64,000 nucleotides of DNA, taken from NCBI GenBank assembly GCA_937889645.1, contig CALBZE010000023.1, forward strand, positions 7,159-71,158, in the 5' to 3' direction. Positions 1-64,000 of the stretch are shown here, piece by piece; within the stretch, counting starts at the first letter, position 1, and every line of letters starts with the position of its first letter. A program made the translations under genes and the position numbers. The notes under the pieces are model-generated. The model did not search any database, was not told where the DNA came from, and saw only the letters and a program-made list of their open reading frames with translations. This DNA comes from an uncultured bacterium (GTDB lineage: Bacteria > Gemmatimonadota > Gemmatimonadetes > Longimicrobiales > RSA9).

Positions 1-1
1 C

Positions 2-466
2 GAGGCGTTGCTCGCGCTCGGATCTCCTTCCGCGATGGACGCGGCCGCGGTCGTGAACGGGTTCGTGTACGGCCTCCTCGGCGCGGAGCCGGACGGCGTG
101 AAGGGGCGGCTCCACCTGCGGCCGCAGCTCCCGGCATCATGGGACCGGCTCGAGGCTCGTCGTATCCGCATGGGTGACGCCGCGATCGCCCTGACCTGCA
201 CGCGCGACGGCGACCGGCATACGTTCCGGCTCGAGCAGGAGGAGGGCGCGGTGCCGGTCACCGTCGTCTTCGAGCCGCTGCTCCCGGCGCGCCGGCTCGT
301 GGCCGCCCGGGTCGACGGCGTGGACGCGGAACTGGACCCCCGCCCCCACGGCGAGCGGATGCTGGTCCCCGTGCAGATCGTGCTGGACGCGGAGCGCGTC
401 GTCGAACTCGACGTCGCCCAGGACGCGGCGCCGCCGCCGGCGGGGCTGCGGGTGTGGAAGACCTAG
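2..466 (+). CDS. 3' end of a gene cut by the window edge; C-terminal tail of a larger enzyme (possibly glycoside-hydrolase-like, family not assignable)
   Basis: The frame of ORF-track 8..466 stays open back to position 2. Residue composition is balanced, unlike the overlapping Arg/Pro-rich frames. TAG stop at 464-466. Confidence 0.6.
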   Translation, partial: EALLALGSPSAMDAAAVVNGFVYGLLGAEPDGVKGRLHLRPQLPASWDRLEARRIRMGDAAIALTCTRDGDRHTFRLEQEEGAVPVTVVFEPLLPARRLVAARVDGVDAELDPRPHGERMLVPVQIVLDAERVVELDVAQDAAPPPAGLRVWKT

Positions 467-615
467 AGGTATCTCGAATTCGGGCGCGCAAGCTGCTTCC
501 GACATTCGAGTTCGGCGAGCTGGACGAGACCTGGGTCGTGCAGTATCGGCTCGAAACGACGGAGCCCCGGGCCGAATGACCCGGGGCTCCGCAACATCGA
601 TTCTATGCAACGCGA

Positions 616-807
616 TCAGCTCGTGGTCAGCCAGCCGCCGGCAGCGAGCAGCTCGCGCAGTTTCGCGGGACGATCGCCCAGCGCGGTGCGCACGAGAGAA
701 CGGGAGAGCGAGATCCGCTCCTCGTCGGAGAGTCTGTCCACCACCGCGATGGGCGCGCCGTAGCGCAGGAGCATCCGCTTCGCATCCCGAGCCACACTAT
801 CGTCCAT
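616..807 (-). CDS. small hypothetical protein (63 aa), helical, no recognisable family
   Basis: ATG at 807 with GGAGG about 5 nt upstream on the minus strand. Natural-looking composition (MDDSVARDAKRMLLRYGAPIAVVDRLSDEERISL...). Confidence 0.6.
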   Translation of the reverse strand: MDDSVARDAKRMLLRYGAPIAVVDRLSDEERISLSRSLVRTALGDRPAKLRELLAAGGWLTTS

Positions 808-875
808 CGAGACCTCCGTCGAAGGGGTTGTCCAAGCGTGGACAATTTATGTCGGGATGCGGCCCCAGGCAACGT

Positions 876-2084
876 TCATTCCCCCTTCAGGATGCGGTGG
901 AGACGGACGCGCTCGACGTCGAACTCGTCGCGGACGATGCCGAGCACGTAATCCTCGCCGATCTCGGTTGGGTCGAGCCCTCGAGGCATGACGACGGTGC
1001 CGAGCCAGCGGCCGTCGGGCTCGAAGACGTCCCACCGGTTTTCCTCCTCGCCGGTCGTGTAGTCCCTGACCCACAAACGGCCCGCCGCGTCCGCTTCGAG
1101 GTTCGCGTAGGCGGGGAGCGTCTCGGGGAACGTCGCCTCGGCGAACTGGCGCTCGATCGCGCGGCGCGCGTTGTCGTCCCGCGCGTTCTCGAGGTCGCGA
1201 CGACGGAGGTCGTCGATCATCGCGCTCGTCACCGGACGGTTGGGTCGCGTGCGGCGGATCAGTTGCGTTAGACCCCGGCCGGGGACGTAGACGCCGATCT
1301 CGTAGGAATCGTTCTCACCGGCGTAGATGCGGTCACTGGCAACGGCGATGTAGGAGGAGCGCCCGAAGGGCGCCGACCGGATCGAGAGCTGGCCGGTCTC
1401 CAGGTTGATCTGGATGTGGCGCTCGGTGCCGGGGAGCGACGCGATCGTGTCGGCGGCGGCGCTGCCCGGCGCGTGCAGCACCACGATCGTCGGGATCCGG
1501 ATCGCGCCGTTCGGCGGGTTCCCCAAGTTCACCGTCGCATGGGCGACGAGTGTGCCGTCCGACAGGCGCCCCACCGGTGATTGCGGCGCCGGCGTGATCC
1601 CCCGGACGAACGTACCTTCGGCGTCGAAGAGCGAGAGACGCGGGGGCGGCATCAGGCTCGACACGAGGACGGAATCGCCCGGCAGACGAATGATCCGCCC
1701 GATCATCCGGAACTCGCCCGGGCCGTCGCCTTCCCGGCCGACGGTGCGCAGGTGCCGTCCGTCGGGGGCGAAGTATCGCAGCTCGCTCGTGCCGCCGTTC
1801 GCGATCACGATCCGCCCGTCCGAGAGGCGGATCGCCCCGGCGACGCGATAGAGCTGGTACGCGGCCTCCCCCTCGAGCACGCCGATCTCGAGCTCCGGTT
1901 CGGCGATGACCCTCCACGCCTCGCCCGGATGCCAGGTCGGCGCCGCGTTCTCGACGATGGTGATTCCGGCGCTGTCGCGGACGACGGGCGCGGAACCCGC
2001 ATCGCCGGCGCCGCACGCGGCGACGACGGACGCGGCGAGGACCCACGTCGCGAGCGGTCGGAGCGGTTTGCGTCGGTGCTGCAT
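876..2084 (-). CDS. beta-propeller lipoprotein (6-bladed-propeller-like), 402 aa
   Basis: The internal ATG at 2084 of ORF 876..2333 gives MQHRRKPLRPLATWVLAASVVAAC (signal peptide plus lipobox). An AAGGAGG-type SD lies just upstream. The in-frame upstream extension is Arg/Pro-rich. Paralog of 2141..3394. Confidence 0.8.
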   Translation of the reverse strand: MQHRRKPLRPLATWVLAASVVAACGAGDAGSAPVVRDSAGITIVENAAPTWHPGEAWRVIAEPELEIGVLEGEAAYQLYRVAGAIRLSDGRIVIANGGTSELRYFAPDGRHLRTVGREGDGPGEFRMIGRIIRLPGDSVLVSSLMPPPRLSLFDAEGTFVRGITPAPQSPVGRLSDGTLVAHATVNLGNPPNGAIRIPTIVVLHAPGSAAADTIASLPGTERHIQINLETGQLSIRSAPFGRSSYIAVASDRIYAGENDSYEIGVYVPGRGLTQLIRRTRPNRPVTSAMIDDLRRRDLENARDDNARRAIERQFAEATFPETLPAYANLEADAAGRLWVRDYTTGEEENRWDVFEPDGRWLGTVVMPRGLDPTEIGEDYVLGIVRDEFDVERVRLHRILKGE

Positions 2085-2140
2085 AGGCCCTCCTTTGGCG
2101 ATTGCTGACGGCCGAGCCCGGACGCCGACGCCGGGCTGCC

Positions 2141-3394
2141 TCATCGGGTCCGGGCTTCCCCTTCTCTCGTAAGCCCGAAGAGCTGCACGTACTCGACGTC
2201 CAGCTCGTCCTTCCACACGCCGAGGATGTAGTCGGCGCCGATGTCGTGGACGTCGATGTCGGGGAGCGTGAGCGCGCCGAGCCACCGGCCTTCCGGGTCG
2301 AGGATGGTCCAGCGCCGCGGGCCGCGCTCCCACGAGGGACGCCAGTCCTGGAGCCAGATGTGGCCGCGCGCGTCCACCTTCAACTCGTCGTACGCCGGGA
2401 GCGCTTCCGGGCGCGGCATGGCGCCGTAGAAGGAGCGCCAGGTCGCCTCATCCGCACCCGGGATCGGGAATCGGCTCTGCCGTTCGACCGCATGCTCGAC
2501 CGCGGCCTCGAACAGTTCGTTCGTGACCCGCTCCGGCGGACGGGCGTAGCGGACGATCCGCTCCAGCCCGGCGTCGGCGGAGTAGACGAGCACCTCGGGG
2601 GCGCCCGGGTCGCCGACGTAGAGCCGACCGTCGTGAACGGCCGCGCGCGTCCAGCGGGCGAACGGGTAGGGGCCAGCGATCCTGGATCCCGCATAGATCT
2701 CGACGCCGAGGCCGCGCCCGAGCGTGTCCAACGGCTCACCCGCCGCGGAGTACATCAGGTTGGGGTGTGACATCCGGTAGACCGTCGGCTGCGGTCGCAA
2801 CTGGACGCTGAACCCTGACCCGGTGAGGACGTATCGGTCGCCGCTCAGGCGGCCGGACAAGGCATGCGAGAAGGGCGTGAGCGCGCCGCCGAACCGGGCC
2901 GTGTCCCGCGGCGGCTGAAAGGTCACGATCCCGGCGACGGAGCCTTCGGGCGCCAGGACCGTGAGCCGCAACAGCCGCGCGTCGTACACCAGCACCGTGT
3001 CCGCGCCGCCGCGGACCACGCCCGCGAGCGTCGAGAACTCACCAGGCCCCTCGCCCCGCCCGCCGACCGTCCGGACGTGGCGTCCGGCCCCATCGTAGTA
3101 GCGCAGATCCGAGCTCCCCAGGTTCGCGACGACGATGCGCCCGTCCGACAACCGCAGCGCCGCCGCCACGCGGTGGAGCTGATACGCGGCTTCGCCTTCG
3201 ACGGCCCCGATCGTCGCGATCGGCTCGGTCGATACAGTCCACGGCGAGGTGCGACCCCAGGCGGGCGCCGGGCTCTCGACGATCAGGACGCCCGAGCTGT
3301 CGCGGACCACGACGCCGTCGGCGGCGCGATCGCCGGCGCCGCAGGCGGCGAGCGAGAGGACAGCAGCGGGAGCGAACCGGCGTGCGATGCGCAT
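2141..3394 (-). CDS. beta-propeller lipoprotein, paralog of 876..2084 (417 aa)
   Basis: MRIARRFAPAAVLSLAAC lipobox. GAGGAGGAAG SD upstream of ATG 3394. Collinear similarity to the neighbouring gene, including the C-terminus (DELDVEYVQL versus DEFDVERVRL). Confidence 0.85.
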   Translation of the reverse strand: MRIARRFAPAAVLSLAACGAGDRAADGVVVRDSSGVLIVESPAPAWGRTSPWTVSTEPIATIGAVEGEAAYQLHRVAAALRLSDGRIVVANLGSSDLRYYDGAGRHVRTVGGRGEGPGEFSTLAGVVRGGADTVLVYDARLLRLTVLAPEGSVAGIVTFQPPRDTARFGGALTPFSHALSGRLSGDRYVLTGSGFSVQLRPQPTVYRMSHPNLMYSAAGEPLDTLGRGLGVEIYAGSRIAGPYPFARWTRAAVHDGRLYVGDPGAPEVLVYSADAGLERIVRYARPPERVTNELFEAAVEHAVERQSRFPIPGADEATWRSFYGAMPRPEALPAYDELKVDARGHIWLQDWRPSWERGPRRWTILDPEGRWLGALTLPDIDVHDIGADYILGVWKDELDVEYVQLFGLTREGEARTR

Positions 3395-3585
3395 GGCGTC
3401 TTCCTCCTCGGTCGGATCCCGAATTCGGGCGCTGCGGGGCGCCGGTGCCGCGCGCGTCTGGTGCCCCGCCCGCGTCGCCGTCGCCGCGAAATACTAAAAC
3501 ATTAGTAGTAAGGACGCAACGGCGGCACACGGCCCGGGGGTTGCAAGATCGCACGATATCTCGGGAGCGAGAGCGGGAGAAGGGA

Positions 3586-4689
3586 ATGCGGAAGGAGATC
3601 AGGCGGGGCCGGCGGCGCGCGCGTCGGCGGCTGGGCCGTCGGCAGTTCAGGATCGGGACGTGGTGGGTGGTGGGTTGGGCGGCGGTGCTGCTGGTGGCGG
3701 GGGTGACGGCGTTCCTGGAGAAGCGCAAGGAGTGGGAGGACATCAGCCGGCTGGTGGCGTACGCGCGGGAACGCGGGCAGGACCCGCTGGCGCTGATCGA
3801 GGCGGCGGGTCGTGCGAACCGGATCTTGTTCCTGGGTGACGTGCACGGGTCCGCGGCGCCGAAGCAGTGGGCGGCGGAGGCGATCGAGGTGCTGGCGCGG
3901 GGCCCGGGGCTGGACGCGGTGGTGCTGGAGGTGGGCGCGGACCAGCAGCCGTACATCGATGCGTACCTCGCGAGCGAGCCGGAGAATGCGACGATCCTGT
4001 TCGCGCATCCGCGGACGCTGAACCAGGCGCGAGGCGACGACCGTGCGTTTCTCGAGATCTACCGGCGGGTCTGGAAGCTGAACGAGGAGCTGGGCGCGGG
4101 CCGGCGGATCCGGATCGTGGCGGCGGATCTGCCGGGGTGGCCGCCGGAGGGCCGGTTGCCGCCGGCGGTGGCGGCGGCGCGGTACGCTGCGCGGGACGCG
4201 CACATGGAGGAGGTGATCGAGCGGGAGGTGCTGTCGGGTCGGCCCAAGGCGCGGGTCCTGATCTTCATGGGCGGCTACCATGCGCTGAAGCACGGCACGG
4301 CGACGCTGTCCGTCGCGGGCGCCTCGCCGGTGGAGGTGACGTGGCTCGGGGCGCGGCTGCGGGAACGGCATCCGGGCGAGGTGTTCTCGATCCTGCCGGA
4401 CGCGCCGCGGGGGAAGTCGTTCCGAGCGGACGCCGTCTCGTACGCGGCGACCCGGGCGTTCGACCTGCTGCAGCGGAACCTGGGCGGCGCGCCGTCGCCG
4501 TTCGGGCTGCGGGTGGACGAGCGGTTCGACTTCCTGGAGTCGCCGATCGTGGAGTCGGACCTGCCCGGGCTGAAGCTGTCGCTCGCGCCGAAAGGGTACA
4601 AGCTGCGGGAGATGGTCGACGGATATCTGTTCCTGGGCGGGGGCGGCAGGGGTAGTGGGCGGATGTCGACGACGGGCGGCACGCGGTAG
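3586..4689 (+). CDS. membrane-anchored protein, possibly ChaN/TIKI/erythromycin-esterase-superfamily-like (weak)
   Basis: The internal ATG at 3586 (MRKEIRRGRRRARRRLGRRQFRIGTWWVVGWAAVLLVAGVTAFL) gives a basic N-terminus plus one TM helix. The ILFLGDVHGS...VVLEVG...FMGGYHALKH pattern is the only basis for the family guess. Confidence 0.6.
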   Translation: MRKEIRRGRRRARRRLGRRQFRIGTWWVVGWAAVLLVAGVTAFLEKRKEWEDISRLVAYARERGQDPLALIEAAGRANRILFLGDVHGSAAPKQWAAEAIEVLARGPGLDAVVLEVGADQQPYIDAYLASEPENATILFAHPRTLNQARGDDRAFLEIYRRVWKLNEELGAGRRIRIVAADLPGWPPEGRLPPAVAAARYAARDAHMEEVIEREVLSGRPKARVLIFMGGYHALKHGTATLSVAGASPVEVTWLGARLRERHPGEVFSILPDAPRGKSFRADAVSYAATRAFDLLQRNLGGAPSPFGLRVDERFDFLESPIVESDLPGLKLSLAPKGYKLREMVDGYLFLGGGGRGSGRMSTTGGTR

Positions 4690-4749
4690 CGACGGCGGAG
4701 AGCGGCGCCCATCTGCCGCTCCCGGCCGCCCTATATCACGACGCCGCGG

Positions 4750-5553
4750 TCACCGCACGAGCAACGTTATGGCGGTGAGGGTGCCGAAGCCGATGAGCAG
4801 GCGCTTCAGGGTGAACTTGCCGCCGGTGACCGGGCGGGTCCAGACGAGCGCGACGCCACCGCACCCGGCCTGATACGCGTACTGTGGCGGGATCTCGGCC
4901 GCGCTCCGGTAGATCTCGACGCCCTCGACCTCTTTGGTGGTGGTGATGATGTCGAGATCTTCGGGTGCCACGGGGAGCCCGTCGACGAGGATCGTCATCG
5001 GGCACATGGAGCGACGGGGCACGGTGGCGAGGATGTGGCGCACCGACGCGTATCGCCGGACATCCTCGTGGAAGAAGATGCGCCCGACCCCGCGCTTGGC
5101 GTTCAGGTCGGCACGGCTGTAGAACTCGTCGAGCCGCGCATTTCCGTACCATCGCCGTTCGACGACGGTGAGGGGCTCGAGCATGATCGCCTCGGCGCTC
5201 ATGCGGATCTCGACGGTGACTCTCTGCGATTTGTCGACATCGACGACGGGCGTGGAGACGGCGACGTAGCCGATGTGCCGGACGGCGAGCGTGTACCGGC
5301 CGGCGTCGGGCGCCGAGACCGCGAAGAGCCCCAGCGTGTCGCTCAGCGTGGCGTTCACCTCCTTGCCGTTCTTGTCGAGGAGGACGACCTCGGCGTACGC
5401 AATGGGCGCGTTGCTGGTGGCATCCAGGACGGTGCCGGTCACGACCTGCGCGGCGGCGGGCGCGGCCGCGAGGAGCAGGGCGATGAGCGCGGAAAGCGCC
5501 GGGATTGTCGGAAGCGCGGGAAGGATTCGGGCGCGCACGGACGGGCGGCGCAT
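4750..5553 (-). CDS. CarboxypepD_reg-like domain + TonB-receptor plug-like domain protein lacking a barrel; C-terminal hydrophobic helix (267 aa)
   Basis: ATG at 5553 inside ORF 4750..7386. Signal peptide ...LLLAAAPAAAQ, then VVTGTVLDATSNAPIAYAEVVLLD...GRYTLAVRHIGY, then LEPLTVVER...ILVDGLPV...VEGVEIYRSAAEIPPQYA...VALVWTR. Ends in LLIGFGTLTAITLLVR. Confidence 0.8.
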   Translation of the reverse strand: MRRPSVRARILPALPTIPALSALIALLLAAAPAAAQVVTGTVLDATSNAPIAYAEVVLLDKNGKEVNATLSDTLGLFAVSAPDAGRYTLAVRHIGYVAVSTPVVDVDKSQRVTVEIRMSAEAIMLEPLTVVERRWYGNARLDEFYSRADLNAKRGVGRIFFHEDVRRYASVRHILATVPRRSMCPMTILVDGLPVAPEDLDIITTTKEVEGVEIYRSAAEIPPQYAYQAGCGGVALVWTRPVTGGKFTLKRLLIGFGTLTAITLLVR

Positions 5554-5720
5554 CGACGGCTGGATCACGTGGTCCTGATCGAGCGGTGAACGGGAGCGGC
5601 GTCGTGCCGCGGGAGTGCGCCCGGTGGAGATGGGCGCCAGGCTGCTGCGCGGGTACATGGTCCTTATAGCTCCGGCTGTGGGGATGTGCAAGGGCCGGAC
5701 CTCCGGGCCCGCTGAGCTCG

Positions 5721-7271
5721 TCAAGGCGCGGGGCGTAGCAGCAGCTCCGCGGTGAAGAGGCGACCGTCGCGTGTGCGTCCCCGCTCGAGCCAGGGGGCGA
5801 ATCCGAATCGCGTCGCCTCGATCTCGATCTCCGTATCCGTCGGAATCGCACAGACGGTGAAAAGGCCGGCCAATGTGGTCCGGACTTCGGTCTCCCGGAC
5901 TCGCCGACCGTCGGACCAGCGGACGACGACGCGGGCGTTCGGCAACGGGTTGCCGTCGACGTCGCCGACGAAGCCGACCGCGTCGACCGTGTCGTCTCTC
6001 TTCCGGTGCACGCCGCACCCCTGGGCCGCGAGCGCGGCGGGCGATTCGATGGTGAAGATCGACGACGTCGGCTCCGGCGACGTCGTCGTCCCGTCGGGCT
6101 CGTCGTCGCGGCCCATCTCCGCGGCCAGCGCGCTGTCGGCCCAGATCACCTCGCCCGCTTCGTCGAGGGCGAAGACGACGTGCGCGCCGTCCTCCACGAC
6201 GAGGTCGCCGTTCCCACGGCGCTGGGACCGGAGGCGGACCGGCATGCGCAGCGTCCAGTCGCGGATGATCCAGAGGCCGGAGGGCAAGTAGGCGAACCGC
6301 AGCGACCCCCTGGCCGACGGGATCGGCGAGCTCCGCCAGGGGATGATGTATCGGAAGTCCAGCGAATGGAGCACGAGGCGGTCGCGGTCGAGCCAGAGGA
6401 CGCCGGCGATCCTGGCGGTATCGTCGTCGCCTACGGGCTCGAAGGCCAGGCCGATCAGGCCGGGAGCGGGCGGATCCGCGGTAGTCACGTGGAAGCAGTG
6501 GGAGGCGAGGAAGGCGTCTTCGAGGAAGATGTCGGGACCCGGTACCAATAGCTGGACCGTGCCGTCGGTGTATCGGATAGCGAACCCCTCGCGGAGGAGC
6601 CGGTCGGGCGGCGCGAACTCCCACGGCGCGCCCATCCTCCGCCAGAGCCAATCGGCGCGGTAAGAGATCGTCGGCTCGAGCGTTCGCCTGTCGAGTTGTC
6701 GCGATGTTCGCGCGATGCGGTAGTCGACCTTCCGGGTCTCGGTGGCCCAGGCGGCGACGCGGAGCGCGGTGCGCGCGGCGTCCCAGAGCGAGTACTCGAG
6801 CGGGCGGCCGGCGCCGGCGGCGTCGCAGCGATTCTCGACCCGGGCGGCGATCTCGGGGAGCTCGATCGGACGGATGGCGAGGGAGACGTCGTGGGCGATC
6901 GTCTGGCCACGCTCGAGGGTGACCGGCTCGGACTCGTACGGCGCGTAGCCCAGGAACTCGATGTGGATGCGGTAGCGGCCCGGTGCGGCGACCGTGATCA
7001 GGTACCGGCCATCGCCTCCGGTCAGCGCGGCCGTCGCGCGGCCGCCGTCCTCGGGGACGAGGCGGACGAACGCGCCGACGATCGCGTCGCCCGAGCCCTC
7101 GGCCGCGACGCGGCCCACGACCTGCTGGGCGAGCGCGCGCGGCGCGCCCCAGAGCGCGGTGACGAGCGTGAGCCCGGCGACGAATGCGGGGTGAGGGATG
7201 GATGGATCTCTCTGGATCCGTCCGGCTCGGGCTACACCGGACGACGGGGGTCGTGCCGCCATCCGCAGCAT
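5721..7271 (-). CDS. secreted protein with N- and C-terminal CarboxypepD_reg-like domains (516 aa)
   Basis: ATG at 7271 (alternative 7262) inside ORF 5721..8048. Signal ...LVTALWGAPRALAQ. N-terminal VVGRVAAEGSGDAIVGAFVRLVPEDGG...GRYRIHIEFLGY and C-terminal GFVGDVDGNPLPNARVVVRW... beta-sandwich-type motifs. Confidence 0.8.
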   Translation of the reverse strand: MLRMAARPPSSGVARAGRIQRDPSIPHPAFVAGLTLVTALWGAPRALAQQVVGRVAAEGSGDAIVGAFVRLVPEDGGRATAALTGGDGRYLITVAAPGRYRIHIEFLGYAPYESEPVTLERGQTIAHDVSLAIRPIELPEIAARVENRCDAAGAGRPLEYSLWDAARTALRVAAWATETRKVDYRIARTSRQLDRRTLEPTISYRADWLWRRMGAPWEFAPPDRLLREGFAIRYTDGTVQLLVPGPDIFLEDAFLASHCFHVTTADPPAPGLIGLAFEPVGDDDTARIAGVLWLDRDRLVLHSLDFRYIIPWRSSPIPSARGSLRFAYLPSGLWIIRDWTLRMPVRLRSQRRGNGDLVVEDGAHVVFALDEAGEVIWADSALAAEMGRDDEPDGTTTSPEPTSSIFTIESPAALAAQGCGVHRKRDDTVDAVGFVGDVDGNPLPNARVVVRWSDGRRVRETEVRTTLAGLFTVCAIPTDTEIEIEATRFGFAPWLERGRTRDGRLFTAELLLRPAP

Positions 7272-7442
7272 TTCGACGTCCTCCGATCGGATCGGTCGTA
7301 TCGAATGAACGCGCGAGCGAGCGCGAACATGGACACCGGCCTCGCGGTTCCCGCCGTCGGGTGCCGGTCCGGCCTTCTTCTTGCACGCGCGCCGGGCACG
7401 TTCCAGGGTGGACGAACCACGAACTCGTGACGGGCCCGGGCG

Positions 7443-8054
7443 ATGTCGAAGGCGAAGCGAACGGTCATGAAGATCCGGACGAAGGTGAGGGACGCGGCCC
7501 AGCTCGACGGCGTGGATGCCGATGCGGCCGACCGGTCGGGCTTCTCCCCGCTGCACTGGATGGCGGCCGGGCTGTTCCTGGCGACGGGAGCGGAGGCGGT
7601 GGCGAGCCGACGGTTCGCGTCCGAGGTGGACGGGCCACGTCGATCGGGTTGGAAGGTACTGGGGCTGGCGCCGCTCGTTGCGGCGCCACTCGCGGGCGCG
7701 GCGCACGCGCTCGAGGCGGCGCGGCCGGGGCGGCGCGCGGGTCGCGCCGCACGGGTGCTGGATGGGGTGGTCGTGGGGGTGGCGGCGGCCGCGGCCGCGG
7801 CAGGGGTGTACGGCGCGCTGACGGCGCGGCGCGACCCGCGCTGGTACCGGCGGGGGCGCGGCCGGAGGAACGCGGTGTTGGATGCGGTCGCGCCGCTGGC
7901 GGTGGGCGCGACGGGCGTGCTCGGGCTGGTGCTCGAGCGCGAGGCCCGTGAGGAAGCGGAGCGGCGACGTCGCCTGGAGCAGCGAGCGAGGTTGCTCGAC
8001 CGGCTGATTCCGCGCCGGCGCGCGAAGATCGACCGGATCGTGGTGCACGTCTGA
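7443..8054 (+). CDS. integral membrane protein, unknown function (203 aa)
   Basis: ATG at 7443. G/C-dominated third codon positions on manual reading. Several hydrophobic segments (HWMAAGLFLATGAEAV, VLGLAPLVAAPLAGAA, VVVGVAAAAAAAGVYGAL, AVAPLAVGATGVLGLVL). Confidence 0.7.
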   Translation: MSKAKRTVMKIRTKVRDAAQLDGVDADAADRSGFSPLHWMAAGLFLATGAEAVASRRFASEVDGPRRSGWKVLGLAPLVAAPLAGAAHALEAARPGRRAGRAARVLDGVVVGVAAAAAAAGVYGALTARRDPRWYRRGRGRRNAVLDAVAPLAVGATGVLGLVLEREAREEAERRRRLEQRARLLDRLIPRRRAKIDRIVVHV

Positions 8055-8061
8055 TGCGGGC

Positions 8062-8283
8062 GTGAGCGTGCCGACCGTGCTCCTCTTCGTGACCGGGATG
8101 GACGGTGCCGAGGACGAGGCGCGCGTGCAGGATCTCCTGCGCGCGGAGCCGGGCGTTCTCGGCGCCGTCGCCAGTCACCGGGACGGGTGCGCGGAGGTCG
8201 AGATCGACGACGATCGGGTCACCTACCGACGACTGATCGAGCTCATCGAGGCGGCGGGCTATCGGGCCGAGCTGGGCGGTTGA
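8062..8283 (+). CDS. HMA (heavy-metal-associated)-fold-like small protein lacking the CxxC metal site (73 aa)
   Basis: GTG start 8 nt after the upstream stop. TVLLFVTGMDGAEDEARVQDLL...GVLGAVASHRDGCAEVEIDDD...LIELIEAAGYRAEL matches the HMA pattern, with GMxCxxC replaced by GMDGAED. Confidence 0.6.
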   Translation: MSVPTVLLFVTGMDGAEDEARVQDLLRAEPGVLGAVASHRDGCAEVEIDDDRVTYRRLIELIEAAGYRAELGG

Positions 8284-11200
8284 GCCCGCGCCCTCCTTCG
8301 CCGAACTCCCATTCCCAGAAGAGGCCGACGCCGGTCTTCCTGCGCACCGTGAAGCCGGGCTCGTCCCTCCCGCCCGGCGCCGCCGGGAAGAAGCGAGGCA
8401 CGCTGAAGGCCTCGAGCTCGGCGCCGAGAGGCGCGTAGCCGCTGGCGCGGACGCGGACGCCCGGGAGCAGGTGTCCATCGAGCGCCTGGGTCACGAAGAC
8501 CTCGAAGCGATCGATGACCGCGCCGGCGCCGAGCATCGGCCCGACGGCGATGGGCGCGGGGTAGCTCGGCCCGACCCGGATCGTGCCCGCCTGCAGCCAG
8601 CCGCGCTCGAGCGGGATGTAGTCGTACGCCTCGTCGGCCGCGTAGCTCCAGAGGAGCGTGGCCGATTGCGTGAAGCTGCGCTCGTCGAACAGGTCGGCGG
8701 GATTCGACGGGCGCCAGACCGGCCAGCGTCGCCAGCCGGTCACCGGCTGCGGCTCGAGGTCGTAGATCAGCAGCTCGCCCAGCTGCTCCTGCGTCTCGGG
8801 GAGGAGCGACCAGCGGGTCAGCCGTTCGGTCGGCCGGCCGGCGGGCCCGATGCCGAGGAACTCGAGGGGTGGGGACCGGCGGGGCGCCGTCGCGGTCGCG
8901 ATGCGCCCCGAGCCGACCTGCCACTCCTCGCGATACTCGGCCTTGATCGCGATGCGCGGCTCCGTGCCGCCCTCGAAGCCGGCCGTGCCGCCGACGACGT
9001 GAAATCGTTTGCCGAAGAAGGCGTAGTATCCGCCCTCGACGTCGAGCGTGCCGTGTACCTCGATCGTCTCCTCCCCCGTCACCACCACGACCTCGCCCGT
9101 GCCGTACAGGTCGCTGTCCTCGTCCAGGACCGAGAACGCGGTGTCGACCTCGATGACGACGCGTACGTCGATCGGCGGCGGCCGGTCGTCGCGGGCGCGG
9201 CGGCGCAGCTCGGAGTCTTCGGGCCACGGGACGCGGCGGGCGAGGTCGGCGTAGGGCGGGTCGTCGGGGTCGAGGACGGGGTCCGGCCGGAACGCGTCCT
9301 CGTGCAGCCAGCCGTGCAGATCGTAGACGCGGCCGGTGAGCGAGGGCCGGTCGAACGGGCCCTCGAGCGCGAGCGTGGCGGAGGCGGTGACGTCGCCTTC
9401 CTCGTCGTCCTTGAAGTTCACGCTGTCGACGCGCACGGCAAGGTCGAAGCGGCGCGGGCGGTCGAAGAGGCGGACCGTACCCGTGACGACGACGTCGCCG
9501 CCGCCGGCGCGGGCGCCGAGGGTGTCGACGACGAGGAGCCCGTCGACGAGGCGCGTCTCGGCCGCGATCTCGTCGACCGCGAGCGAGAGCGGTTCGACGA
9601 AGAGCGCACCGTCGTCGAGCGTGAAGCGCGCATCGAAGCGCGGGGCGTCCACCGTGCCGCGGATGCGGCCGCGCCCTCGCGCGACGCCGCGCACGCTGTC
9701 GATCGCCTCCGGAAACGGGAGGAGCGCGAGCGGGAGCGAGTCGGCGACGACGTCGACGTGGATGGCGCCGTCGCCGGCGAGGACGACGGAGCCGTCGGCG
9801 ACGGCGACGAGGTCGGGCGGGCGCGGCGCGGGCGGTGCCGGTGGCGCGGGCGGCGCGGGCGGTGCGGGTGCCGGACGTGGGCGCGGAGCGGGCGGCGTGA
9901 CCGGCGCCGCCGGCTCGAGTCCCGCGACGCGGCGCGCGGCCTCCGGCTCCGCGGTCACGACCGCGGTGCCCGACAGCACGGGCGGCGCCGCGGGGCGATC
10001 GACGAGCCGCGCGGCGAGCGTCGCATGAATGCCGTCGATCCCGACGACGGCTACGTCGCCGGTGATCGTGAGGAGCTCGGCGGGTCCGACGATGTCGAGA
10101 CGAGCCGCGAACGCGGTGTCCGCCGCGCGGAGTGGCTCGGCGCGGAGCGCGAGGTCGAGGTACGGCTCGGGCTCGAGGACGACGTCGCCGCGGGCGGCGA
10201 AGCGGGAGACCTCTCCTCCGGCGCCGGTCCGGGCGAGCCGGGCGCGGAGTGCGATGCCGTCGCGGGCAGTGCCGTCGCCGGCGATCCAGCCGGTCCACGC
10301 GCCGGCGCCCGGGATCGCGACGCCGAACACGCGCTCGAAGTCCGCGGCGTGCACGGGCGCGGCCTCGGCGCGGAAGCGGCGGAAGCGCAGCGTCGGCTCG
10401 AGGTCGATCCCGCCGCGGGCCGCCGCGAGGGAGCGCCCGCTCGCCGCGCGCAGCCAGGCGATGTCGATCGTGCGGAGGCCCGGCCCGCCGGAGAGGGTAA
10501 CGACGCCCGCGCCGCCGCCCGGCGCGGCCCGCCCGAGCCGCGGGATGAATGTGGCCAACTCGGCGAACGCGAAGGTGTCCGCGGCGAGGGTCGTCGTCCA
10601 GGCGTTGGAGCGGTCCGCGTGGAAGTCGGCCGCGACGAGGGTCGCGGGGAGGCGCACCTTCGCCCGGGCGACGAGGCGGTCGCTCCGTTCGACGGTGAGG
10701 GCGAGCGAGCGGACATCGAGCGGCCGGCCGCGGATCTCGCCGACGGCGTTGGCGTCGACGACCTCGAGGCGTTCCGCGAGCCCGGCGTCGCGCCCGCCGA
10801 TTCGGATGTCGACGGCGACGAGGTCGATGTCGCGCATGCGCCAGAGCCAGCGATCGACTGCCCGCTCGGACGGTAGATCCTCAGCGGCGTGCACCGGCGC
10901 CCGCTCTCGTGGCGCCAGCGCTCCAACACTGCCGCGCTCCACCTCGAGCCGCCTCACCTCGACCCGTGGCTCGAGGATCTCGACGAAGAAGTCGAGCCCC
11001 GAGGCGTTGTCATGGGAAGCGATCCTTTCGCGGAAGGTCACTCCCGGCTGCCTGAGACGGAGCTCCTCGAAGACGAGGACCGGCGTGCCGGTCGCGACGG
11101 CGCCCGGCCGCCCCGTGGTGGCGGGAGCACCGGCCGCCGGCGGCGTCCCCGCACCGAGTACCCCGCCCGCGCCCCGGACCACCCCCTCCGCCCACGGCAG

Positions 11201-11554
11201 CTCTACCTCGACGTCGTCGCCGACCACCGCGCGCACGCCCTCCAGCCGCACGCGGAACGGCGCGTCGAGCCCGCCGCGCGCCGCCTCGGGGATCGGCGGC
11301 GGAGCCGCCAGCTCGGGGATGAGGCGCGGGATCCGCGAGTGGTCCTCCTCGCACGCGGAGGAGAAGGCCCAGACGGCCGCGACGAGGGCGGCTCGAACGG
11401 CGCGCCGGAGCGACGAGCCGCGCCGTGCGAACCCGACGTACGGTCGGGTTGGACCGCGATCGGCGCGTTGCCCGCTCGAGCTTCGCCGGCGGTCCCGCAC
11501 GGCTCGCCGACCCAACCGGCTCTGCCCTCCCCCGCGACGCGCCGGGTCGCGCAT
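8243..11554 (-). CDS. tamB: TamB-like translocation and assembly module protein (DUF490-type C-terminus), 1103 aa
   Basis: ATG at 11554, 2 nt after the stop of the upstream Omp85 gene. N-terminal anchor AVRAALVAAVWAF. C-terminal ...GTLDVEGGYYAFFGKRFHVVGGTAGFEGGTEPRIAIKAEY... is typical of TamB. Lies inside ORF 8243..13555. Confidence 0.8.
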   Translation of the reverse strand: MRDPARRGGGQSRLGRRAVRDRRRSSSGQRADRGPTRPYVGFARRGSSLRRAVRAALVAAVWAFSSACEEDHSRIPRLIPELAAPPPIPEAARGGLDAPFRVRLEGVRAVVGDDVEVELPWAEGVVRGAGGVLGAGTPPAAGAPATTGRPGAVATGTPVLVFEELRLRQPGVTFRERIASHDNASGLDFFVEILEPRVEVRRLEVERGSVGALAPRERAPVHAAEDLPSERAVDRWLWRMRDIDLVAVDIRIGGRDAGLAERLEVVDANAVGEIRGRPLDVRSLALTVERSDRLVARAKVRLPATLVAADFHADRSNAWTTTLAADTFAFAELATFIPRLGRAAPGGGAGVVTLSGGPGLRTIDIAWLRAASGRSLAAARGGIDLEPTLRFRRFRAEAAPVHAADFERVFGVAIPGAGAWTGWIAGDGTARDGIALRARLARTGAGGEVSRFAARGDVVLEPEPYLDLALRAEPLRAADTAFAARLDIVGPAELLTITGDVAVVGIDGIHATLAARLVDRPAAPPVLSGTAVVTAEPEAARRVAGLEPAAPVTPPAPRPRPAPAPPAPPAPPAPPAPRPPDLVAVADGSVVLAGDGAIHVDVVADSLPLALLPFPEAIDSVRGVARGRGRIRGTVDAPRFDARFTLDDGALFVEPLSLAVDEIAAETRLVDGLLVVDTLGARAGGGDVVVTGTVRLFDRPRRFDLAVRVDSVNFKDDEEGDVTASATLALEGPFDRPSLTGRVYDLHGWLHEDAFRPDPVLDPDDPPYADLARRVPWPEDSELRRRARDDRPPPIDVRVVIEVDTAFSVLDEDSDLYGTGEVVVVTGEETIEVHGTLDVEGGYYAFFGKRFHVVGGTAGFEGGTEPRIAIKAEYREEWQVGSGRIATATAPRRSPPLEFLGIGPAGRPTERLTRWSLLPETQEQLGELLIYDLEPQPVTGWRRWPVWRPSNPADLFDERSFTQSATLLWSYAADEAYDYIPLERGWLQAGTIRVGPSYPAPIAVGPMLGAGAVIDRFEVFVTQALDGHLLPGVRVRASGYAPLGAELEAFSVPRFFPAAPGGRDEPGFTVRRKTGVGLFWEWEFGEGGRGLNRPARPDSPPPR

Positions 11555-11556
11555 GC

Positions 11557-13770
11557 TCAGAACGGCTGGCCGATCGCGACCTGGAGCTGCAGACGCCGCC
11601 AGAACTCCTTCCAGGGCGACGGATCGTCGTGCGTATACGGCGCATACCGCACCTCGCCCAGGACGATCAGCGTCCCGTCCTCGGGGTCGCGGGTGAGGAG
11701 CGGGAGGGTCACATCGCCCGAGGGGTCGTAGGCGAGGTCGATGCGGATGGGGCCGAGGCCGGTGACGATGCGGACGCCGACGCCCGGCGTGAGGAGCGCC
11801 GCCCAGTTCTCGGAGACCAGACCGTCTTCGTCGTCCCAGGGGTCGCGGGCGAGGACGCCGAAGTCGGCGAAGGCGGCGGCCTGGAACGCGTCGCTCAACC
11901 ACCGCCGCAGCTCGAGGTTCGCCTCGAACAGGAGCTTCCCGCCGGTCGGCCGGACGGCGACGTCGTCGGGATCGACGGTCAGCCCGGGCGGGCAGATGCC
12001 GAGCACGACGTCGCACCCGATCGCCTCCGCCGTCACCGGTCCGACGACGAGGAACTTCGGGCCGAGCAGGTTCTGCGGCACCCCGCGCACGGTGTTCACG
12101 CCGCCGCTGTAGAGCCGGACTTGGGGCGGGAGCACCTCCTCGCCGCCGAACAGGAGCCCGATGCGCGTCCGGCCGGCGACCTCGCCCCGTTCGCCCACGA
12201 TGCGGGTGATTCCCGCCTCGTCGACCGTGCGGATGAAGTCGTAATCGGAGACGGTGAAGAACGCCGCGCCTTCGAGCCCCGCACGGACCCAACGGCGCCA
12301 GCGCTCGCCGGGCATCGGGAGCCGGACCTGCACCGGCGGCCCCTCCGGCGTCCAGATCGCGAGGAGCTCGACGGGCGAGAGCCAGGTGAAATCGGTCAGC
12401 TCGTCGAGTCCGTCGGGGTCGCAGACGCCGTAGGTGCCGCAGAAGAAGAATTCCGCGCCCCGCAGCTCGTTCCGGCTCGGCGAGTAGATGACCGACCCGG
12501 TCAGCTCCGGGCGGAACTCGTGCGCGACGCCGACCTGGCCGCCGTAGCCGCGGCGTACGTAGACGCGGGGCGCGGTCTCCCGGACCGCATAGGCGCGCAG
12601 CATGAGCGCCGTGCGCGGATCGCCCGGCCACGGCTGGCGCAGCGACGCGTCGACGAAGTAGTCGAGGCCGGTGAACTCGTCGCCCGACTCGTCGTCGACG
12701 CCGGTGCACGGGAAACCGGCCAGCTGGCTCGACAACAGGTTGCCGACGCCCGCGCCGATCGAGAAGAGACGCGGCCCGCCGAGGAAGTAACGGCTCGTCC
12801 AGAACGCGGCGATCTCGAGGCACTCCGTCGAGGAGACCGTCCCCTCGACCTGGATCCCCGCCGTGCGGCGCGATTCGACGACGAGCCGCGGCGAGACGAC
12901 CGTCGCGCCCGCCTCGAGCCCGACCGGCTCGACGACGACCCGCTCCACGATCGGGAGCGCGTAGAGCTGCCGCTGCGTCTCCTCGATCGCCGAGGGGCGG
13001 AACGGGTCGCCGGGCGCGTAGGCCAGCCGCTCGCGCACGACTTCCTCGTCGATCGGGGCCTCGGCCTCGATCGTCGTCTCGCCGAAGACGACGGCCGGCC
13101 CGGGGTCGATGTCGAAGACGACGGACGCCGACCGCGCCGTTTCGTCGACGTTGCCGCCGATCTGCACCTGCACGTACGGGCGGCCCCGCTCGGCGAACGC
13201 GCGCGCGATCACGAGCCGCGTCGAGTCGATGAGGGGCAGCGCGTACGGCCCGCCCACGCGGAGCGGCAGGGGCCCGGGGACCTCGACCGGCGGGTCGAGC
13301 GAGTCCAGCCCCCGCACGTCGATCGAGGCGACGCGGATCGGCTCGCCCTCCGCGATCCGGAACACGACCTCGACTTGGTCCCTCCCGTCCGGGCGCGTCT
13401 CCACGGCGACCGCCGCGTCCGTGAAGCCCCACGACTCGTAGAGCAGCTCGAGCCGTTCGACATCGCGCGCGAGCTCGTCGCGGTCGAGATAGTGCTTCTC
13501 CTCGGCGAAGCCGAAGCCGAGGGCGCAGAAGAGGACGAGGAGCGGAGAGCGGCACTCGGTCGGGCGCGTGTAGATCGCGTCCTGCAGGACGTCCTCGTCG
13601 AGCGACTTCGCCCCCTCGAACTCGACCGAGGTGACTTCGGGGCCCCGGGGCGTCGCGGCCGCGTCCTGACCGTGGATCTGCCGCGGGCCGGCGAGCGCGA
13701 GGATCGCCAGGACGACGATCGGTGTGCGGCGGCCGTCGGGCTTGCTGGTCCGCGGAATCATGGCCCGCAC
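11557..13770 (-). CDS. tamA: Omp85-family outer membrane protein (TamA/BamA-like) with POTRA repeats, 737 aa
   Basis: Signal peptide IVVLAILALAGPRQIHGQ. POTRA-like VTSVEFEGAKSLDEDVLQDAIYTR..., IRVASIDVRGLD.... C-terminal barrel ending ...LQLQVAIGQPF. GTG at 13770 or ATG at 13761 as start. Confidence 0.85.
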   Translation of the reverse strand: MRAMIPRTSKPDGRRTPIVVLAILALAGPRQIHGQDAAATPRGPEVTSVEFEGAKSLDEDVLQDAIYTRPTECRSPLLVLFCALGFGFAEEKHYLDRDELARDVERLELLYESWGFTDAAVAVETRPDGRDQVEVVFRIAEGEPIRVASIDVRGLDSLDPPVEVPGPLPLRVGGPYALPLIDSTRLVIARAFAERGRPYVQVQIGGNVDETARSASVVFDIDPGPAVVFGETTIEAEAPIDEEVVRERLAYAPGDPFRPSAIEETQRQLYALPIVERVVVEPVGLEAGATVVSPRLVVESRRTAGIQVEGTVSSTECLEIAAFWTSRYFLGGPRLFSIGAGVGNLLSSQLAGFPCTGVDDESGDEFTGLDYFVDASLRQPWPGDPRTALMLRAYAVRETAPRVYVRRGYGGQVGVAHEFRPELTGSVIYSPSRNELRGAEFFFCGTYGVCDPDGLDELTDFTWLSPVELLAIWTPEGPPVQVRLPMPGERWRRWVRAGLEGAAFFTVSDYDFIRTVDEAGITRIVGERGEVAGRTRIGLLFGGEEVLPPQVRLYSGGVNTVRGVPQNLLGPKFLVVGPVTAEAIGCDVVLGICPPGLTVDPDDVAVRPTGGKLLFEANLELRRWLSDAFQAAAFADFGVLARDPWDDEDGLVSENWAALLTPGVGVRIVTGLGPIRIDLAYDPSGDVTLPLLTRDPEDGTLIVLGEVRYAPYTHDDPSPWKEFWRRLQLQVAIGQPF

Positions 13771-13821
13771 GGCATGCAGGAGTCGGGCCGGGGACGGGCG
13801 CGACGGGGCGGCGCGCGGCGC

Positions 13822-14082
13822 CTATCCGGCGGCCCGACCGTCTTCGGTCGGGAGCCGCCGGGCGGGCGGTACGTCCTGCACCCGCTCGGCTTCCTCCCGG
13901 AGCTGGGCGAGGAGACGGTCCATCTGACGCCGGTTCATCAACGTCGCCAGGTGGCCGATGAGGCCGATGGCGAGCGTCGCGCGGTCGGGCACCGTGAGCC
14001 GGTCGCGGACCGCGTGCATGATCTCGCGGATCGCCTCGTAGTTCGGATTGATCGTCTCGGTCGTGCGCGACGGCTGCGTCAT
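13822..14082 (-). CDS. small helical hypothetical protein (86 aa), coupled to the upstream nuclease-like gene
   Basis: ATG at 14082 lies 1 nt after the TGA (14084-14086) of the upstream gene. MTQPSRTTETINPNYEAIREIMHAVRDRLTVPDRATLAIGLIGHLATLMNRRQMDRLLAQLREEAE... Confidence 0.6.
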   Translation of the reverse strand: MTQPSRTTETINPNYEAIREIMHAVRDRLTVPDRATLAIGLIGHLATLMNRRQMDRLLAQLREEAERVQDVPPARRLPTEDGRAAG

Positions 14083-14083
14083 C

Positions 14084-14842
14084 TCACTCCTCCACGGCAC
14101 CTTGGTGGCCGCCCACGGACCCGGGCCCGGCCACACCTCCTTCGACGATTGCACCGCCCATGCCGCCATGCGCGCCCGCCAACTCGATGCGCGCCTGGGA
14201 CGCGATCCAGTTCATCCCGAGTCTGAGCTTGTCGAGCAGGTGCAGGAAATCCAGCACCGGGTCGCCGAACTGGGCGTCCTTCCACACCTGTCGATGCTCC
14301 GCCATCGTCCGCATGAGGAACAGCGCCGTGTGCCGCAGCGGGATCGAGTGGAACGGCCCGCTCTCCACAACGGGCGACCCGTCGCCGAAGGCGACGAGGC
14401 GGAAGCGCCACCGTCGGCCGCCCGCCTCCGTCTTGGCTTCCCCTTCTTCGATGAGGCCGCGGATGATCCGCTCCAGCGGGTCGTCGAACCCGGCGTCCAG
14501 CCGGCTGAGCGCGGCCATGAGCACGATCGGGTCGCGGAGCGCGTCGTTGAGGCGCGGGCGCCCTTCCTTCACCTCGCAGACGAGCACGTCGACCATGCCG
14601 TCGTGGAGGTCGAGGATCGGGTCGGTCGCGAGGCGGAGGTCTTCGTTCTCCCACGGCGGGCCGCCGCGGTCGCGCGGTACGATGACCGCGGCATGGGGGA
14701 ATCGGACGGCCAGAATGTCCAGATCGGTCGCCGTGTGATAGCGCCACGGACGGCCTTCGCCGACCAGGATCGGCTGCTCCGGGAGCGAGATGTAGCCGTT
14801 GAATCGCAGGTACGCGCCCACGAGGGCGACTGCGGTATCCAT
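14084..14842 (-). CDS. PD-(D/E)XK-like nuclease-fold N-terminal domain protein with an uncharacterised C-terminal domain (252 aa)
   Basis: ATG at 14842 with GGAGG about 9 nt upstream. Ordered motifs VALVGAYLRFNGY ... TDLDILAV ... VDVLVCEVKEG (D...(D/E)xK). The longer ORF-track start at 15010 adds only Arg/Pro-rich sequence. Confidence 0.6.
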   Translation of the reverse strand: MDTAVALVGAYLRFNGYISLPEQPILVGEGRPWRYHTATDLDILAVRFPHAAVIVPRDRGGPPWENEDLRLATDPILDLHDGMVDVLVCEVKEGRPRLNDALRDPIVLMAALSRLDAGFDDPLERIIRGLIEEGEAKTEAGGRRWRFRLVAFGDGSPVVESGPFHSIPLRHTALFLMRTMAEHRQVWKDAQFGDPVLDFLHLLDKLRLGMNWIASQARIELAGAHGGMGGAIVEGGVAGPGSVGGHQGAVEE

Positions 14843-15034
14843 GAGATCGAACCTCCGCGGCGCCGGGGAGTCACGAAGGGCGTGACGGGCCATAATCGTG
14901 CCTGAACGGGCGGGGACGTCCGGGTGCGGCGGTGTCGGGGCTCGGCGGTGCGGAAGCGGCGGCGCGCTCTTGCGTGCGTGGACCCGGCGTGCGCCCTCGT
15001 CGCATGGCACGGAGCGTGTACCGCCGCCCCTTCG

Positions 15035-16039
15035 ATGGGAGCAGGAACGGAGATGTGGTGGCGCCGGGTCGGCTCGCCGGAGGAAGGGTTCGGCTACGTG
15101 ACGGCGGACGGCTCACCCGTGGAGTCGGAGCAGGAGTTGAGCCGCATCGCAGCGCTCGCCGTGCCGCCGGCGTGGACCCGGGTCCGGATCTCGCCCGACC
15201 CGTGCAGCAAGGTGCAGGCGTGGGGTTACGACCGCGCGGGCCGGAAGCAGTACATCTACAGCGCCGAGCACGTGGTGCATCGCGACCGGCGGAAGTGGGG
15301 TCGCGTCCTGCGCTACGCCCGCGTGCTCCCCGCGCTGCGCCGGGCGACGAACGAGCACCTGCGCGCCGACGGGCTGGGGCGCGAGAAGGTCCTGGCGACG
15401 GTCGTCCGCCTGATGAGCCGCGCGTTCTTCCGCGTCGGCAGCGAGCGCTACGCCGTGCGCAACCGCACGTTCGGGATCTGCACGCTGCGGAAGAGCCACC
15501 TCGAGATCCGCGGGAACGACCTGATCTTCACGTACTCCGGGAAGAGCCGCGTCGACCAGCGGCGCGTCGTCGCCGACACGCCGCTGGTCGAGATCATGAC
15601 CGAGCTGCTGGCGCTGCCGGGGAGCCGCCTGTTCCGCTACGTCGACGCCGCGGGGCGGGTCCGGAACGTGACGGCCGGTATGGTCAACCGCTACATCCGC
15701 GACGTGCTCGGCGGTCGGTACACGTCGAAGGATCTGCGCACCTTCGGCGGGACGGTGCGCGCGGCGACGATCCTGGCCGACCTCGGGCCCGCGGCGTCCG
15801 AGCGGGAGGCGCGGCGAAACATCGCACTGTGCTGCCGCCTCGTCGCCACCGAGCTCGGGAACACGCCGACGATCTGCCGGAACGCGTACGTGCACCCGGC
15901 GGTGCTGGACGGCTACCTGCGGGGGGTCACGATCGAGACGCACATGCCGCCGGAGCCGCAGACGGTCCACGCGGAGTCGCCCGTCCCGTACTATCCGGAA
16001 GAGGCGGCGCTGATCCGGTTCCTGGAGCGGTTCGCCTGA
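15035..16039 (+). CDS. DNA topoisomerase IB (poxvirus-like bacterial TopIB)
   Basis: ...VPPAWTRVRISPDP..KVQAWGYDRAGRKQYIYS...FRVGSERYA..N.TFGICTLRKSH...KDLRTFGGT...LGNTPTICRNAYVHP (catalytic Tyr context). ATG 15035 or 15053 as start; the upstream part of ORF 14924.. looks non-coding. Confidence 0.85.
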   Translation: MGAGTEMWWRRVGSPEEGFGYVTADGSPVESEQELSRIAALAVPPAWTRVRISPDPCSKVQAWGYDRAGRKQYIYSAEHVVHRDRRKWGRVLRYARVLPALRRATNEHLRADGLGREKVLATVVRLMSRAFFRVGSERYAVRNRTFGICTLRKSHLEIRGNDLIFTYSGKSRVDQRRVVADTPLVEIMTELLALPGSRLFRYVDAAGRVRNVTAGMVNRYIRDVLGGRYTSKDLRTFGGTVRAATILADLGPAASEREARRNIALCCRLVATELGNTPTICRNAYVHPAVLDGYLRGVTIETHMPPEPQTVHAESPVPYYPEEAALIRFLERFA

Positions 16040-17235
16040 TGCGGCGGGAAGGCGACGTCGCCGCCAGACGCCGACGCCGGCCGAGGCTCGCGTCGCTGCT
16101 CCAGCGCGGGCTCCGGCGCGCGGCCGAGGCGCCACTCGTGCACGGGAACGCCGGGACGCTCCTGATCGACGGGCCGCGCGCCTACCCGGCGATGCTCGAG
16201 CGGATCGCCGCGGCCGAGCGGTGCGTGCACTTCGAGAACTACATCTTCCGCGGCGACGACGTCGGCCGACGCTTCGCCGACGCGCTCGTCGACCGCGCCC
16301 GCGCGGGCGTCGAGGTGCGGGTCCTCTACGACTGGTTCGGCTCGATCCGCACGCCGCGGTCGTTCTGGAATCGCATGCGACGGGCCGGGTGCGAGGTGCT
16401 CGCGTTCGGCCCGCCATCGCTGAGGCGGCCGCACGCGGTCCTGTTCCGCGACCATCGCAAGCTGCTCGTCGTCGACGGCCGCACGGCCGTGGTCGGCGGG
16501 CTCTGCATCGGCGGCGAATGGCTGGGCGACGGCACGGCGCCGTGCTGGCGGGACACGGCCGTCCTGCTCGAGGGGCCCGTCGCACGCGAACTGGACCGCG
16601 CGTTCGTCCGGATGTGGCGCCGCGCCGGCGGGCGGACGCCGACCCCGCTCGACGCGCCCCCCGCCGACGCCGGCGACGTGGCCGTGCGCGTCGTCGACGG
16701 CCCGCCGGCCCACGCCCGCGCGTACCGCCTGTACCAGATCCTCGCCGCGATGGCCGGGCGATCCCTCTACGTGACCGGCGCCTACCCCCTCGCCCCGGTG
16801 TCGCTGCGACGCGCGCTCGCCGCCGCCGCCCGCGCCGGCGTCGACGTCCGGCTCCTCGTCCCCGGCCGCTCCGACGTGCCGCTCCTCAACCAGGCCGCCC
16901 GCGCGCACTACGGCTCCCTGCTCCGCGCCGGCGTGCGGATCTACGAGTGGACCGGCCCCATGCTCCACGCCAAGACGGTCGTCGCCGACGGTGCGCTCGC
17001 GCTGATCGGCTCCAGCAACCTCAACCCCTTCAGCTTCAGCGGGAACTACGAGCTGGACGTGGAGATCCAGGACGCGGCTCTGGCGGGCGAGCTGGAGCGG
17101 CAGTTCCTGCAGGACCTCGCCTCCGCCCGCGAGATCACCGAGGAGGCGTGGAGAGCACGGCCGGCGGCGCAGAGGTGGCGGGAGCGAGTCGGCGCGGCGG
17201 TGTTGTGGGTGCCGTATAGGTTGTATGGGGGGTAG
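16039..17235 (+). CDS. two-HKD phospholipase D superfamily protein (soluble, ClsB/cardiolipin-synthase-like), 398 aa
   Basis: The ATG at 16039 overlaps the TGA of TopIB (TGATG). HKD motifs RDHRKLLVVDG and MLHAKTVVADG...IGSSNLN. No N-terminal TM helices visible. Confidence 0.85.
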   Translation: MRREGDVAARRRRRPRLASLLQRGLRRAAEAPLVHGNAGTLLIDGPRAYPAMLERIAAAERCVHFENYIFRGDDVGRRFADALVDRARAGVEVRVLYDWFGSIRTPRSFWNRMRRAGCEVLAFGPPSLRRPHAVLFRDHRKLLVVDGRTAVVGGLCIGGEWLGDGTAPCWRDTAVLLEGPVARELDRAFVRMWRRAGGRTPTPLDAPPADAGDVAVRVVDGPPAHARAYRLYQILAAMAGRSLYVTGAYPLAPVSLRRALAAAARAGVDVRLLVPGRSDVPLLNQAARAHYGSLLRAGVRIYEWTGPMLHAKTVVADGALALIGSSNLNPFSFSGNYELDVEIQDAALAGELERQFLQDLASAREITEEAWRARPAAQRWRERVGAAVLWVPYRLYGG

Positions 17236-17248
17236 GTGTTGGGTGTTA

Positions 17249-17345
17249 GGGCTTGGGGCCTGGGGCTCAGGGCCTGGGGCTCAGGTGTTGGGCAACTCGG
17301 GGTCCGCCACCCCGAGCCCTGCGCCCTGGGCCCTGAGCCCCGGGG
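17249..17345. repeat. GC-rich nested inverted repeat built from TGGGGCTCAGGGCC-type units, immediately after the PLD gene stop
   Basis: TGGGGCTCAGGGCC (17261-17274) and TGGGGCTCAGG (17275-17285) are complementary to GGGCCCTGAGCCCCGGGG (17328-17345). Inner perfect hairpin CTCGGGG/CCCCGAG (17296-17302 / 17310-17316). No U-tract. Confidence 0.7.
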
Positions 17346-17350
17346 CGGTC

Positions 17351-17360
17351 GGGGGGGGGG
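17351..17360. other. G10 homopolymer tract
   Basis: Ten consecutive G read directly at 17351-17360. Confidence 0.95.
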
Positions 17361-17368
17361 CGGCGGTC

Positions 17369-17545
17369 ATGTAGAAACTGCACATTCGTCGGCGAATATC
17401 GCGAACCGTGTGCAGTTTTCCCCCACTAATGTGGAAATGCATCGCGGTGCGGCACGACCTGCGTTCACCGTGTGCAGTTGACCACGCTATTTGTAGAAAC
17501 GTCGCAAGCATCGCGATCGATCGCGATGCTTGCTACGTTTCTACA
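17369..17545. repeat. AT-richer island with three hairpin/palindrome units phased at 60-62 nt, each starting GTRGAAAY
   Basis: GTAGAAAC at 17371, GTGGAAAT at 17431, GTAGAAAC at 17493. CCGTGTGCAGTT at 17406 and 17468. 10-bp stem AAACTGCACA/TGTGCAGTTT (17375-84/17409-18). 54-nt palindrome at 17492-17545 with one mismatch. Confidence 0.8.
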
Positions 17546-17644
17546 CGCCCGGCTTCTCACCCGCGGTTCACGGGGCACGCGAGCATGCGATCGCGCGCAC
17601 ATGCGCGCGGCGTCCCTTACACGCCGGACTCCAACGCCGGCGTC

Positions 17645-17868
17645 CATCACAGGACCGCGTACCCACCGCCCACCCCTACGCTCTTCGCGCATCACAGGAC
17701 CGCGTGCCGACCGACCGCCGCTGCGCCCTCCGCCCATCACAGGACCGGGCGCCCCCCGCCCACCCCAACACTCTCCGCCAATCACAGGACCGCGCACCCC
17801 CACCCGCCCCAACACTCTCCGCCCATCGCAGTACCGGGCGCCCACCGTTTGCCTCACCGTCCCGCCGC
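17645..17868. repeat. five tandem copies of a 44-45-bp C-rich repeat (CATCACAGGACCGCG...)
   Basis: Unit starts at 17645, 17690, 17735, 17780 and 17824. Conserved head (C/A)ATC(A/G)CAG(G/T)ACCG(C/G)G and CCCACCCC/AACACTCTCCGCC tails. G-rich on the minus strand, directly downstream of the kinase stop (17897). Confidence 0.85.
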
Positions 17869-17896
17869 CCTCGGGGCTCGGCCGACGGACCCCGTC

Positions 17897-20419
17897 CTAC
17901 CGGGTACCCGAGCCCTGAGCCCCGAGCCCCGGGCCCTGGGGCCCGAGCCCCGGGCCCCGGGGCGGCCGGGCGGCGGCGGCGCACCGCGACGGCAGCCGCA
18001 GCGTGAAGGTGCTCCCCATGCCGGGGTGGCTTTCGACGCTCACGGTGCCGTCGAGGAGCGCGGCAAGGCGGCGGGCGATGGTGAGGCCCAGGCCCGTCCC
18101 GCCCTTCTCGCGGGTGATCGTGCTGTCGAGCTGGGTGAAGGGCTCGAAGATCAGCTCCTGCATGTCCTCGGGGATCCCGCGGCCGGTGTCGCGGACGTGG
18201 AAGGCGACGTGGTCCGCCGCCGTCGCGACCTCCAGCGCGACCTCGCCGGCGTCGGTGAACTTCACCGCGTTGCCCAGGAGATTGACGAGGATCTGGCGCA
18301 GCTTGCCGCCGTCGGTCTCCATGGCGAGACGGCCGTCGACGCCGTGGGTGCGGAGGGCGAGTCCTTTGGCCCTGGCCTCCGGCTCGATCATCGCGACGAC
18401 ATCGCGAGCGATCGCGGCCGCGTCGACGGTCGCGATCCTGACCTCCTCCTTCCCGGCTTCGGTCCGGGCGAAGGTCAGGATCTCTTCGATGATCGAGATG
18501 AGGTGCAGCGCGCTCTGCTGGATACGGCCGACGTGCTCGCGCTGGCGCTGGCTGATCGGGCCGGAGATGCCGCTCGCGAGGAGGTCGGCGTACCCGAGGA
18601 CGGCGGTCAGAGGCGTGCGCAGCTCGTGGCTCATGATGGCCAGGAACTGATCCTTCGCCTCGCTGGCCCGCTCTGCCGCCTCGCGGGCGTGGTGTTCGGC
18701 GCGGTAGGCCCGGGCGTTCTGGATCGCGCCGGCCACGCGACGAGCCAGCTCTTCGGCGAGAGGGATGTCCGCCTCCGAGAAGGTGCGGCCGGACTCGGCG
18801 TGGACGAGCGCGATCGCGCCGAAGCGGGTCTCGCCGATTTCGATCGGCACGACGAGGATCGAGCGAAGCCCGAGCGAGGGCAGCAGCTGGTAGCGCTCGG
18901 GGTCGGACCGCGCCTGCTCGTAGACCCACTCGGGAATGCCGGGCAGGAGGACCGAGCGGCCCGTCCGGATCACGGCGCCGACGCCGACCGCGGAATTGAA
19001 GCGCTGCGGGAACAGGCGCGTGAACGAGTCGGCCAGGCGACCCCGCTCCGGATCCGCGTGCACTCCGGCGACCCGACGGATCTGGTCGTCCTCCTCGACC
19101 AGGAAGATGGAGCACGAGTCGGCGATCTCGGGGACCGCCAGCTCGGCCACGCGATGGAGCGTCTCCTCGTATTCCGGCGAGCTGGCGAGCACGGCGCTCG
19201 CGTCGGCCAGGAAACGCAGCGCCCGCTCGGTGCGACGCTGCTCGCGGACGTCGATACCGATCCCGACCTGCGTGTCGTCGGAGAGGCGAATGTTGGCCCA
19301 CGACGTCTCCAGCACCGCGCCGCTCCGCGCCGTGACCAGCACGTCGCGCCATTCGCCTTCGGCCGACTGCATGAAGCGCCGCATCTCCTCGCGATAGTCG
19401 GGATCGGGGTAGCAGAGCTCCATCAGATCCCGCGTCGAGGCGTCCTCGCGCGACCAACCGAGGACCCGCTCGAACTCCCGGTTCACCTTGAACTGCCGCA
19501 GCGCGGGGTCGTAGATCGTGATCATCACGGGGATCGCGTCGATGATGCGCTCGAGCAGCTCGCGCTCGTGCCGCAGCTCGCGCTCGGCCCTCACGCTCTC
19601 CGTGATGTCCCGGGCGACGCCGACCACCCCGATGATCGCGCCGTCCACGTTTCGCAGTGGGGTTTTCGTCGTGAAGAAGTGGCGCACCGTGCCGGCGGCG
19701 ATCCCGACCTGCTCGGTCGTGCGCGGCTCGCCCGCCTCCAGGACTTCGCGGTCCCGCGCGATCGCGCGTTCGGCTGTTTCCGGCTCGAAGATCTCGAAGT
19801 CGGTCTTGCCGATCGTCTCCTCGACCGACCGGCCGACCATGCGCGCGCCCGCTTCGTTGATGAGGAGGTAGCGGCCTTCGACGTCTTTGACGAATACCGC
19901 ATCGGTGGTCGCGTCCAGCACGGCCTTGAGAAGGTCCCGGCTCTCGCGCAGCTCGGCCTCCATGCGGCGCCGCCATTCGACCTCCTGGCGCGCCGACTCG
20001 CGGCCGGTCACGTCCCGGACGAGCTGGTACGCGCCTTCGATGCTGCCGTCCGGCGCGAGCAGCGGCGCGAAGGTGACCTCGTAGACGGTCTTCACCGTCG
20101 GAGACCGACCCGCCGGGACCACCTCCGTGAACGACTCACCCGCGAGCGCACGGCGCCACCGGCCCATCACGAGCTCGCGTTCCTCGGGCCAGCCGGCGAG
20201 CACGGCTTCCAGCTCCGAGCCGCGCTCGACCGACACGCCGAACCGCCGCTCGAAGTCCTCCCGGAACGCCCGGCTCACGTACGTGAACCGGAAGTCCGCG
20301 TCGATCGCAGCGATGCGTTCCTGCGACTGGTCCACAATGCGCGCGAGGGTCGCCGCCGCGGTGTCCGCTGCTCCCGCGACTCGTCGGTCTTCCGGATCCG
20401 CTCTACGGGTACGGGTCAT
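17897..20419 (-). CDS. cytoplasmic multi-PAS + GAF sensor histidine kinase (840 aa)
   Basis: HisKA box FLAIMSHELRTPLTAVLGYADLL. HATPase boxes LVNLLGNAVKFT, DTGRGIP, GGTGLGLTIARRL. Several PAS-like segments and a GAF-like segment upstream. ATG at 20419. Confidence 0.9.
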   Translation of the reverse strand: MTRTRRADPEDRRVAGAADTAAATLARIVDQSQERIAAIDADFRFTYVSRAFREDFERRFGVSVERGSELEAVLAGWPEERELVMGRWRRALAGESFTEVVPAGRSPTVKTVYEVTFAPLLAPDGSIEGAYQLVRDVTGRESARQEVEWRRRMEAELRESRDLLKAVLDATTDAVFVKDVEGRYLLINEAGARMVGRSVEETIGKTDFEIFEPETAERAIARDREVLEAGEPRTTEQVGIAAGTVRHFFTTKTPLRNVDGAIIGVVGVARDITESVRAERELRHERELLERIIDAIPVMITIYDPALRQFKVNREFERVLGWSREDASTRDLMELCYPDPDYREEMRRFMQSAEGEWRDVLVTARSGAVLETSWANIRLSDDTQVGIGIDVREQRRTERALRFLADASAVLASSPEYEETLHRVAELAVPEIADSCSIFLVEEDDQIRRVAGVHADPERGRLADSFTRLFPQRFNSAVGVGAVIRTGRSVLLPGIPEWVYEQARSDPERYQLLPSLGLRSILVVPIEIGETRFGAIALVHAESGRTFSEADIPLAEELARRVAGAIQNARAYRAEHHAREAAERASEAKDQFLAIMSHELRTPLTAVLGYADLLASGISGPISQRQREHVGRIQQSALHLISIIEEILTFARTEAGKEEVRIATVDAAAIARDVVAMIEPEARAKGLALRTHGVDGRLAMETDGGKLRQILVNLLGNAVKFTDAGEVALEVATAADHVAFHVRDTGRGIPEDMQELIFEPFTQLDSTITREKGGTGLGLTIARRLAALLDGTVSVESHPGMGSTFTLRLPSRCAAAARPPRGPGLGPQGPGLGAQGSGTR
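17907..17962. repeat. GCCCTGAGCCCC/GAGCCCCGGGCCC repeat block, inverted relative to 17249-17285, lying inside the 3' end of the kinase gene
   Basis: CCCGAGCCCTGAGCCCCGAGCCCCGGGCCCTGGGGCCCGAGCCCCGGGCCCCGGGG. GAGCCCCGGGCCC occurs twice. Its reverse complement shares GGGGCTCAGGG with the left block. Confidence 0.75.
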
Positions 20420-20510
20420 TCGCGCGCCGCCCGGTGAGTCGTCGACTTCGTCACAACCATGATACTCGATACGTCGCGGTCGCGAAACGAGAAAGAATTC
20501 CCCGGGTCGC

Positions 20511-21257
20511 TCACGATGCGCGACGGCGGCGCTCCGGCGCCCGGGCCCGGTGGATGTGGTACTTCTTGCCGACGCGCTGCAGGACGGGGAGCGAGACGTT
20601 GTAGACCGGGATCCCGCTCGGCGTCTGCCCCTCGTGCGCGCCGCTGTGCGCGTGCCCGTGGAAGACCGCGTCGGCGCCGTACGTCTCGATCGGCGCGAGG
20701 AGGCGCGAGGAGCCGAGGAACGGGTAGATCTGCTCCGGCTCGCCTTCCAGCGTCTCGACGATCGGGGAGTAATGCATCAGCACGATCTTGGTCTCGGTGT
20801 CCAGCCGCCGGAGCGCGTTCTCGAGCTTCAGCGCCTCGTCGATCGCGTGCTGGACGAAGTCCTTGATGAGCCGCTCGCCGAACGGCGCCAACGTCCCGCG
20901 CCCGAAGCCGCCGGCGAAGCCTTTGACTCCCGCGAAGCCGACGCCGTCGATGACGACGCTGTCGCCGTCCAGCACCCGGACGCCGACGCGCTCGAGGAGC
21001 GCCGTCGCCTCCTCGGTGATCTCGCCTTCGTGGTCGTGGTTGCCGAACACGGCGACGATCGGGACCTTGACGGTTTCGAGGTCGCGGGCGAGCGCCTCGT
21101 ACTGCTCGGCCGTGCCCTGGTTGGTCAGGTCGCCGCAGAGGGCGAGGACGTCGGCCTCGCGCGCGGCCTCGGCGAGCACGCCGGCGATGGAGCCGCGCCC
21201 GGGCTCGATGTGCAGATCCGCGACCGCGGCGATGCGCACATGACGCTCTTTCGCCAT
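20511..21257 (-). CDS. calcineurin-like metallophosphoesterase (248 aa)
   Basis: Motifs AAVADLH, CGDLTNQG, FGNHDHE, LMHYSP, FHGHAHSG in canonical order. ATG at 21257 lies 1 nt after the upstream gene's stop (21259-21261). Confidence 0.85.
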   Translation of the reverse strand: MAKERHVRIAAVADLHIEPGRGSIAGVLAEAAREADVLALCGDLTNQGTAEQYEALARDLETVKVPIVAVFGNHDHEGEITEEATALLERVGVRVLDGDSVVIDGVGFAGVKGFAGGFGRGTLAPFGERLIKDFVQHAIDEALKLENALRRLDTETKIVLMHYSPIVETLEGEPEQIYPFLGSSRLLAPIETYGADAVFHGHAHSGAHEGQTPSGIPVYNVSLPVLQRVGKKYHIHRARAPERRRRAS

Positions 21258-21258
21258 C

Positions 21259-22146
21259 CTACGCGCTCCTCTCCAGGGGCTTGTCCCACAGCTCGCTGTC
21301 GCGGATCGCGCGGATCACGGGGAGCGACCGCGCGGCGTTGACCGCCTGCTTGCGCAGGTCCCGGAACCCCCACTCGTTGACGTCGATCGCGAAGGAGAAG
21401 CGCGAGAGCAGCGTGCCGCGGCAGACGCTCGGGTCGCCGGGCCGGTCCATCTCCTCGAAGGCGCGCTCGTATAGCTCCGTGCGGACCCAGTCGGGGACGC
21501 AGTCGCGGTGTCCGGGATAGACGTAGTCGAAGAGGTGGATCTGCGCGAGGAGCAGGCGCCAGTGCTCGCCGACGCGGGCGAGGAGTCGCTCCCAGTCGAG
21601 CTCGCGGCCGCGCGTGAGGAAGAGGTGCACGATGTCGGCCATGTCGGAGCGGTGCCGCTCGGAGACGAAGAGGCGGTGCCAGATCAGCTCCTCGGGCGCC
21701 GCAACGCGGATCGGCACGGCGGCCAGGATCCCCGGGCGAGAGTGCCGGTACCACCCCTCGTCGATGAGCTGGAGTCCGTTCCCCATCCCGTAGATCAGGT
21801 CGATCATCGCCTCGTCCTTGAGGGCCTTGGCGATCCAGTGGGCCTGGTGCAGCTCGACGTGGAATCCTGCATCGCGGAGCGCGCGGGCGGCCGGGATCAG
21901 GTACCGGGGCTCGAGGAGCAGGTCGAGGTCCTTGGTCTGGCGGTAGATCCCGGAGTACTCGTAGATCGCGTACAGCCCGCTCACGACGTAGGGGATCCCG
22001 GCCTCGTTCAGCGTGCGCAGCGCGTGCTGGTAGACGCCGCGCTCCGCCTCGGGGATCCAGAACTCGCCGTGGGTCAGCGACTTCTGCTCTTCCCGCGTCA
22101 GGTGCGCCATCTCGGGCGACGGCGTCGTGGTGGGCGGCCTGTCCAT
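21259..22146 (-). CDS. pol-beta-superfamily nucleotidyltransferase-fold protein, uncharacterised subfamily (295 aa)
   Basis: ATG at 22146 inside ORF 21259..22263. VVSGLYAIYEYSGIYRQTKDLDLLL (G[SG]...DxD-like) with a later MIDLIYG acidic motif. Balanced composition. Confidence 0.65.
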   Translation of the reverse strand: MDRPPTTTPSPEMAHLTREEQKSLTHGEFWIPEAERGVYQHALRTLNEAGIPYVVSGLYAIYEYSGIYRQTKDLDLLLEPRYLIPAARALRDAGFHVELHQAHWIAKALKDEAMIDLIYGMGNGLQLIDEGWYRHSRPGILAAVPIRVAAPEELIWHRLFVSERHRSDMADIVHLFLTRGRELDWERLLARVGEHWRLLLAQIHLFDYVYPGHRDCVPDWVRTELYERAFEEMDRPGDPSVCRGTLLSRFSFAIDVNEWGFRDLRKQAVNAARSLPVIRAIRDSELWDKPLERSA

Positions 22147-22345
22147 GGCTCTATTCGGACGACAGCATGAGTTCGACGTACTCGGCGGTGCCGGCGCGGC
22201 GGGAGGGCGCAAGGATCGGGCCGCGCCGCGCCGTTCCGCGCGGAGTGGCGGGCGCTCCACCATCGATGCGGCCGCAGCACTCCCGCGACCGTGCCGCGCC
22301 CGCGCCGCGCTACCACGCGACGCGCCACGGGGTTACTTTCCCTCC

Positions 22346-22903
22346 ATGTTCGAGGAATGGAAGCAGGCCTGGCGCGACGCCGTCGCGAACTTCTGGCGTG
22401 AGCTGGACGAGGCCGGCCCGGGCATCGGGTCGGAGCGGATCTCGGCGATGCGGCGCGACGCGCGTGCCGCGCGCACGGAGCTGGAGCGCGTGGAGGAGGA
22501 GCTGCGCCGCGCCCGCGCGCAGCTCGCCGAGGAGCGCAAGGCGGAGGAAGACTGCCGTCGCCGCGAGGGGCTGGCCCGCGGGATCGGCGACGAGGAGACC
22601 GCGCGGATCGCGGCGGAGTACGCCGCGCGTCATGCAGAGCGCGCCGCCGTGCTCGATGCGAAGGTCCGGGCGGTCGAGGCCGAGCTCGCCATGCGTCGGC
22701 GGGACGTAGAGGAGATGGAGGCCGCGCTCGGCAGGCTGGAGTCGGCGGCGGGACCGGCCGGCGCCGTGCACGGGACGGAGAGCGCCGGGAGCCTGGACGA
22801 CGACGCGACGCCGCCGGAGTTCCGGCGAATGGAGCGCGCCGCGCGCGAGCGCGAGGCCGAGCGTCGCCTGGAGGAGCTGAAGCGGCGGATGTCGAGGGGT
22901 TAG
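22346..22903 (+). CDS. coiled-coil protein (185 aa); faint PspA/IM30-like character, not established
   Basis: ATG at 22346 (MFEEWKQAWRDAVANFWRELDEAG...). Long heptad-like E/R/A-rich helices. The upstream part of ORF 22127.. is Arg/Ala-rich junk. Confidence 0.6.
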   Translation: MFEEWKQAWRDAVANFWRELDEAGPGIGSERISAMRRDARAARTELERVEEELRRARAQLAEERKAEEDCRRREGLARGIGDEETARIAAEYAARHAERAAVLDAKVRAVEAELAMRRRDVEEMEAALGRLESAAGPAGAVHGTESAGSLDDDATPPEFRRMERAAREREAERRLEELKRRMSRG

Positions 22904-22994
22904 GCGGCTCGCGGCCGCGCCTGGGCGGCCGGGGCTCGCCACGAGCCCGGCACGCGGCGTCGCGCCGCGTTGGGACCGCAGGCGACGCCGCGGC

Positions 22995-24194
22995 TCAGCG
23001 GAAACGCGCGCTGAACAGCTCGATGTGCACCGCGGTCTCGTGGCGCGGCAGCCCCGGCCGGTCGAAGCGGAGCAGGGTCGGCCGTGGCGCCGGCATCCCG
23101 AAGGCGAGCCGGCCGTCGCGGACCCGGATCAGCGCCTCGGCGCCGGGCTCGTCCGGCCGGTCGCCGCGCGGCTCGCGGTCGCGGGTCCATACCACGCCCG
23201 CCGCGAGGCCGAGCGCGCTCGTGAGCGTCGGGATCAGGACCGCGACCTTGTCGTCGTCCGGCTGGAGCAACAGGTCGAGCCCCGCTCCAGCCAGCCCGCC
23301 CGCCACGCCGGCCACGCTGATCAGCCGGGCACGGCTCACGTCGAATCCCCAGCGCGAGGCCGACATCGCGCTGTAGATCAGCCCCAGGTCGCCTCCGACG
23401 AGCGCGGCGGCGAGGAGGTCGTCGTCCTCGAGGTCGAGGAGGAAGCCGCCGGCGAAGCCGAACCAGGTCCCCCAGAGGGCGCCGAAGTTGGCGACGGTCG
23501 CGCCGGCTTCCGTGATCTCCCGGCTCCCGGCGAGCGCGGCGCCGATCCCGATCCCGGCGAGGCCGCCGAGGATCGCAGAGGCGAAGGATGCCTCGGTCGC
23601 GTCCCCCTCGTACTCGTTGCAGATCCCGTTGACGCAGATGGAGTCGGTCTCGGTGCCGATGTCGAAGACCTCGCGCCAGCCGTAGCCCTGCCAGGTGCCC
23701 CACGTCCCGCCGAAGGTGATGGCGCGGGCCTGGCCGAGCCCGAGCGGGCGGCGGCCGAGATACCCATGGGCGGCGAAGAACCCGATCGGCCCGCCGGTCA
23801 GGAGCCCCAGGCCGTAGGTCTCGGCGTCGTCCGCGCCGAACGCGGCGGGGACCGCCACGCCGAGCCAGAGCCCGTAGAGCGTGCTCCAGACGAGGAGCTC
23901 GGTCCGGCCGCTCCGGTCGGTTCTCGCGGCGCCGGCCGCGCGGTCGGCGAGCCCGATGCGGACTCGAGCTCGGTTCGCGGCGGCCGACGACGGGTAGCGC
24001 TCGAGGATCAGCCGGTAGAGCATGAGCGCGGCCTCCAGGCGACCCTGCGCCTCGAGATCGCTTGCGACGTCGAGGAGCACCGCGGCCGTGTCCACGGGCG
24101 TGACCTGCGCCGCCGCGCGGTCGGGTGCGGCTGCGCCGAGGACGACGACGATGCCGAACGCCGCGGCGAGCCGACCGAGCCCGGTGCGGGTCAA
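22995..24194 (-). CDS. secreted/membrane protein: signal peptide, TPR-like helical segment, Gly-rich multi-TM region (399 aa)
   Basis: TTG at 24194 overlaps the TGA of the radical SAM gene (TTGA). TRTGLGRLAAAFGIVVVLGAAAPDRAAAQ signal. LEAQGRLEAALMLYRLILERYPSS. Many G/A/L-rich hydrophobic stretches. Confidence 0.65.
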   Translation of the reverse strand: MTRTGLGRLAAAFGIVVVLGAAAPDRAAAQVTPVDTAAVLLDVASDLEAQGRLEAALMLYRLILERYPSSAAANRARVRIGLADRAAGAARTDRSGRTELLVWSTLYGLWLGVAVPAAFGADDAETYGLGLLTGGPIGFFAAHGYLGRRPLGLGQARAITFGGTWGTWQGYGWREVFDIGTETDSICVNGICNEYEGDATEASFASAILGGLAGIGIGAALAGSREITEAGATVANFGALWGTWFGFAGGFLLDLEDDDLLAAALVGGDLGLIYSAMSASRWGFDVSRARLISVAGVAGGLAGAGLDLLLQPDDDKVAVLIPTLTSALGLAAGVVWTRDREPRGDRPDEPGAEALIRVRDGRLAFGMPAPRPTLLRFDRPGLPRHETAVHIELFSARFR

Positions 24195-25219
24195 ACCCCG
24201 GCGCCGACTTCCCGCTCCGCCGGCGCGCGCCGGTAGCGGAGCTCGCTCACCGGGAACCAGCCGCCGTACGCCACCCCCCGCCCGCGCGTCTCGAGCAGGT
24301 GCCGCGCACAGCGTAGCACGTACCCGACCGGGTCCGCCGTGATCAGCGACGTCTGGATCACGCAGCTCACGCCGCAATCCTTCTCGCACGGCTTGTGGTG
24401 GTCGTTCGCCTTCAGGTCGGAGGGCGTCATGTCGAGCACGTGCTTCGGCTTCCGCAGCGCCACCTGGCTGCACGCCTTCACGGTGCCGAATTCGTCCACG
24501 TAGAGGAACTTGTAGCCGCCCGTGCATTTCCACGGCGCCTCCTTCCCTTCGATGCGCGCCATGTGCAGGTCCATCATAGGCGCGATCCGCCAGTGGCGGA
24601 AGTGCGAATGGAACCAATCGAGCTTCTCGCGGACGGCTTCGTTCAGGTCCAGGCGCCCCTCGTAGTGCCGCACGCCGCAGCGGACCGGGAAGCCCAGCGC
24701 CTCGAGCTCCAGCACCAGCGGCTCGAACTCGTCGAGCGTCTCCTCGCACAGCACGGCGTTGCACTCGACCTGGAAGCGGGCGCGCTCGCGCAGCCGGGCC
24801 AGCTTCTTCCGCAAGGGGCGCAGCGCCTTGTGCGTGAACTCGGTCGGCTCGACGCGGTCGATCGAGACGCACATCGAATCGAGTCCGGCGTCGTTCAACG
24901 CGTCGACCAGCGCGTCCGAGAGCAGGAGGCCGTTGGTGATGATGTTCGTCCAGCACCCCCTCTCGTGGGCGTGGCGGACCAGCTCCGCGATGCGGGGGTG
25001 GAGGAGCGGCTCGCCGCCCAGGAAGTCCATGATCGTCACGCCGAGCCGGTCGACCAGGTGGTCCATCCGCCGCACGAGCTCGTCGTAGTCGACGGGCTTC
25101 GAGAACGAGTCGTACTCGTTGCAGTAGCCGCACGCCAGGTTGCAGCGGCGGGTCACGACGAGCTGGCAGTAGAGCGCGCGGTCGTCGAAGAGGCGCTTGA
25201 GCGTGGCGAGTTTGCGCAT
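24191..25219 (-). CDS. radical SAM enzyme with SPASM/twitch-like C-terminal Cys cluster (342 aa)
   Basis: CNLACGYC (CxxxCxxC) 24 aa from ATG 25219. Later WKCTGGYKFLYVDEFGTVKAC and KPCEKDCGVSC cysteine motifs. GGGAGAG SD-like sequence upstream. The in-frame extension to 25399 is Pro/Arg-rich. Confidence 0.8.
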   Translation of the reverse strand: MRKLATLKRLFDDRALYCQLVVTRRCNLACGYCNEYDSFSKPVDYDELVRRMDHLVDRLGVTIMDFLGGEPLLHPRIAELVRHAHERGCWTNIITNGLLLSDALVDALNDAGLDSMCVSIDRVEPTEFTHKALRPLRKKLARLRERARFQVECNAVLCEETLDEFEPLVLELEALGFPVRCGVRHYEGRLDLNEAVREKLDWFHSHFRHWRIAPMMDLHMARIEGKEAPWKCTGGYKFLYVDEFGTVKACSQVALRKPKHVLDMTPSDLKANDHHKPCEKDCGVSCVIQTSLITADPVGYVLRCARHLLETRGRGVAYGGWFPVSELRYRRAPAEREVGAGV

Positions 25220-25374
25220 GGAGCTCTCCCTGGGCAGGGTTCGGTTCCGCCGTTCGGCCGACTGCGGCGGTCGGGGTGAAGCGCGAAACGGGCCGGGAAA
25301 TCGGACGAGGTCCGGCGATCGACCCGGCGCCGGCCGGAACGCCGGCGGAGGGCGAATGCAATGATCGAGCCGGC

Positions 25375-25410
25375 AAACGAAAAAGGCCCCGCCCGCCATG
25401 GGCGAGAGCC
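25375..25410 (-). terminator. probable intrinsic terminator after the 25487..25909 lipoprotein gene
   Basis: Minus-strand RNA GGCUCUCGCCC-AUGGC-GGGCGGGGCC (about 10 bp including G-U pairs and one bulge) followed by UUUUUCGUUU. Confidence 0.5.
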
Positions 25411-25486
25411 CTGCGCTGGGGATCCGCCGCGTCCGGATCCCGCCGCGCCCCTCGGGTCCGGATGCGACGTCGCAGACGGCGAGACG

Positions 25487-25909
25487 TCAGCTCGCCGTCA
25501 GGGGGTATCTGAATTCCTTCGACTCCCCGTCCGAGATCTGATGGACGATGCGGAACTCCTGCACCCCATCGGGCAGCTGGGCCGTTCCCTCGTACCGGTA
25601 CGCACCGGCCCGCTGCTCACACGTCGTCGACGACCTCGCGCGCTCCGCCAGCACGGTCAGCGTCAGGAGCGAGCCGCTCTTCGAGACCTCCGGGACGAGC
25701 TGGTAGCACGCGGTCGGCGTGGCGAACTGGCCGACGAACCAAATGGTGCGGCCCACGGTCATCGCGTCCGTGCCCTCCTCGACCTCGGCGCCCTCCAGCT
25801 CACTCCACTCGAAAGCGCCCAGGAGGTCGTCCGGCTCCATGACGCCGCAGGCGCCCGACGCCAGCGCGATGCCGAATGCCGCCATGCCGGCGATGATACC
25901 CTTCCTCAT
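25487..25909 (-). CDS. small probable lipoprotein (140 aa), unknown function
   Basis: MRKGIIAGMAAFGIALASGAC signal/lipobox-like. GGAGTGAG SD-like sequence upstream of ATG 25909. Natural-looking composition. Confidence 0.75.
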   Translation of the reverse strand: MRKGIIAGMAAFGIALASGACGVMEPDDLLGAFEWSELEGAEVEEGTDAMTVGRTIWFVGQFATPTACYQLVPEVSKSGSLLTLTVLAERARSSTTCEQRAGAYRYEGTAQLPDGVQEFRIVHQISDGESKEFRYPLTAS

Positions 25910-25964
25910 GAGCTCACTCCATTCGTAGCGCCCACGTTCCGACCGCCGCCGGCGCCGGCGGCGG

Positions 25965-26774
25965 TCACCGGATCAGGAGGACAAGGATAAGAGCCGCGCC
26001 CGCGCCCGCAAGGAACTTCTTCCACTGCCACGGCCGGCCTTCGAGGCCGGAGCCGCGCCTCGTCCAGAAGAGGACGACGCCGCACGGACCCGTCACGTAA
26101 CGCGTGGGCGCCGACGCGTGAGACGTGTAGACCTCGATGCCGTCCAGGGTGTTCGGGTGGATCACGTCGTCCACGGTGCTGCCGGGGAACTGCCGGATCT
26201 CGACGCCGTCCAGCCAGATCGCCGGCTGGCAGACCCCGCCGGCGTTGCGCATCAGCAGCATCGAGCCCGACGGCCCGGCCCTGCGGAACGTCACGCCGGG
26301 GATGTTGGACATCAGTTCGCTCATTCGCCCGGCGCCCCTGGACCGGATGTCGTCGCGGGTCATGAAATACCCGTGGCCGATGGCGCGGCGCTCCTCGAAC
26401 TCCGCCAGGTGCGGCGCGCGCCGCACGCTGACGACCACTGGCTCGAGCGGGATCGTCGCCTGGCCCAGCCTGAGTTCGATCCATGCGACGTCGCTCGTGC
26501 CCACGGTGACGCTGTCCGCCACGAACTCGAGGAACGCCGGGTGCCTGACCCGCAGCCCGTAGGTGTCCGCCCGGGGCGCCGCGATCGCGAACCGACCGAG
26601 CTCGTCCGTCGTCGCGCGGGCCAGATCGCGGCCGGACGCCGAGAGTAGCTCGACCACGGCGCCGACCACGGGGCCCCGCGTCGCGTCGTCCACCACGACG
26701 CCGCGGATCGTTTGTGCCGTGAGCGGTCCGGCGGCCAGCGTCAGTCCGAGGATCAGGAGGCGGAGTGCGACCAC
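25965..26774 (-). CDS. CarboxypepD_reg-like + plug-like protein lacking a barrel, C-terminal hydrophobic helix (269 aa); paralog of 4750..5553
   Basis: GTG at 26774 preceded by GGGAGGAG (3-nt gap). (M)VALRLLILGLTLAAGPLTAQ signal. IRGVVVDDATRGPVVGAVVELL. LEPVVVSV...MSNIPGVTFRR...LWLDGVEI...LDGIEVYTS...VVLFWTRR. Ends in FLAGAGAALILVLLIR. Confidence 0.8.
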   Translation of the reverse strand: MVALRLLILGLTLAAGPLTAQTIRGVVVDDATRGPVVGAVVELLSASGRDLARATTDELGRFAIAAPRADTYGLRVRHPAFLEFVADSVTVGTSDVAWIELRLGQATIPLEPVVVSVRRAPHLAEFEERRAIGHGYFMTRDDIRSRGAGRMSELMSNIPGVTFRRAGPSGSMLLMRNAGGVCQPAIWLDGVEIRQFPGSTVDDVIHPNTLDGIEVYTSHASAPTRYVTGPCGVVLFWTRRGSGLEGRPWQWKKFLAGAGAALILVLLIR

Positions 26775-26995
26775 GGTCTCCTCCCGGCGCGGGGGGTCGG
26801 CGGAGTCGGCGGGGGTGGTGTACGGGAATCCCTTGCGTCGGGTGGTGGTGCATTGTATACTGTGGACACCATTCCCGCACAAGTAGCGCGACTATTTGGG
26901 GACCGTACCCCCCTGACAGGATAATGTTCCCGCCGCGGGATGGCATCCCTGTGGAACCCCGCGGCACTTCAATCCCCCCCGCATCAGGAGGCGCT

Positions 26996-29986
26996 ATGCC
27001 CCGACAGTCACTGCTTGCGGTCGTGCTCGCAGTCGGCCTGATGCCCGGGATCGCGTTCTCGCAAGAGAACACGATTCTGACGGGCGTCGTCAGGAGCGAC
27101 GCGCAAGCCCCGGTCAGTGGCGCAATCGTCCGCATCCCCGCGCTCAACTTGGAGCGGGTGACCAACGTGGACGGTCGCTACCACTTCGAGATCCCCGCCG
27201 AGCGGGTGGCCGGCCAGCCGGTGACGGTCCACGTCACGTCGATCGGGTACGCGGATGCGCAGGAGACGATCCAGCTGCGCCCCGGTACTATCACGCTGAA
27301 CTTCGTGATCGTCCAGCGTGCGGTCGTGCTCGACGAGGTGCTGGTCACGGGCACGGCGGGCCGCCAGGATCGCCGGGCCCAGGGCGCTGTCGTCGCGACG
27401 GTGCAGGCGGCCGAGATCACCAAGGTCGCGCCGATAACGTCGGTGGCGAACCTGATCCAGGCGCGGACGCCCGGCGTCATGCTGCGGTCCGGCTCGGGCT
27501 CGACCGGCACGTCGCAGACGATCCGCATCCGCGGGATCGCGTCGATGACCGGCTCCAGCGATCCGCTGGTCTTCATCGACGGGGTCCGCATGGACACGGG
27601 CAACCGGCTGAACCTCGTCGGCGGGCAGACGGGCTCGGCGCTCAACGACATCAAGGTCGAGGAGATCGAGAGCATCGAGATCGTGAAGGGCCCGGCGGCG
27701 GCCACGCTCTACGGTTCGGACGCGGCGGCCGGCGTGATCAACATCATCACGAAGAAGGGGCGGGCCGGCAGCGGCTTCGTGCAGACGATCGTCGCGGAGT
27801 ACGGCGAGGCCGACCCGAACTTCACGCCGTACGACAACTGGGCGGTCTGCACGGCGGCGGCGAAGGCGAACCCGACGGCGTTCCCGGCGTGCGTGGACGT
27901 GCCGGAGGGGACGATCCTGAGCGACAACCCTCTGCTGCGTGAGAAGCCGTTCCGCGATGGGCGGTACCGCAACCTCAGCTACCAGCTGAACGGCGGCGGG
28001 CAGAACTACGGCGTGTACTTCCACCTCGGCGCGGACGACGACGACGGCACGCTGCCGAACAACGAGTACGGCCACGTCAGCTCGCGCGCCAACTTCGACT
28101 TCATGCCGCGCGAGAACCTGCGCATCGAAGTCGGCTTCGGCCTGAGCCGCACGCGGACGCAGCTGCCGCACAACGACAACAACATCTACGGCTACCTCGG
28201 CGGCGGCTTCCTCGGCGACCCGCGCACGGTGGGCGCGCCGAAGGACGGGTGGTACGCGTCGAACCGTCAGGCGCTGGCGATCAGCTCGATCCAGACGGTC
28301 GACAAGACGATGCGCATCCAGCCGCGGTTCGCGTTGAACTACTCGCCGTTCCAGTGGTTCTCGAACCGCCTGATGGTCGGCGCCGACCTGGCCAGGAGCG
28401 AGGCCTACCAGCTCTGGGCGAAGAACGACCAGGGTTGGTGGGACGTCGCGGGGATGAACACCGGCCAGATCATGGAGTCGCGTGACGTCGACGACCGGTA
28501 CACGATGGAGTACCGCGGCAACGTCTCGCAGTCCATCACGGAGGCGCTGCACGTCGACCTGTCGTTCGGTGCGCAGGCGATCGCGCGTCGTACGGACGGC
28601 ATGAGCGTGACCGGCCGCGGCCTGGTGAACAACGACGTGCGCAGCGTCAACGCGGCGGCCGAGCTGCTGAGCGGTGGCCAGTCGAGCGGCGAGGACCGCG
28701 AGATCGGCGTGATGACGCAGGTGACCTTCGGGTGGAACGACCGCATCTTCCTGAAGGCGGGCGTTCGCCGCGACCAGGCGGACGCGTTCGGTATCGAATC
28801 GAAGCCGTTCACCAGCCCGAGCGCGAGCCTGGCGTACGTCATCTCCGACGAGCCGTTCTTCCAGTCGATGACCGGCTTCCTGCCGGAGGGCGCGCTCTCG
28901 ACGCTCAGGCTGCGCGCCGCGTACGGCGTCGCGGGCCGGCAGCCGTCCGGCGGTGCGCGTTCGACGTACTCGCCGTCGACGAACCAGATCTCGGAGACGC
29001 AGATCGCGGTCGGCGTGCGCCCGGGTGCGACGGGGAATCCGGAGCTCCGGGCGGAGAAGAGCAAGGAGATCGAGCTGGGCTTCGACGCGGGTCTGTTGAA
29101 CGACCGGCTCGGCATCGAGTTCACTTACTTCCGCAAGGACCTGGTCGACCAGATCCTGACGCAGCCGGTCCCGCCGTCGCTCGGCGCTTCCGGTCCGTCG
29201 GTGAACATCGGGTCCATGCGGAACTGGGGGATCGAGCTCGCGGCGAACGCGCGTCTCATCACGCGTGAGAACGTGACGCTCGATGTCCGCGGGTTCCTGA
29301 ACACGCTGAACAACAAGATCCTGGACCTGGGCGGCGTGCCGGAGTCGGCGACGCTGAAGGTCGGCTACCCGCTCACGGGTTATTGGGACTACGAGATCCT
29401 GGAGATCGACGTCGAGAACAAGCGCGTCACGGTCTCCGACTCGCTGCAGCTGATCGGGAACTCGACGAACTACCCCGGCTGGGAGGCGGGCTGGAACGCT
29501 ACGCTCCGCCTGTTCCAGAACCTGACGTTCTACACGCAGTTCGATGCGCGTGGCGACGTGGTCGTCTTCGACGGGACGAACGAGTTCCGTGACCGTCAGT
29601 TCGGTCAGGGCGAGGCGGCGGTGCGCGGCGCGGCTGCGTTCGGCACGGACGCCAACGGAGACCCGACCGAGGCCGCATGGCGGGAGTACCTGAGCCGGTT
29701 CGGCCCGTTCGTCACGGAGGACGGCCGTACGCTCAACCGCAACAACGTGGATGGCGGCTATGCCCAGGACGGCGGCTTCGTGCGCCTGCGTGAGATCTCG
29801 CTGAGCTACGACCTGCCGTCGTGGCTGGTGCAGGACTACTTCCGGGCCCGCGGTGCGACGATCGGCGTGTCGATGCGGAACCTGCACACGTGGACCGATT
29901 TCACGGGTCTCGACCCGGAAACGGGGCAGTTCCTGACGGTGCCGCAGCCGCGGCGGTGGACGGTCCGGTTCAACTTCACGTTCTAG
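26996..29986 (+). CDS. SusC/RagA-type TonB-dependent outer membrane receptor (996 aa)
   Basis: AGGAGG about 5 nt before ATG 26996. Signal peptide. CarboxypepD_reg segment (LTGVVRSDAQAPVSGAIVRI). Plug (LDEVLVTGTAG...IRIRGIASMTGSSDPLVFIDGV...IESIEIVKGPAAATLYGSDAAAGVINIITKKG). Long barrel ending ...WTVRFNFTF. Confidence 0.9.
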   Translation: MPRQSLLAVVLAVGLMPGIAFSQENTILTGVVRSDAQAPVSGAIVRIPALNLERVTNVDGRYHFEIPAERVAGQPVTVHVTSIGYADAQETIQLRPGTITLNFVIVQRAVVLDEVLVTGTAGRQDRRAQGAVVATVQAAEITKVAPITSVANLIQARTPGVMLRSGSGSTGTSQTIRIRGIASMTGSSDPLVFIDGVRMDTGNRLNLVGGQTGSALNDIKVEEIESIEIVKGPAAATLYGSDAAAGVINIITKKGRAGSGFVQTIVAEYGEADPNFTPYDNWAVCTAAAKANPTAFPACVDVPEGTILSDNPLLREKPFRDGRYRNLSYQLNGGGQNYGVYFHLGADDDDGTLPNNEYGHVSSRANFDFMPRENLRIEVGFGLSRTRTQLPHNDNNIYGYLGGGFLGDPRTVGAPKDGWYASNRQALAISSIQTVDKTMRIQPRFALNYSPFQWFSNRLMVGADLARSEAYQLWAKNDQGWWDVAGMNTGQIMESRDVDDRYTMEYRGNVSQSITEALHVDLSFGAQAIARRTDGMSVTGRGLVNNDVRSVNAAAELLSGGQSSGEDREIGVMTQVTFGWNDRIFLKAGVRRDQADAFGIESKPFTSPSASLAYVISDEPFFQSMTGFLPEGALSTLRLRAAYGVAGRQPSGGARSTYSPSTNQISETQIAVGVRPGATGNPELRAEKSKEIELGFDAGLLNDRLGIEFTYFRKDLVDQILTQPVPPSLGASGPSVNIGSMRNWGIELAANARLITRENVTLDVRGFLNTLNNKILDLGGVPESATLKVGYPLTGYWDYEILEIDVENKRVTVSDSLQLIGNSTNYPGWEAGWNATLRLFQNLTFYTQFDARGDVVVFDGTNEFRDRQFGQGEAAVRGAAAFGTDANGDPTEAAWREYLSRFGPFVTEDGRTLNRNNVDGGYAQDGGFVRLREISLSYDLPSWLVQDYFRARGATIGVSMRNLHTWTDFTGLDPETGQFLTVPQPRRWTVRFNFTF

Positions 29987-29997
29987 GCGAGGTCGAT

Positions 29998-31269
29998 ATG
30001 ATCGCATACAAGGATAGGGCCGTCGCGCTGCTGCTCGTGCTCGGGCTCGCGGTCGGCGCGAGCGGGTGCGACGACTTCGTCGACGTTCCCAACCCGAACA
30101 CGCTCGAGGCGGACGCCATCGACCCCGAGCGCGACGGGCCGATGCTGGCGCAGTCGGTCTATCAGAACTTCATCACGATGTGGGGCGGCAGCGGGGACGG
30201 CGGCGGCGGTTTCCCGGTCTACGTCGCGTGGTTCACGAACGAGGCGCGGGTCGGCGACACGTTCCCGACGCGCAACTCCGTGGGCCGTCGTGACATTCAG
30301 GGCGGGAACACGCACCTCAACCACATTTGGGGCCAGGTGCACCGCAGCATCCAATTCGCCCGCGATGTGGCCGCGAAGATCGAGCCGGCCGGGAACACGA
30401 TCCACCTGGCGCGGACCTGGTTCGCGTCCGGGTTTTCGATCCTGCTCATGGCGGAGAACTTCTGCCAGGGCACGATCGCGGCGAGCTTCACCGAGCCGCG
30501 CGGCCCCATGACGACGGTGCAGCTGCTGGACTCGGCGATCGTCGACCTGCAGAAGGCGCAGCAGGTCGCGCAGGCGGTCGGCGGCGCCGATGGCAACGCG
30601 ATCTACATGGCCGCGCAGGTCGGGATCGCGCGCGCGCACCTGCAGGCGGGTCGCAAGGCGGAAGCCGCGGCCGCGGCCGCGGTGGTGCCGGACGACTTCG
30701 TGTACGAACTGTGGCACCTGGACGACCCGGCCAACCGGGCGCTGGGCAACTACGTCTGGTCGTTCTCGGATGCGCGGATCTCGCTGGTGGTCGGGCCGGA
30801 GTTCCGTGCCATGGCGGACGCGGGTGATCCGCGTATCAGCTACGTGGACATGAAGCGGCCCGCCCAGGACGGCCAGCACAACTTCTTCCGCCAGGACAAG
30901 TACAAGGGCTACGGCGACAACGAGCGCTTCGCCTCGGGTCTGGAGGCCCGGTACATCGAGGTGGAAGCGAAGGGCGACCCGGCCGAGATGCTGGCTTTCA
31001 TCAACGAGCGGCGCGCGGCGGGGAACCAGCCCGACCTGGCCCCGACGACGGACATGGACGTCCTGATGAGCGAGTTGATGGAGCAGAAGACGCGGGACTT
31101 CTGGCTCGAGGGGAAGCGTCTCGCGGATTGGCGGCGCAACCCCAACCACGTGCCGTACATCATCCCGCCGGGCGACAACTACTACAAGCCCGAGCTCGGG
31201 CCGGTGCGCGAGTTCAACTGCTGGGACATCCCGCAGGCGGAGATCTTCAACAATCCGAACTGGAACTAA
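29998..31269 (+). CDS. SusD/RagB-family outer membrane lipoprotein (423 aa)
   Basis: ATG 12 nt after the SusC stop. MIAYKDRAVALLLVLGLAVGASGC lipobox. Typical position and size. C-terminal ...FWLEGKRLADWRR... Confidence 0.85.
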   Translation: MIAYKDRAVALLLVLGLAVGASGCDDFVDVPNPNTLEADAIDPERDGPMLAQSVYQNFITMWGGSGDGGGGFPVYVAWFTNEARVGDTFPTRNSVGRRDIQGGNTHLNHIWGQVHRSIQFARDVAAKIEPAGNTIHLARTWFASGFSILLMAENFCQGTIAASFTEPRGPMTTVQLLDSAIVDLQKAQQVAQAVGGADGNAIYMAAQVGIARAHLQAGRKAEAAAAAAVVPDDFVYELWHLDDPANRALGNYVWSFSDARISLVVGPEFRAMADAGDPRISYVDMKRPAQDGQHNFFRQDKYKGYGDNERFASGLEARYIEVEAKGDPAEMLAFINERRAAGNQPDLAPTTDMDVLMSELMEQKTRDFWLEGKRLADWRRNPNHVPYIIPPGDNYYKPELGPVREFNCWDIPQAEIFNNPNWN

Positions 31270-31310
31270 CGCTCGTCCGCGGCGTCAGCCGCTCGGACGC
31301 CCGAGCAGGG

Positions 31311-31346
31311 AACGGAGCCGGGGCCACCCGGCTCCGTTTTCATTTC
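31311..31346 (+). terminator. intrinsic terminator after the SusD-like gene
   Basis: Perfect 12-bp stem AACGGAGCCGGG/CCCGGCTCCGTT (loop GCCA) followed by TTCATTT. Confidence 0.65.
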
Positions 31347-31594
31347 GTCGGGGAATGTCGACCGGGGGTGGAACGGCGGCGTCCTCGTCCGCGGGCCCGG
31401 TCGATCTGAACGCTTGGGCGGAGCGACGGCAGGGTGAAAGACGCGCGCCCTCCCACGCCGAGCGGCGTGGGAGGGCGCTGCGGGTTTGCCTCGGGGATCG
31501 CGACTCCGTGCGCCGCCATCGGGGCGGCTCACGGCCGGGGCCGTGGAGCGGATTCGGCCCGGGCCGCGGGCGCACGGAGACCGCGGCGTCGCGC

Positions 31595-33187
31595 TTACGC
31601 GCTTCCCGCCTCCGCCATCGCCGCGTCGCCCGTGCGCGCCATCATGCGGCGGATCGGCACGACCAGCGCGGCCAGGATCGCGGCGGCGATGAAGAGCGAT
31701 GCCGTCGTATTCGTGAAGAGGACCGGCATCTGCTCGAGCTTCTCCGGGTCGACGTGGCCGCCGACCAGCCCGGCGATCAGGTTGCCGAGCGCCGAGGCCA
31801 TGAACCAGATCCCCATCATCTGGCCGACGTACTTCCGGGGCGCCAGCTTGGTCATCGAGGACAGGCCGACGGGGCTTAGGCACAGCTCGCCGACGGTCTG
31901 GAAGAAGTAGCTGGCGACGAGCCAGAAGGGCGAGACCAGCGTCCCCGGGCCGCCGGAGACGACGATGTTCGCGGCGGCGATCATGAGCGCGAACCCGACG
32001 CCGGCGAACGCCAGCCCCGCGGCGAACTTGGTCGGGCTGGACGGGTCGATCCCGCGTTTTCCGAGCGCGACCCACAGCGCCGCGAAGACCGGCGCGAGGA
32101 GGATGATGAAGCCCGAGTTCACCACCTGGAACCAGGTGGCCGGGATCTCGAAGCCGCCGACCGTGCGGTCGGTGAAGTCGGCAGCGAACAGGTTCAGCGA
32201 CGTCGGCGCCTGCTCGAACGCGGACCAGAAGACGGCCGCGGCGAGGAACAACACGGCGATTACGAGGACGCGCTTCTTCTCGTCGCTGTTCAGGCCGCCG
32301 AACAGGAAGATGAAGGCGAAGTAGGCGGCGGCGGAGCCGACGATCACGTACGTCATCGAACGGCCGACCGCCTGAGCGTCGATGGTGATGACGCCGGTGG
32401 CGGCGAGGAGGAACACGACCGCGAGGATGGCGAGCCCGGCCCAGACCGCGCGCCAGCCGTTGCGCTGCTGGCGGGCCTGCACCTCGGGGTCGGGGTGACG
32501 CGAGGGCTCGAGCCCGATGTCGCCGAGCGTGCGACCGGCCGTCGTGATGTACACGATGAGCCCCGCGAGCATCCCGAGACCCGCGACGCCGAAGCCCCAG
32601 TGCCAGCCGACCTTCTCGCCCAGGTACCCGGAGACGAGCATCCCCAGGAACGCGCCGATGTTGATCCCCATGTAGAAGATCGAGAAGCCGGCGTCGCGCC
32701 GAGCGCCGCCCTCGGGGTAGAGATCGCCGACGATCGCGGAGATGTTCGGCTTGAGCAGACCCGTGCCGAGGACGATCAGCACCAGCCCGAGGAAGAACGG
32801 CGCCGGGCCCCGCGCGAAGGCCGAGACCCCGATCGAGAGGTGCCCCCCCGCGATCAGGACGCCACCCCAGAGGATCGCCCTGCGCAGCCCCAGCAGGCGG
32901 TCGGCCACCCAGCCGCCGGGCAGCGACGAGAGGTAGACCGACGCCGCGTAGATGCCGACGATCGCGGACGCCTGCTCCCGCTCGAAGCCGAAGCCGCCGT
33001 TCATCACCGCCGCCGCCATGAACAGGATCAGCAGCGGGCGGATCCCGTAGAACGAGAACCGCTCCCACATCTCGGTGAAGAACAGCGTGGCGAGCCCCCT
33101 CGGGTGGCCGAAGAACGTGCCTCCGGCCTCGCCGTTCCTCGCCGCGGCCGCGCCGCCGGCGAACTCCTCCTTCGGATCTCTGGTCAT
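31595..33187 (-). CDS. POT/PTR2-family di/tripeptide:proton permease (530 aa)
   Basis: FFGHPRGLATLFFTEMWERFSFYGIRPLLILFM signature near the N-terminus. Multiple TM helices throughout. ATG at 33187. Confidence 0.9.
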   Translation of the reverse strand: MTRDPKEEFAGGAAAARNGEAGGTFFGHPRGLATLFFTEMWERFSFYGIRPLLILFMAAAVMNGGFGFEREQASAIVGIYAASVYLSSLPGGWVADRLLGLRRAILWGGVLIAGGHLSIGVSAFARGPAPFFLGLVLIVLGTGLLKPNISAIVGDLYPEGGARRDAGFSIFYMGINIGAFLGMLVSGYLGEKVGWHWGFGVAGLGMLAGLIVYITTAGRTLGDIGLEPSRHPDPEVQARQQRNGWRAVWAGLAILAVVFLLAATGVITIDAQAVGRSMTYVIVGSAAAYFAFIFLFGGLNSDEKKRVLVIAVLFLAAAVFWSAFEQAPTSLNLFAADFTDRTVGGFEIPATWFQVVNSGFIILLAPVFAALWVALGKRGIDPSSPTKFAAGLAFAGVGFALMIAAANIVVSGGPGTLVSPFWLVASYFFQTVGELCLSPVGLSSMTKLAPRKYVGQMMGIWFMASALGNLIAGLVGGHVDPEKLEQMPVLFTNTTASLFIAAAILAALVVPIRRMMARTGDAAMAEAGSA

Positions 33188-33366
33188 TCGACACCTTCCG
33201 GGAATGGTGGCGTGTCTCGCGCCCCGCGGGCGCGCTCGACAGATATCGATGCAAGTTAACGGGCGGAACGCCTTTAGACCACCCTGCGGCGGCCGCGGCG
33301 CATTCGTCCATGGCTTCGCCCGCCCCGGCGGCGCAGACTCGTGCGCGGAACCGTTGGCGAGCGAGA

Positions 33367-34395
33367 ATGCCCGAATTCTCAGCCATCCTGGGCGCGAGCG
33401 AGGCCGCCGAAGCGATCAGGGCATTCGGCAGACGCGCGGCGCAGGTCGACGCACCGGTGCTGCTGACCGGCGAGAGCGGCACCGGCAAAGGGCTCCTCGC
33501 CCGCGCCATCCACGCGGCGTCGCGTCGCGCGTCCCGCCCGTTCGTCACGGTCAACTGCGCCGGGGTGCCGGAGACGCTGTTCGAGGCCGAGTTCTTCGGC
33601 CACACGCGCGGGGCGTTCACCGGCGCGCACGAGTCGCGGCGCGGCCTCTTCGAGCAGGCACACGGCGGCACGCTGTTCCTCGACGAGGTGGCCGACCTGC
33701 CCTTCGCCCTCCAGGCCAAACTTCTTACCGCAATTGAAGATGGAGAGATCCGTCGCCTCGGCTCCGAGCGAGTGGTGAAAGTCGACGTGCGCCTGATCGC
33801 CGCGACCGGCGCCGACCTCGAGCGACGCATCCTCGACGGACGGTTCCGACGCGACCTCTACCACAGATTGCTCGTCCTATCCTTCCGGCTCCCCGCCCTG
33901 CGCGAGCGCGAGGGGGACCTGGACCTCATGCTGGCGCACTTCCTGGAGCGGTACGCCCGCCGCTACGAGCGCCCGGTGCGCGGCTTCGATCCCGCGGCGC
34001 TCGCGCGACTCCGCGCGCACGACTGGCCCGGGAACATCCGGGAACTCGCCCACGCCGTCGAAGCCGCCGTCCTTGCCTGCGACGACGCGCGGATCCGGCT
34101 CAGGCACCTGCCGCAGAGCGTGCGCGCGCCGACGCCGGAACCCTCGGAGCCGGTCCGGCGACGCCCGACGGGGCGATACGCCTTCTACGGGACCCGCGCC
34201 GAGGAGCGGCGACTCATCGAGGAAGCGCTCCGCCGTTACCACGGCAACCGCACCCGCGCCGCGGAATCCCTCGGCATGGCCAGGAACACGTTGCGCCAGA
34301 AGATCCGGGCGTTGGGGATAGAGGACGGGCGGTCCGACGGCGAAGCTGGAGGGACCGCGGAGGACGTGGAAGGCGCGAGGGACGTGGGCGTTTGA
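33367..34395 (+). CDS. sigma-54-dependent transcriptional activator lacking any N-terminal sensory domain (PspF-like architecture), 342 aa
   Basis: MPEFSAILGASEAAEAIRAF...PVLLTGESGTGKGLLARAIH (Walker A), GAFTGA loop (RGAFTGA), GGTLFLDEV (Walker B), C-terminal Fis-type HTH (RTRAAESLGMARNTLRQKIRALGI). Alternative ATG at 33310 adds 19 aa. Confidence 0.85.
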   Translation: MPEFSAILGASEAAEAIRAFGRRAAQVDAPVLLTGESGTGKGLLARAIHAASRRASRPFVTVNCAGVPETLFEAEFFGHTRGAFTGAHESRRGLFEQAHGGTLFLDEVADLPFALQAKLLTAIEDGEIRRLGSERVVKVDVRLIAATGADLERRILDGRFRRDLYHRLLVLSFRLPALREREGDLDLMLAHFLERYARRYERPVRGFDPAALARLRAHDWPGNIRELAHAVEAAVLACDDARIRLRHLPQSVRAPTPEPSEPVRRRPTGRYAFYGTRAEERRLIEEALRRYHGNRTRAAESLGMARNTLRQKIRALGIEDGRSDGEAGGTAEDVEGARDVGV

Positions 34396-34670
34396 GTCGT
34401 CCCAAACCGCTATCGCCGCGCCGCAGCGCGGGTTGCATCGTGGGGGTGGTCACTGAGCGGCAGGATCCGGTCAATGGCGGTCGGAATCGGCGTGCGGGGT
34501 CGGGGTGGCACGGGTCCTAAACGACGTAGTTGCATTTGATTGCACGATTTCTCCCGAGTGGTCCGCGGCGTGCCTCGTCCCGGGGTGCCCGCCGGGCGCT
34601 GCGTCCGGCGGGCGGGGCCAGGGGGAGGGGCGGGGACGGGGCGCGATCACCTTCAACGCGGGAGGACACC

Positions 34671-34877
34671 ATGTCGAAGGGAGCTCGCTGGATCATGGCG
34701 CTGATGCTGGTGCTGACCGGGTTGGCCGCGGTGCCCGGGCAGGTCATGGCGCAGGAGTGCGTGAAGGAATTCGAGAAGTGCCTGAACGACACGTGGGACA
34801 CGAGCGGGTTCACGCGCTTGCTGGCGAACCTGGAGTGCGCGACGGAATACGCCGCGTGCCTGGTGAACAAGTTCTAG
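34671..34877 (+). CDS. small secreted twin-CX6C peptide precursor (68 aa; predicted mature about 40 aa)
   Basis: GGAGGA 4 nt before ATG 34671. Signal MSKGARWIMALMLVLTGLAAVPGQVMAQ. Mature ECVKEFEKCLNDTWDTSGFTRLLANLECATEYAACLVNKF. The longer ORF-track start at 34530 is non-coding-like. Confidence 0.7.
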   Translation: MSKGARWIMALMLVLTGLAAVPGQVMAQECVKEFEKCLNDTWDTSGFTRLLANLECATEYAACLVNKF

Positions 34878-34955
34878 CGGAGGATCGGCCGTTGGCGCGC
34901 CGCCCACGGGTGTGGCGGCGCGGCGAGTAGTTCGGACTTCGACCACGAGCGTCCC

Positions 34956-35966
34956 ATGAAGAACCTGCCCCTACCCCTGGTGCCGCTCCTCGTCGCGTGC
35001 GCAGCGTCGGACGCGGGGGAGCCCGTTTGGATCGACGATTTCGTCGAGCAGTCGTTGGCGGTGGAGTGCGAGCCGGTGCCGTCGCTCACCGCCCGGGAGT
35101 CGACGGTGACCGACGTCGCCACGTTGAGCGACAGCACGTTCCTGGTGTTGTATGGCCGGGACCGGGAGGTCGTACTCGTCGGGCCGGATCTCGAGCCGCG
35201 CCGGGTCGTCGCGTTCGCGGAGGACGGGCCCACCGGCGTGCGCAGGCCCAGCTCGGCGACGCTGGTCGGCGACACGGTCTACGTCGCCGATCAGACGCGA
35301 TCGATGCTCAAGCGGCTGGGTCTGGACGGGAGCGACCGGGGCAGCGTGAGCCTGTCGTTTCCGCCGCAGCAGGTGCGGTCGCTGGGCGGCGCGGTGCTCG
35401 TCACGCCGATGGTGATGGGGAGGCATCCGGATCACCTGGTCTACCGGATCGTGGAGGGCGACGCGGTCCCGCTCAGCGTCCGCACGGTCCCCTACGGCGA
35501 TTTCGTCGTGAACCTGCTGGCGAACATGGCCGGGGTGGCCGCGTACCCGGACGGCAGGGTCGTGGTCACGCACACGTACGTGATTCCGTTCGCGTACGAG
35601 TTGCGCCTCGGCGAGCCGGGCCCGGTGCGGAGGGTCCCGGTCCCTCTGCCGCGGGAGGTGGGCGCGACGTTGGGGCGGTCGCCGGCCGGGACGGCGGAAC
35701 AGGTCAGGTCGGAGGACCTGCCGGTGGCGGTGATCGCGGCGGCCGCGGACGCACGGAGCGGCGATCTGGTGGTGCTGGCCCGCAGCGGCCGCATCCGCCC
35801 GGACGGCGTCTTCGAGAAGGCGGTGATCCGATTGGATTCCGAGCTCGAGTATCGGCGGTCGTACGTGCTCGACGTGAACGCGATTCGGATGGCGTATCTG
35901 GCTGCGCGGCAGATCGCCGTCGTCGTCGACGAGGTGGACCAATGGCACGCATGTCCGGTGGCGTAG
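34956..35966 (+). CDS. lipoprotein, probably beta-propeller-like (336 aa)
   Basis: MKNLPLPLVPLLVAC lipobox. Repeated ...G(D)xVYVAD / DGRVVVTH strand-like motifs. ATG at 34956. Confidence 0.75.
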   Translation: MKNLPLPLVPLLVACAASDAGEPVWIDDFVEQSLAVECEPVPSLTARESTVTDVATLSDSTFLVLYGRDREVVLVGPDLEPRRVVAFAEDGPTGVRRPSSATLVGDTVYVADQTRSMLKRLGLDGSDRGSVSLSFPPQQVRSLGGAVLVTPMVMGRHPDHLVYRIVEGDAVPLSVRTVPYGDFVVNLLANMAGVAAYPDGRVVVTHTYVIPFAYELRLGEPGPVRRVPVPLPREVGATLGRSPAGTAEQVRSEDLPVAVIAAAADARSGDLVVLARSGRIRPDGVFEKAVIRLDSELEYRRSYVLDVNAIRMAYLAARQIAVVVDEVDQWHACPVA

Positions 35967-36613
35967 GCGCGGCGGTCCCCGAGCTGCGCCTGGAGGAGGT
36001 CTCGGTGCGGCACGGCCGACGGCGGGTCGTGGAACCGCTCACATGGGTGCATCGGGCGGGGCGTATCGCCTGGCTGATCGGGGAGAACGGCGCGGGGAAG
36101 AGCTCGCTGCTGAGGGTGCTGGCCGGCCGGATGCGCCCGGCGACGGGCACGGTGACGTTGCTGGATCCGGCCGGCCGGTCCGGCGAGCGGATCTATTACA
36201 GGCCGGCGATGCGGTTGCCGGGCGGCGTGACGGCGGGGGCGTGGGCCCGGCTCATGGAGCGGCTCGCGGGGCCGGCCGCGGCGGGTGCGGAGGAGCCGAT
36301 GGCGGTCCTTCGCCCCAGTGTCCCAGAGAACCGTCTGTTGGGCCGGGTGTCGACGGGGGAGGCGAAGCGGACGCTGCTGGAGGCGCTGCTTCGCAAGCCG
36401 GCGCCGTTCGTGTTCCTGGACGAGCCGTACGAGCACCTGTCCGCCCGCGCGCGGGACGCGCTCACGGAGGTTTTGGTCGCACGCGCGAAGACCGCCGTCG
36501 TCGTGGTGGCGACGAACCAGCCGATCCCGGATGCAGCGGCGGGACCGGTCGTTCAGGTGGACGGAGAGCGCGCGGTGGTCATCGAACCGGAGGAGTCGCG
36601 ATGGATGTCGTGA
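35942..36613 (+). CDS. ABC transporter ATP-binding protein (223 aa)
   Basis: Walker A GENGAGKSS, signature-like VSTGEAKR, Walker B FVFLDEP. ATG at 35942 overlaps the upstream gene by 25 nt. Confidence 0.85.
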   Translation: MARMSGGVGAAVPELRLEEVSVRHGRRRVVEPLTWVHRAGRIAWLIGENGAGKSSLLRVLAGRMRPATGTVTLLDPAGRSGERIYYRPAMRLPGGVTAGAWARLMERLAGPAAAGAEEPMAVLRPSVPENRLLGRVSTGEAKRTLLEALLRKPAPFVFLDEPYEHLSARARDALTEVLVARAKTAVVVVATNQPIPDAAAGPVVQVDGERAVVIEPEESRWMS

Positions 36614-37365
36614 ACCGGACGACGGATGCGCTCGCTGCCGGCCCGATGGGTTCGGCCGCGCCGGCGGCGAGGGGGCGGTTGCGGGCGCTGGTCGCGGTGG
36701 AGCTGCAGCGGGCGATGCGGTCGCCGGGGGCGCTGGTGGGCGTCGCGGGGTTCCTGATCCTCCTGGGCGTGGGGCACTGGTCGTACTGGACGTCGCTCCC
36801 GCCGCGGCCGGAGGACGATCGCCTCTTCGTGTGGGGCTACATCGTCGCGATGTGCGGGATGTTCAGGCTCGGCCTGAGCGAGGATCGGGAGCTGGCGCTG
36901 GACGAGTACCTCGTTTCGAACCTGGTCTCGCCTCTGCGATACGCGCTCTCCAAGCTCCTGGCGACGATCGCCGTTGTCGGCATTTTCGGCGCGGGCGCGT
37001 TCGTGTGCGCCGCGGCGGCGAGCGCGGGCGACTTCCAGTACGCGGCGTGGTACACGGTACTCATGACGCTGGTCGTCTGGACGCTGCTCCCCGTATTGCT
37101 CCTGGTCGAGTTCGGGATCGACACGCGCTACCCCGCTCTGTTCGTGCTGCTCATCTTCATCGCGGCGGTCGTCGTCGGCCGACTCGCCCTGGGCCCCATC
37201 GCGATCGTGCGGGTCATGGGGTTGGAACTCGAGCGGTACGTCTACTCGTCCCTGGCGCCGCTGGGCGTGCGCGCGCTCGTCGCCGGGTGGGTCCTCGTGC
37301 TCCTCTACCCGTTGTGGCGGCTCCGGCTGGTGGGACGGGCGGGGTGGTCTTGGGCGAAGGTGTAG
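36601..37365 (+). CDS. ABC-2-type transporter permease (254 aa)
   Basis: ATG at 36601 overlaps the ATPase gene by 13 nt. About six hydrophobic helices (ALVGVAGFLILLGV, GYIVAMCGMF, LLATIAVVGIFGAGAFV, VLMTLVVWTLLPVLLLV, ALFVLLIFIAAVVVG, ALVAGWVLVLLYPL). Confidence 0.8.
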   Translation: MDVVNRTTDALAAGPMGSAAPAARGRLRALVAVELQRAMRSPGALVGVAGFLILLGVGHWSYWTSLPPRPEDDRLFVWGYIVAMCGMFRLGLSEDRELALDEYLVSNLVSPLRYALSKLLATIAVVGIFGAGAFVCAAAASAGDFQYAAWYTVLMTLVVWTLLPVLLLVEFGIDTRYPALFVLLIFIAAVVVGRLALGPIAIVRVMGLELERYVYSSLAPLGVRALVAGWVLVLLYPLWRLRLVGRAGWSWAKV

Positions 37366-37555
37366 CGGGCAGGGAGAGCGGGTTGGGTGGGCCAGTCGAG
37401 CGGAAGGCCCGAGTGAGCGAGCGGGGCGAGCGGGCAGGGCGGATTGGCACCCGCCCCACTCGCCCCGATTCACCCCTGGCTCGGCCCATCGCTCGGCCCT
37501 CGGTCCACCCTTCGCTCAACCCTTCACCATCCACCGCGGCCGGGTGGCCGGGAAC

Positions 37556-38083
37556 TCAGTACCGCGAGCGGCGGCGCGGGCGGTACTCGACGTCGTAGCC
37601 CGGACCGGCCGCGCCGCCGATGCGCCGCCGGCCTTCGCGCGCCATGAACTCCTCGCCGTATTCGCCGTAGGCGCCCCTGGTGACGCGGATCGGCGCGCCT
37701 CGCTCGCGGTCGCCGAACGGATCGCCGTAGTCGGTCTGCCAACGGCTCTTCCGGTACTCGCGGCCGTACCCGGCGCCGCGGTAATCGACGTCGTACGCTC
37801 CATAGGCGCCATAGCCGAGGCCGTACCCCATGTATTCGCGGCCATAGCCGAGGTTGCCGGTCCGGTAGTAGGGGCGTTCCCTCCCCATGTACTCCCGGCC
37901 GTACCCCATGGCCTCGCGGCCGCCGAACTCGCCGCCGTAGCCCATCTCGCGACGACGCATCCTGCTGCGCCAGCCGCCCGGGCGGCTGCGCGAACGCGCG
38001 GAGCGCGGCGTCGGCTCGAAGAGCTCCCGCTCGCCGTATCCGAGGCCGTACGTGCGTCCGTAGTCCATGTCGTAGCGCGCCAT
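37556..38083 (-). CDS. Arg/Gly/Tyr-rich low-complexity (intrinsically disordered-looking) protein, 175 aa
   Basis: Strong GAGGAGGAG SD before ATG 38083. MARYDMDYGRTYGLGYGERE...MGYGREYMGRERPYYRTGNLGYGREYMGYGLGYGAYGAYDVDYRGAGYGREY... . The rest of ORF 37556..38599 upstream is non-coding-like. Confidence 0.7.
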   Translation of the reverse strand: MARYDMDYGRTYGLGYGERELFEPTPRSARSRSRPGGWRSRMRRREMGYGGEFGGREAMGYGREYMGRERPYYRTGNLGYGREYMGYGLGYGAYGAYDVDYRGAGYGREYRKSRWQTDYGDPFGDRERGAPIRVTRGAYGEYGEEFMAREGRRRIGGAAGPGYDVEYRPRRRSRY

Positions 38084-38105
38084 GTCTCCTCCTCGGGTTG
38101 CTCGG

Positions 38106-38366
38106 TCAGGTTGCACTGCCCTCGTCGTCTCGCCCCGTCTTGTGCTCCGTGTCGGGTGCGCGGATGTCTTCGGCGAAGCCGACGCCGCGGCTGAGTTCCT
38201 CGGTTCCGGTGCTGTCGCGACCGACGTCGTGGGCACGGGGGTCACGGACGCGGCCCGCGCCAGCGCTCTTCGCCCGGTCGCGACGGCGAGCCGCGTCGCG
38301 GGCGTCCTCGACCTCGGGCGTTTCCGGGTCCTCCGGCGTATGTGTCGGTGGGCGGGTCTCGGGCAT
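38106..38366 (-). CDS. possible small acidic disordered protein (86 aa) upstream of the RGY-rich gene
   Basis: ATG at 38366 in the ORF 38106..38615 frame. Manual codon read shows mostly G/C third positions with GAC/GAG/CGC usage. The stop lies 22 nt before the next gene's ATG. No family or strong SD, so tentative. Confidence 0.4.
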   Translation of the reverse strand: MPETRPPTHTPEDPETPEVEDARDAARRRDRAKSAGAGRVRDPRAHDVGRDSTGTEELSRGVGFAEDIRAPDTEHKTGRDDEGSAT

Positions 38367-38684
38367 GTCGTCCGTTCCGGAATCAGGGAGCGACGCCGGG
38401 GGTGCGAGCGCACCGGGAGCCGGTGCAAGAAACGGTCCGGGGAACGGGCGCGGCGGCTGCGGGCCTGGCGCACGGGGTAGCAGGCCCGGCGGGCGGTAGC
38501 AGGCCAGGCGGGCGGTGACAGGCTGGGCGGGCCGTGGCCTGCCCGGTGGGCCGGGATCGGAACGCCGGGGGCTTTCTGGCCGCGCGCGCCCGGAGGCATT
38601 ATGCCCCGACGGCATTATGTGTTAGATTGTCGGGCCCGCCGGACGGCGGGTTCTTCCATGCATTCCGAAGGTCTGGGGCCAGAC

Positions 38685-40595
38685 ATGGACGCGAGCATCC
38701 TGGATACGCTCCGCAAGCACGTGATCACGCGCGGGCTGGACGCGGAGGAGATCGAGTACGTGGCGGTTTTCGCGCGGGAGATCTGCTACCTGCCCGGGGC
38801 GTACGTCTTTCACGAGAGCCAGCCGCGGCGTGAGTTCGGCATCGTGCGTCGCGGCGCGATCGAGATTCGCAAGGGCGCGCGCGGCCGCCCCGAGGTCCTC
38901 TACGTGCTGACCCGGGGCGAGTCGTACGGCGAGGGGAGCCTGCTGGACGACTATCCGCATTCGACGTCGGCGTACGTCGCCGAGCCGACGGAGGTGGTGG
39001 AGATCCCGCGCGATGCGATCGAGCGGATCGCAGCGGAGCGTCCGGCCACGTACGCGCGGCTGGTGGCCGGCGCGGCGCAGGTGATCGCGAGCCGGCTGCG
39101 CGCCGCGAACGCGCGCCTCGTCGGCCGCGGCGGACACATGTACCTGTCCGGCGAACTGCGTCGCGAGAAGGATCTCCTCGGCGAGCGGGACGTCCCGGAC
39201 CAGTACTACTACGGGATCCAGACGCTGCGTGCGGTCGAGAATTTCCCGATCACCGGGATCGTGATCGGGCAGTACCCCGAGCTGATCAACGCGCTGGCGG
39301 CGGTGAAGGAAGCGGCCGCGCGGGCGAACATGGAACTGGGGCTGCTCGATGCGGATGTCGGCCAGGCGATCGTGCGGGCGTGCCAGGAGATCCGTTCCGG
39401 GAAGCTGCACGATCAGTTCGTCGTCGACGTGATCCAGGGCGGCGCGGGGACGTCGACGAACATGAACGCGAACGAGGTGATCGCGAACCGCGCGTTGGAG
39501 CTCCTCGGCCGCAGCCGCGGGGAGTACGACGTCGTCCACCCGAACAACCACGTCAACCTCTCGCAGTCGACGAACGACGTCTACCCGACGGCGATCAAGG
39601 TCGCGGCGAACTGGGCGCTCCAGGGGCTGGAGCAGGCGCTCGCCGACCTGCGCGATGCGTTCCTCGCGAAGGCGGAGGAGTTCTCGGACATCGTGAAGAT
39701 GGGGCGCACGCAGCTCCAGGACGCGGTGCCGATGACGCTCGGCCAGGAGTTCCACGCGTACGGCGTCACGATCGGCGAGGACGTCGAGCGTCTCCGCGAG
39801 GTGGGGGCGCTGACGCGCGAGATCAACATGGGCGCGACGGCGATCGGGACGGGGATCAACACCGATCCTCGCTACGCCCCGTTGGTCCGCCAGCATCTGT
39901 CGAGCATCACGGGCCTGGCGCTCGTGACGAGTCCCGACCTGGTCGAGGCGACGCCGGACACGGGCGCGTTCGTCCAGCTCTCCGGCGTGCTCAAGCGCGT
40001 CGCCGTGAAGCTCTCGAAGATCTGCAACGACCTGCGGCTCCTCTCGAGCGGGCCGCGCGCCGGCCTCGCGGAGATCAAGCTGCCGCCGATGCAGCCCGGC
40101 TCGAGCATCATGCCCGGGAAGGTGAACCCGGTCATCCCCGAGGTCGTCAACCAGGTCTGCTTCCAGGTGGTCGGCAACGACCTGACGGTGACGATGGCGG
40201 CGGAAGCGGGCCAGCTCCAGCTCAACGTCTTCGAGCCGGTCATCGCGTTCAACATCTTCCAGTCGATCGACATGCTGCGGCAGGCGTGCGTGGTCCTGCG
40301 CGAGCGGTGCGTGATCGGGATCACGGCGAACCGCGAGCGGATCCGGCACCTGCTGGAGCGCAGCATCGGCGTGGTGACCGCGCTGGTGCCGTACATCGGC
40401 TACGACCGCGCCAGCGCGGTGGCGCGCGAGGCGTTGGATACGGACCGCGGCGTGTACGAGCTCGTCCTCGAGCACGGCTGGCTGAGTCAGGAGCAGCTCG
40501 ACGAGATCCTCTCGCCCGAGGCGATGACCCGGCCGCGGGCGATGCCGGTGCTGCGCGGCCGGTTCGACGCGCAGGAAGAAGTGCCCGCGAACTGA
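38685..40595 (+). CDS. aspA: aspartate ammonia-lyase with an N-terminal cyclic-nucleotide-binding-like domain (fusion, 636 aa)
   Basis: N-terminus: LDAEEIEYVAVFAREICYLPGAYVFHESQP..FGIVRRGAIEI...GESYGEGSLL (cNMP/CAP-type barrel). Then EKDLLGERDVPDQYYYGIQTLRAVENF, DVIQGGAGTSTNMNANEV, QSTNDVYPT, GSSIMPGKVNP (aspartase-type). Alternative ATG at 38658. Confidence 0.85.
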   Translation: MDASILDTLRKHVITRGLDAEEIEYVAVFAREICYLPGAYVFHESQPRREFGIVRRGAIEIRKGARGRPEVLYVLTRGESYGEGSLLDDYPHSTSAYVAEPTEVVEIPRDAIERIAAERPATYARLVAGAAQVIASRLRAANARLVGRGGHMYLSGELRREKDLLGERDVPDQYYYGIQTLRAVENFPITGIVIGQYPELINALAAVKEAAARANMELGLLDADVGQAIVRACQEIRSGKLHDQFVVDVIQGGAGTSTNMNANEVIANRALELLGRSRGEYDVVHPNNHVNLSQSTNDVYPTAIKVAANWALQGLEQALADLRDAFLAKAEEFSDIVKMGRTQLQDAVPMTLGQEFHAYGVTIGEDVERLREVGALTREINMGATAIGTGINTDPRYAPLVRQHLSSITGLALVTSPDLVEATPDTGAFVQLSGVLKRVAVKLSKICNDLRLLSSGPRAGLAEIKLPPMQPGSSIMPGKVNPVIPEVVNQVCFQVVGNDLTVTMAAEAGQLQLNVFEPVIAFNIFQSIDMLRQACVVLRERCVIGITANRERIRHLLERSIGVVTALVPYIGYDRASAVAREALDTDRGVYELVLEHGWLSQEQLDEILSPEAMTRPRAMPVLRGRFDAQEEVPAN

Positions 40596-40677
40596 GGGCG
40601 GCGCTTCGGTCGGCGGTGCCGGTCGGCGGCGTCGCCTCGGTGGAACGGCGGCGCCGCGGTCGAACGCCGACGCGGCG

Positions 40678-42078
40678 TCAGTCGAACGGCCGCGCGGCGG
40701 GCGGGATGTTGTTCGGCAGGCTCAGGACGAACGTCGATCCCGAGCCGGGCCGGCTCTCGACGCGGATCTCTCCGCCGAGGAGGTGCGCGAGGCGGCGGGA
40801 CAGGGCGAGTCCGAGCCCGGTCCCGCCGTAGAGCCGGGTCGACGAGCCGTCGACCTGGCGGAACTCGTCGAAGATCGAAGCGAGCTGCTCGGCGGGGATG
40901 CCGATCCCCGTATCCTCGACGACCCACTCGATCCAGCCGGCGTTCCAGCGCGTCGGCGGGCCGCCCGGCTGGCGCCGCACCGTGACGGTGACCCGCCCCT
41001 GGCGGGTGAACTTGAAGGCGTTGGAGATCAGGTTCTCGAGGATCTTGACGACCTTGGCGCGGTCGGTCCGGATCGCGACCTCCTCCTCCGGCGCGTGGAT
41101 CTCGAACGCGACGCCTTCGGGCGGGTCGCCGGCGGCTGCGGCGGCAAGGCGGGCGAGCTCGGCCGCGTCCTCCCGCGCCTCCTGGATGGAGGTGCGGCCG
41201 AGCTTCAGATCCGAGAGCTCGAGGATGTCCGTGATGAGGCGCAGGAGCGCGGTCCCCGCTCGCTCGATCTTCTGCAGTGCTTCGGTCTGCTCGGCCGTGA
41301 CCGGGCCCACGTGCCCCTGGGCGATGAGGTAGGCGTAGCCGAGGATCGCCGTCAGGGGCGTGCGCAGCTCGTGGCCGACGTTGGCCAGGAACTCTTCCTT
41401 CAGGCGACGCGCCTCTTCCGCCTCCCGGATCCTGACCGACAGCTCTTCGTTCTGTTTCCGCAGCAGCTCGTTGGCCGACTGGAGGTGCTCGATCAGGTGC
41501 GCCTTCTCCGCCGTCGCCGCGAGCTGGTCGGCGACCATGTGGAGGAGCCGCATCTCCTCCGGGGTGAAGACGCGCGGCGCTTCGAAGTAGAAGCTGAGCG
41601 CGCCGGCCACCTCGTCGCGCACGGCGAGCGGGAGCACGATCTGGGCGCGGAAGCCAAGCTCCCGCGCCGGCTCCCACCATTCCCGCTGCGAGGGGTCCGC
41701 GAAGATGTCCTCGACCGCGACGGGCGTGTGGTCGGCGACGGCGCGCCCGGTCGGTCCGCGGCCGACCCGGATCCGGAGCTGGCTCAGGAACCGGGCCGAC
41801 GACTGGGGCCAATTCTGGGCGCAGACGAGCTTGAGCAGGTCGGGGTCGGTCGCGTCGCGGAGGAACACGGAGCCGAAGCTGGCGCCGACGAGCGGCGTGA
41901 CGCGGGCGAGCGCGAGTCGGTAGACTTCGAGCGGCTTGGTCGCGTTCAGGAACGCGTGGGCGATCTCGCGGACGACCTCTAACTCGCGTTGCTGCAACGA
42001 CTCATGCGGTTCCGCCGCGGCGGGTCGGGTGAGGTGGGCCGGGCGATCGGAGCTCACGATCTCGTTGGTAGTCTGCAT
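40678..42078 (-). CDS. GAF-domain sensor histidine kinase (466 aa)
   Basis: N-terminal GAF-like region (...GSVFLRDATDPDLLKLV...). FLANVGHELRTPLTAILGYAYL H-box. ENLISNAFKFT, DTGIGIP, GGTGLGLALSRRL ATPase boxes. ATG at 42078. Confidence 0.9.
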   Translation of the reverse strand: MQTTNEIVSSDRPAHLTRPAAAEPHESLQQRELEVVREIAHAFLNATKPLEVYRLALARVTPLVGASFGSVFLRDATDPDLLKLVCAQNWPQSSARFLSQLRIRVGRGPTGRAVADHTPVAVEDIFADPSQREWWEPARELGFRAQIVLPLAVRDEVAGALSFYFEAPRVFTPEEMRLLHMVADQLAATAEKAHLIEHLQSANELLRKQNEELSVRIREAEEARRLKEEFLANVGHELRTPLTAILGYAYLIAQGHVGPVTAEQTEALQKIERAGTALLRLITDILELSDLKLGRTSIQEAREDAAELARLAAAAAGDPPEGVAFEIHAPEEEVAIRTDRAKVVKILENLISNAFKFTRQGRVTVTVRRQPGGPPTRWNAGWIEWVVEDTGIGIPAEQLASIFDEFRQVDGSSTRLYGGTGLGLALSRRLAHLLGGEIRVESRPGSGSTFVLSLPNNIPPAARPFD

Positions 42079-42129
42079 CCGTGGGCGGAGGGGAGCGCTG
42101 GTTTCCGTGCGTCCGCGCGATCAAATCTC

Positions 42130-42158
42130 TTGACGCAATCCCGGTCCCGCTCTACTGT
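42130..42158 (+). promoter_or_regulatory. candidate sigma-70-type promoter for the HU gene (TTGACG-N17-TACTGT)
   Basis: TTGACG at 42130-42135, a 17-nt spacer, TACTGT at 42153-42158, about 220 nt upstream of the hup ATG. The implied leader contains GC hairpins (for example 42248-42272). Confidence 0.35.
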
Positions 42159-42380
42159 ACCCGAGACTTTTCCAGGCGCCGCGGCCTGTGAGAGGCGAAA
42201 AGTCCGTTCGAAGCGGCGCCGACGCGACTCAAGTTGGCAGTAGTTAGGGGAGCCGCGCAAGTGCGCGCTCCCGGTTCGGGGCCACGCGGCACCGGACCAG
42301 TTGGGTCCGCAGTTCGCCCTCCCGCGAGGGTGCGGGTCGGCGCATCTCGTCACCAGTTTCATTTCGAGAGGAGCGAGTCC

Positions 42381-42665
42381 ATGAACAAGTCCGAGCTGGT
42401 CCAGAACCTGGCGAACAAGGCCAAGCTGTCGAAGGCGGACGCCCAGCGTGCCGTGGACGCCCTGTTCAACCCGGGCAGCGGCGTCATTGCGTCGGCGCTG
42501 AAGAAGGGCGACAAGGTGCAGATCACCGGCTTCGGCACGTTCGAGACGCGCAAGCGCAAGGCTCGTACGGGTCGGAATCCGCGGACGGGCAAGGAGATCA
42601 AGATCGGCCCGACGACGAGCCCGTCGTTCCGCGCCGGCAAGGGCCTGAAGGACGCGATCAAGTAA
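42381..42665 (+). CDS. hup: DNA-binding protein HU (94 aa)
   Basis: MNKSELVQNLANKAKLSKADAQRAVDALF...ITGFGTFETRKRKARTGRNPRTGKEIKI...SFRAGKGLKDAI. GAGAGGAG SD before ATG 42381. Confidence 0.95.
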   Translation: MNKSELVQNLANKAKLSKADAQRAVDALFNPGSGVIASALKKGDKVQITGFGTFETRKRKARTGRNPRTGKEIKIGPTTSPSFRAGKGLKDAIK

Positions 42666-42685
42666 GATCGACGTTCGTCAGGATG

Positions 42686-42730
42686 CGAACAGGGCCGCGC
42701 TCCCGGATCGGGGCGCGGCCCTGTTCGTTT
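42686..42730 (+). terminator. terminator-like hairpin after hup
   Basis: Perfect 15-bp stem CGAACAGGGCCGCGC/GCGCGGCCCTGTTCG (42686-42700 / 42713-42727) followed by only TTT. A 27-nt direct repeat CCCTGTTCGTT(T/C)GGGGCGCGGGCATGC follows at 42719 and 42782. Confidence 0.5.
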
Positions 42731-42853
42731 GGGGCGCGGGCATGCCGGAGCGGGACGCGGCACGATTCGGCCGCGCCGTGCCCCTGTTCGTTCGGGGCGC
42801 GGGCATGCTCGCTCGCGCCGCGGCCGTGTCGGTTCGCGACCCGCCGCGGCCGT

Positions 42854-44428
42854 TCACCGACCGGGCTCGCGCAGCCGGCGGCGGGGTCGCTCGCCGGCGG
42901 TCGGGCGACGGTCGTAGTCGACGCGCACGCTGCGCCCCTTGAGCGTGGTCCCGTTGACCGCGCGGATCACGCGGTCCGCGACCGCGCTGTCGACTTCGAC
43001 GATCGAGAGGTTGTCGCGGATCTCGATCCTGCCGACCTTGTCGCCCTTGATGTTCGCCTCGCCGGTGATCGCGCCGACGAGGTCGCCGGGTCGGACGCCG
43101 TCGCGGGCGCCGACGCCGAAGAAGAGGCGGACGAACGCGGGCGGCGCGGGCGCGGCCGGCCGGGGCGCGGCGGGCGCTTCGATGGCCTCCGGGCGTGCCT
43201 CGACGGGCGCGGGCGGTCTGCGCCGCAGGAGCGCACTGGCCGCGGCCGCGACCTCGGCGGGCGAATAGCGCTCGAAGAGCGGCTGGAGCACGAGGAGCTG
43301 CGCGCCGAGGTCCTCCTCGGCGATGGCGCGCTCGAGCATGGCGCGGAACGCCCCGAGCTCGGCGGCGGCCGGGGCCGCGTGCGGCAGGTGTCGCGGGCGG
43401 GGCGAGAAGTTCGCCCGCTCGGCGATGCGGTAGAGGTGCGGCCGCTCGCGCGGCTCGATCAGGACGAGCCCGCCGGCGGCGTGGCGAACCGCGAGGTCGT
43501 CCGCGTCGAATGAGACGTCGTAGCTGACGACGAACGCGCCGTCGGGCGCGGCCTCGTCGGGGGCGAGCGTGACGATCCGCGCATCCACGCCGGTGCCGCG
43601 GGCCGCGCGGAAGCCGCGCAGGACGAGGTCGTCGGCGAGCGACTGTGCGCGGGCGCCGGTGCGGCAGTAGACGGCGACGTCGGCCGGGGCGTCGCGGCCG
43701 GCGAGGAACGCGGCGAGCGCCGTCGTCTTGTCCCCGGCGACGATGGCGTAGTCGACGGGGCGCGTCTCGACGGGCGGCGACGCCGGCTCGTCGACCTCGG
43801 TCGGGATCGGCGGAATCTGGAGCGCGCGGCGGACGTGCCGCTCGATGTAGTCGTCGACGGCGTCGGTGCGCTCGGACGAGGCGACGACGCGCTGCGCCTC
43901 GCGCGGCGCGGAGTTGGTGATCGCCTCGAGGGCGTCCTGCGCGTCCAGCGCGAGGATCGCGGCGAGGTCGTCGATGACGAGCGTGAGGAGACCGCCGAGC
44001 TTGAGCGCCGAGGCGTGCACGGCGTCGAGCGCCGCGGCCGGCGTGGCGACGACGACCTCGGCCTCGCGGGCGTCGGCGGCCCAGCCGGGCGCGAGCGCGG
44101 CGATGCGCAGCGTGGTGCCGCGCGCGTAGCGGGCGATCGAGGCCGCGGTCCACGCCGCGACCTCCGGGGTGGGCACCAGCACCAGGGCGCGCAGCGCGCC
44201 CGCCTCCTCCTCCACCACCGCCTCCTCGCCGAGGAGTCGATCGATCAATGCAAGTCCGTATGCGCCGACCACCCCGGCGCCGGCGGATGCGTTCAGCACG
44301 GCGTTGCCGCCTCGGCGCAGCACCGGCACCGCGGCACGTTGCAGCGGCGTCGGCGCGTCGTAACCCAGCGACTCCAACCCCTCGACTAGCTCGGGCCTGA
44401 GCCCGAGATCCCCGAATCCGTCAGGCAT
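42854..44428 (-). CDS. DEAD-box helicase homolog with degenerate ATPase motifs and a DbpA-type C-terminal RNA-binding domain (524 aa)
   Basis: ATG at 44428. Q-motif region [15 protein letters not shown] is retained. Motif I reads [12 protein letters not shown] (no GKT), motif [10 protein letters not shown] (no DEAD), motif VI region VRHAAGG. C-terminal [28 protein letters not shown]...[12 protein letters not shown]. Confidence 0.75.
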
Positions 44429-44544
44429 TCCCACCCTCTTCACACGAGTTGTCAATGGAAACGGCGGCGGAAATATATCGCCTTGCAAGTGTTCTGCCCA
44501 GTCGTGTACCTTCGGCGCTCGCCTTCGAACCCGGACGGTGCCAC

Positions 44545-45957
<1,413 letters not shown>

Positions 45958-45974
45958 CCTCCGCGCCGCTCGCT

Positions 45975-46259
45975 CTACCTCCGCACCGGATCCCCGGGCT
46001 GGTACGGCAGCTTGTTCAGGAAGTACTGGGTCTCGATGTCGAGGCGGGACGTCCGGAGCTGGTCGGTCCTGGCGTGGACGACGGTGTCCGGGCCGTGGCG
46101 GTGCGCTTCGATCGTGACCTTGCCGTCGCCTCCCTCGAGCGTGATCGAGTGGCGGTCCTCGCCCACCTTCTCGATGGGGAGGCGCTCGGTGAGGATCTCT
46201 TCGGCGGTCTTCAGGACCTCGCGGATCGACGCCGCGGTGATGCGTTCGTAGTCGGCCAT
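45975..46259 (-). CDS. hypothetical protein (94 aa)
   Basis: ATG at 46259 inside ORF 45975..47105. MADYERITAASIREVLKTAEEILTERLPIEKVGEDRHSITLEGGDGKVTIEAHRHGPDTVVHARTD... has a natural composition. Confidence 0.6.
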   Translation of the reverse strand: MADYERITAASIREVLKTAEEILTERLPIEKVGEDRHSITLEGGDGKVTIEAHRHGPDTVVHARTDQLRTSRLDIETQYFLNKLPYQPGDPVRR

Positions 46260-46354
46260 GGCTCTCGTGTGCGACAGTGGTTCGACAGCGAGGCCGACAA
46301 TCTGAACGGCGGTCGTCGCGGGGGCAAGGCGCGCGGTGCTCGGTGCGCCGGGGT

Positions 46355-47218
46355 TCAGCCGGACAGGACGCGGTCGGCGTAGCCGTTGTCGGGGTCGCCG
46401 CCGCGGGCGAGGATGCGGTCGACGGTGCCGGGTCCGCGGTTGTAGGCCAGGAGCGCGAGGCGGACGTTGCCGTCGTACTTGTCGATCAGGCTGCGTAGGT
46501 AGCGGAACCCGAGATCGAGGTTGAGCGCGCGGTCGAAGAGATCCTCGGCGGTGGTGCCGGGCCGGAGCCAGCGAGCGGTGCGGGGCATGACCTGCGTGAG
46601 GCCTCGGGCGCCGACGTGGCTCACCGCGCGCGGGTCGAACGTGCTCTCGGTGTTGACGAGCCCGAAGGCGACGTCGGGGTCGATGTCGTTGCGGACCGCG
46701 GCGTCGTAGATGTCCTCGGCCAGGTCGCGCGAGATGCCGTAACGGATGCGAGCGCCTTCGATGGTGTCCTCGCGGACCTGCTCGGCCTCGCTGCGCGCCC
46801 ACTCCTGACTGACGGCCTCCTCGATGTCGCCGGGTCGCGCGGCGGCGGCGGCGCGGGCCTCGCGTTCGGCCCGCCCTGGTGGCACCTCGGCGGCCGCGCG
46901 GGTGGGCTTGGCGATCGGCGCCGCCGCGCCCGCGATCGTGAGCCCGATGATCGGTTCGCGGTACCGGCGCAGCATCTCGCGCGCGCGGCGCACCCAACCC
47001 CGCTCCTCCTGCCGTTCCCTGAACTGCTCCCAGCGTCTGCGCGCCTCCTCGCGGTGGCCGCGACGCCGGCGCTCGGGCGGTGGTGCGTCGTATGCCCGGG
47101 GCCATCGGTGGTGGCGACGCCGGCGGTATTCGCGATCGTAGGCGTGGACGTCGACGTCGTATGGCACGAAGGGGCGGCGCGGCGCACCGCCGCGCCGGTC
47201 ACGGTACCGACCGTCCAT
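46355..47218 (-). CDS. membrane-anchored lytic transglycosylase (SLT domain), 287 aa
   Basis: C-terminal AFGLVNTESTFDPRAVSHVGARGLTQVMP...LLAYNRGPG (SLT catalytic Glu-Ser context). Basic N-terminus with one hydrophobic segment, IIGLTIAGAAAPIA. Confidence 0.8.
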   Translation of the reverse strand: MDGRYRDRRGGAPRRPFVPYDVDVHAYDREYRRRRHHRWPRAYDAPPPERRRRGHREEARRRWEQFRERQEERGWVRRAREMLRRYREPIIGLTIAGAAAPIAKPTRAAAEVPPGRAEREARAAAAARPGDIEEAVSQEWARSEAEQVREDTIEGARIRYGISRDLAEDIYDAAVRNDIDPDVAFGLVNTESTFDPRAVSHVGARGLTQVMPRTARWLRPGTTAEDLFDRALNLDLGFRYLRSLIDKYDGNVRLALLAYNRGPGTVDRILARGGDPDNGYADRVLSG

Positions 47219-47293
47219 TCGCTCTCCCCGGGGCCATCGTTCGCACTTGCCGTAGCCGGCCGGTCGCCAGCGGGTGCAGCATCCGTGCCCGCC

Positions 47294-48331
47294 TCAGTCC
47301 AGCCTGCAATCGATCCGCGAGATCGTTCCCGGCACGTCGCTCGGCCCGGCCTCGCTGGTCAGGACGAGCGACCCATCCGGCCCGAATGCGACGGCCTCGC
47401 CCTGCGGCTCGGCGAGGATCTGGAGGTCGATGCCGGGGTCGGGGAGGAGCGGGCGCAGGCGGCCGCGCCAGGCGACACGGTAGATCTGCACCGACGTGTA
47501 GGTCCGTACGGCGACCCACCGGCCGTCGGGGGACGCGTCGGCGCCGGTCACCTGGTACGGCAGCCCCACGGGCGTCTGCCTGAAGCGAGCGACCTCGCGC
47601 AAGACGACGACCTCGTCGGCGCGCGGCCGGCCCGGGTAGCGGAAGAGCGTGGGCGGCGCCTGGCGCCCCTTGCTGACGAGATAGATCGTGCCGTCGGGGA
47701 GCACGTAGATCGCCTCGGTGTCGACGACGTCGCCGGGGTAGCGGATCGCGATGCGCTCGGCCGGCGCGGTCGCCGAATCGTCCGGCGACGGCTCGGGGAC
47801 GCGGTAGATCGCGACCTCCTCGCGCGAGCCGAGGTTGTTGCCCGTGTCGGCGATGTAGAGGCAGTCGCCGGCGTCGTCGCCGCAGGGGGCGAGGGCGATG
47901 TCTTCCCAGTCGTGGTTCTCGGCGCCGGTGACGCGGACGCGGCCGAGGAGCCGGCCTGCCGAGTCGATCGCGAAGACGAACGCCTCGTCGCCCGAGTCGT
48001 TGTGCGTCCAGAAGACGCCCGGGTGGCTGCGGCTCGCGGCGAGTCCGCTCGATTCGGCGACGTCGGCCGGGAGCGTGCCGGTGCGGCGCGGCTCGTCGCA
48101 GAGCGATGCATTGCGTGCGGGGGACGAGCAGGAGAGTGCGACGAGCGCGACGGCGGCGGGCGCGAGGCGCGCGACGGCGCGGGGTACGAGCGGTGCGCGG
48201 CGACGGGGTGTCCGGCGGCGGGCGCGGCGATCGCCCCGCCGGCCGTTTTCCCGTCCGCCTATCGGGCGCCCTGCCGTCCGCCGGCCCGAGCCGAACGCGC
48301 TTTCCGCTCCGTTCCGCGCAACGTGTTTCAT
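47294..48331 (-). CDS. secreted/lipoprotein, probable beta-propeller, unknown family (345 aa)
   Basis: ATG 48331 is the only in-frame start (no ATG/GTG/TTG before the signal segment AVALVALSC). ESSGLAAS...VFWTHNDSGD...LYIADTGNN...IYLVSKG... blade-like repeats. Confidence 0.7.
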   Translation of the reverse strand: MKHVARNGAESAFGSGRRTAGRPIGGRENGRRGDRRARRRTPRRRAPLVPRAVARLAPAAVALVALSCSSPARNASLCDEPRRTGTLPADVAESSGLAASRSHPGVFWTHNDSGDEAFVFAIDSAGRLLGRVRVTGAENHDWEDIALAPCGDDAGDCLYIADTGNNLGSREEVAIYRVPEPSPDDSATAPAERIAIRYPGDVVDTEAIYVLPDGTIYLVSKGRQAPPTLFRYPGRPRADEVVVLREVARFRQTPVGLPYQVTGADASPDGRWVAVRTYTSVQIYRVAWRGRLRPLLPDPGIDLQILAEPQGEAVAFGPDGSLVLTSEAGPSDVPGTISRIDCRLD

Positions 48332-48525
48332 CGCCGAAGAATGCCCGGAGCGGCGGGGCGGCGTCAAGCGGAGGCGGCGCCCACGTGTCGGCACGGTTCG
48401 GTGGTCTTCGCGCCCGCCCGGCACCCGGCGGCCCCCGCCGCGCCGGCCGGCCTTGACCTCGCCCCCGCTCGGGGCTAGGGTCCGACGGGTACGGAGATCC
48501 ACGTCGCAACGCGAAAACGACGACC

Positions 48526-49017
48526 ATGCAAGCAGAACCCGTCCGCGTCCTGTTCGTCTGCTTGGGGAACATCTGCCGATCGCCGATGGCGGAGGCGGTC
48601 TTCCGGGCGCTGGTCCGGGACGACGGCATCGAGGACCGGTTCGATATCGACTCGGCGGGGACCTCGGACTACCACGAGGGCGAGCCGCCGGACGCGCGGG
48701 CGCGCGAGGTCGCGCGCAGGCGCGGGATCCGGCTGACCGGCCGCTCGCGGCCGATCCGGGTGGAGGACGTGCACCGCTTCGACTACGTCCTGGTGATGGA
48801 CTCCGAGAACCTGCGCGACGTCGTCCGACTGGCGGGGAGCGCCGAGGTCCGCGCGAAGGTGCGGCGGTTGCGGGAGTTCGACCCGCTCGCGAACGGGGAT
48901 CTCGACGTCCCCGACCCGTACTACGGCGGCCGCGAAGGTTTCGAGCGCGTGCAGGAGATGCTGGAGCGGTCGTGCCGTGGGCTCCTGGATCACATACGCA
49001 GCGACCGCGGATTGTGA
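48526..49017 (+). CDS. low-molecular-weight protein-tyrosine phosphatase (163 aa)
   Basis: VLFVCLGNICRSPMAE (CX5R-S P-loop) and a DPYY-containing C-terminal half. Confidence 0.9.
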   Translation: MQAEPVRVLFVCLGNICRSPMAEAVFRALVRDDGIEDRFDIDSAGTSDYHEGEPPDARAREVARRRGIRLTGRSRPIRVEDVHRFDYVLVMDSENLRDVVRLAGSAEVRAKVRRLREFDPLANGDLDVPDPYYGGREGFERVQEMLERSCRGLLDHIRSDRGL

Positions 49018-49952
49018 AGCGAGAGCTACCGACGGACCTGGCCGAAGGCGTGCAGGCGGCGCTGGACGCGCGGGCGGGGAAGCATTCGCCGCTGAGCCAC
49101 GTCTCGCCCGTCGGCGGCGGGTGCATCCACAACGCGTATCGGATCGAGACGGAGGCGGGCGACGTCGCCTTCCTGAAGTGGAGCCCGCGCGGGTCGGTCC
49201 CGCCGGGCGTGTTCCGCGCGGAGGTCGCGGGGCTGCGCGCGCTCGCGGCGACGGGCGCGCTGCGGGTGCCGGCGGTGCTGGACGTCTTCGACCCATTTGA
49301 CGCGTCGGAGGCCGGCGACCGGCCGACCGCGTGGCTCCTCCTCGAGTGGCTGGAGCCCGGGCGCGCGGGGCCGGAGACGTGGCCGCGCCTCGGCCGTGGG
49401 CTCGCCGCGATGCACCGGGCCCGCGCGGACCGGTGGGGCGCCGAAGAGGGGAACTTCATTGGGCCGCTCCCGCAGCCCAACGGCTGGTTCGACGACTGGG
49501 CGGCCTTCTGGCGCGAGCGACGCCTCGAGCCGCAGCTCCGGCTCGCGTACGACGCCGGTCACTTCGGCCCGGCCGAGCGCCGTCGCTTCGACCGCCTCCT
49601 CGACACGCTCGACGACGTCCTCGCCGGCGCGGATGCCGACGGTCCGTCCCTCCTCCACGGCGACCTCTGGAGCGGGAACGTCCACGTCATGGCCGGAGGC
49701 GAGCCGGCGCTGCTCGACCCCGCCGCGTACCACGGGCACCGCGAGGTCGACCTGGCGATGGCGGAGCTATTCGGCGGGCTCGAGCCGGCGTTCTTCGACG
49801 CGTACGCCGAGGCGTGGCCGCTGCAGCCCGGGTACCGCCCGCGGCGCCGCGCGGCGTACCAGCTCTACTACCTCCTCGTCCACGTCAACCTGTTCGGCGC
49901 GGGGTACGTCGGCGCCACGCTGCGGGCGCTCGCGCAAGCGCTCGGCGGGTAG
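49014..49952 (+). CDS. fructosamine/ketosamine-3-kinase family protein (312 aa)
   Basis: GTG at 49014 overlaps the TGA of the phosphatase (GTGA). ...GGGCIHNAYRIET...FLKW...LLHGDLWSGNV...DPAAYHGHREVDLAM... Confidence 0.85.
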   Translation: MKRELPTDLAEGVQAALDARAGKHSPLSHVSPVGGGCIHNAYRIETEAGDVAFLKWSPRGSVPPGVFRAEVAGLRALAATGALRVPAVLDVFDPFDASEAGDRPTAWLLLEWLEPGRAGPETWPRLGRGLAAMHRARADRWGAEEGNFIGPLPQPNGWFDDWAAFWRERRLEPQLRLAYDAGHFGPAERRRFDRLLDTLDDVLAGADADGPSLLHGDLWSGNVHVMAGGEPALLDPAAYHGHREVDLAMAELFGGLEPAFFDAYAEAWPLQPGYRPRRRAAYQLYYLLVHVNLFGAGYVGATLRALAQALGG

Positions 49953-50034
49953 CGAGCGGGAAGCGCGGCCGCCCGCTGTGCCCGGCCGGCGGCGGCCTGC
50001 CCGGCCGACGTGAGCCGCCCGCTTGGCCCGCCCC

Positions 50035-53085
<3,051 letters not shown>

Positions 53086-53179
53086 TCCGCTCGGGTCCCT
53101 GACCGCTCCTCCGCCTTGCCCGGGGGGCCAGTTGCATTTCCCGGGCCGGTCGCGTCCCAGAGCGAATCGAGCGGGTGCG

Positions 53180-54376
53180 CTAGCGGACCAGAGCGTCGGC
53201 CATCCTCGACACCGCGCGGTCGAGCGCTTCCTCCGACGCCGCGAAGGACAGGCGCACGAACCGGTCGTCGCCGAAGGCGGCGCCCGGCACGAGCGCGACG
53301 CCCGCGCGGTCGAGCAGGTCGTTGCAGAACGAGACCGAGTCGGTCACGTCGCCGGTGTAGAAGCCGTCGGCGCGGAAGAAGAGGTAGAACGCGCCGTCCG
53401 GACGGACGTACGGCACGTCCGGCAGCCGCTCGCGGAACAGGTCGAGCAACAGGTCGCGGCGCTGGCGAAACACCTCGACCATCTTCGCGATCGCCTCTTC
53501 CTCGAGCGGTTCGGCGTTGTACGCCGCGATCGCCGCGTGCTGGGACGGCGCCGCCGCGTTCGACGTGATGTGGCTCTGCAGCGCCGCCATGTGGCCGGCC
53601 AGCACGGGGTCCGAGTAGGAGAAGCCGATGCGCCAACCCGTCATCGCGAACGCCTTGGATGCGCCGTCGATGACGACGGTGCGCTCGGCGAGCGCCGGGT
53701 CCAGGTTGAGGACTCCCGCGGCCGGACCGGCCGCGGCGAAGTGGATCCGCGAGTAGATCTCGTCGCTCAGGATCCAGACGTCGCGCTCGGCGGCCCAGCG
53801 CGCGATCGATTCCAGCTCCTGGCGCGTATAGACCGCGCCCGTCGGGTTCGACGGCGAGTTCAGGATCAGCCCGCGCACGCGCTCGTCCCAGGCCGCGTCC
53901 AGCTCCTCCGGCCCGAGCTTGAAGCCGCGCTCCTCGCGGGCGCGCACGATCACCGGCTCCGCGCGCGAGAGCTTGACCAGCTCCGGGTAGCTCGTCCAGT
54001 ACGGCGCAGGGATCAGCACCTTGTCGCCAGGGCCGAAGAGGACGAAGCAGGCGTTGAAGATCGCCTGTTTCGCGCCCGCCGTGACGACGATGCCCTTGGG
54101 ATCGAACGGGCGGCCGTAGCGGCGCTCGAGACTCGAGGCGATCGCCTGGCGCAGCGCGGACAGCCCGGCGGGCGGCGTGTAGCGCGTCTCGCCGTTCGCG
54201 ATCGCGGCGATCCCCGCCTGCGCGATGAAGTCCGGCGTCCGGAAATCCGGCTCGCCCGCGCTCAGGTCGATGATGTCGCGGCCCTGGGCGCGCAGCTCCT
54301 TGGCCAGCGCCGCGACCGCCATGGTCGCCGAAGGCGTCAACTCCGCGATGTTCTGACTGATACGCACGGTTCGCAC
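53180..54376 (-). CDS. class I PLP-dependent aminotransferase (aspartate aminotransferase-like), 398 aa
   Basis: ...IDLSAGEPDF..., NSPSNPTGAVY, SKAFAMTGWRIG (PLP-lysine context), ...RLSFAASEE... Confidence 0.9.
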   Translation of the reverse strand: MRTVRISQNIAELTPSATMAVAALAKELRAQGRDIIDLSAGEPDFRTPDFIAQAGIAAIANGETRYTPPAGLSALRQAIASSLERRYGRPFDPKGIVVTAGAKQAIFNACFVLFGPGDKVLIPAPYWTSYPELVKLSRAEPVIVRAREERGFKLGPEELDAAWDERVRGLILNSPSNPTGAVYTRQELESIARWAAERDVWILSDEIYSRIHFAAAGPAAGVLNLDPALAERTVVIDGASKAFAMTGWRIGFSYSDPVLAGHMAALQSHITSNAAAPSQHAAIAAYNAEPLEEEAIAKMVEVFRQRRDLLLDLFRERLPDVPYVRPDGAFYLFFRADGFYTGDVTDSVSFCNDLLDRAGVALVPGAAFGDDRFVRLSFAASEEALDRAVSRMADALVR

Positions 54377-54642
54377 TCGGTTGGGGGAGCAGGACGCCGA
54401 AAGATTGGGGCGCGCCGCCCAGAGGACAAGTTCCGGGCCACGGCACCATCGGTGCAGGCGCGGGGTAGGGCGTGGAAGGCGCGCGGGCGCCCGCCGCGGT
54501 CGTGGGTGCCGGCCCCCGCGGACATTGCAGCCTGCCCGTCGCGGTCGCGGCGGTCTGCCCGTCGCGCGCGGTCACGGCGGCTTGCCCGCCGCGGTCGACG
54601 TGGTGTCCCGACGTTCGAGAACCCGAGGCGGAAGTCCACCGG

Positions 54643-56280
54643 ATGACATCGAGGAATCGTGATCGCGTCCGCCGGGTCGCGCGGCTCGTGGCGGCGCCGT
54701 CGGGCAGACGCCGCTCGGAGGCGGCGCCGTCCGTCCTTCGCAGGTCCATCGCCGCGGCCATCGCTGCGTTGGCGCTTGCTACGCTCGGCGCGTCGCCGGC
54801 GACGGCGCAACGAGCCGACTTCGGTTCCGCACCGGCCCCGCCCCGGATCGACACCCTCGCCCTCCGCGAGCACACCCGCTTCCTCGCCGACGACCGGCTC
54901 GAGGGGCGCGGGACGGGGACGCCGGGCGAGCGCATCGCCGCCGACTACATCCGTCGGCAGCTCGAGCGGATCGGCGCGCGCGGCGCCGCGGCCGACGGCG
55001 GCTACCTCCAGCCGATCCCGCTGCGCGTGGCCACGATCGACGACGCCGCGACGCGAGTCGCCGTGGTACGCGACGGCACGCGTGCCGAATTCGCGAGCGG
55101 CAGCGACTTCATCGTCGAGCGCGGCGGCCGCGGCGCGTTCCGCGACTTTTCCGGGGCGGCGATCTTCGCCGGGACCGCGGCCATCGCGCGCGACGCGCTG
55201 GCCCGCCACGAGCGGCTGGACGGGCACGTGGTCGTCCTGATCGGCACGCTCGGCGACCACGCCGCGGAGCTGATCCCGGATTGGACGCGGCGCGGCGCCG
55301 AAGGCGTCGTCTACATCGTCCCCGAGAGGGACCGATTCGATGCGTACGCGCGCAGCCGCGGCGGTGAGCGCTACTACGTCGATGCCGACGTCGACGAACC
55401 CGCCTGGCAGTCGCCGCTCCCCACGCTCGTGGCCGGGCCGCGCCTGGCCGCGGCGCTGCTGGCCGGTGCGCCGCTCGCGCCCGACGCGCTGGACGGTTCG
55501 AAGCCGTTCGACGCCCTCCCCCTCGGCCGGACGCTCGAGGCGACGATCCGCGTCGCCGACACGCCGCTCCCCGCCGCGAACGTCGCGGCGCTGATCCCGG
55601 GGCGCGACCCGGCGCTGCGGGACGAGGTCGTCGCCTACACGGCCCACTACGACCACGTCGGGATCGGCCCGGCCGACGCGACCGGCGATTCGATCTACAA
55701 CGGCTTCTCGGACAACGCCGCGGGCGTCGCAATGCTGCTCGCCATCGGCGAGGCGTTCGTGCGCGAGCCGCCGGCGCGGTCGGTCCTACTCCTCTTCTTC
55801 ACGGGCGAGGAGCTGGGGTTGCTCGGATCGGCGTACTACGTGGCGGAGCCGCTGGTCCCGTTGGAGCGGACCGTCGCCGTCATCAACCTGGACGCCGGCG
55901 CGCCGCCCGCGCCGCCCCGGAGCTGGCGGGTCGCGGGCGGGACATCGTCGACCCTGGGCGACGTCGCGCGCAGCGTCGCCGCGGCGCAGGGGTGGACAGC
56001 CGAGCCGTCCGGCCCGCGGCCCAACTCGGATTACTGGCCGTTCCTCCACGCCGGCGTGCCGGCCGTCTTCCTCATCCCCGGCTCCGACTGGGAGGGTGTC
56101 ACGCGCGCCGAGCAGGAGGCGCTCCGCGCCCGCTGGGACCGCTACCACCAGCCCGGCGACGAGTGGCACCCGGAATTCCCCTTCGCGGGGCTGCGGCGTT
56201 ACGCGGAATTCGCGTGGCTGGTCGGGGCGGAGGTGGCGAATGCGCCCGGGCGGCCGAGGATGATGGGTGGGGGTGGGTGA
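54643..56280 (+). CDS. secreted M28-family metallopeptidase (aminopeptidase-like), 545 aa
   Basis: ATG at 54643. Signal ...AALALATLGASPATAQ. AHYDHVG, FSDNAAGVAMLL, LLFFTGEELGLLGSAYY metal-ligand contexts. The C-terminus ...RPRMMGGGG runs into the G-rich repeat. Confidence 0.85.
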   Translation: MTSRNRDRVRRVARLVAAPSGRRRSEAAPSVLRRSIAAAIAALALATLGASPATAQRADFGSAPAPPRIDTLALREHTRFLADDRLEGRGTGTPGERIAADYIRRQLERIGARGAAADGGYLQPIPLRVATIDDAATRVAVVRDGTRAEFASGSDFIVERGGRGAFRDFSGAAIFAGTAAIARDALARHERLDGHVVVLIGTLGDHAAELIPDWTRRGAEGVVYIVPERDRFDAYARSRGGERYYVDADVDEPAWQSPLPTLVAGPRLAAALLAGAPLAPDALDGSKPFDALPLGRTLEATIRVADTPLPAANVAALIPGRDPALRDEVVAYTAHYDHVGIGPADATGDSIYNGFSDNAAGVAMLLAIGEAFVREPPARSVLLLFFTGEELGLLGSAYYVAEPLVPLERTVAVINLDAGAPPAPPRSWRVAGGTSSTLGDVARSVAAAQGWTAEPSGPRPNSDYWPFLHAGVPAVFLIPGSDWEGVTRAEQEALRARWDRYHQPGDEWHPEFPFAGLRRYAEFAWLVGAEVANAPGRPRMMGGGG

Positions 56281-56398
56281 GGGGGCGTGTGGTGATGGGC
56301 GGTGGGGGTGGCGTGGCGGTGTGGTGGCGGGTGGCGGTGTGGTGGTGTGGCCCGGTTGGTTGGGGCGTGCGTAGTGTGTGGTGGCGGGTGGGTTTCGC
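56262..56398. repeat. G/T-rich low-complexity block (GGTGG/GGGTG/GGCGG iterations) starting inside the last codons of the M28 gene
   Basis: tgatgggtgggggtgggtgagggggcgtgtggtgatgggcggtgggggtggcgtggcggtgtggtggcgggtggcggtgtggtggtgtgg... read directly. Many G3-G5 runs on the plus strand. Confidence 0.8.
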
Positions 56399-56417
56399 AG
56401 GGACCGCGTCGCGGCCC

Positions 56418-56590
56418 AAAGTGCACCCATGGCCGGCTTGCCGCGGGAGCGGGTGCGAATTGGTGGAACTATTCTACCCAGTCGCACCATCGTTTCGGGC
56501 GGTGAATTTTCGGGTTCGGTTGGGTGGAAATATTCGACCAAATCGCACCATCGTCGTGCGGCGGGAGTTGTGGGTGCACTTCGGTAGAAT
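56418..56590. repeat. AT-richer island: an 11-bp inverted repeat enclosing two 32-nt direct repeats, with GTRGAAW motifs phased at 60-61 nt
   Basis: AAGTGCACCCA (56419-56429) / TGGGTGCACTT (56571-56581). GGTGGAACTATTCTACCCAGTCGCACCATCGT (56462-56493) versus GGTGGAAATATTCGACCAAATCGCACCATCGT (56523-56554), 28/32 identical. A third, shortened copy GGTAGAATCGCGCCACC at 56583. Confidence 0.8.
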
Positions 56591-56780
56591 CGCGCCACCC
56601 GACACCCACGCCGGCCCGGTGCTACCCCGCGCCCATCGCCCACTCGCCCTCGCCGCGCGTTCGCCCGCCGGGCCGGCTCCCGCAGCCGCCCCGGCCCGCC
56701 CACCGCACTTGCCCCGGACCGCACCGCGCCCGATCTTCCCCCGGCAATTCCCAGTATTGTCCCTGACGAGGAGGTGGAAC

Positions 56781-57221
56781 ATGGCCGCGGATCGGATCGC
56801 TGAAGCGACTTGGGAGGGGAGCCTGGCGCAGGGTCAGGGGAGGATCGACCTGAAGAGCAGCGGGCTCGCGACCGCGATGCCCGTGACGTGGGCGTCGCGC
56901 ACAGAACAGCCGGACGGGAAGACCAGCCCCGAGGAGCTGCTCGCGGCGGCGCACGCCTCGTGCTTCGCCATGGCGCTGTCGCACCAGCTCGCCAGCGCGG
57001 GGCACACGCCCGAGCGGCTCGATGTCCGCGCCGTCGCAACGTTCGACAAAGTGGGCGAGGGCTTCCGGGTGACGAGCGTGCGCCTGAACGTCCGCGGCCG
57101 CGTCCCCGGCGCCGACGAGGCCGCGTTCATGAATGCCGCCAACGCCGCCAAGGACGGCTGCCCGATCTCCCGGGCGCTCCAGGGGAACGTCGACATCTCG
57201 CTGGAGGCGATGCTGGAGTAG
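56781..57221 (+). CDS. osmC: OsmC/Ohr-family peroxiredoxin (146 aa)
   Basis: GAGGAGGTGG SD before ATG 56781. ...TSPEELLAAAHASCFAMALS... and ...AKDGCPISRAL... (two conserved Cys contexts). Confidence 0.9.
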   Translation: MAADRIAEATWEGSLAQGQGRIDLKSSGLATAMPVTWASRTEQPDGKTSPEELLAAAHASCFAMALSHQLASAGHTPERLDVRAVATFDKVGEGFRVTSVRLNVRGRVPGADEAAFMNAANAAKDGCPISRALQGNVDISLEAMLE

Positions 57222-57313
57222 GCGGGCGGGACGCGCGGCGGCGCGGCGCCGCGGAGCGGGGCTGCGGCGCGGGGGGCGGAAGCTAGGACGGACCGGGGCG
57301 CCGCGCCGAGAAC

Positions 57314-57355
57314 GAAGAAACGGGTCGGCGACATCATATCGCCGACCCGTCTTCT
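57314..57355. terminator. bidirectional terminator hairpin between convergent osmC and the ECF sigma gene
   Basis: GAAGA-aa-CGGGTCGGCGA / loop CATCATA / TCGCCGACCCG-TCTTC (11 + 5 bp), flanked by T/A-rich runs on both sides. Confidence 0.6.
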
Positions 57356-57451
57356 TTCGCCCCGCGACCGCGCCCAGGGGCGCGTCGTCGCCTAGAGTTC
57401 GCCGCGCCGGACGGACCAACCGGGCACCCGGCCCGCCCGCCCGGATCCGCT

Positions 57452-58075
57452 CTAGTTGAGGTACGGCTCGATCCGCTCGGCGAAGCTCGTCCGCGCGCGG
57501 TGCAGCCGAGACTTCACCGTGCCGAGGTTCACGCCCGTGATCTCGGCGATCTCCTCGTAGCTCTTCCCCTCGAGCTCCCGGAGCTTGAACACCAGGCGAT
57601 GGTGCTCCGGCAGCTCGTCGACCATCCGCTCGACCAGGTCCTGGAGGTACCGCTTCCGGTACATGTCGTCAGGCCGCATCGAAGAGTCCTCGAACTGCAG
57701 CGGCCGATGCTCCGGCTCCCAATGCGTCGTCAGCTTCTGGAACAGGACCAGCGGGCTGCGGGAACGGTTCCGCAGCTCGTTCTTCGCCAGGTTCGAGCAG
57801 ATCGTGTAGATCCACGTCGAGAACTTCTTCGACTGGTCGAACCGGTGGAGGTGCCGCGTGACGCGGATGAACGCCTCCTGGACCAGGTCCTCGGCCCGGT
57901 CCCGGTCGCCGGTCTTCCGCGCAATGAAATGCACCAGCTTGTCCCGGTAGCGATCGTACAGCTCCGAGAATGCGCCGGCATGGCCCTCCAGGTGTGCAGC
58001 CACCAGCTCGCCGTCGTCCAGCTCGTGGAGCGGAGCGCGAAGCCCCGCCTTCGGCTTCACGGTCGTCGTGGCCAT
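57452..58075 (-). CDS. ECF-type RNA polymerase sigma-70 family factor (207 aa)
   Basis: AAGGAG SD before ATG 58075. Region 2 (AEDLVQEAFIRVTRHLHRFD...FSTWIYTICSNLAKNELR) and region 4 (LPEHHRLVFKLRELEGKSYEEIAEITGVNLGTVKSRLHRAR). Confidence 0.9.
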   Translation of the reverse strand: MATTTVKPKAGLRAPLHELDDGELVAAHLEGHAGAFSELYDRYRDKLVHFIARKTGDRDRAEDLVQEAFIRVTRHLHRFDQSKKFSTWIYTICSNLAKNELRNRSRSPLVLFQKLTTHWEPEHRPLQFEDSSMRPDDMYRKRYLQDLVERMVDELPEHHRLVFKLRELEGKSYEEIAEITGVNLGTVKSRLHRARTSFAERIEPYLN

Positions 58076-58207
58076 AGGTCTCCTTTCCCGGGGCGACGAG
58101 GGCACACACACGTACTCCCGCCGGCCGCGAACGCCATCCAAATCAACGAGAATCGGGAACGGTTCCCCGGCTCGTCATTGTCGCGAGAAATCAATGCTAC
58201 AACTTAT

Positions 58208-58255
58208 AAAAACTCGCCCCCGAACTCAAGGGTTGCGTGGGGCGAGTTTTCTCTG
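58208..58255 (-). terminator. intrinsic-terminator-like hairpin in the AT-rich region upstream of the sigma gene
   Basis: 12-bp perfect stem AAAACTCGCCCC/GGGGCGAGTTTT (58209-58220 / 58239-58250) with an 18-nt loop. T-runs follow on both strands (minus strand: UUUUUAUAAG). Confidence 0.5.
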
Positions 58256-58454
58256 TTTCCAATAATCATTGAAACAACGCCGCGCCGCGCCGATACTGGT
58301 GGTGATGGGGTTGTGGTGAGCCCGAAAACGCTGCGGTGGGCGACGGGTGCGTGGGTTCGGCGCATAGGCGGTGCTCCGCGTTCGGGGGAGGGTGTGGGAT
58401 GAGCCCAATGTAGGGAAGGAGGGCGGGGCGCGCCATGGCGTTGTAGGCCAGCGG

Positions 58455-58700
58455 CTACTGCTCGTCGATGCGTTGGACGAATTCGTCGACGAGCTCGCGG
58501 AACCGTTGGCGGAGCGATTCTTCATCCTGCGCGTCCCGGTTGGCGAGGCGCGGCTCCTCCCAGGCGGGAGGGTTGTCGCCGCGCCCCCAGTCGGAGGGCG
58601 GTCCGTGGGCGCGCTGGCGGGCGCGCGCCCGCATCCATTCGCGGCCGGTCTGGTAGAGTCGCTCGAGGAGCTCCTCGGGGGGAATGGGTTCCGGGGGCAT
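58455..58700 (-). CDS. small acidic hypothetical protein (81 aa)
   Basis: ATG at 58700 with AGGAG about 9 nt upstream. MPPEPIPPEELLERLYQTGREWMRARAR...DEESLRQRFRELVDEFVQRIDEQ. Confidence 0.55.
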   Translation of the reverse strand: MPPEPIPPEELLERLYQTGREWMRARARQRAHGPPSDWGRGDNPPAWEEPRLANRDAQDEESLRQRFRELVDEFVQRIDEQ

Positions 58701-58800
58701 AGCGGTCGGCTCCTGCTTGAGCGGTCGGCTCCTGGCTGGAGGCGTTCACGACGCCGGCCCGACGGGCGCAAGAGGTATGCCCTGGAGGGGGCGCCGCGCC

Positions 58801-58995
58801 CCGGGGCGCGATGTAGCCGGGCGCCGTGTGGCCGGGCGCCGTGTGGCCGGGCGCCGTGTGGCCGGGCGCAATGTAGCCGGGCGCAATGTAGCCGGGCGCG
58901 ATGTAGCCGGGCGCGATGTAGCCGGGCGCGATGTGGCCGGGCGCGATGTGGCCGGGCGCGATGTGGCCGGGCGCGGTGCGACCGGGGCGCGGGGA
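58801..58995. repeat. 15-bp minisatellite, 11 well-conserved + 2 degenerate units (GCCGGGCGC + variable hexamer)
   Basis: GCCGGGCGC occurs every 15 bp from 58816 to 58966. Hexamers come in blocks: 3x CGTGTG, 2x AATGTA, 2x GATGTA, 3x GATGTG, 1x GGTGCG. Confidence 0.95.
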
Positions 58996-59152
58996 CGCGG
59001 CGCAACGGGGGCGCGGTCGCACTACGTCCCCGAGGGCGGTCGCGGGGCCGGCCGTCACGCCGAGCCGCCGGTGCGGGTCACTCCGACCGGCCGGGCGTGC
59101 GCCCGTTCACCCTCCCGACGTGCGCCCGCTCGCCCTCGCGGCGTGCGCCCGT

Positions 59153-59611
59153 TCACCCTCCGGGCGTGTGCCAGCGGAAGGTGGCGGCGTCCTGGCGGGC
59201 ACCGACGACCTCTGCGACGGGCCGGTCGGGGAGGCGGACGAGGACCCGCACGGCCTCGGGGACGACGAGGATGTAGTCGGTGTGCTCGCCGCCGACCGTC
59301 GTCACTTGGAGGACGTGGCCGCCCTGGTCGGAGAGTCCGAAACCGGGGAGGCCGCGGAGCACGCGGGCGGTCACCTCGAGGCGGCCGGGCTGGCCGCGGA
59401 TCAGGCGGAGCGTGCCGGGCACTCCGGCGTCGACGCGGACCGTGAGGCGGTCGCCGAGGAAGGTGTAGGTCTGCCGGACCGTCTCGGCGTCGTGGCTCTG
59501 GGCCGCCGCGGGCGCGGGACGCACGGCCGCGGCGGCCGCGGCGAGCGCGATCGCCGCGACCGTGACGACACGCGGGCGAGTGCTGCGGGCGGTTCGAGCG
59601 TGCCGGGTCAT
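59153..59611 (-). CDS. secreted hypothetical protein (152 aa)
   Basis: ATG at 59611 inside ORF 59153..60088. MTRHARTARSTRPRVVTVAAIALAAAAAAVRPAPAAAQ signal, then a beta-rich-looking body. Confidence 0.65.
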   Translation of the reverse strand: MTRHARTARSTRPRVVTVAAIALAAAAAAVRPAPAAAQSHDAETVRQTYTFLGDRLTVRVDAGVPGTLRLIRGQPGRLEVTARVLRGLPGFGLSDQGGHVLQVTTVGGEHTDYILVVPEAVRVLVRLPDRPVAEVVGARQDAATFRWHTPGG

Positions 59612-59723
59612 CGGGGCGTCCCTCCGGTGAGCGTCCCTCCGGTGAGGCCGCGCGCGGCCGAGGCGAGGAGCGCTCCGCCGGCGGGCGGGGCGCTCCTCGG
59701 AAATCGGCCGGAGCCGGCGTCGA

Positions 59724-60425
59724 TCAGCGGTTCGGCATCGAGCCGTTGGTGTCGCTGCCCGGCGTCGTCGAGCCAGGAGTCGTCGCGCCCGGCGCGGTGT
59801 CCATCGGCTGCGCTGGCTGCGTCCCGGGCTGCGTCCCCGGTTGGGTGCCGGGCTGCGTGCCGAGCTGGCCGGTCTGCGGGCTCGAGACGACGATGTCCTC
59901 GTGGACGCTCCAGCGCTGGTAGTCGGGCTCCTGCTGGAGCTGCGACTGTTGGATCCAGGTCGATGCCTGGCCCGACGGCGCCTGCTGCAGCGTGCCCATG
60001 ATCTCGACGTCGCGGCCGGTCTGGATCTCGGCCATCTCCAGCACCTGCCCGTCCCGCTTCGTGGCCGGCGTCCGCACGAACAGCGCATGGGCCTCGCCGT
60101 TCACCTCGGAGGCGATCCAGAAGCCCTCGCTGGTCGGCTGGCCGACGATCTGCCCCTGGATCAGGACGGTGCGGCCGACGTCGTCCATGCCGAGCGGGAG
60201 CAGGGAGCGCAGTTCGGCCGGCGCGCCCTCGGGCGTGATCGGCGTGGGCGCCGGAACGGCCGCGGCGGGCTCCTCGACCTGCTCGACGGTTTCCGTCCCG
60301 GCGACCTGCTCCTCGTCGGTGTCGACCATCTCCGCGATGGCCCAGATCAGGAGTGCCAGGACCAGCAGGCCGATGATCCACGGCCAGATCGATGGCCCTT
60401 TGCGTTCGACGTTGATGTCCGCCAT
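59724..60425 (-). CDS. N-terminally membrane-anchored protein with a C-terminal (GTQP)4 and TTPGS repeats (233 aa)
   Basis: GGAAGGAGG SD before ATG 60425. MADINVERKGPSIWPWIIGLLVLALLIWAIAEM anchor. (GTQP)x4 encoded at 59814-59861. Confidence 0.75.
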   Translation of the reverse strand: MADINVERKGPSIWPWIIGLLVLALLIWAIAEMVDTDEEQVAGTETVEQVEEPAAAVPAPTPITPEGAPAELRSLLPLGMDDVGRTVLIQGQIVGQPTSEGFWIASEVNGEAHALFVRTPATKRDGQVLEMAEIQTGRDVEIMGTLQQAPSGQASTWIQQSQLQQEPDYQRWSVHEDIVVSSPQTGQLGTQPGTQPGTQPGTQPAQPMDTAPGATTPGSTTPGSDTNGSMPNR

Positions 60426-60510
60426 GACAGCGTACCTCCTTCCGCGTTGGCTCCGTTCTCGCCGGGATCCCGGCGACCCGGCCACGGCGCAACAGTCGCA
60501 AATAGCGTTC

Positions 60511-60552
60511 CCCGCAAAGGAAAAGACCCGGGGTCGTGGAACCCCGGGTCTT
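60511..60552 (-). terminator. intrinsic terminator after the saccharopine dehydrogenase-like gene
   Basis: Perfect 11-bp stem AAGACCCGGGG/CCCCGGGTCTT (60523-33 / 60542-52), 8-nt loop. The minus-strand tail reads UUUUCCUUUG. Confidence 0.65.
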
Positions 60553-60673
60553 CCGGCGATGCGACTCGTGCGGCGCGTCGCGGTTGCGTGCGCCGGGCGT
60601 CGTCGCGTGCGACGTCGCCCTCGCGCCACGGCGGGCGCCGGATCGCGCGCAGGCGCCTCCGCGACGTCGTCGC

Positions 60674-61825
60674 CTACGACACCGTCTTGCGGATCCGGAT
60701 CCCGCGGCGGCCGAGCTCCTCGACGTACGGGTCGGCGGGGACGCACTGGTCGGGAGTGCATGCGCCCAGGCGCGTGACCTGGCCACGGGCCTGCATCTGC
60801 CCCGTGATCGAGAGCGAGAAGCCGGTCGTGCGCTCCATCGCGCTGATCCCCGTCGCCTCGTCGTAGTAGTCGAGCAGGTCGTAGACGATGTGGGTCGGCT
60901 TGCCGTCCTTCCGCCCCTCCGCCTCGACGCGCAGCGCGACCAGGTCGCGCCCCTCGGGCTTGCGCAGCTTCGGCTCGACCGCGGCGATGAAGACCTGCCG
61001 CGGCACGACCTCCTGCTCGCCGACGCGGATCGGGTCGAGGTCGAGCAGCCCGAGGTCCCGGATCGCCTTCATGATCTCGGCGTGCCCCGGGTAGCGCAGC
61101 GTCTTGTACTCCATGCTGCGCAGCTTGCCCTCGTAGGTCCACGGCATCGTCGAGAGCCCGCCGGCGGTGTGGAACGCCTCGAGCGTCCCGACCGGCTCGG
61201 GGAACTCGAGGTGCTCGATCTCCGTCAGCGCCTCGACCTGCTTCGGCTCTCCGTCGCGCAGGACCCACGAGAGCGTCGTGTAGTAGTCGAGCACGCCGTG
61301 GAGCGAGTAGACGATCTGGTAGTTGAGCGGCGGCTCCGGGTTCTGCGGCAGCCCGCCCACGCGGATCTTCACCGTCTCGGGCTCGTCCAGCTCCTCGATC
61401 CCGGCCGCGGCCAGGATGTTGACCATCCCGGGCGCGAGGCCGCAGTCGGGGATCACGCTCAGGCCGCGCTCCCGCGCTTCGCCGTCCAGCTCGAGCTGGT
61501 TGAAGACGATCTCCGTGTTCCCGCCCAGGTCGCAGTAGTGCACGCCCGCGCGGACCGCGAGACGCGCCATGTCGAGGTTGAAGTAGTAGGGGAGCGCGTT
61601 CATGCACGCATGCTTCCCCTCCATGACCTCGAGCACGGCGGCCTCGTCGCGGGCGTCGAGCCGGACCAGCTCGAGGCGCGGGTCGCCGCGGTATCGCTCG
61701 AGGAACGGCGGCAGTTTATCGACGTTCAGGTCGGCCACGGTCACCTTCTCGACCGCGGCGTTCTGGAGCAGATCGTATGCACAGGCCGAGCCCTGGAGCC
61801 CGGCGCCGAGTACCAGCATCCGCAA
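60674..61825 (-). CDS. saccharopine dehydrogenase family NAD(P)-binding oxidoreductase (383 aa)
   Basis: (M)RMLVLGAGLQGSACAYDL Rossmann N-terminus. ...VHYCDLGGN...IPDCGLAPGMVNIL.... TTG at 61825 (GGAGG 7 nt upstream) or ATG at 61819. Confidence 0.85.
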   Translation of the reverse strand: MRMLVLGAGLQGSACAYDLLQNAAVEKVTVADLNVDKLPPFLERYRGDPRLELVRLDARDEAAVLEVMEGKHACMNALPYYFNLDMARLAVRAGVHYCDLGGNTEIVFNQLELDGEARERGLSVIPDCGLAPGMVNILAAAGIEELDEPETVKIRVGGLPQNPEPPLNYQIVYSLHGVLDYYTTLSWVLRDGEPKQVEALTEIEHLEFPEPVGTLEAFHTAGGLSTMPWTYEGKLRSMEYKTLRYPGHAEIMKAIRDLGLLDLDPIRVGEQEVVPRQVFIAAVEPKLRKPEGRDLVALRVEAEGRKDGKPTHIVYDLLDYYDEATGISAMERTTGFSLSITGQMQARGQVTRLGACTPDQCVPADPYVEELGRRGIRIRKTVS

Positions 61826-62114
61826 GACGCAACCTCCACGTGTGAGGGGCGTTCCGCCCTCGGCCGCCCCCGGTTTCTTCGGTGTACGAGTTCGGTGTAC
61901 GCGTTCGGTCGATCGAGACGCCTGAACGTGCGGCCCGCGTCCGGCCGTGTCAACCGTCGTCGGGCGGCGCGGCTGCCGGTGCGGTCATCGGTGACGTTGC
62001 GACGTTGTAGGACAGCGACGCGGCTCCTAAGTTGATGCCCACCGGGCGCGTCCGACCGTCCGAATCCACGTCCCGGGGCCTTGGTTTCCGACCCGCGCTT
62101 CGAGAGGTGCGACG

Positions 62115-63203
62115 ATGCGATTTCCGAACGCCGGTGCTTCTCGCGCCGCGGCGCTCCGCGAGCGCTTGCTCTTCCCCGTTCTGGCCTGCACCACCCTTGC
62201 CGCCTGCGACACCGGCGGCGGCCGCGACGGCGGCGGTGTGGTGGAGCACCACCTCACGCGATTCGACACCCTGATCACGACCGAATCCGGCCTGATCGGC
62301 GTCCCGTCCGACGTCGCCCTGGCGCCGGATGGTCGGCTCTGGATCGCCGACCGCGTGCTGCACCGTGTGCTGGTCGTGGACCCGGAGGACGGCGCGGCCC
62401 GGCCGATCGGCCGCGAAGGCGCGGGGCCGGGCGAATTCCGGGGGCCGGAGGCCGTCGCCGCCTCGGAGTCCGGGGCGTTCGTCCTCGACTTCGGCAACCG
62501 GCGCGTCCAGCGATTCGCCCTCGACGGCACGTACGAGGAGTCGACGCCGATCGGGGCCGTCGTCTACCTCCCCGCAGACATCGACGGCCGCGGCGCCGTG
62601 GCGACGGAGACGCTCGGGATGGACAGCAGCCTGGCGGTGATCCTCGGTCCGACGGGTGGCGGGCCCGCGCGCCTCCGGCTGGGCGAGCCGCTGGGCGATC
62701 CGCCGCGGATGATCTCGCGCACGCAGATCCGCGAGCAGGCGCTGCGGGGCGAAATGCCGCGCGAGTTCCGGAACAATGTCCTCCCGGTCCTCGCTCCGGA
62801 CGGCGGCGCATGGCTCGTGCTCCAGGCCGAGGGCGTGCTGCAGCGCTTCGACCCCAACGGCCGGCTGGTCTACTCCACCCCGATCGCGGACCCAGAGATC
62901 GCGGCCGCGCGCGATACGTTCTTCGCCGCCTGGACCGCGGACGGCGGGCCGGACGGCTACCCGGTTCCGTGGTCCGCGGTCGCGGGGACTGTCGTCGACG
63001 GGGAGCTGTGGCTCCGACTCGGGCCCGGGACGGAGGGGCGCAGCGTGATCGCCGTCCTCGATGGCGAGACGGGGCACGTCCTGCGACGTTACGTGCTGCG
63101 GCTCGCCACGCCCGCCGGGGCGTTCGCGGTGGACGGGCGGCGACGTCGCCTCTACGTCGCGCTCCCGGACGAGGCGGCCGTGGTCGGCGCCGAGCTGCCG
63201 TAG
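62115..63203 (+). CDS. NHL/6-bladed beta-propeller lipoprotein (362 aa)
   Basis: ...LLFPVLACTTLAAC lipobox. PSDVALAPDGRLWIADRVLHRVLVVD, GREGAGPGEFRGPEAVA...VLDFGNRRVQRF (NHL-like blades). Confidence 0.8.
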   Translation: MRFPNAGASRAAALRERLLFPVLACTTLAACDTGGGRDGGGVVEHHLTRFDTLITTESGLIGVPSDVALAPDGRLWIADRVLHRVLVVDPEDGAARPIGREGAGPGEFRGPEAVAASESGAFVLDFGNRRVQRFALDGTYEESTPIGAVVYLPADIDGRGAVATETLGMDSSLAVILGPTGGGPARLRLGEPLGDPPRMISRTQIREQALRGEMPREFRNNVLPVLAPDGGAWLVLQAEGVLQRFDPNGRLVYSTPIADPEIAAARDTFFAAWTADGGPDGYPVPWSAVAGTVVDGELWLRLGPGTEGRSVIAVLDGETGHVLRRYVLRLATPAGAFAVDGRRRRLYVALPDEAAVVGAELP

Positions 63204-63310
63204 GCGGCAGCCGCTCCCGCGGCCGGATTGCCGGGCCGGTTCGGGGGCGGCGATCCGGCGTTGGGCGGCCGGCCGTGGGCGGCTGGCGGCTGCATCCGTT
63301 GACAGGCGGG

Positions 63311-63338
63311 TGCACACCGCCGCCCATCGTCATATAAT
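63311..63338 (+). promoter_or_regulatory. candidate promoter: perfect TATAAT with a weak -35 (TGCACA-N16)
   Basis: TATAAT at 63333-63338 stands out in GC-rich DNA. TGCACA at 63311-63316. About 115 nt upstream of the ornithine cyclodeaminase-like ATG. Confidence 0.3.
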
Positions 63339-63452
63339 GTATCCAATCCGGGCGCGGCGAGGCCGCGCGTGAGGTGTAACGGTGCGCGCCGCGGTGCGGA
63401 AGAGCGCGGAGGAGGACGGCGGGGCGCGGCGCGCAGGGAGCGGGAGAGTGTC

Positions 63453-64000
63453 ATGCGAGTCATCGAAGCGAACGACGTACATCGGGTCCTGGAGTTTCCG
63501 GCGCTGATCGAGGCGCTCAGGCGGACGTTCGGGTCGCCGGCCGGGATGCCGCAGCGGCTGATGTTCCCGCTGGACCCGGACGGCGGTTCGAGGGACGTTT
63601 TCGCGCTGCTGCCGTCGTGGAACGGGGACGTGATCGGTGTGAAGGCGTTCACGTACCTCCCCGGGAACGCGGCGGCGGGGCTCCCTATCCTGCACTCGAA
63701 GATCCTGTTGTTCGACCGCAAGACGGGCGAGCCGCGGGCGCTGGTCGATGGGACGACGGTGACGTTCTGGCGGACGGCGGCGATGGCGGGGCTCGCTGCG
63801 GACTACCTGGCGCGGAAGGACGCGCGCCGGCTGCTCGTGTGCGGGACGGGGAACCTGGCACCGTACATGGTGCTGGCGCACGCGACGGTGTGTCCGATCG
63901 AGGAGGTCGCGATCTGGGGCCGCAATCCGGAGAAGGCGAAGCGGGTGATCGAGCGGGTCGCGGAGCGTCGCCCGGACCTGCGCTGCCGGGTCGCCGGGAA
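63453..64000 (+). CDS. ornithine cyclodeaminase/mu-crystallin family protein, 3'-truncated by the window edge
   Basis: Not in the ORF track (no stop in window). Manual translation from ATG 63453: MRVIEANDVHRVLEFPALIEALRRTF...VIGVKAFTYLPGN...TFWRTAAMAGLAADYLARKDARRLLVCGTGNLAPYMVLAH... Confidence 0.8.
   Translation, partial: MRVIEANDVHRVLEFPALIEALRRTFGSPAGMPQRLMFPLDPDGGSRDVFALLPSWNGDVIGVKAFTYLPGNAAAGLPILHSKILLFDRKTGEPRALVDGTTVTFWRTAAMAGLAADYLARKDARRLLVCGTGNLAPYMVLAHATVCPIEEVAIWGRNPEKAKRVIERVAERRPDLRCRVAG

Follow-up and report, generated by a model that had tools for sequence, protein, structure and literature searches.

A conserved, non-coding module of about 180 nt, built of three hairpin-prone units of ~61 nt that are each headed by GTRGAAAY, lies between two convergent genes in the 64-kb stretch of DNA that we analysed (hereafter the window). 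The same module was found in three species altogether, namely that of the window and those of two further contigs, L117 and L133, in which it occupies a different locus. We tentatively read it as a small, non-autonomous, low-copy, GTAG-headed hairpin element of the REP/REPIN or MITE type that was inserted at this site, and we give this reading a probability of roughly 35%. The comparative data point most strongly to insertion or mobility, which the first-pass annotation of this DNA did not consider, and the copy number of the element looks low.

The window has a GC content of 71%, and its genes include TamB, PAS/GAF histidine kinases, peptidase M28 and an ECF sigma factor. The nearest database proteins with a named source are from Longimicrobiales (Gemmatimonadota); the window's own proteins are absent from a collection of 5.8 billion proteins, in which the top matches are 82% and 78% identical. 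To the left of the module lies a phospholipase D (PLD)-like gene, whose approximate start was set from its 433-aa orthologues, and to the right a sensor histidine kinase gene, whose HATPase_c domain ends at residue 811 of 840 (Table 1). The convergent stops at 17235 (+) and 17897 (-), with 660 bp between them, lie where they had been placed at first pass. GC content between the two stops shows no codon-position (GC3) periodicity, so these 660 nt are non-coding. A coding reading was rejected on this ground and on the lack of codon periodicity in the interspecies differences (22, 21 and 16 by codon position between the window and L117); the peptide of the open plus-strand frame, searched against 1.84 billion proteins, retrieved only an unrelated low-complexity repeat protein. 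The core had also been described as AT-richer, and its GC content is indeed 0.52-0.57 at 17361-17570 compared with 0.71 for the window, of which this segment is the second-lowest GC island.

Table 1. Features of the PLD/kinase junction and of the conserved module (positions in the window).
Feature	Position	Strand	Basis or remark
PLD-like (phospholipase D superfamily) gene, left flank	15934-17235	+	Pfam PLDc_2/PLDc; orthologues P0001/P0002
G-rich heptamer/14-mer tandem array (GGGCCTG GGGCTCA ...), starting on the PLD stop codon	17226-17294	+	repeat search; TRF period 14
C-rich heptamer array no. 1, inverted relative to the G-rich array	17310-17346	+	repeat search; TRF
Left copy of an imperfect direct duplication of the kinase 3' end (CCCCGGGGCGG[T/C]CGGG..GGCGGCGG)	17338-17368	+	partner at ~17952-17976
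Conserved core module, ~180 nt (177 nt), non-coding, bounded by GTAGAAAC ... GTTTCTAC(ACG)	17371-17547	+	homologues: L117:4636-4812 (full length), L133:2-65(-) (partial)
Unit 1: unpaired GTAG head, then 10-bp stem AAACTGCACA / TGTGCAGTTT around a 24-nt interior	17371-17418	+	inverted-repeat search
Long-range helix P1: AACTGCACA (17376-17384) with TGTGCAGTT (17471-17479)	17376-17479	+	RNAalifold consensus; 8 invariant pairs
Small hairpin P2, CCAC-TAAT-GTGG, within the invariant block GTTTTCCCCCRCTAATGYGG	17423-17434	+	
Unit 2, with GTGGAAAT head; holds the second ACCGTGTGCAGTT and a conserved TTGACC (17478-17483)	17431-17491	+	
Unit 3: 54-nt palindrome; 11-bp foot TGTAGAAACGT/ACGTTTCTACA and right arm GCTTGCTACGTTTCTACACG conserved; perfect inner stem only in this genome	17492-17545		
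Invariant blocks in order: GTAGAAA(C/G)TGCACA; GTTTTCCCCC(A/G)CTAATG(T/C)GG; TGTGCAGTTGACCAC; TGTAGAAACGT; TCGCGAT; GCTTGCTACGTTTCTACACG			
GC-rich short palindromes GCGATCGC; GCGCGCA-CA-TGCGCGC	17587-17608		sequence not conserved in the homologue
C-rich 45-nt tandem array, 4.6 copies, conserved 13-mer CATCACAGGACCG	17644-17847	+	TRF score 226
PAS/GAF sensor histidine kinase gene, right flank	17897-20419	-	Pfam; orthologues named Longimicrobiales
C-rich heptamer array no. 2, inverted relative to the G-rich array, within the last 29 codons of the kinase ORF	17907-17959	+	repeat search; TRF

The GTRGAAAY motifs begin at 17371, 17431 and 17493 on the plus strand, as first reported, and a further copy on the minus strand at 17537-17544 makes four within 175 nt. 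Six copies occur in the window against 1.16 expected, a count attained in 0 of 100 shuffles. A GTAG or GTGG tetranucleotide tops the units at each of these three plus-strand positions and, on the minus strand, at 17544. The recurrence of CCGTGTGCAGTT at 17406 and 17468 was likewise reproduced, and the exact repeat there is the 13-mer ACCGTGTGCAGTT, with a spacing of 62 nt. The 60-62-nt phasing was examined in global alignments of the units compared with 1000 dinucleotide shuffles: the score of units 1 and 2 was reached in 0 of 1000 and that of units 1 and 3 in 1 of 1000, whereas 131 of 1000 shuffles reached the score of units 2 and 3; the units are therefore diverged tandem copies and not a strict array.

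Within the units, the 10-bp stem formed by 17375-17384 and 17409-17418 is 100% complementary, and the palindrome of unit 3 matches at 26 of its 27 arm positions, both as originally observed. Among close-range inverted repeats in the 64 kb this palindrome ranks second in length, and no other long one comes near it in perfection (96% over 27-28 nt); it constitutes a head-to-head pair with GTAG on the outside. At a larger scale, the termini of the core (17350-17378 and 17537-17565) are 72% complementary and the corresponding arms in L117 (4633-4658 and 4787-4812) 73% complementary, forming imperfect terminal inverted repeats of 26-29 nt. The region folds with z-scores of -6.7 on the plus strand and -5.3 on the minus strand, and the GTAG at 17371-17374 is unpaired in the folds of all three homologues. 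Further downstream, the palindrome GCGCGCA-CA-TGCGCGC, which had also been pointed out, was located at 17593-17608. The GCGATCGC next to it, at 17587, occurs at chance frequency (18 in the window versus 15.4 expected), and a HIP1-like enrichment of this sequence was rejected.

The convergent PLD/kinase pair is conserved in relatives, where the space between the genes is occupied differently. In two contigs (L022, L023) of the Longimicrobiales MAG GCA_036381255.1, the gap measures 46 and 41 nt. In a relative with 82% identity, the closest that is fully resolved, it is ~175 nt as read from a short-read contig (L021) that spans a 100-N gap of the MAG (L001), and two heptamer arrays, one G-rich and the other C-rich and inverted, make up all of it; both the AT-rich core and the 45-nt repeats are missing. 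C-rich array no. 1 of the window matches this entire intergenic region. Because relatives have either 41-46 nt or heptamer arrays without the core at this junction, the ~540 bp at 17369-17906 were inserted, or arose by expansion, only in the lineage of this genome. Both occupied and empty orthologous sites, a hallmark by which MITEs are recognized, are present at this junction. Neither the 64-kb window nor ~150 kb of DNA from related Longimicrobiales contained a second copy of the core.

Outside the window, a pattern built on the palindrome foot retrieved 54 metagenomic loci, nearly all of them unrelated terminator-type hairpins, and L117 was the sole homologue. This contig (74% GC) bears the whole module, which aligns with the window core without gaps over 182 nt at 123 identical positions (68%; pairwise blastn E = 9e-22). 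Differences are concentrated in the interiors of units 1 and 2, and the 3' 84 nt are 81% identical. The surroundings are unrelated to those in the window, as the L117 module sits between the divergent genes for a DAO-type oxidase and an AbiEi_4/DUF559 protein, flanked by tandem arrays of 18-mers on the left and 21-mers on the right that are ~78% complementary to one another. No DUF559/AbiEi homologue or gene remnant was found within the window, including beside the core. The DAO of the L133 species is 86% identical, and at the same DAO locus this contig carries 64 nt of the module, running from the module's start to the end of the contig; the conserved blocks of this partial copy are intact and its unit-1 interior is ~47% identical to that of L117. 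The first ~115 nt of the DAO-proximal intergenic sequence are roughly 85% identical between L117 and L133 in an alignment read by eye, with indels in addition nearer the arrays. At the more distant DAO loci L129, L131 and L132 the module is absent; L131 retains a DUF559 pseudogene. Direct inspection of the core borders (...GGTCA|TGTAG...CTACA|CGCCC in the window, ...GGCGC|GTAG...CTAC|ACGTT in L117) revealed no short target-site duplication.

The homology of the core to an unrelated locus in two other species indicates that it was not generated locally. A local origin would mean that repeats expanded and palindromes formed at a convergent junction prone to hairpins, leaving a sequence that acts only as a bidirectional terminator or spacer. 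Such a history could account for the hypervariable heptamer arrays that relatives carry at the same junction and for the lineage-specific arrays, 45-nt repeats and perfect palindrome, and the GAAAC-stem-GTTTC form does resemble the A-tract, stem and T-tract of bidirectional intrinsic terminators, which also lie between convergent genes; many metagenomic hairpins share the foot by chance. However, it is countered by the strength of the homology and by the position of the L117 copy between divergent gene starts, where a terminator is not needed, and these sequence comparisons make it very improbable and largely refute it. The core stem is furthermore far longer than a terminator needs and its T-tract weak. 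A terminator scan returned one weak 5-bp site at 17470-17487 and none at units 1 or 3, and no sigma-70-like promoter was found in the region. Given these results and the divergent gene starts around the homologue, terminators alone are excluded, in keeping with the original remark that they do not explain the region; what occupies it is a discrete module conserved in other species.

Unlike the core, the arrays around it are unstable in copy number between samples. Four samples of the L117 species differ by 1 SNP in the 185 nt of the core, and short-read unitigs pass straight through it, while the left array has ~10, 5 or 3 units and the right array 6 or 3. Heptamer copy number varies in the same way among three samples of the 82%-identical relative, and five further contigs break within the heptamer array at the PLD/kinase junction. 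Across the flanks of the window and homologue cores, the intergenic tandem repeats have periods of 7, 14, 18, 21 and 45 nt, and their unit sequences differ between loci and species.

In the window, the G-rich array and C-rich array no. 1 form a long imperfect hairpin (17259-17292 with 17311-17344, 79%), the former carries a match to a G4-type motif at 17241-17279, and the 45-nt array shows partial complementarity both to the 3' end of the PLD gene and to the G-rich left flank. The insert is bracketed by a direct duplication of ~60 nt that is 75% identical (~17310-17368, including array no. 1, versus ~17907-17976). The heptamer arrays, the 45-nt array and this duplication do not appear in the first-pass annotation. 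Short intergenic tandem repeats are familiar from cyanobacterial STRR heptamers and MIRU-type intergenic VNTRs, with which the flanking arrays share their variation in copy number between samples of one species; by contrast, the arrays described here are inverted G-rich/C-rich pairs around a conserved unique core.

Comparison of the homologues reveals invariant blocks of 10-23 nt that are mutually complementary, separated by hairpin interiors that are hypervariable in sequence and fixed in length. The first block pairs with the third (P1), the second holds a 4-bp hairpin (P2), and the fourth and last blocks together make the 11-bp foot of unit 3. In both full-length copies it is the long-range P1 pairing, not the local pairing of unit 1, that is conserved, and the local partner at 17409 is intact only in the window. 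Consistent with this, the local hairpin of unit 1 has a DNA fold z-score of -4.9 here and of ~0 in both L117 and L133. The strong unit-1 hairpin and the perfect unit-3 palindrome are peculiar to this genome. The 54-nt unit matches at only 20 of 27 positions in L117, so the perfection of the palindrome is recent and confined to this genome, and a conserved RNase III duplex is unlikely; the suggestion of a long perfect duplex serving as an RNase III substrate accordingly finds no support as a conserved function and was rejected.

These conserved pairings could instead belong to a structured non-coding RNA, or to single-stranded DNA with a functional fold, on the plus strand, in which P1 closes a domain containing P2 and two variable arms, followed by P3 (unit 3). 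All invariant blocks fall in complementary pairs, and they are kept at the orthologous locus while the interiors diverge; spacing is gapless despite 32% divergence. The third pair of P2 is A-U in the window, G-U in L133 and G-C in L117, of which the G-U form pairs only on the plus strand, and the consensus fold, which includes several G-U pairs, is better on that strand (-51.7 versus -43.1 kcal/mol). Covariation is, with three sequences, anecdotal: it comes down to a single pair, and 325 of 500 shuffles reach the observed value, which is not significant. Other observations also weigh against a conserved RNA. An Rfam scan of the window gave 0 matches at the gathering threshold, and at a relaxed E-value only miRNA-precursor models at 16-30 bits, compared with thresholds of 39-110; an ARAGORN tRNA scan found nothing meaningful. 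There is no sigma-70-like promoter and a single weak terminator-like site, the convergent gene ends here and divergent starts in L117 offer no common transcription context, and the unit-1 hairpin in L117 and L133 is no more stable than shuffles. We consider an RNA or single-stranded DNA fold of this kind a serious rival, although the odds are against it.

A related and somewhat less likely explanation is that the module, rather than being selfish DNA, is an as yet undescribed, host-constrained element of Longimicrobiales, with invariant helix feet, a fixed geometry and hypervariable interiors in its RNA or single-stranded DNA fold, held in the loop of a giant stem of inverted, fast-evolving arrays. 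It might then act, for example, as a recombination, diversification or nucleoprotein site with no counterpart in a known family. That the blocks are conserved between L117 and L133, at an orthologous DAO locus, suggests constraint at the level of the host, unlike a decaying selfish copy, and in this respect counts against our preferred reading as an inserted element.

Invariant blocks at exact spacing, with free sequence between them, would also be expected of a phased protein-binding array, as had been proposed at first pass. The module would then be an operator or nucleoprotein site in which half-sites of the GTAGAAAC type, direct and inverted, recur every 60-62 bp (about six helical turns). 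Along with the four GTRGAAAY motifs, this arrangement draws support from the L117 module, which lies ~300 nt upstream of the gene with the AbiEi_4 DNA-binding domain, from an unrelated metagenomic locus (L118) with four 18-mers of the TGTAG-N8-CTACA type in an apparent promoter region, and from a second region of the window, near 56.4 kb, in which palindromic units with 61-nt phasing lie upstream of an OsmC-like gene. However, both genes that border the module in the window face it with their 3' ends, leaving it nothing to regulate, no regulator gene adjoins it, and its middle head is not conserved (GTGG here, GCGG in L117). No sigma-54 match was found, no DnaA box with up to 1 mismatch at 17200-17950, and no parS with up to 3 mismatches in the window; cumulative GC skew does not reverse near 17.4 kb. 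A binding array is the less probable of the two serious rivals.

Conserved blocks that alternate with variable segments of constant length, at a period of 60-62 nt, also recall a degenerate orphan CRISPR-like mini-array, with 34-nt 'repeats' ending in GTRGAAAY and 26-28-nt 'spacers'. Its two 'repeats' match at only 23 of 34 positions, though, the arrangement is conserved unit for unit in another species, and Pfam searches of ~18 window ORFs found no cas-like domain. TRF reports no array with a ~61-nt period. We regard this reading as effectively refuted. An integron attC core site (RYYYAAC) is absent from either strand of 17361-17560.

Among known systems, the module most resembles GTAG-tagged REPs, in which an unpaired GTAG stands at one end of a palindrome and which also occur as head-to-head (HH) dimers (Di Nocera et al. 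2013, PMC3733652); the GTAG has a role in cleavage of the single-stranded REP by TnpA-REP (PMC8266576), and REPs assemble into REPINs and BIME clusters (Bertels & Rainey 2011, PMC3116915). As in these elements, the core has an unpaired GTAG/GTRG tetranucleotide beside an imperfect palindrome, and its units are clustered in tandem and inverted orientation at the 20-100-bp spacing of such clusters. The 10-bp stem of unit 1 is inside the published range of 6-13 bp, although the unit-1 hairpin is not significantly stable in L117 or L133; REPs with structured loops of up to 27 nt are known. Unit 3, like an HH dimer, can fold as one long hairpin, and G-T pairs in stems and an intergenic position between convergent genes are further points of agreement. 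Several features differ. The units measure 48-54 nt instead of the usual 20-40, the whole 177-nt cluster of three units is conserved between species as one block and is embedded in hypervariable inverted tandem arrays, and its copy number is apparently low compared with more than 100 REPs per genome. No RAYT gene is known for this organism, of whose genome 64 kb were read, and Pfam searches of the same ~18 window ORFs found no transposase domain.

Bacterial MITEs such as Correia, ERIC, RUP and Nezha/Chunjie offer a second comparison. They too are non-coding, ~180 nt long and AT-richer than the host genome, with imperfect terminal inverted repeats and a stable fold, and the presence of the core at one locus and its absence at the orthologous site in relatives is typical of them. 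The core differs from MITEs in having a ~60-nt imperfect duplication in place of a short target-site duplication, and neither multiple copies nor a parent insertion sequence has been demonstrated for it. Unit size, the absent short target duplication and the low apparent copy number all speak against membership in the REP or MITE classes, and the ~60-nt flanking duplication is not a normal product of either HUH or DDE transposition, which also counts against an inserted element. Nonetheless, a mobile hairpin is the best-supported account of the GTAG heads beside palindromes, the head-to-head pairing, the terminal inverted repeats, the occupied and empty sites, the different loci and the AT-richness.

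Wider searches for copies gave little. The composite pattern CCGTGTGCAGTT-N8-16-TGTRGAAAY, which would also miss L117, produced nine scattered single matches, at chance level, in a set of 185,579 species genomes that does not hold the source genome, and the central 24-mer of the palindrome had no match in metagenomes. Three viral-contig scans, together with blastn against phage and plasmid collections, yielded nothing relevant to a phage or plasmid origin.

The comparisons show that the core came into the PLD/kinase junction within the lineage of this genome, with an insert of ~540 bp (17369-17906). Its invariant parts consist of GTAG-headed blocks that are complementary to each other, GTAGAAAC-TGCACA to TGTGCAGTT and TGTAGAAACGT to ACGTTTCTACA. 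If the module is an inserted hairpin element, it may, folded as single-stranded DNA, be recognized by a trans-acting HUH/Y1-type transposase (RAYT or IS200/IS605-like). An enzyme of this type would agree with the GTAG heads and hairpins and with the missing short target duplication. In this clade, the element would land in or beside hairpin-prone short tandem arrays at gene ends. Intrastrand template switching is known to 'correct' imperfect palindromes. Once the element was in place, slippage and template switching of this kind may have lengthened the arrays on either side of it and turned two palindromes that were still imperfect into those found only in the window, the 10-bp stem and the 26/27 palindrome. 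The present effect at this site is probably passive, as a barrier or 3'-end hairpin between two convergent transcripts.

The non-coding DNA of Longimicrobiales (Gemmatimonadota) is almost unstudied. A REP/REPIN-like identity would extend GTAG-headed hairpin elements to a new phylum, in an unusual low-copy form of three units, and would connect them with hypervariable tandem arrays. Should it instead be an RNA or DNA fold under host constraint, the module would constitute a new family with a clear, testable consensus. The module provides a compact query for surveying complete genomes of the clade. Its flanking arrays, whose hypervariability breaks short-read assemblies at the PLD/kinase junction, serve as strain-level length markers.

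A layout related to that of the core had been noted at 56418-56590. The likeness is one of layout only. Upstream of the OsmC-like gene, this region near 56.4 kb has a G-rich array, then a pair of 44-nt palindromic units spaced 61 nt apart, and lastly C-rich sequence; no sequence homology with the 17.4-kb core was detected, and homology of the two was rejected. Possibly the 56.4-kb region is another representative of this architectural class, unrelated to the first.

The junction between the convergent PLD-like and kinase genes carries inverted heptamer arrays in three species, flanking the 17371-17547 core in the window and recurring in L021 (a short-read contig of an 82%-identical relative), in L017 and at the ends of L019 and L020, with unit sequences that differ by species. 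Copy number varies from sample to sample, and the arrays are break points of short-read contigs. On the G-rich side, 17241-17279 matches a G-quadruplex motif, and the final 29 codons of the kinase ORF extend into the array. On the left of the junction, the 767-aa ORF at 14932-17235 is not a single gene: the region 14924-17235 holds a topoisomerase IB gene and the PLD-like gene, which overlap by one base in relatives.

Coordinates of genes and repeats at the junction and elsewhere in the window
Feature	Location	Details
Heptamer units, window	17226-17346 and 17907-17959	GGGCCTG/GGGCTCA
Heptamer units, L021	2620-2760	AGGAATC/AGGTATC/AGGGATC
Heptamer units, L017	8460-8546	GGGCTTA/GGGGTTA, telomere-like
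Topoisomerase IB gene, bacterial	14924-16039	frame other than that of the 767-aa ORF
PLD-like gene	start near 15934	
G-rich array	56261-56351	32-nt unit
Third, partial unit of 56.4-kb locus	56573-56599	C-rich sequence next
OsmC-like gene	56781-57221	56.4-kb locus lies upstream
ECF sigma gene	57452-58174	(-) strand
15-nt tandem array	58804-58991	12.5 copies of GGGCGCGATGTGGCC, 93% matches
23-nt tandem array	59094-59172	3.4 copies

In L117, a metagenome contig with a full homologous core beside a DAO-type oxidase gene, the core is flanked by arrays of 18-mers and 21-mers that are ~78% complementary to one another (4394-4638 and 4844-5032; also L124, L125 and L126). The final unit of the left array continues into the first bases of the core (GGCGCGTA...), which suggests that this array lengthened through slippage where it meets the core. 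L131, from a relative lacking the module, has a decayed DUF559 gene at its DAO locus (4403-4777), with fragments matching residues 114-196 and 274-314; absence of the module there may therefore reflect deletion rather than an empty site.

Pieces of the foot of unit 3, the 54-nt palindrome of the core, also occur in unrelated metagenome and provirus loci. Four TGTAG-N8-CTACA-like 18-mers lie within one apparent promoter region (L118:1690-1820), GAAACGTAGCAAGC is common to L079:5750-5811 and the foot region, and a 49-nt hairpin sharing the 9-nt foot is present in two proviruses of one high-GC isolate (L024:4613-4661 and L065:1112-1160). These likenesses may have arisen by chance or may reflect a protein-binding motif that is widespread.

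A second locus in the window, at 56250-56710, repeats the layout seen at 17.4 kb. Its G-rich array is followed by two 44-nt units (61-nt spacing, 82% identical), each a 37-nt imperfect palindrome of the form GGTGCGAATTGGTGGAA-CTA-TTCTACCCAGTCGCACC. Between two other convergent genes, positions 37360-37530 form a long imperfect G-rich/C-rich inverted repeat composed of short repeats and without an AT-rich core. Gene ends in this genome may generally carry giant GC hairpins of this type. At 58121-58330, directly upstream of where the ECF sigma gene begins, GC drops to 0.44, the lowest of any island in the window; an A/T-rich stretch there includes a TATAAA-like sequence.

Follow-up and report, generated by a model that had tools for sequence, protein, structure and literature searches.

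The 500-nt spacer that separates an M28-family peptidase gene from osmC is held here, with moderate confidence, to be a young, species-specific expansion of an ancestral spacer of about 100 nt, rather than a functional element that has been conserved. It comprises three layers that differ in age. The first layer (a) would be a G/T-rich minisatellite produced by tandem duplication of the last codons and the stop of the peptidase gene, with a copy number that is still varying. The second (b) is a nested palindrome of ~190 nt, relatively AT-rich, composed of three to four 61-nt units, and the third (c) is a C-rich tract inherited in part from the ancestor in common with the nearest sister lineage. 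The data are explicable without a sequence-specific regulatory role.

All positions refer to the window, that is, the whole 64-kb stretch of DNA that was analysed, whose G+C content (71.6%) is the reference for the composition of the AT-rich layer, designated below as the core. In the original prediction, this spacer was paired with a second one (locus 1) as two members of one family. The genes and the comparator are the following:

54670..56280, + strand: M28-family peptidase gene (ORF list; Pfam PF04389, E 6.6e-36), which precedes osmC in relatives too
56781..57221, + strand: osmC, encoding an OsmC-family peroxiredoxin of 146 aa (Pfam PF02566; homologues named OsmC family peroxiredoxin)
17236..17896, no strand: locus 1, spacer of 661 nt flanked by two convergent genes (PLD-like and histidine kinase)

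The start of the peptidase gene is not firmly placed, the ORF being open from 54472, and its last codons are GGT GGG GGT GGG TGA, with the stop ending at 56280. Other assemblies of this species have a spacer of 526 nt after it. Gene callers placed no ORF over the core in any of seven contigs holding the same locus, a search for tRNA and tmRNA remnants returned none, and no cas, transposase, integrase or RAYT-like gene is present among the 26 ORFs of the window. Nothing specific was found in the literature on intergenic palindromic repeats of Gemmatimonadota or on bacterial template-switch hairpins.

Comparison with related lineages

The peptidase–osmC gene order is kept in six related lineages, in which the spacer measures 182, 163, 98, 98, 98, and 96 nt where OsmC is 93, 92, 91, 90, 89, and 87% identical, respectively. 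Neither the G-rich minisatellite nor any part of the AT-rich core was found in these six lineages, and the empty site reads ...CCGCG / CCACCC... in L088 and CCGCA / CACC in L008. Within the spacer, conservation in all six is limited to the stretch of ~75 nt that precedes the osmC ATG:

56708..56780, + strand: conserved osmC-proximal region (conservation in six related lineages)

This region holds TTGCCC (56709-14), separated by 17 nt from GATCTT (56732-37), and the Shine-Dalgarno sequence GAGGAGG (56768-74), and a CTTGCC...CAACTT arrangement is also present upstream of the OsmC homologue in L009. According to this conservation, 56708-56780 is predicted to be the actual promoter of osmC with a short 5' UTR, which we consider likely. 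As a control, the region upstream of an ECF sigma factor gene was compared, and it is nearly invariant in three of these lineages (L088, L091, and L096); therefore, functional non-coding DNA is detectably conserved at such evolutionary distance. Lineage-specific tandem repeats have also been observed in other spacers of the clade.

The G/T-rich minisatellite

The layer adjacent to the peptidase gene is a tandem array:

56261..56397, + strand: G/T-rich minisatellite of 26-32-nt units (repeat families, TRF, GC skew)

Both the GC skew of this block (+0.6 to +0.77) and the ORF list agree with the original prediction that a G/T-rich block at 56262-56398 starts in the last codons of the upstream gene. 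These codons seed the G-rich repeat, the first unit of which includes the peptidase stop codon, and TRF describes the array (56261-56351) with periods of 32 nt (x2.6) and 26 nt (x2.9). Copy number differs within the species, as L001-L003 carry 26 extra nt with respect to the window and L005. Both features that define minisatellites or VNTRs, head-to-tail units and copy-number polymorphism between strains, are thus found in the G-rich array; the 61-nt units of the core are likewise in tandem, and polymorphism has not been seen in them. Contigs assembled from short reads run unbroken through the core and break instead in the G-rich array, which argues that the core is single-copy.

The C-rich tract and the remnant of the ancestral spacer

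Two sequences at the margins of the core find counterparts in lineages that lack it:

56398..56409, + strand: CAGGGACCGCGT, which aligns to TCGGGAACCGCA in L008, a lineage without the element
56590..56707, + strand: C-rich, G-poor tract (GC skew -0.3 to -0.4)

The sequence CAGGGACCGCGT is indeed located where it had been reported, but its proposed likeness to the heads of the repeats at 17645 is weak, since the 10-mer CAGGACCGCG occurs 42 times in the window with one mismatch at most. Because relatives without the element carry GGGAACCGCA at the matching spot, CAGGGACCGCGT is ancestral local sequence, a remnant of the short spacer and not a head specific to a repeat family.

Part of the C-rich tract (56619-56678) aligns with the C-rich tract of L088, the nearest sister lineage, and this homology indicates that it is older than the core. 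The C-rich block had been described as partly complementary to the G-rich one; it exists and can pair with it, but when the arms were shuffled within 30-nt blocks the folding energy was equal (z -0.2 with the core, -0.4 for the arms alone), so the complementarity is compositional. A giant 479-nt hairpin joining both blocks, with an initial z of -5.1, was dropped for the same reason.

The AT-rich core and its 61-nt units

The core and the repeats that compose it are listed below:

56398..56601, + strand: core, a nested palindrome centred near 56500 (GC profile, folds, assembly comparison)
56416..56429, + strand: left arm of the inverted repeat around the core, CCAAAGTGCACCCA (13/14 complementary to 56571-56584)
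56571..56584, + strand: right arm of the inverted repeat around the core, TGGGTGCACTTCGG (pairs with 56416-56429)
56386..56449, + strand: degenerate, GC-richer first unit (nhmmer E 1e-3, a weak value as the sequence was part of the model)
56450..56510, + strand: unit 2, 61 nt (nhmmer E 5e-11; direct and inverted repeats)
56511..56571, + strand: unit 3, 61 nt (82% identical to unit 2 over 44 nt; nhmmer E 8e-12)
56572..56624, + strand: partial fourth unit with a GTAGAAT head at 56584 (unit profile match at 56571-56624, nhmmer E 9e-8)

The G+C content of the core is about 50-57%, and its sequence is identical in five independent assemblies. By comparison with the lineages described above, the core is confined to the source species, where it appears to be single-copy. 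The 11-bp perfect inverted repeat that had been noticed (AAGTGCACCCA / TGGGTGCACTT at 56419-29 / 56571-81) is confirmed and extends to 13/14 positions (56416-29 / 56571-84). The two direct repeats enclosed by it are also real, but longer than the 32 nt initially assigned to them: they span 44 nt at 56450 and 56511, 61 nt apart, and each contains a 17+3+17 palindrome. Likewise, the heads GTGGAAC, GTGGAAA, and GTAGAAT fall at 56463, 56524, and 56584 as predicted, the last one in the shortened copy, which is at the same time an inverted partial copy of unit 2. These phased 61-nt units and the 11-14 bp inverted repeat exceed chance.

The palindrome of unit 2 (56452-56488) consists of GGTGCGAATTGGTGGAA, cta, and TTCTACCCAGTCGCACC, with an inner 6-3-6 repeat (GTGGAAcTAtTCTAC), and its hairpin reaches -25.4 kcal/mol (z -4.9) on the + strand and -16.4 kcal/mol on the - strand. 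That of unit 3 (56513-56549) is weaker (-15 kcal/mol, z -1.4). The nested inverted repeats have a common centre near 56500, and the RNA fold of the entire core (56398-56601) is -106.3 kcal/mol on the + strand versus -87.6 on the - strand. Against shuffles that keep local composition, the fold of 56398-56589 has a z of -6.1, while the DNA fold of 56410-56590 has a z of -3.85.

This strong folding, better on the sense strand, and the wobble-type mismatches, which favour the + strand by 24 to 5 over the whole region, are what would be expected of a structured ncRNA gene or a long structured leader of osmC, as originally proposed for one of two members of a family. We consider this reading very improbable. 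The strand asymmetry originates largely from the G/T-rich and C-rich arms, and falls to 11 to 5 in the core alone. No Rfam hit was obtained (gathering threshold for the window; E<=1 for 56200-56850), no consensus promoter is found inside the spacer region, and the scan for terminators yielded none inside 56281-56780 and one after osmC (57318-57352). Intrinsic (Rho-independent) terminators consist of a G+C-rich stem-loop followed by a U-tract; the hairpins of the units lack clear U-tracts, that of unit 2 being followed by AUCGUUUC, a poor one. Moreover, even the nearest sister lineages show no conservation of the region, the conserved promoter-like pair is located downstream of it, and the two loci are not homologous. 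The leader in particular is not supported, as the six same-order lineages lack the region and yet keep the last ~75 nt before osmC.

The phased palindromes (GTGGAAnTAnTTCnAC) could also be viewed as an array of DNA sites bound by a nucleoid protein or by a regulator acting as a dimer or tetramer, which would represent a new layer of osmC control or a chromosomal mark. The 6-3-6 palindrome (GTGGAAcTAtTCTAC and GTGGAAaTAtTCGAC) lies within a 37-bp dyad repeated at 61 bp, units that differ elsewhere at 18% of positions show no change in the 12-nt TCGCACCATCGT, and an equal hexamer with equal spacing is present at the second locus. Nevertheless, osmC and the promoter-like sequence close to it are kept in six lineages that have no such array, no neighbouring gene encodes a regulator, locus 1 is located between convergent genes with nothing to regulate, and the 15-bp palindrome of the units does not occur in locus 1 or in the rest of the window. 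Such an array is, in consequence, regarded as quite doubtful.

The period of 60-61 nt matches the lengths of repeat plus spacer of some CRISPR types, and the units of locus 1 resemble each other more at their heads and tails than in between. A CRISPR-like mini-array, either decayed or orphan, with repeats ending in GTRGAAAY, has been weighed, and its probability is close to nil. CRISPR arrays are made of near-identical repeats of 23-47 nt and unique spacers of similar length, and they are usually accompanied by cas genes. At the osmC locus, in contrast, 44 of the 61 nt are common to the units, leaving a 'spacer' of 17 nt, and the candidate repeats are just 74-82% alike; furthermore, there are no cas genes or cas domains in the window, and the array is not found in relatives. 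The anatomy of the units effectively refutes a CRISPR array.

Other candidates were rejected as well. An ECF sigma factor promoter within the units would have its GGAAC and CGTT elements spaced by 21 nt, versus 13 nt for the neighbouring sigma factor gene, whose promoter-like site is conserved. Motifs of dif/Xer, parS, DnaA boxes, OhrR operators, NtrC sites, attC, and IS5 ends, taken from general knowledge, do not match beyond 6-8 bases.

A second locus with phased GTRGAA heads

Locus 1 contains heptamer arrays, three units of 60-62 nt with GTRGAA heads at 17371, 17431, and 17493, and 45-nt C-rich repeats (x4.6). The RNA fold of 17236-17965 has a z of -8.2, and Rfam searches returned only sub-threshold look-alikes of miRNA hairpins. 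In L101 the orthologous spacer is 46 nt long; that of L098 spans about 197 nt, of which 100 are the Ns of a gap. Locus 1 is accordingly viewed, from these lengths, as a lineage-specific expansion too (from 46 to 661 nt).

Seven of the nine GTRGAAW sites of the window fall within the two loci, and three GTRGAA heads on the same strand, 57-64 nt apart, were found only at these two loci in the 1.33 Mb searched. What the two have in common, out of the 'same design' originally attributed to them, is this phasing at 60-62 nt and a strong structure; the orientation of the heads relative to the G-rich side is opposite, and the resemblance is only loose. That they belong to one family is not borne out. 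Local alignment of locus 1, in both reverse complement and forward orientation, against the osmC spacer gave a weak match restricted to low-complexity G-rich sequence, whose score was reached by 5 of 200 shuffles and is not significant, and the alignments between the AT-rich cores were no better than shuffles (252 and 308 of 500 reached the score). The nhmmer profiles of the units gave no cross-hits between the loci. Nor did they detect any additional copy in 147 kb of DNA from Gemmatimonadota, composed of the 64-kb window and about 83 kb of relatives, so that the share of the source genome is ~64 kb; some 4 kb of additional source-genome DNA held no new phased site.

Two loci with three GTRGAA heads at 60-62 nt suggest a common process or binding protein, which pure slippage does not predict, and this counts against the expansion reading. 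There is a slim chance that one process or protein, still unrecognised, made both loci in this Longimicrobiales species, building GTRGAA-headed palindromic modules with a pitch of 60-62 nt at the 3' ends of genes. It could take the form of a modular element or of a DNA-binding or recombination system. If true, the two loci would represent a novel type of array, REP/MITE-like or centromere-like, the members of which are alike in architecture and have almost no common sequence.

The low G+C content of the core, which duplication of adjacent DNA would hardly produce, also counts against the expansion and hints at a foreign or mobile origin. The core would then have arrived as a mobile, non-autonomous palindromic module (MITE-, REP/BIME- or BOX-like), which entered the spacer after the peptidase stop and before the osmC promoter; locus 1 would hold a distant relative. 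This is unlikely, even if several features fit it: clean presence or absence with respect to the empty site of six lineages, a sequence AT-rich relative to the genome, the 13/14 subterminal inverted repeat 6 nt inside the putative ends with its nested hairpin, a possible short flanking direct repeat (TCGCG at 56410-14 and 56590-94), and the phased GTRGAA heads common to both loci. On the contrary, TCGCG is a common CG-rich word that does not occur at the empty site of the sisters, and the flanking expansions obscure the exact boundaries. A second copy was found neither across the window (64 kb) nor in the ~83 kb from relatives, the cores of the two loci lack similarity, the assemblies are unbroken at the core, and no transposase or RAYT-like gene is encoded in the window. 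Matches were absent when the core was compared by blastn with phages and plasmids and when viral contigs were scanned with the unit pattern. A metagenome scan for AAGTGCACCCA-N(125-155)-TGGGTGCACTT recovered four unrelated contigs of AT-rich organisms holding an unrelated palindrome, a result that says little on copy number, as this paired-arm scan missed even the source species.

Proposed origin and implications

The expansion of the ancestral spacer is proposed to have proceeded through replication slippage together with hairpin-promoted duplication or template switching, on a starting spacer that would already have borne a G-rich/C-rich pair. The seed of the core may have been the one-off insertion of a single palindromic module, triplicated locally afterwards. 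In transcripts that read through the end of the peptidase gene, the core would form a highly stable stem-loop. This structure might, at most, shield the osmC promoter as a 3' barrier or insulator, a role against which the negative terminator scan and the poor U-tracts of the unit hairpins weigh.

A tempting annotation, that of an osmC leader or a family of ncRNAs, is thereby removed as wrong. Intergenic spacers in this poorly studied clade of Gemmatimonadota turn over very fast, by means of repeats and palindromes that start inside the ends of genes. This is relevant to the assembly of MAGs, in which contigs break at such sites, to strain typing by means of variable arrays, and to comparative searches for regulatory RNAs. 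If the phasing at 60-62 nt reflects a common mechanism, an undescribed repeat-generating or repeat-binding system would be at work.

Comparison with known systems

The features of the known systems compared here are drawn from general knowledge. REP, BIME and REPIN elements, mobilised by RAYT transposases, resemble the core in being short palindromes with a GTAG/GTGG-type tetranucleotide that follow the ends of genes as pairs, both direct and inverted. However, the REP tetranucleotide is 5' and outside the stem, whereas GTRG is here inside the stem, beside the loop; and REP copies are counted in tens to hundreds, while those described here are confined to one locus, with no RAYT gene among the 26 ORFs of the window.

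MITE-like elements, such as ERIC, Correia/NEMIS, BOX, and RUP, are also imperfect palindromes of 100-200 nt that occupy transcribed spacers and form a long hairpin. Similarly to the core, they are present or absent between close relatives, and they can be modular, as occurs with the boxB copies in BOX. Contrary to the core, of which no second copy has been found, they are multi-copy with conserved ends; neither a conserved terminal repeat family nor a clear target duplication or partner transposase was found here.

Template-switch hairpins share with the core the nested inverted repeats with one centre (near 56500) and the presumed de novo origin in one lineage. They differ in that they are documented for short hairpins and, to our knowledge, a nested palindrome of 190 nt with a tandem period of 61 nt has never been attributed to template switching.

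The minisatellites or VNTRs of high-G+C bacteria, represented by the mycobacterial MIRU loci, offer a further comparison. MIRUs are dispersed and similar between loci, while the units here are locus-specific, and the G-rich array derives from the 3' end of its own neighbouring gene. In common with MIRU-type loci, units of tens of bases occupy spacers of co-oriented genes, abut or overlap the upstream stop codon, differ in copy number between strains (the 26-nt indel in this case), and diverge sharply between close lineages.

Genomic Setting of the osmC-Upstream Spacer

The window has a G+C content of 71.6%, and the genomes that match it most closely are MAGs of Gemmatimonadota, carrying the labels Gemmatimonadaceae and Longimicrobiales. 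The spacer under study (56281-56780) is bordered by the following genes:

Stop ending at 56280, + strand: M28-family peptidase gene (Pfam PF04389), upstream of the spacer
ATG at 56781, + strand: osmC (Pfam PF02566), downstream of the spacer
Beyond osmC, opposite strand: ECF sigma gene

A perfect, bidirectional terminator-like hairpin (57318-57352) parts osmC from the convergent ECF sigma gene; in two related contigs (L091 and L092), a 20-nt x3.8 tandem repeat takes its place.

Conservation of the Spacer

An identical OsmC is encoded on seven metagenome contigs. Alignment of five of them across the spacer shows a single difference, a 26-nt indel, so the region is not an assembly artefact. The peptidase-osmC gene order is kept in six more distant lineages, with far shorter spacers.

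Table. OsmC identity and spacer length in the window and in contigs of the same species and relatives.
Window: 100%, 500 nt
Same species (L001, L002): 100%, 526 nt
L088, L095: 93%, 182 nt
L092, L093: 92%, 163 nt
L102: 91%, 98 nt
L008: 90%, 98 nt
L103: 89%, 98 nt
L096: 87%, 96 nt

Neither the G-rich minisatellite (56261-56397) nor any part of the AT-rich core (56398-56601) is found in any of these six lineages. Common to all is the final ~75 nt, formed by TTGCCC, 17 nt, GATCTT, and then GAGGAGG and the ATG. In addition, the portion 56619-56678 of the C-rich tract (56590-56707) can be aligned to the nearest sister lineage and is therefore older than the core. As a positive control, the non-coding DNA upstream of the ECF sigma gene shows almost no change in L088, L091, and L096, which indicates that functional non-coding DNA is clearly conserved at this evolutionary distance, whereas the expanded region upstream of osmC, as judged from these alignments, is not.

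The conserved TTGCCC-17 nt-GATCTT pair (56709-56737) may be a promoter for an alternative sigma factor. A similar CTTGCC...CAACTT precedes an OsmC homologue on another contig (L009, about 9920-9955), where the upstream neighbour is a different, divergently transcribed gene. The region upstream of the ECF sigma gene (58138-58260, minus strand) holds a clear intrinsic terminator for an 81-aa gene (CTCGCCCC...GGGGCGAG plus TTTTT), followed by GGGAACC-N-TTCCCGATTCTCGTTGATTTGG, likely an autoregulated ECF-type promoter.

Repeat Architecture and Folding

Every sequence feature listed in the original prediction was found at its position. The G/T-rich block, with a GC skew of up to +0.77, consists of tandem 26-32-nt units, the first of which contains the peptidase stop codon. 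Since the 26-nt indel, the sole difference among the five same-species contigs, falls within it, the array genuinely varies in copy number. Among the contigs encoding the identical OsmC, three start inside this array, and no contig end falls within the core. The last peptidase codons and stop (GGGTGGGGGTGGGTGAGGGGG, 56265-56286) make up a run of four G-tracts of the textbook G-quadruplex type; the same gene end also has four G-tracts (GGGAGGTGGGGGTGGGTGAAGTCGGG) in L008 (9887-9912), L102, and L103, and the run is retained only partly in other relatives.

In the core, the enclosing inverted repeat is present (13/14 complementary, 56416-29 / 56571-84), and the direct repeats are real, being 44 nt long, 82% identical, and spaced at 61 nt. 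Each carries a 17+3+17 palindrome, inside which lies a 6-3-6 repeat, GTGGAAcTAtTCTAC. As the unit profile also detects a degenerate copy ahead of both direct repeats and a partial copy behind them, the core appears to consist of three to four 61-nt units. The CAGGGACCGCGT head, claimed to be kin to the repeat heads of the comparator spacer (locus 1), is a common genome word with 42 near matches; it aligns with GGGAACCGCA in relatives without the element, and is thus ancestral local sequence.

The whole 479-nt region folds as a single 179-pair hairpin with its centre near 56498 (-286 kcal/mol; z -5.1 versus whole-sequence shuffles). The proposed complementarity between the G-rich and C-rich blocks is not specific: arms shuffled within 30-nt blocks, keeping local composition, fold equally well (z -0.2 with the core present, z -0.4 for the arms alone), and equally good pairing is expected wherever a C-rich block follows a G-rich one. 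The core by itself is strongly non-random in folding (z -6.1), with an energy of -106 kcal/mol on the sense strand versus -88 on the opposite one; for the hairpin of unit 2 (56450-56510), these values are -25.4 and -16.4. Wobble-type mismatches favour the sense strand by 24 to 5 overall, but only by 11 to 5 in the core. Given this sense-strand advantage of the core and unit 2, the likeliest physical consequence would be a stable stem-loop in peptidase read-through transcripts, serving as a 3' barrier before the osmC promoter.

Comparison with Locus 1

Locus 1 (17236-17896) is a 661-nt spacer between convergent PLD-like and histidine-kinase genes, proposed to share its design and family with the osmC-upstream spacer. 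In one relative, the orthologous spacer measures 46 nt; in a second, it reaches about 197 nt, counting an assembly gap. Locus 1 is strongly structured (z -8.2) and folds as several hairpins, not one. Seven of the nine GTRGAAW occurrences in the window lie within the two loci, the only places in the 1.33 Mb of DNA searched where three GTRGAA heads share a strand at distances of 57-64 nt. The common design holds for the phasing of three heads at 60-62 nt, but not for orientation, which is opposite relative to the G-rich flank since the heads are on the + strand at both loci. As for a single family, the best locus-to-locus alignment is a low-complexity G-rich match reached by 5/200 shuffles, core-to-core alignment is no better than shuffles, and the unit profiles give no cross-hits. 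These comparisons detect no homology between the two loci. Their shared pitch and hexamer are a coincidence lacking explanation and no evidence of one family, and identical phasing at two unrelated loci is a loose end.

Heptamer tandem arrays lie right after the PLD-like gene stop, inverted on the two sides of the spacer (17249-17344 and 17907-17959; GGGGCTC/AGGGCCT). They are wholly different from lineage to lineage, as in the relatives L097 (4195-4283, TAGGGCG) and L098 (4303-4377 and 4478-4506, GGTCTYR). Contigs and scaffolds end at these arrays, which in the window and L098 lengthen the predicted C-termini of the flanking proteins.

Origin of the Spacer

The osmC-upstream region has no Rfam match, tRNA, tmRNA, or consensus promoter or terminator. 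A CRISPR array was rejected on anatomy, as the units have 44/61 nt in common.

The spacer would be a composite of three layers differing in age: a young minisatellite that varies between strains and was seeded by the G-rich end of the peptidase gene itself; a 190-nt nested palindrome of 61-nt units, species-specific and apparently single-copy; and an older C-rich tract. The osmC promoter and a short leader are likely downstream of all three. The tandem and nested structure would have arisen through slippage and duplication promoted by hairpins, and lineage-specific arrays in other spacers of this clade fit such a general tendency. The main feature left over by this account is the low G+C of the core, for which a single insertion of a palindromic module, foreign or mobile in origin, is a less likely alternative. 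The core shows no similarity to phage, plasmid, or viral contigs, and no cas, transposase, integrase, or RAYT-like domain occurs among the 26 window ORFs. A metagenome scan with the paired inverted-repeat arms returned solely an unrelated palindrome from AT-rich organisms. This near-perfect palindrome of 154-174 nt (L104, 894-1047; L107, 4216-4389) has the 11-mer AAGTGCACCCA at both ends, matching by chance; its occurrence on four contigs suggests a separate repeated element within those metagenomes.

Among other repeats, a third expanded spacer (58701-59158), bordered by the 81-aa gene on one side and the orthologue of a 150-aa protein on the other, holds 15-nt x12.5 (58804-58991) and 23-nt x3.4 (59094-59172) arrays, without an AT-rich core or GTRGAA phasing; its orthologous spacer in L088 is about 218 nt. 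A 12-nt coding repeat specifies GTQP/GMQP tetrapeptides close to the C-terminal end of a 230-aa protein that is conserved and membrane-anchored (window, 59815-59867; L088, 5752-5810; L008, 12477-12578), differing in copy number and sequence by lineage.

The original prediction was therefore largely right in observation and mostly wrong in interpretation: the feature, a rapidly evolving repeat and palindrome between genes, is real but of an ordinary kind, and belongs to a phylum that has received little study.
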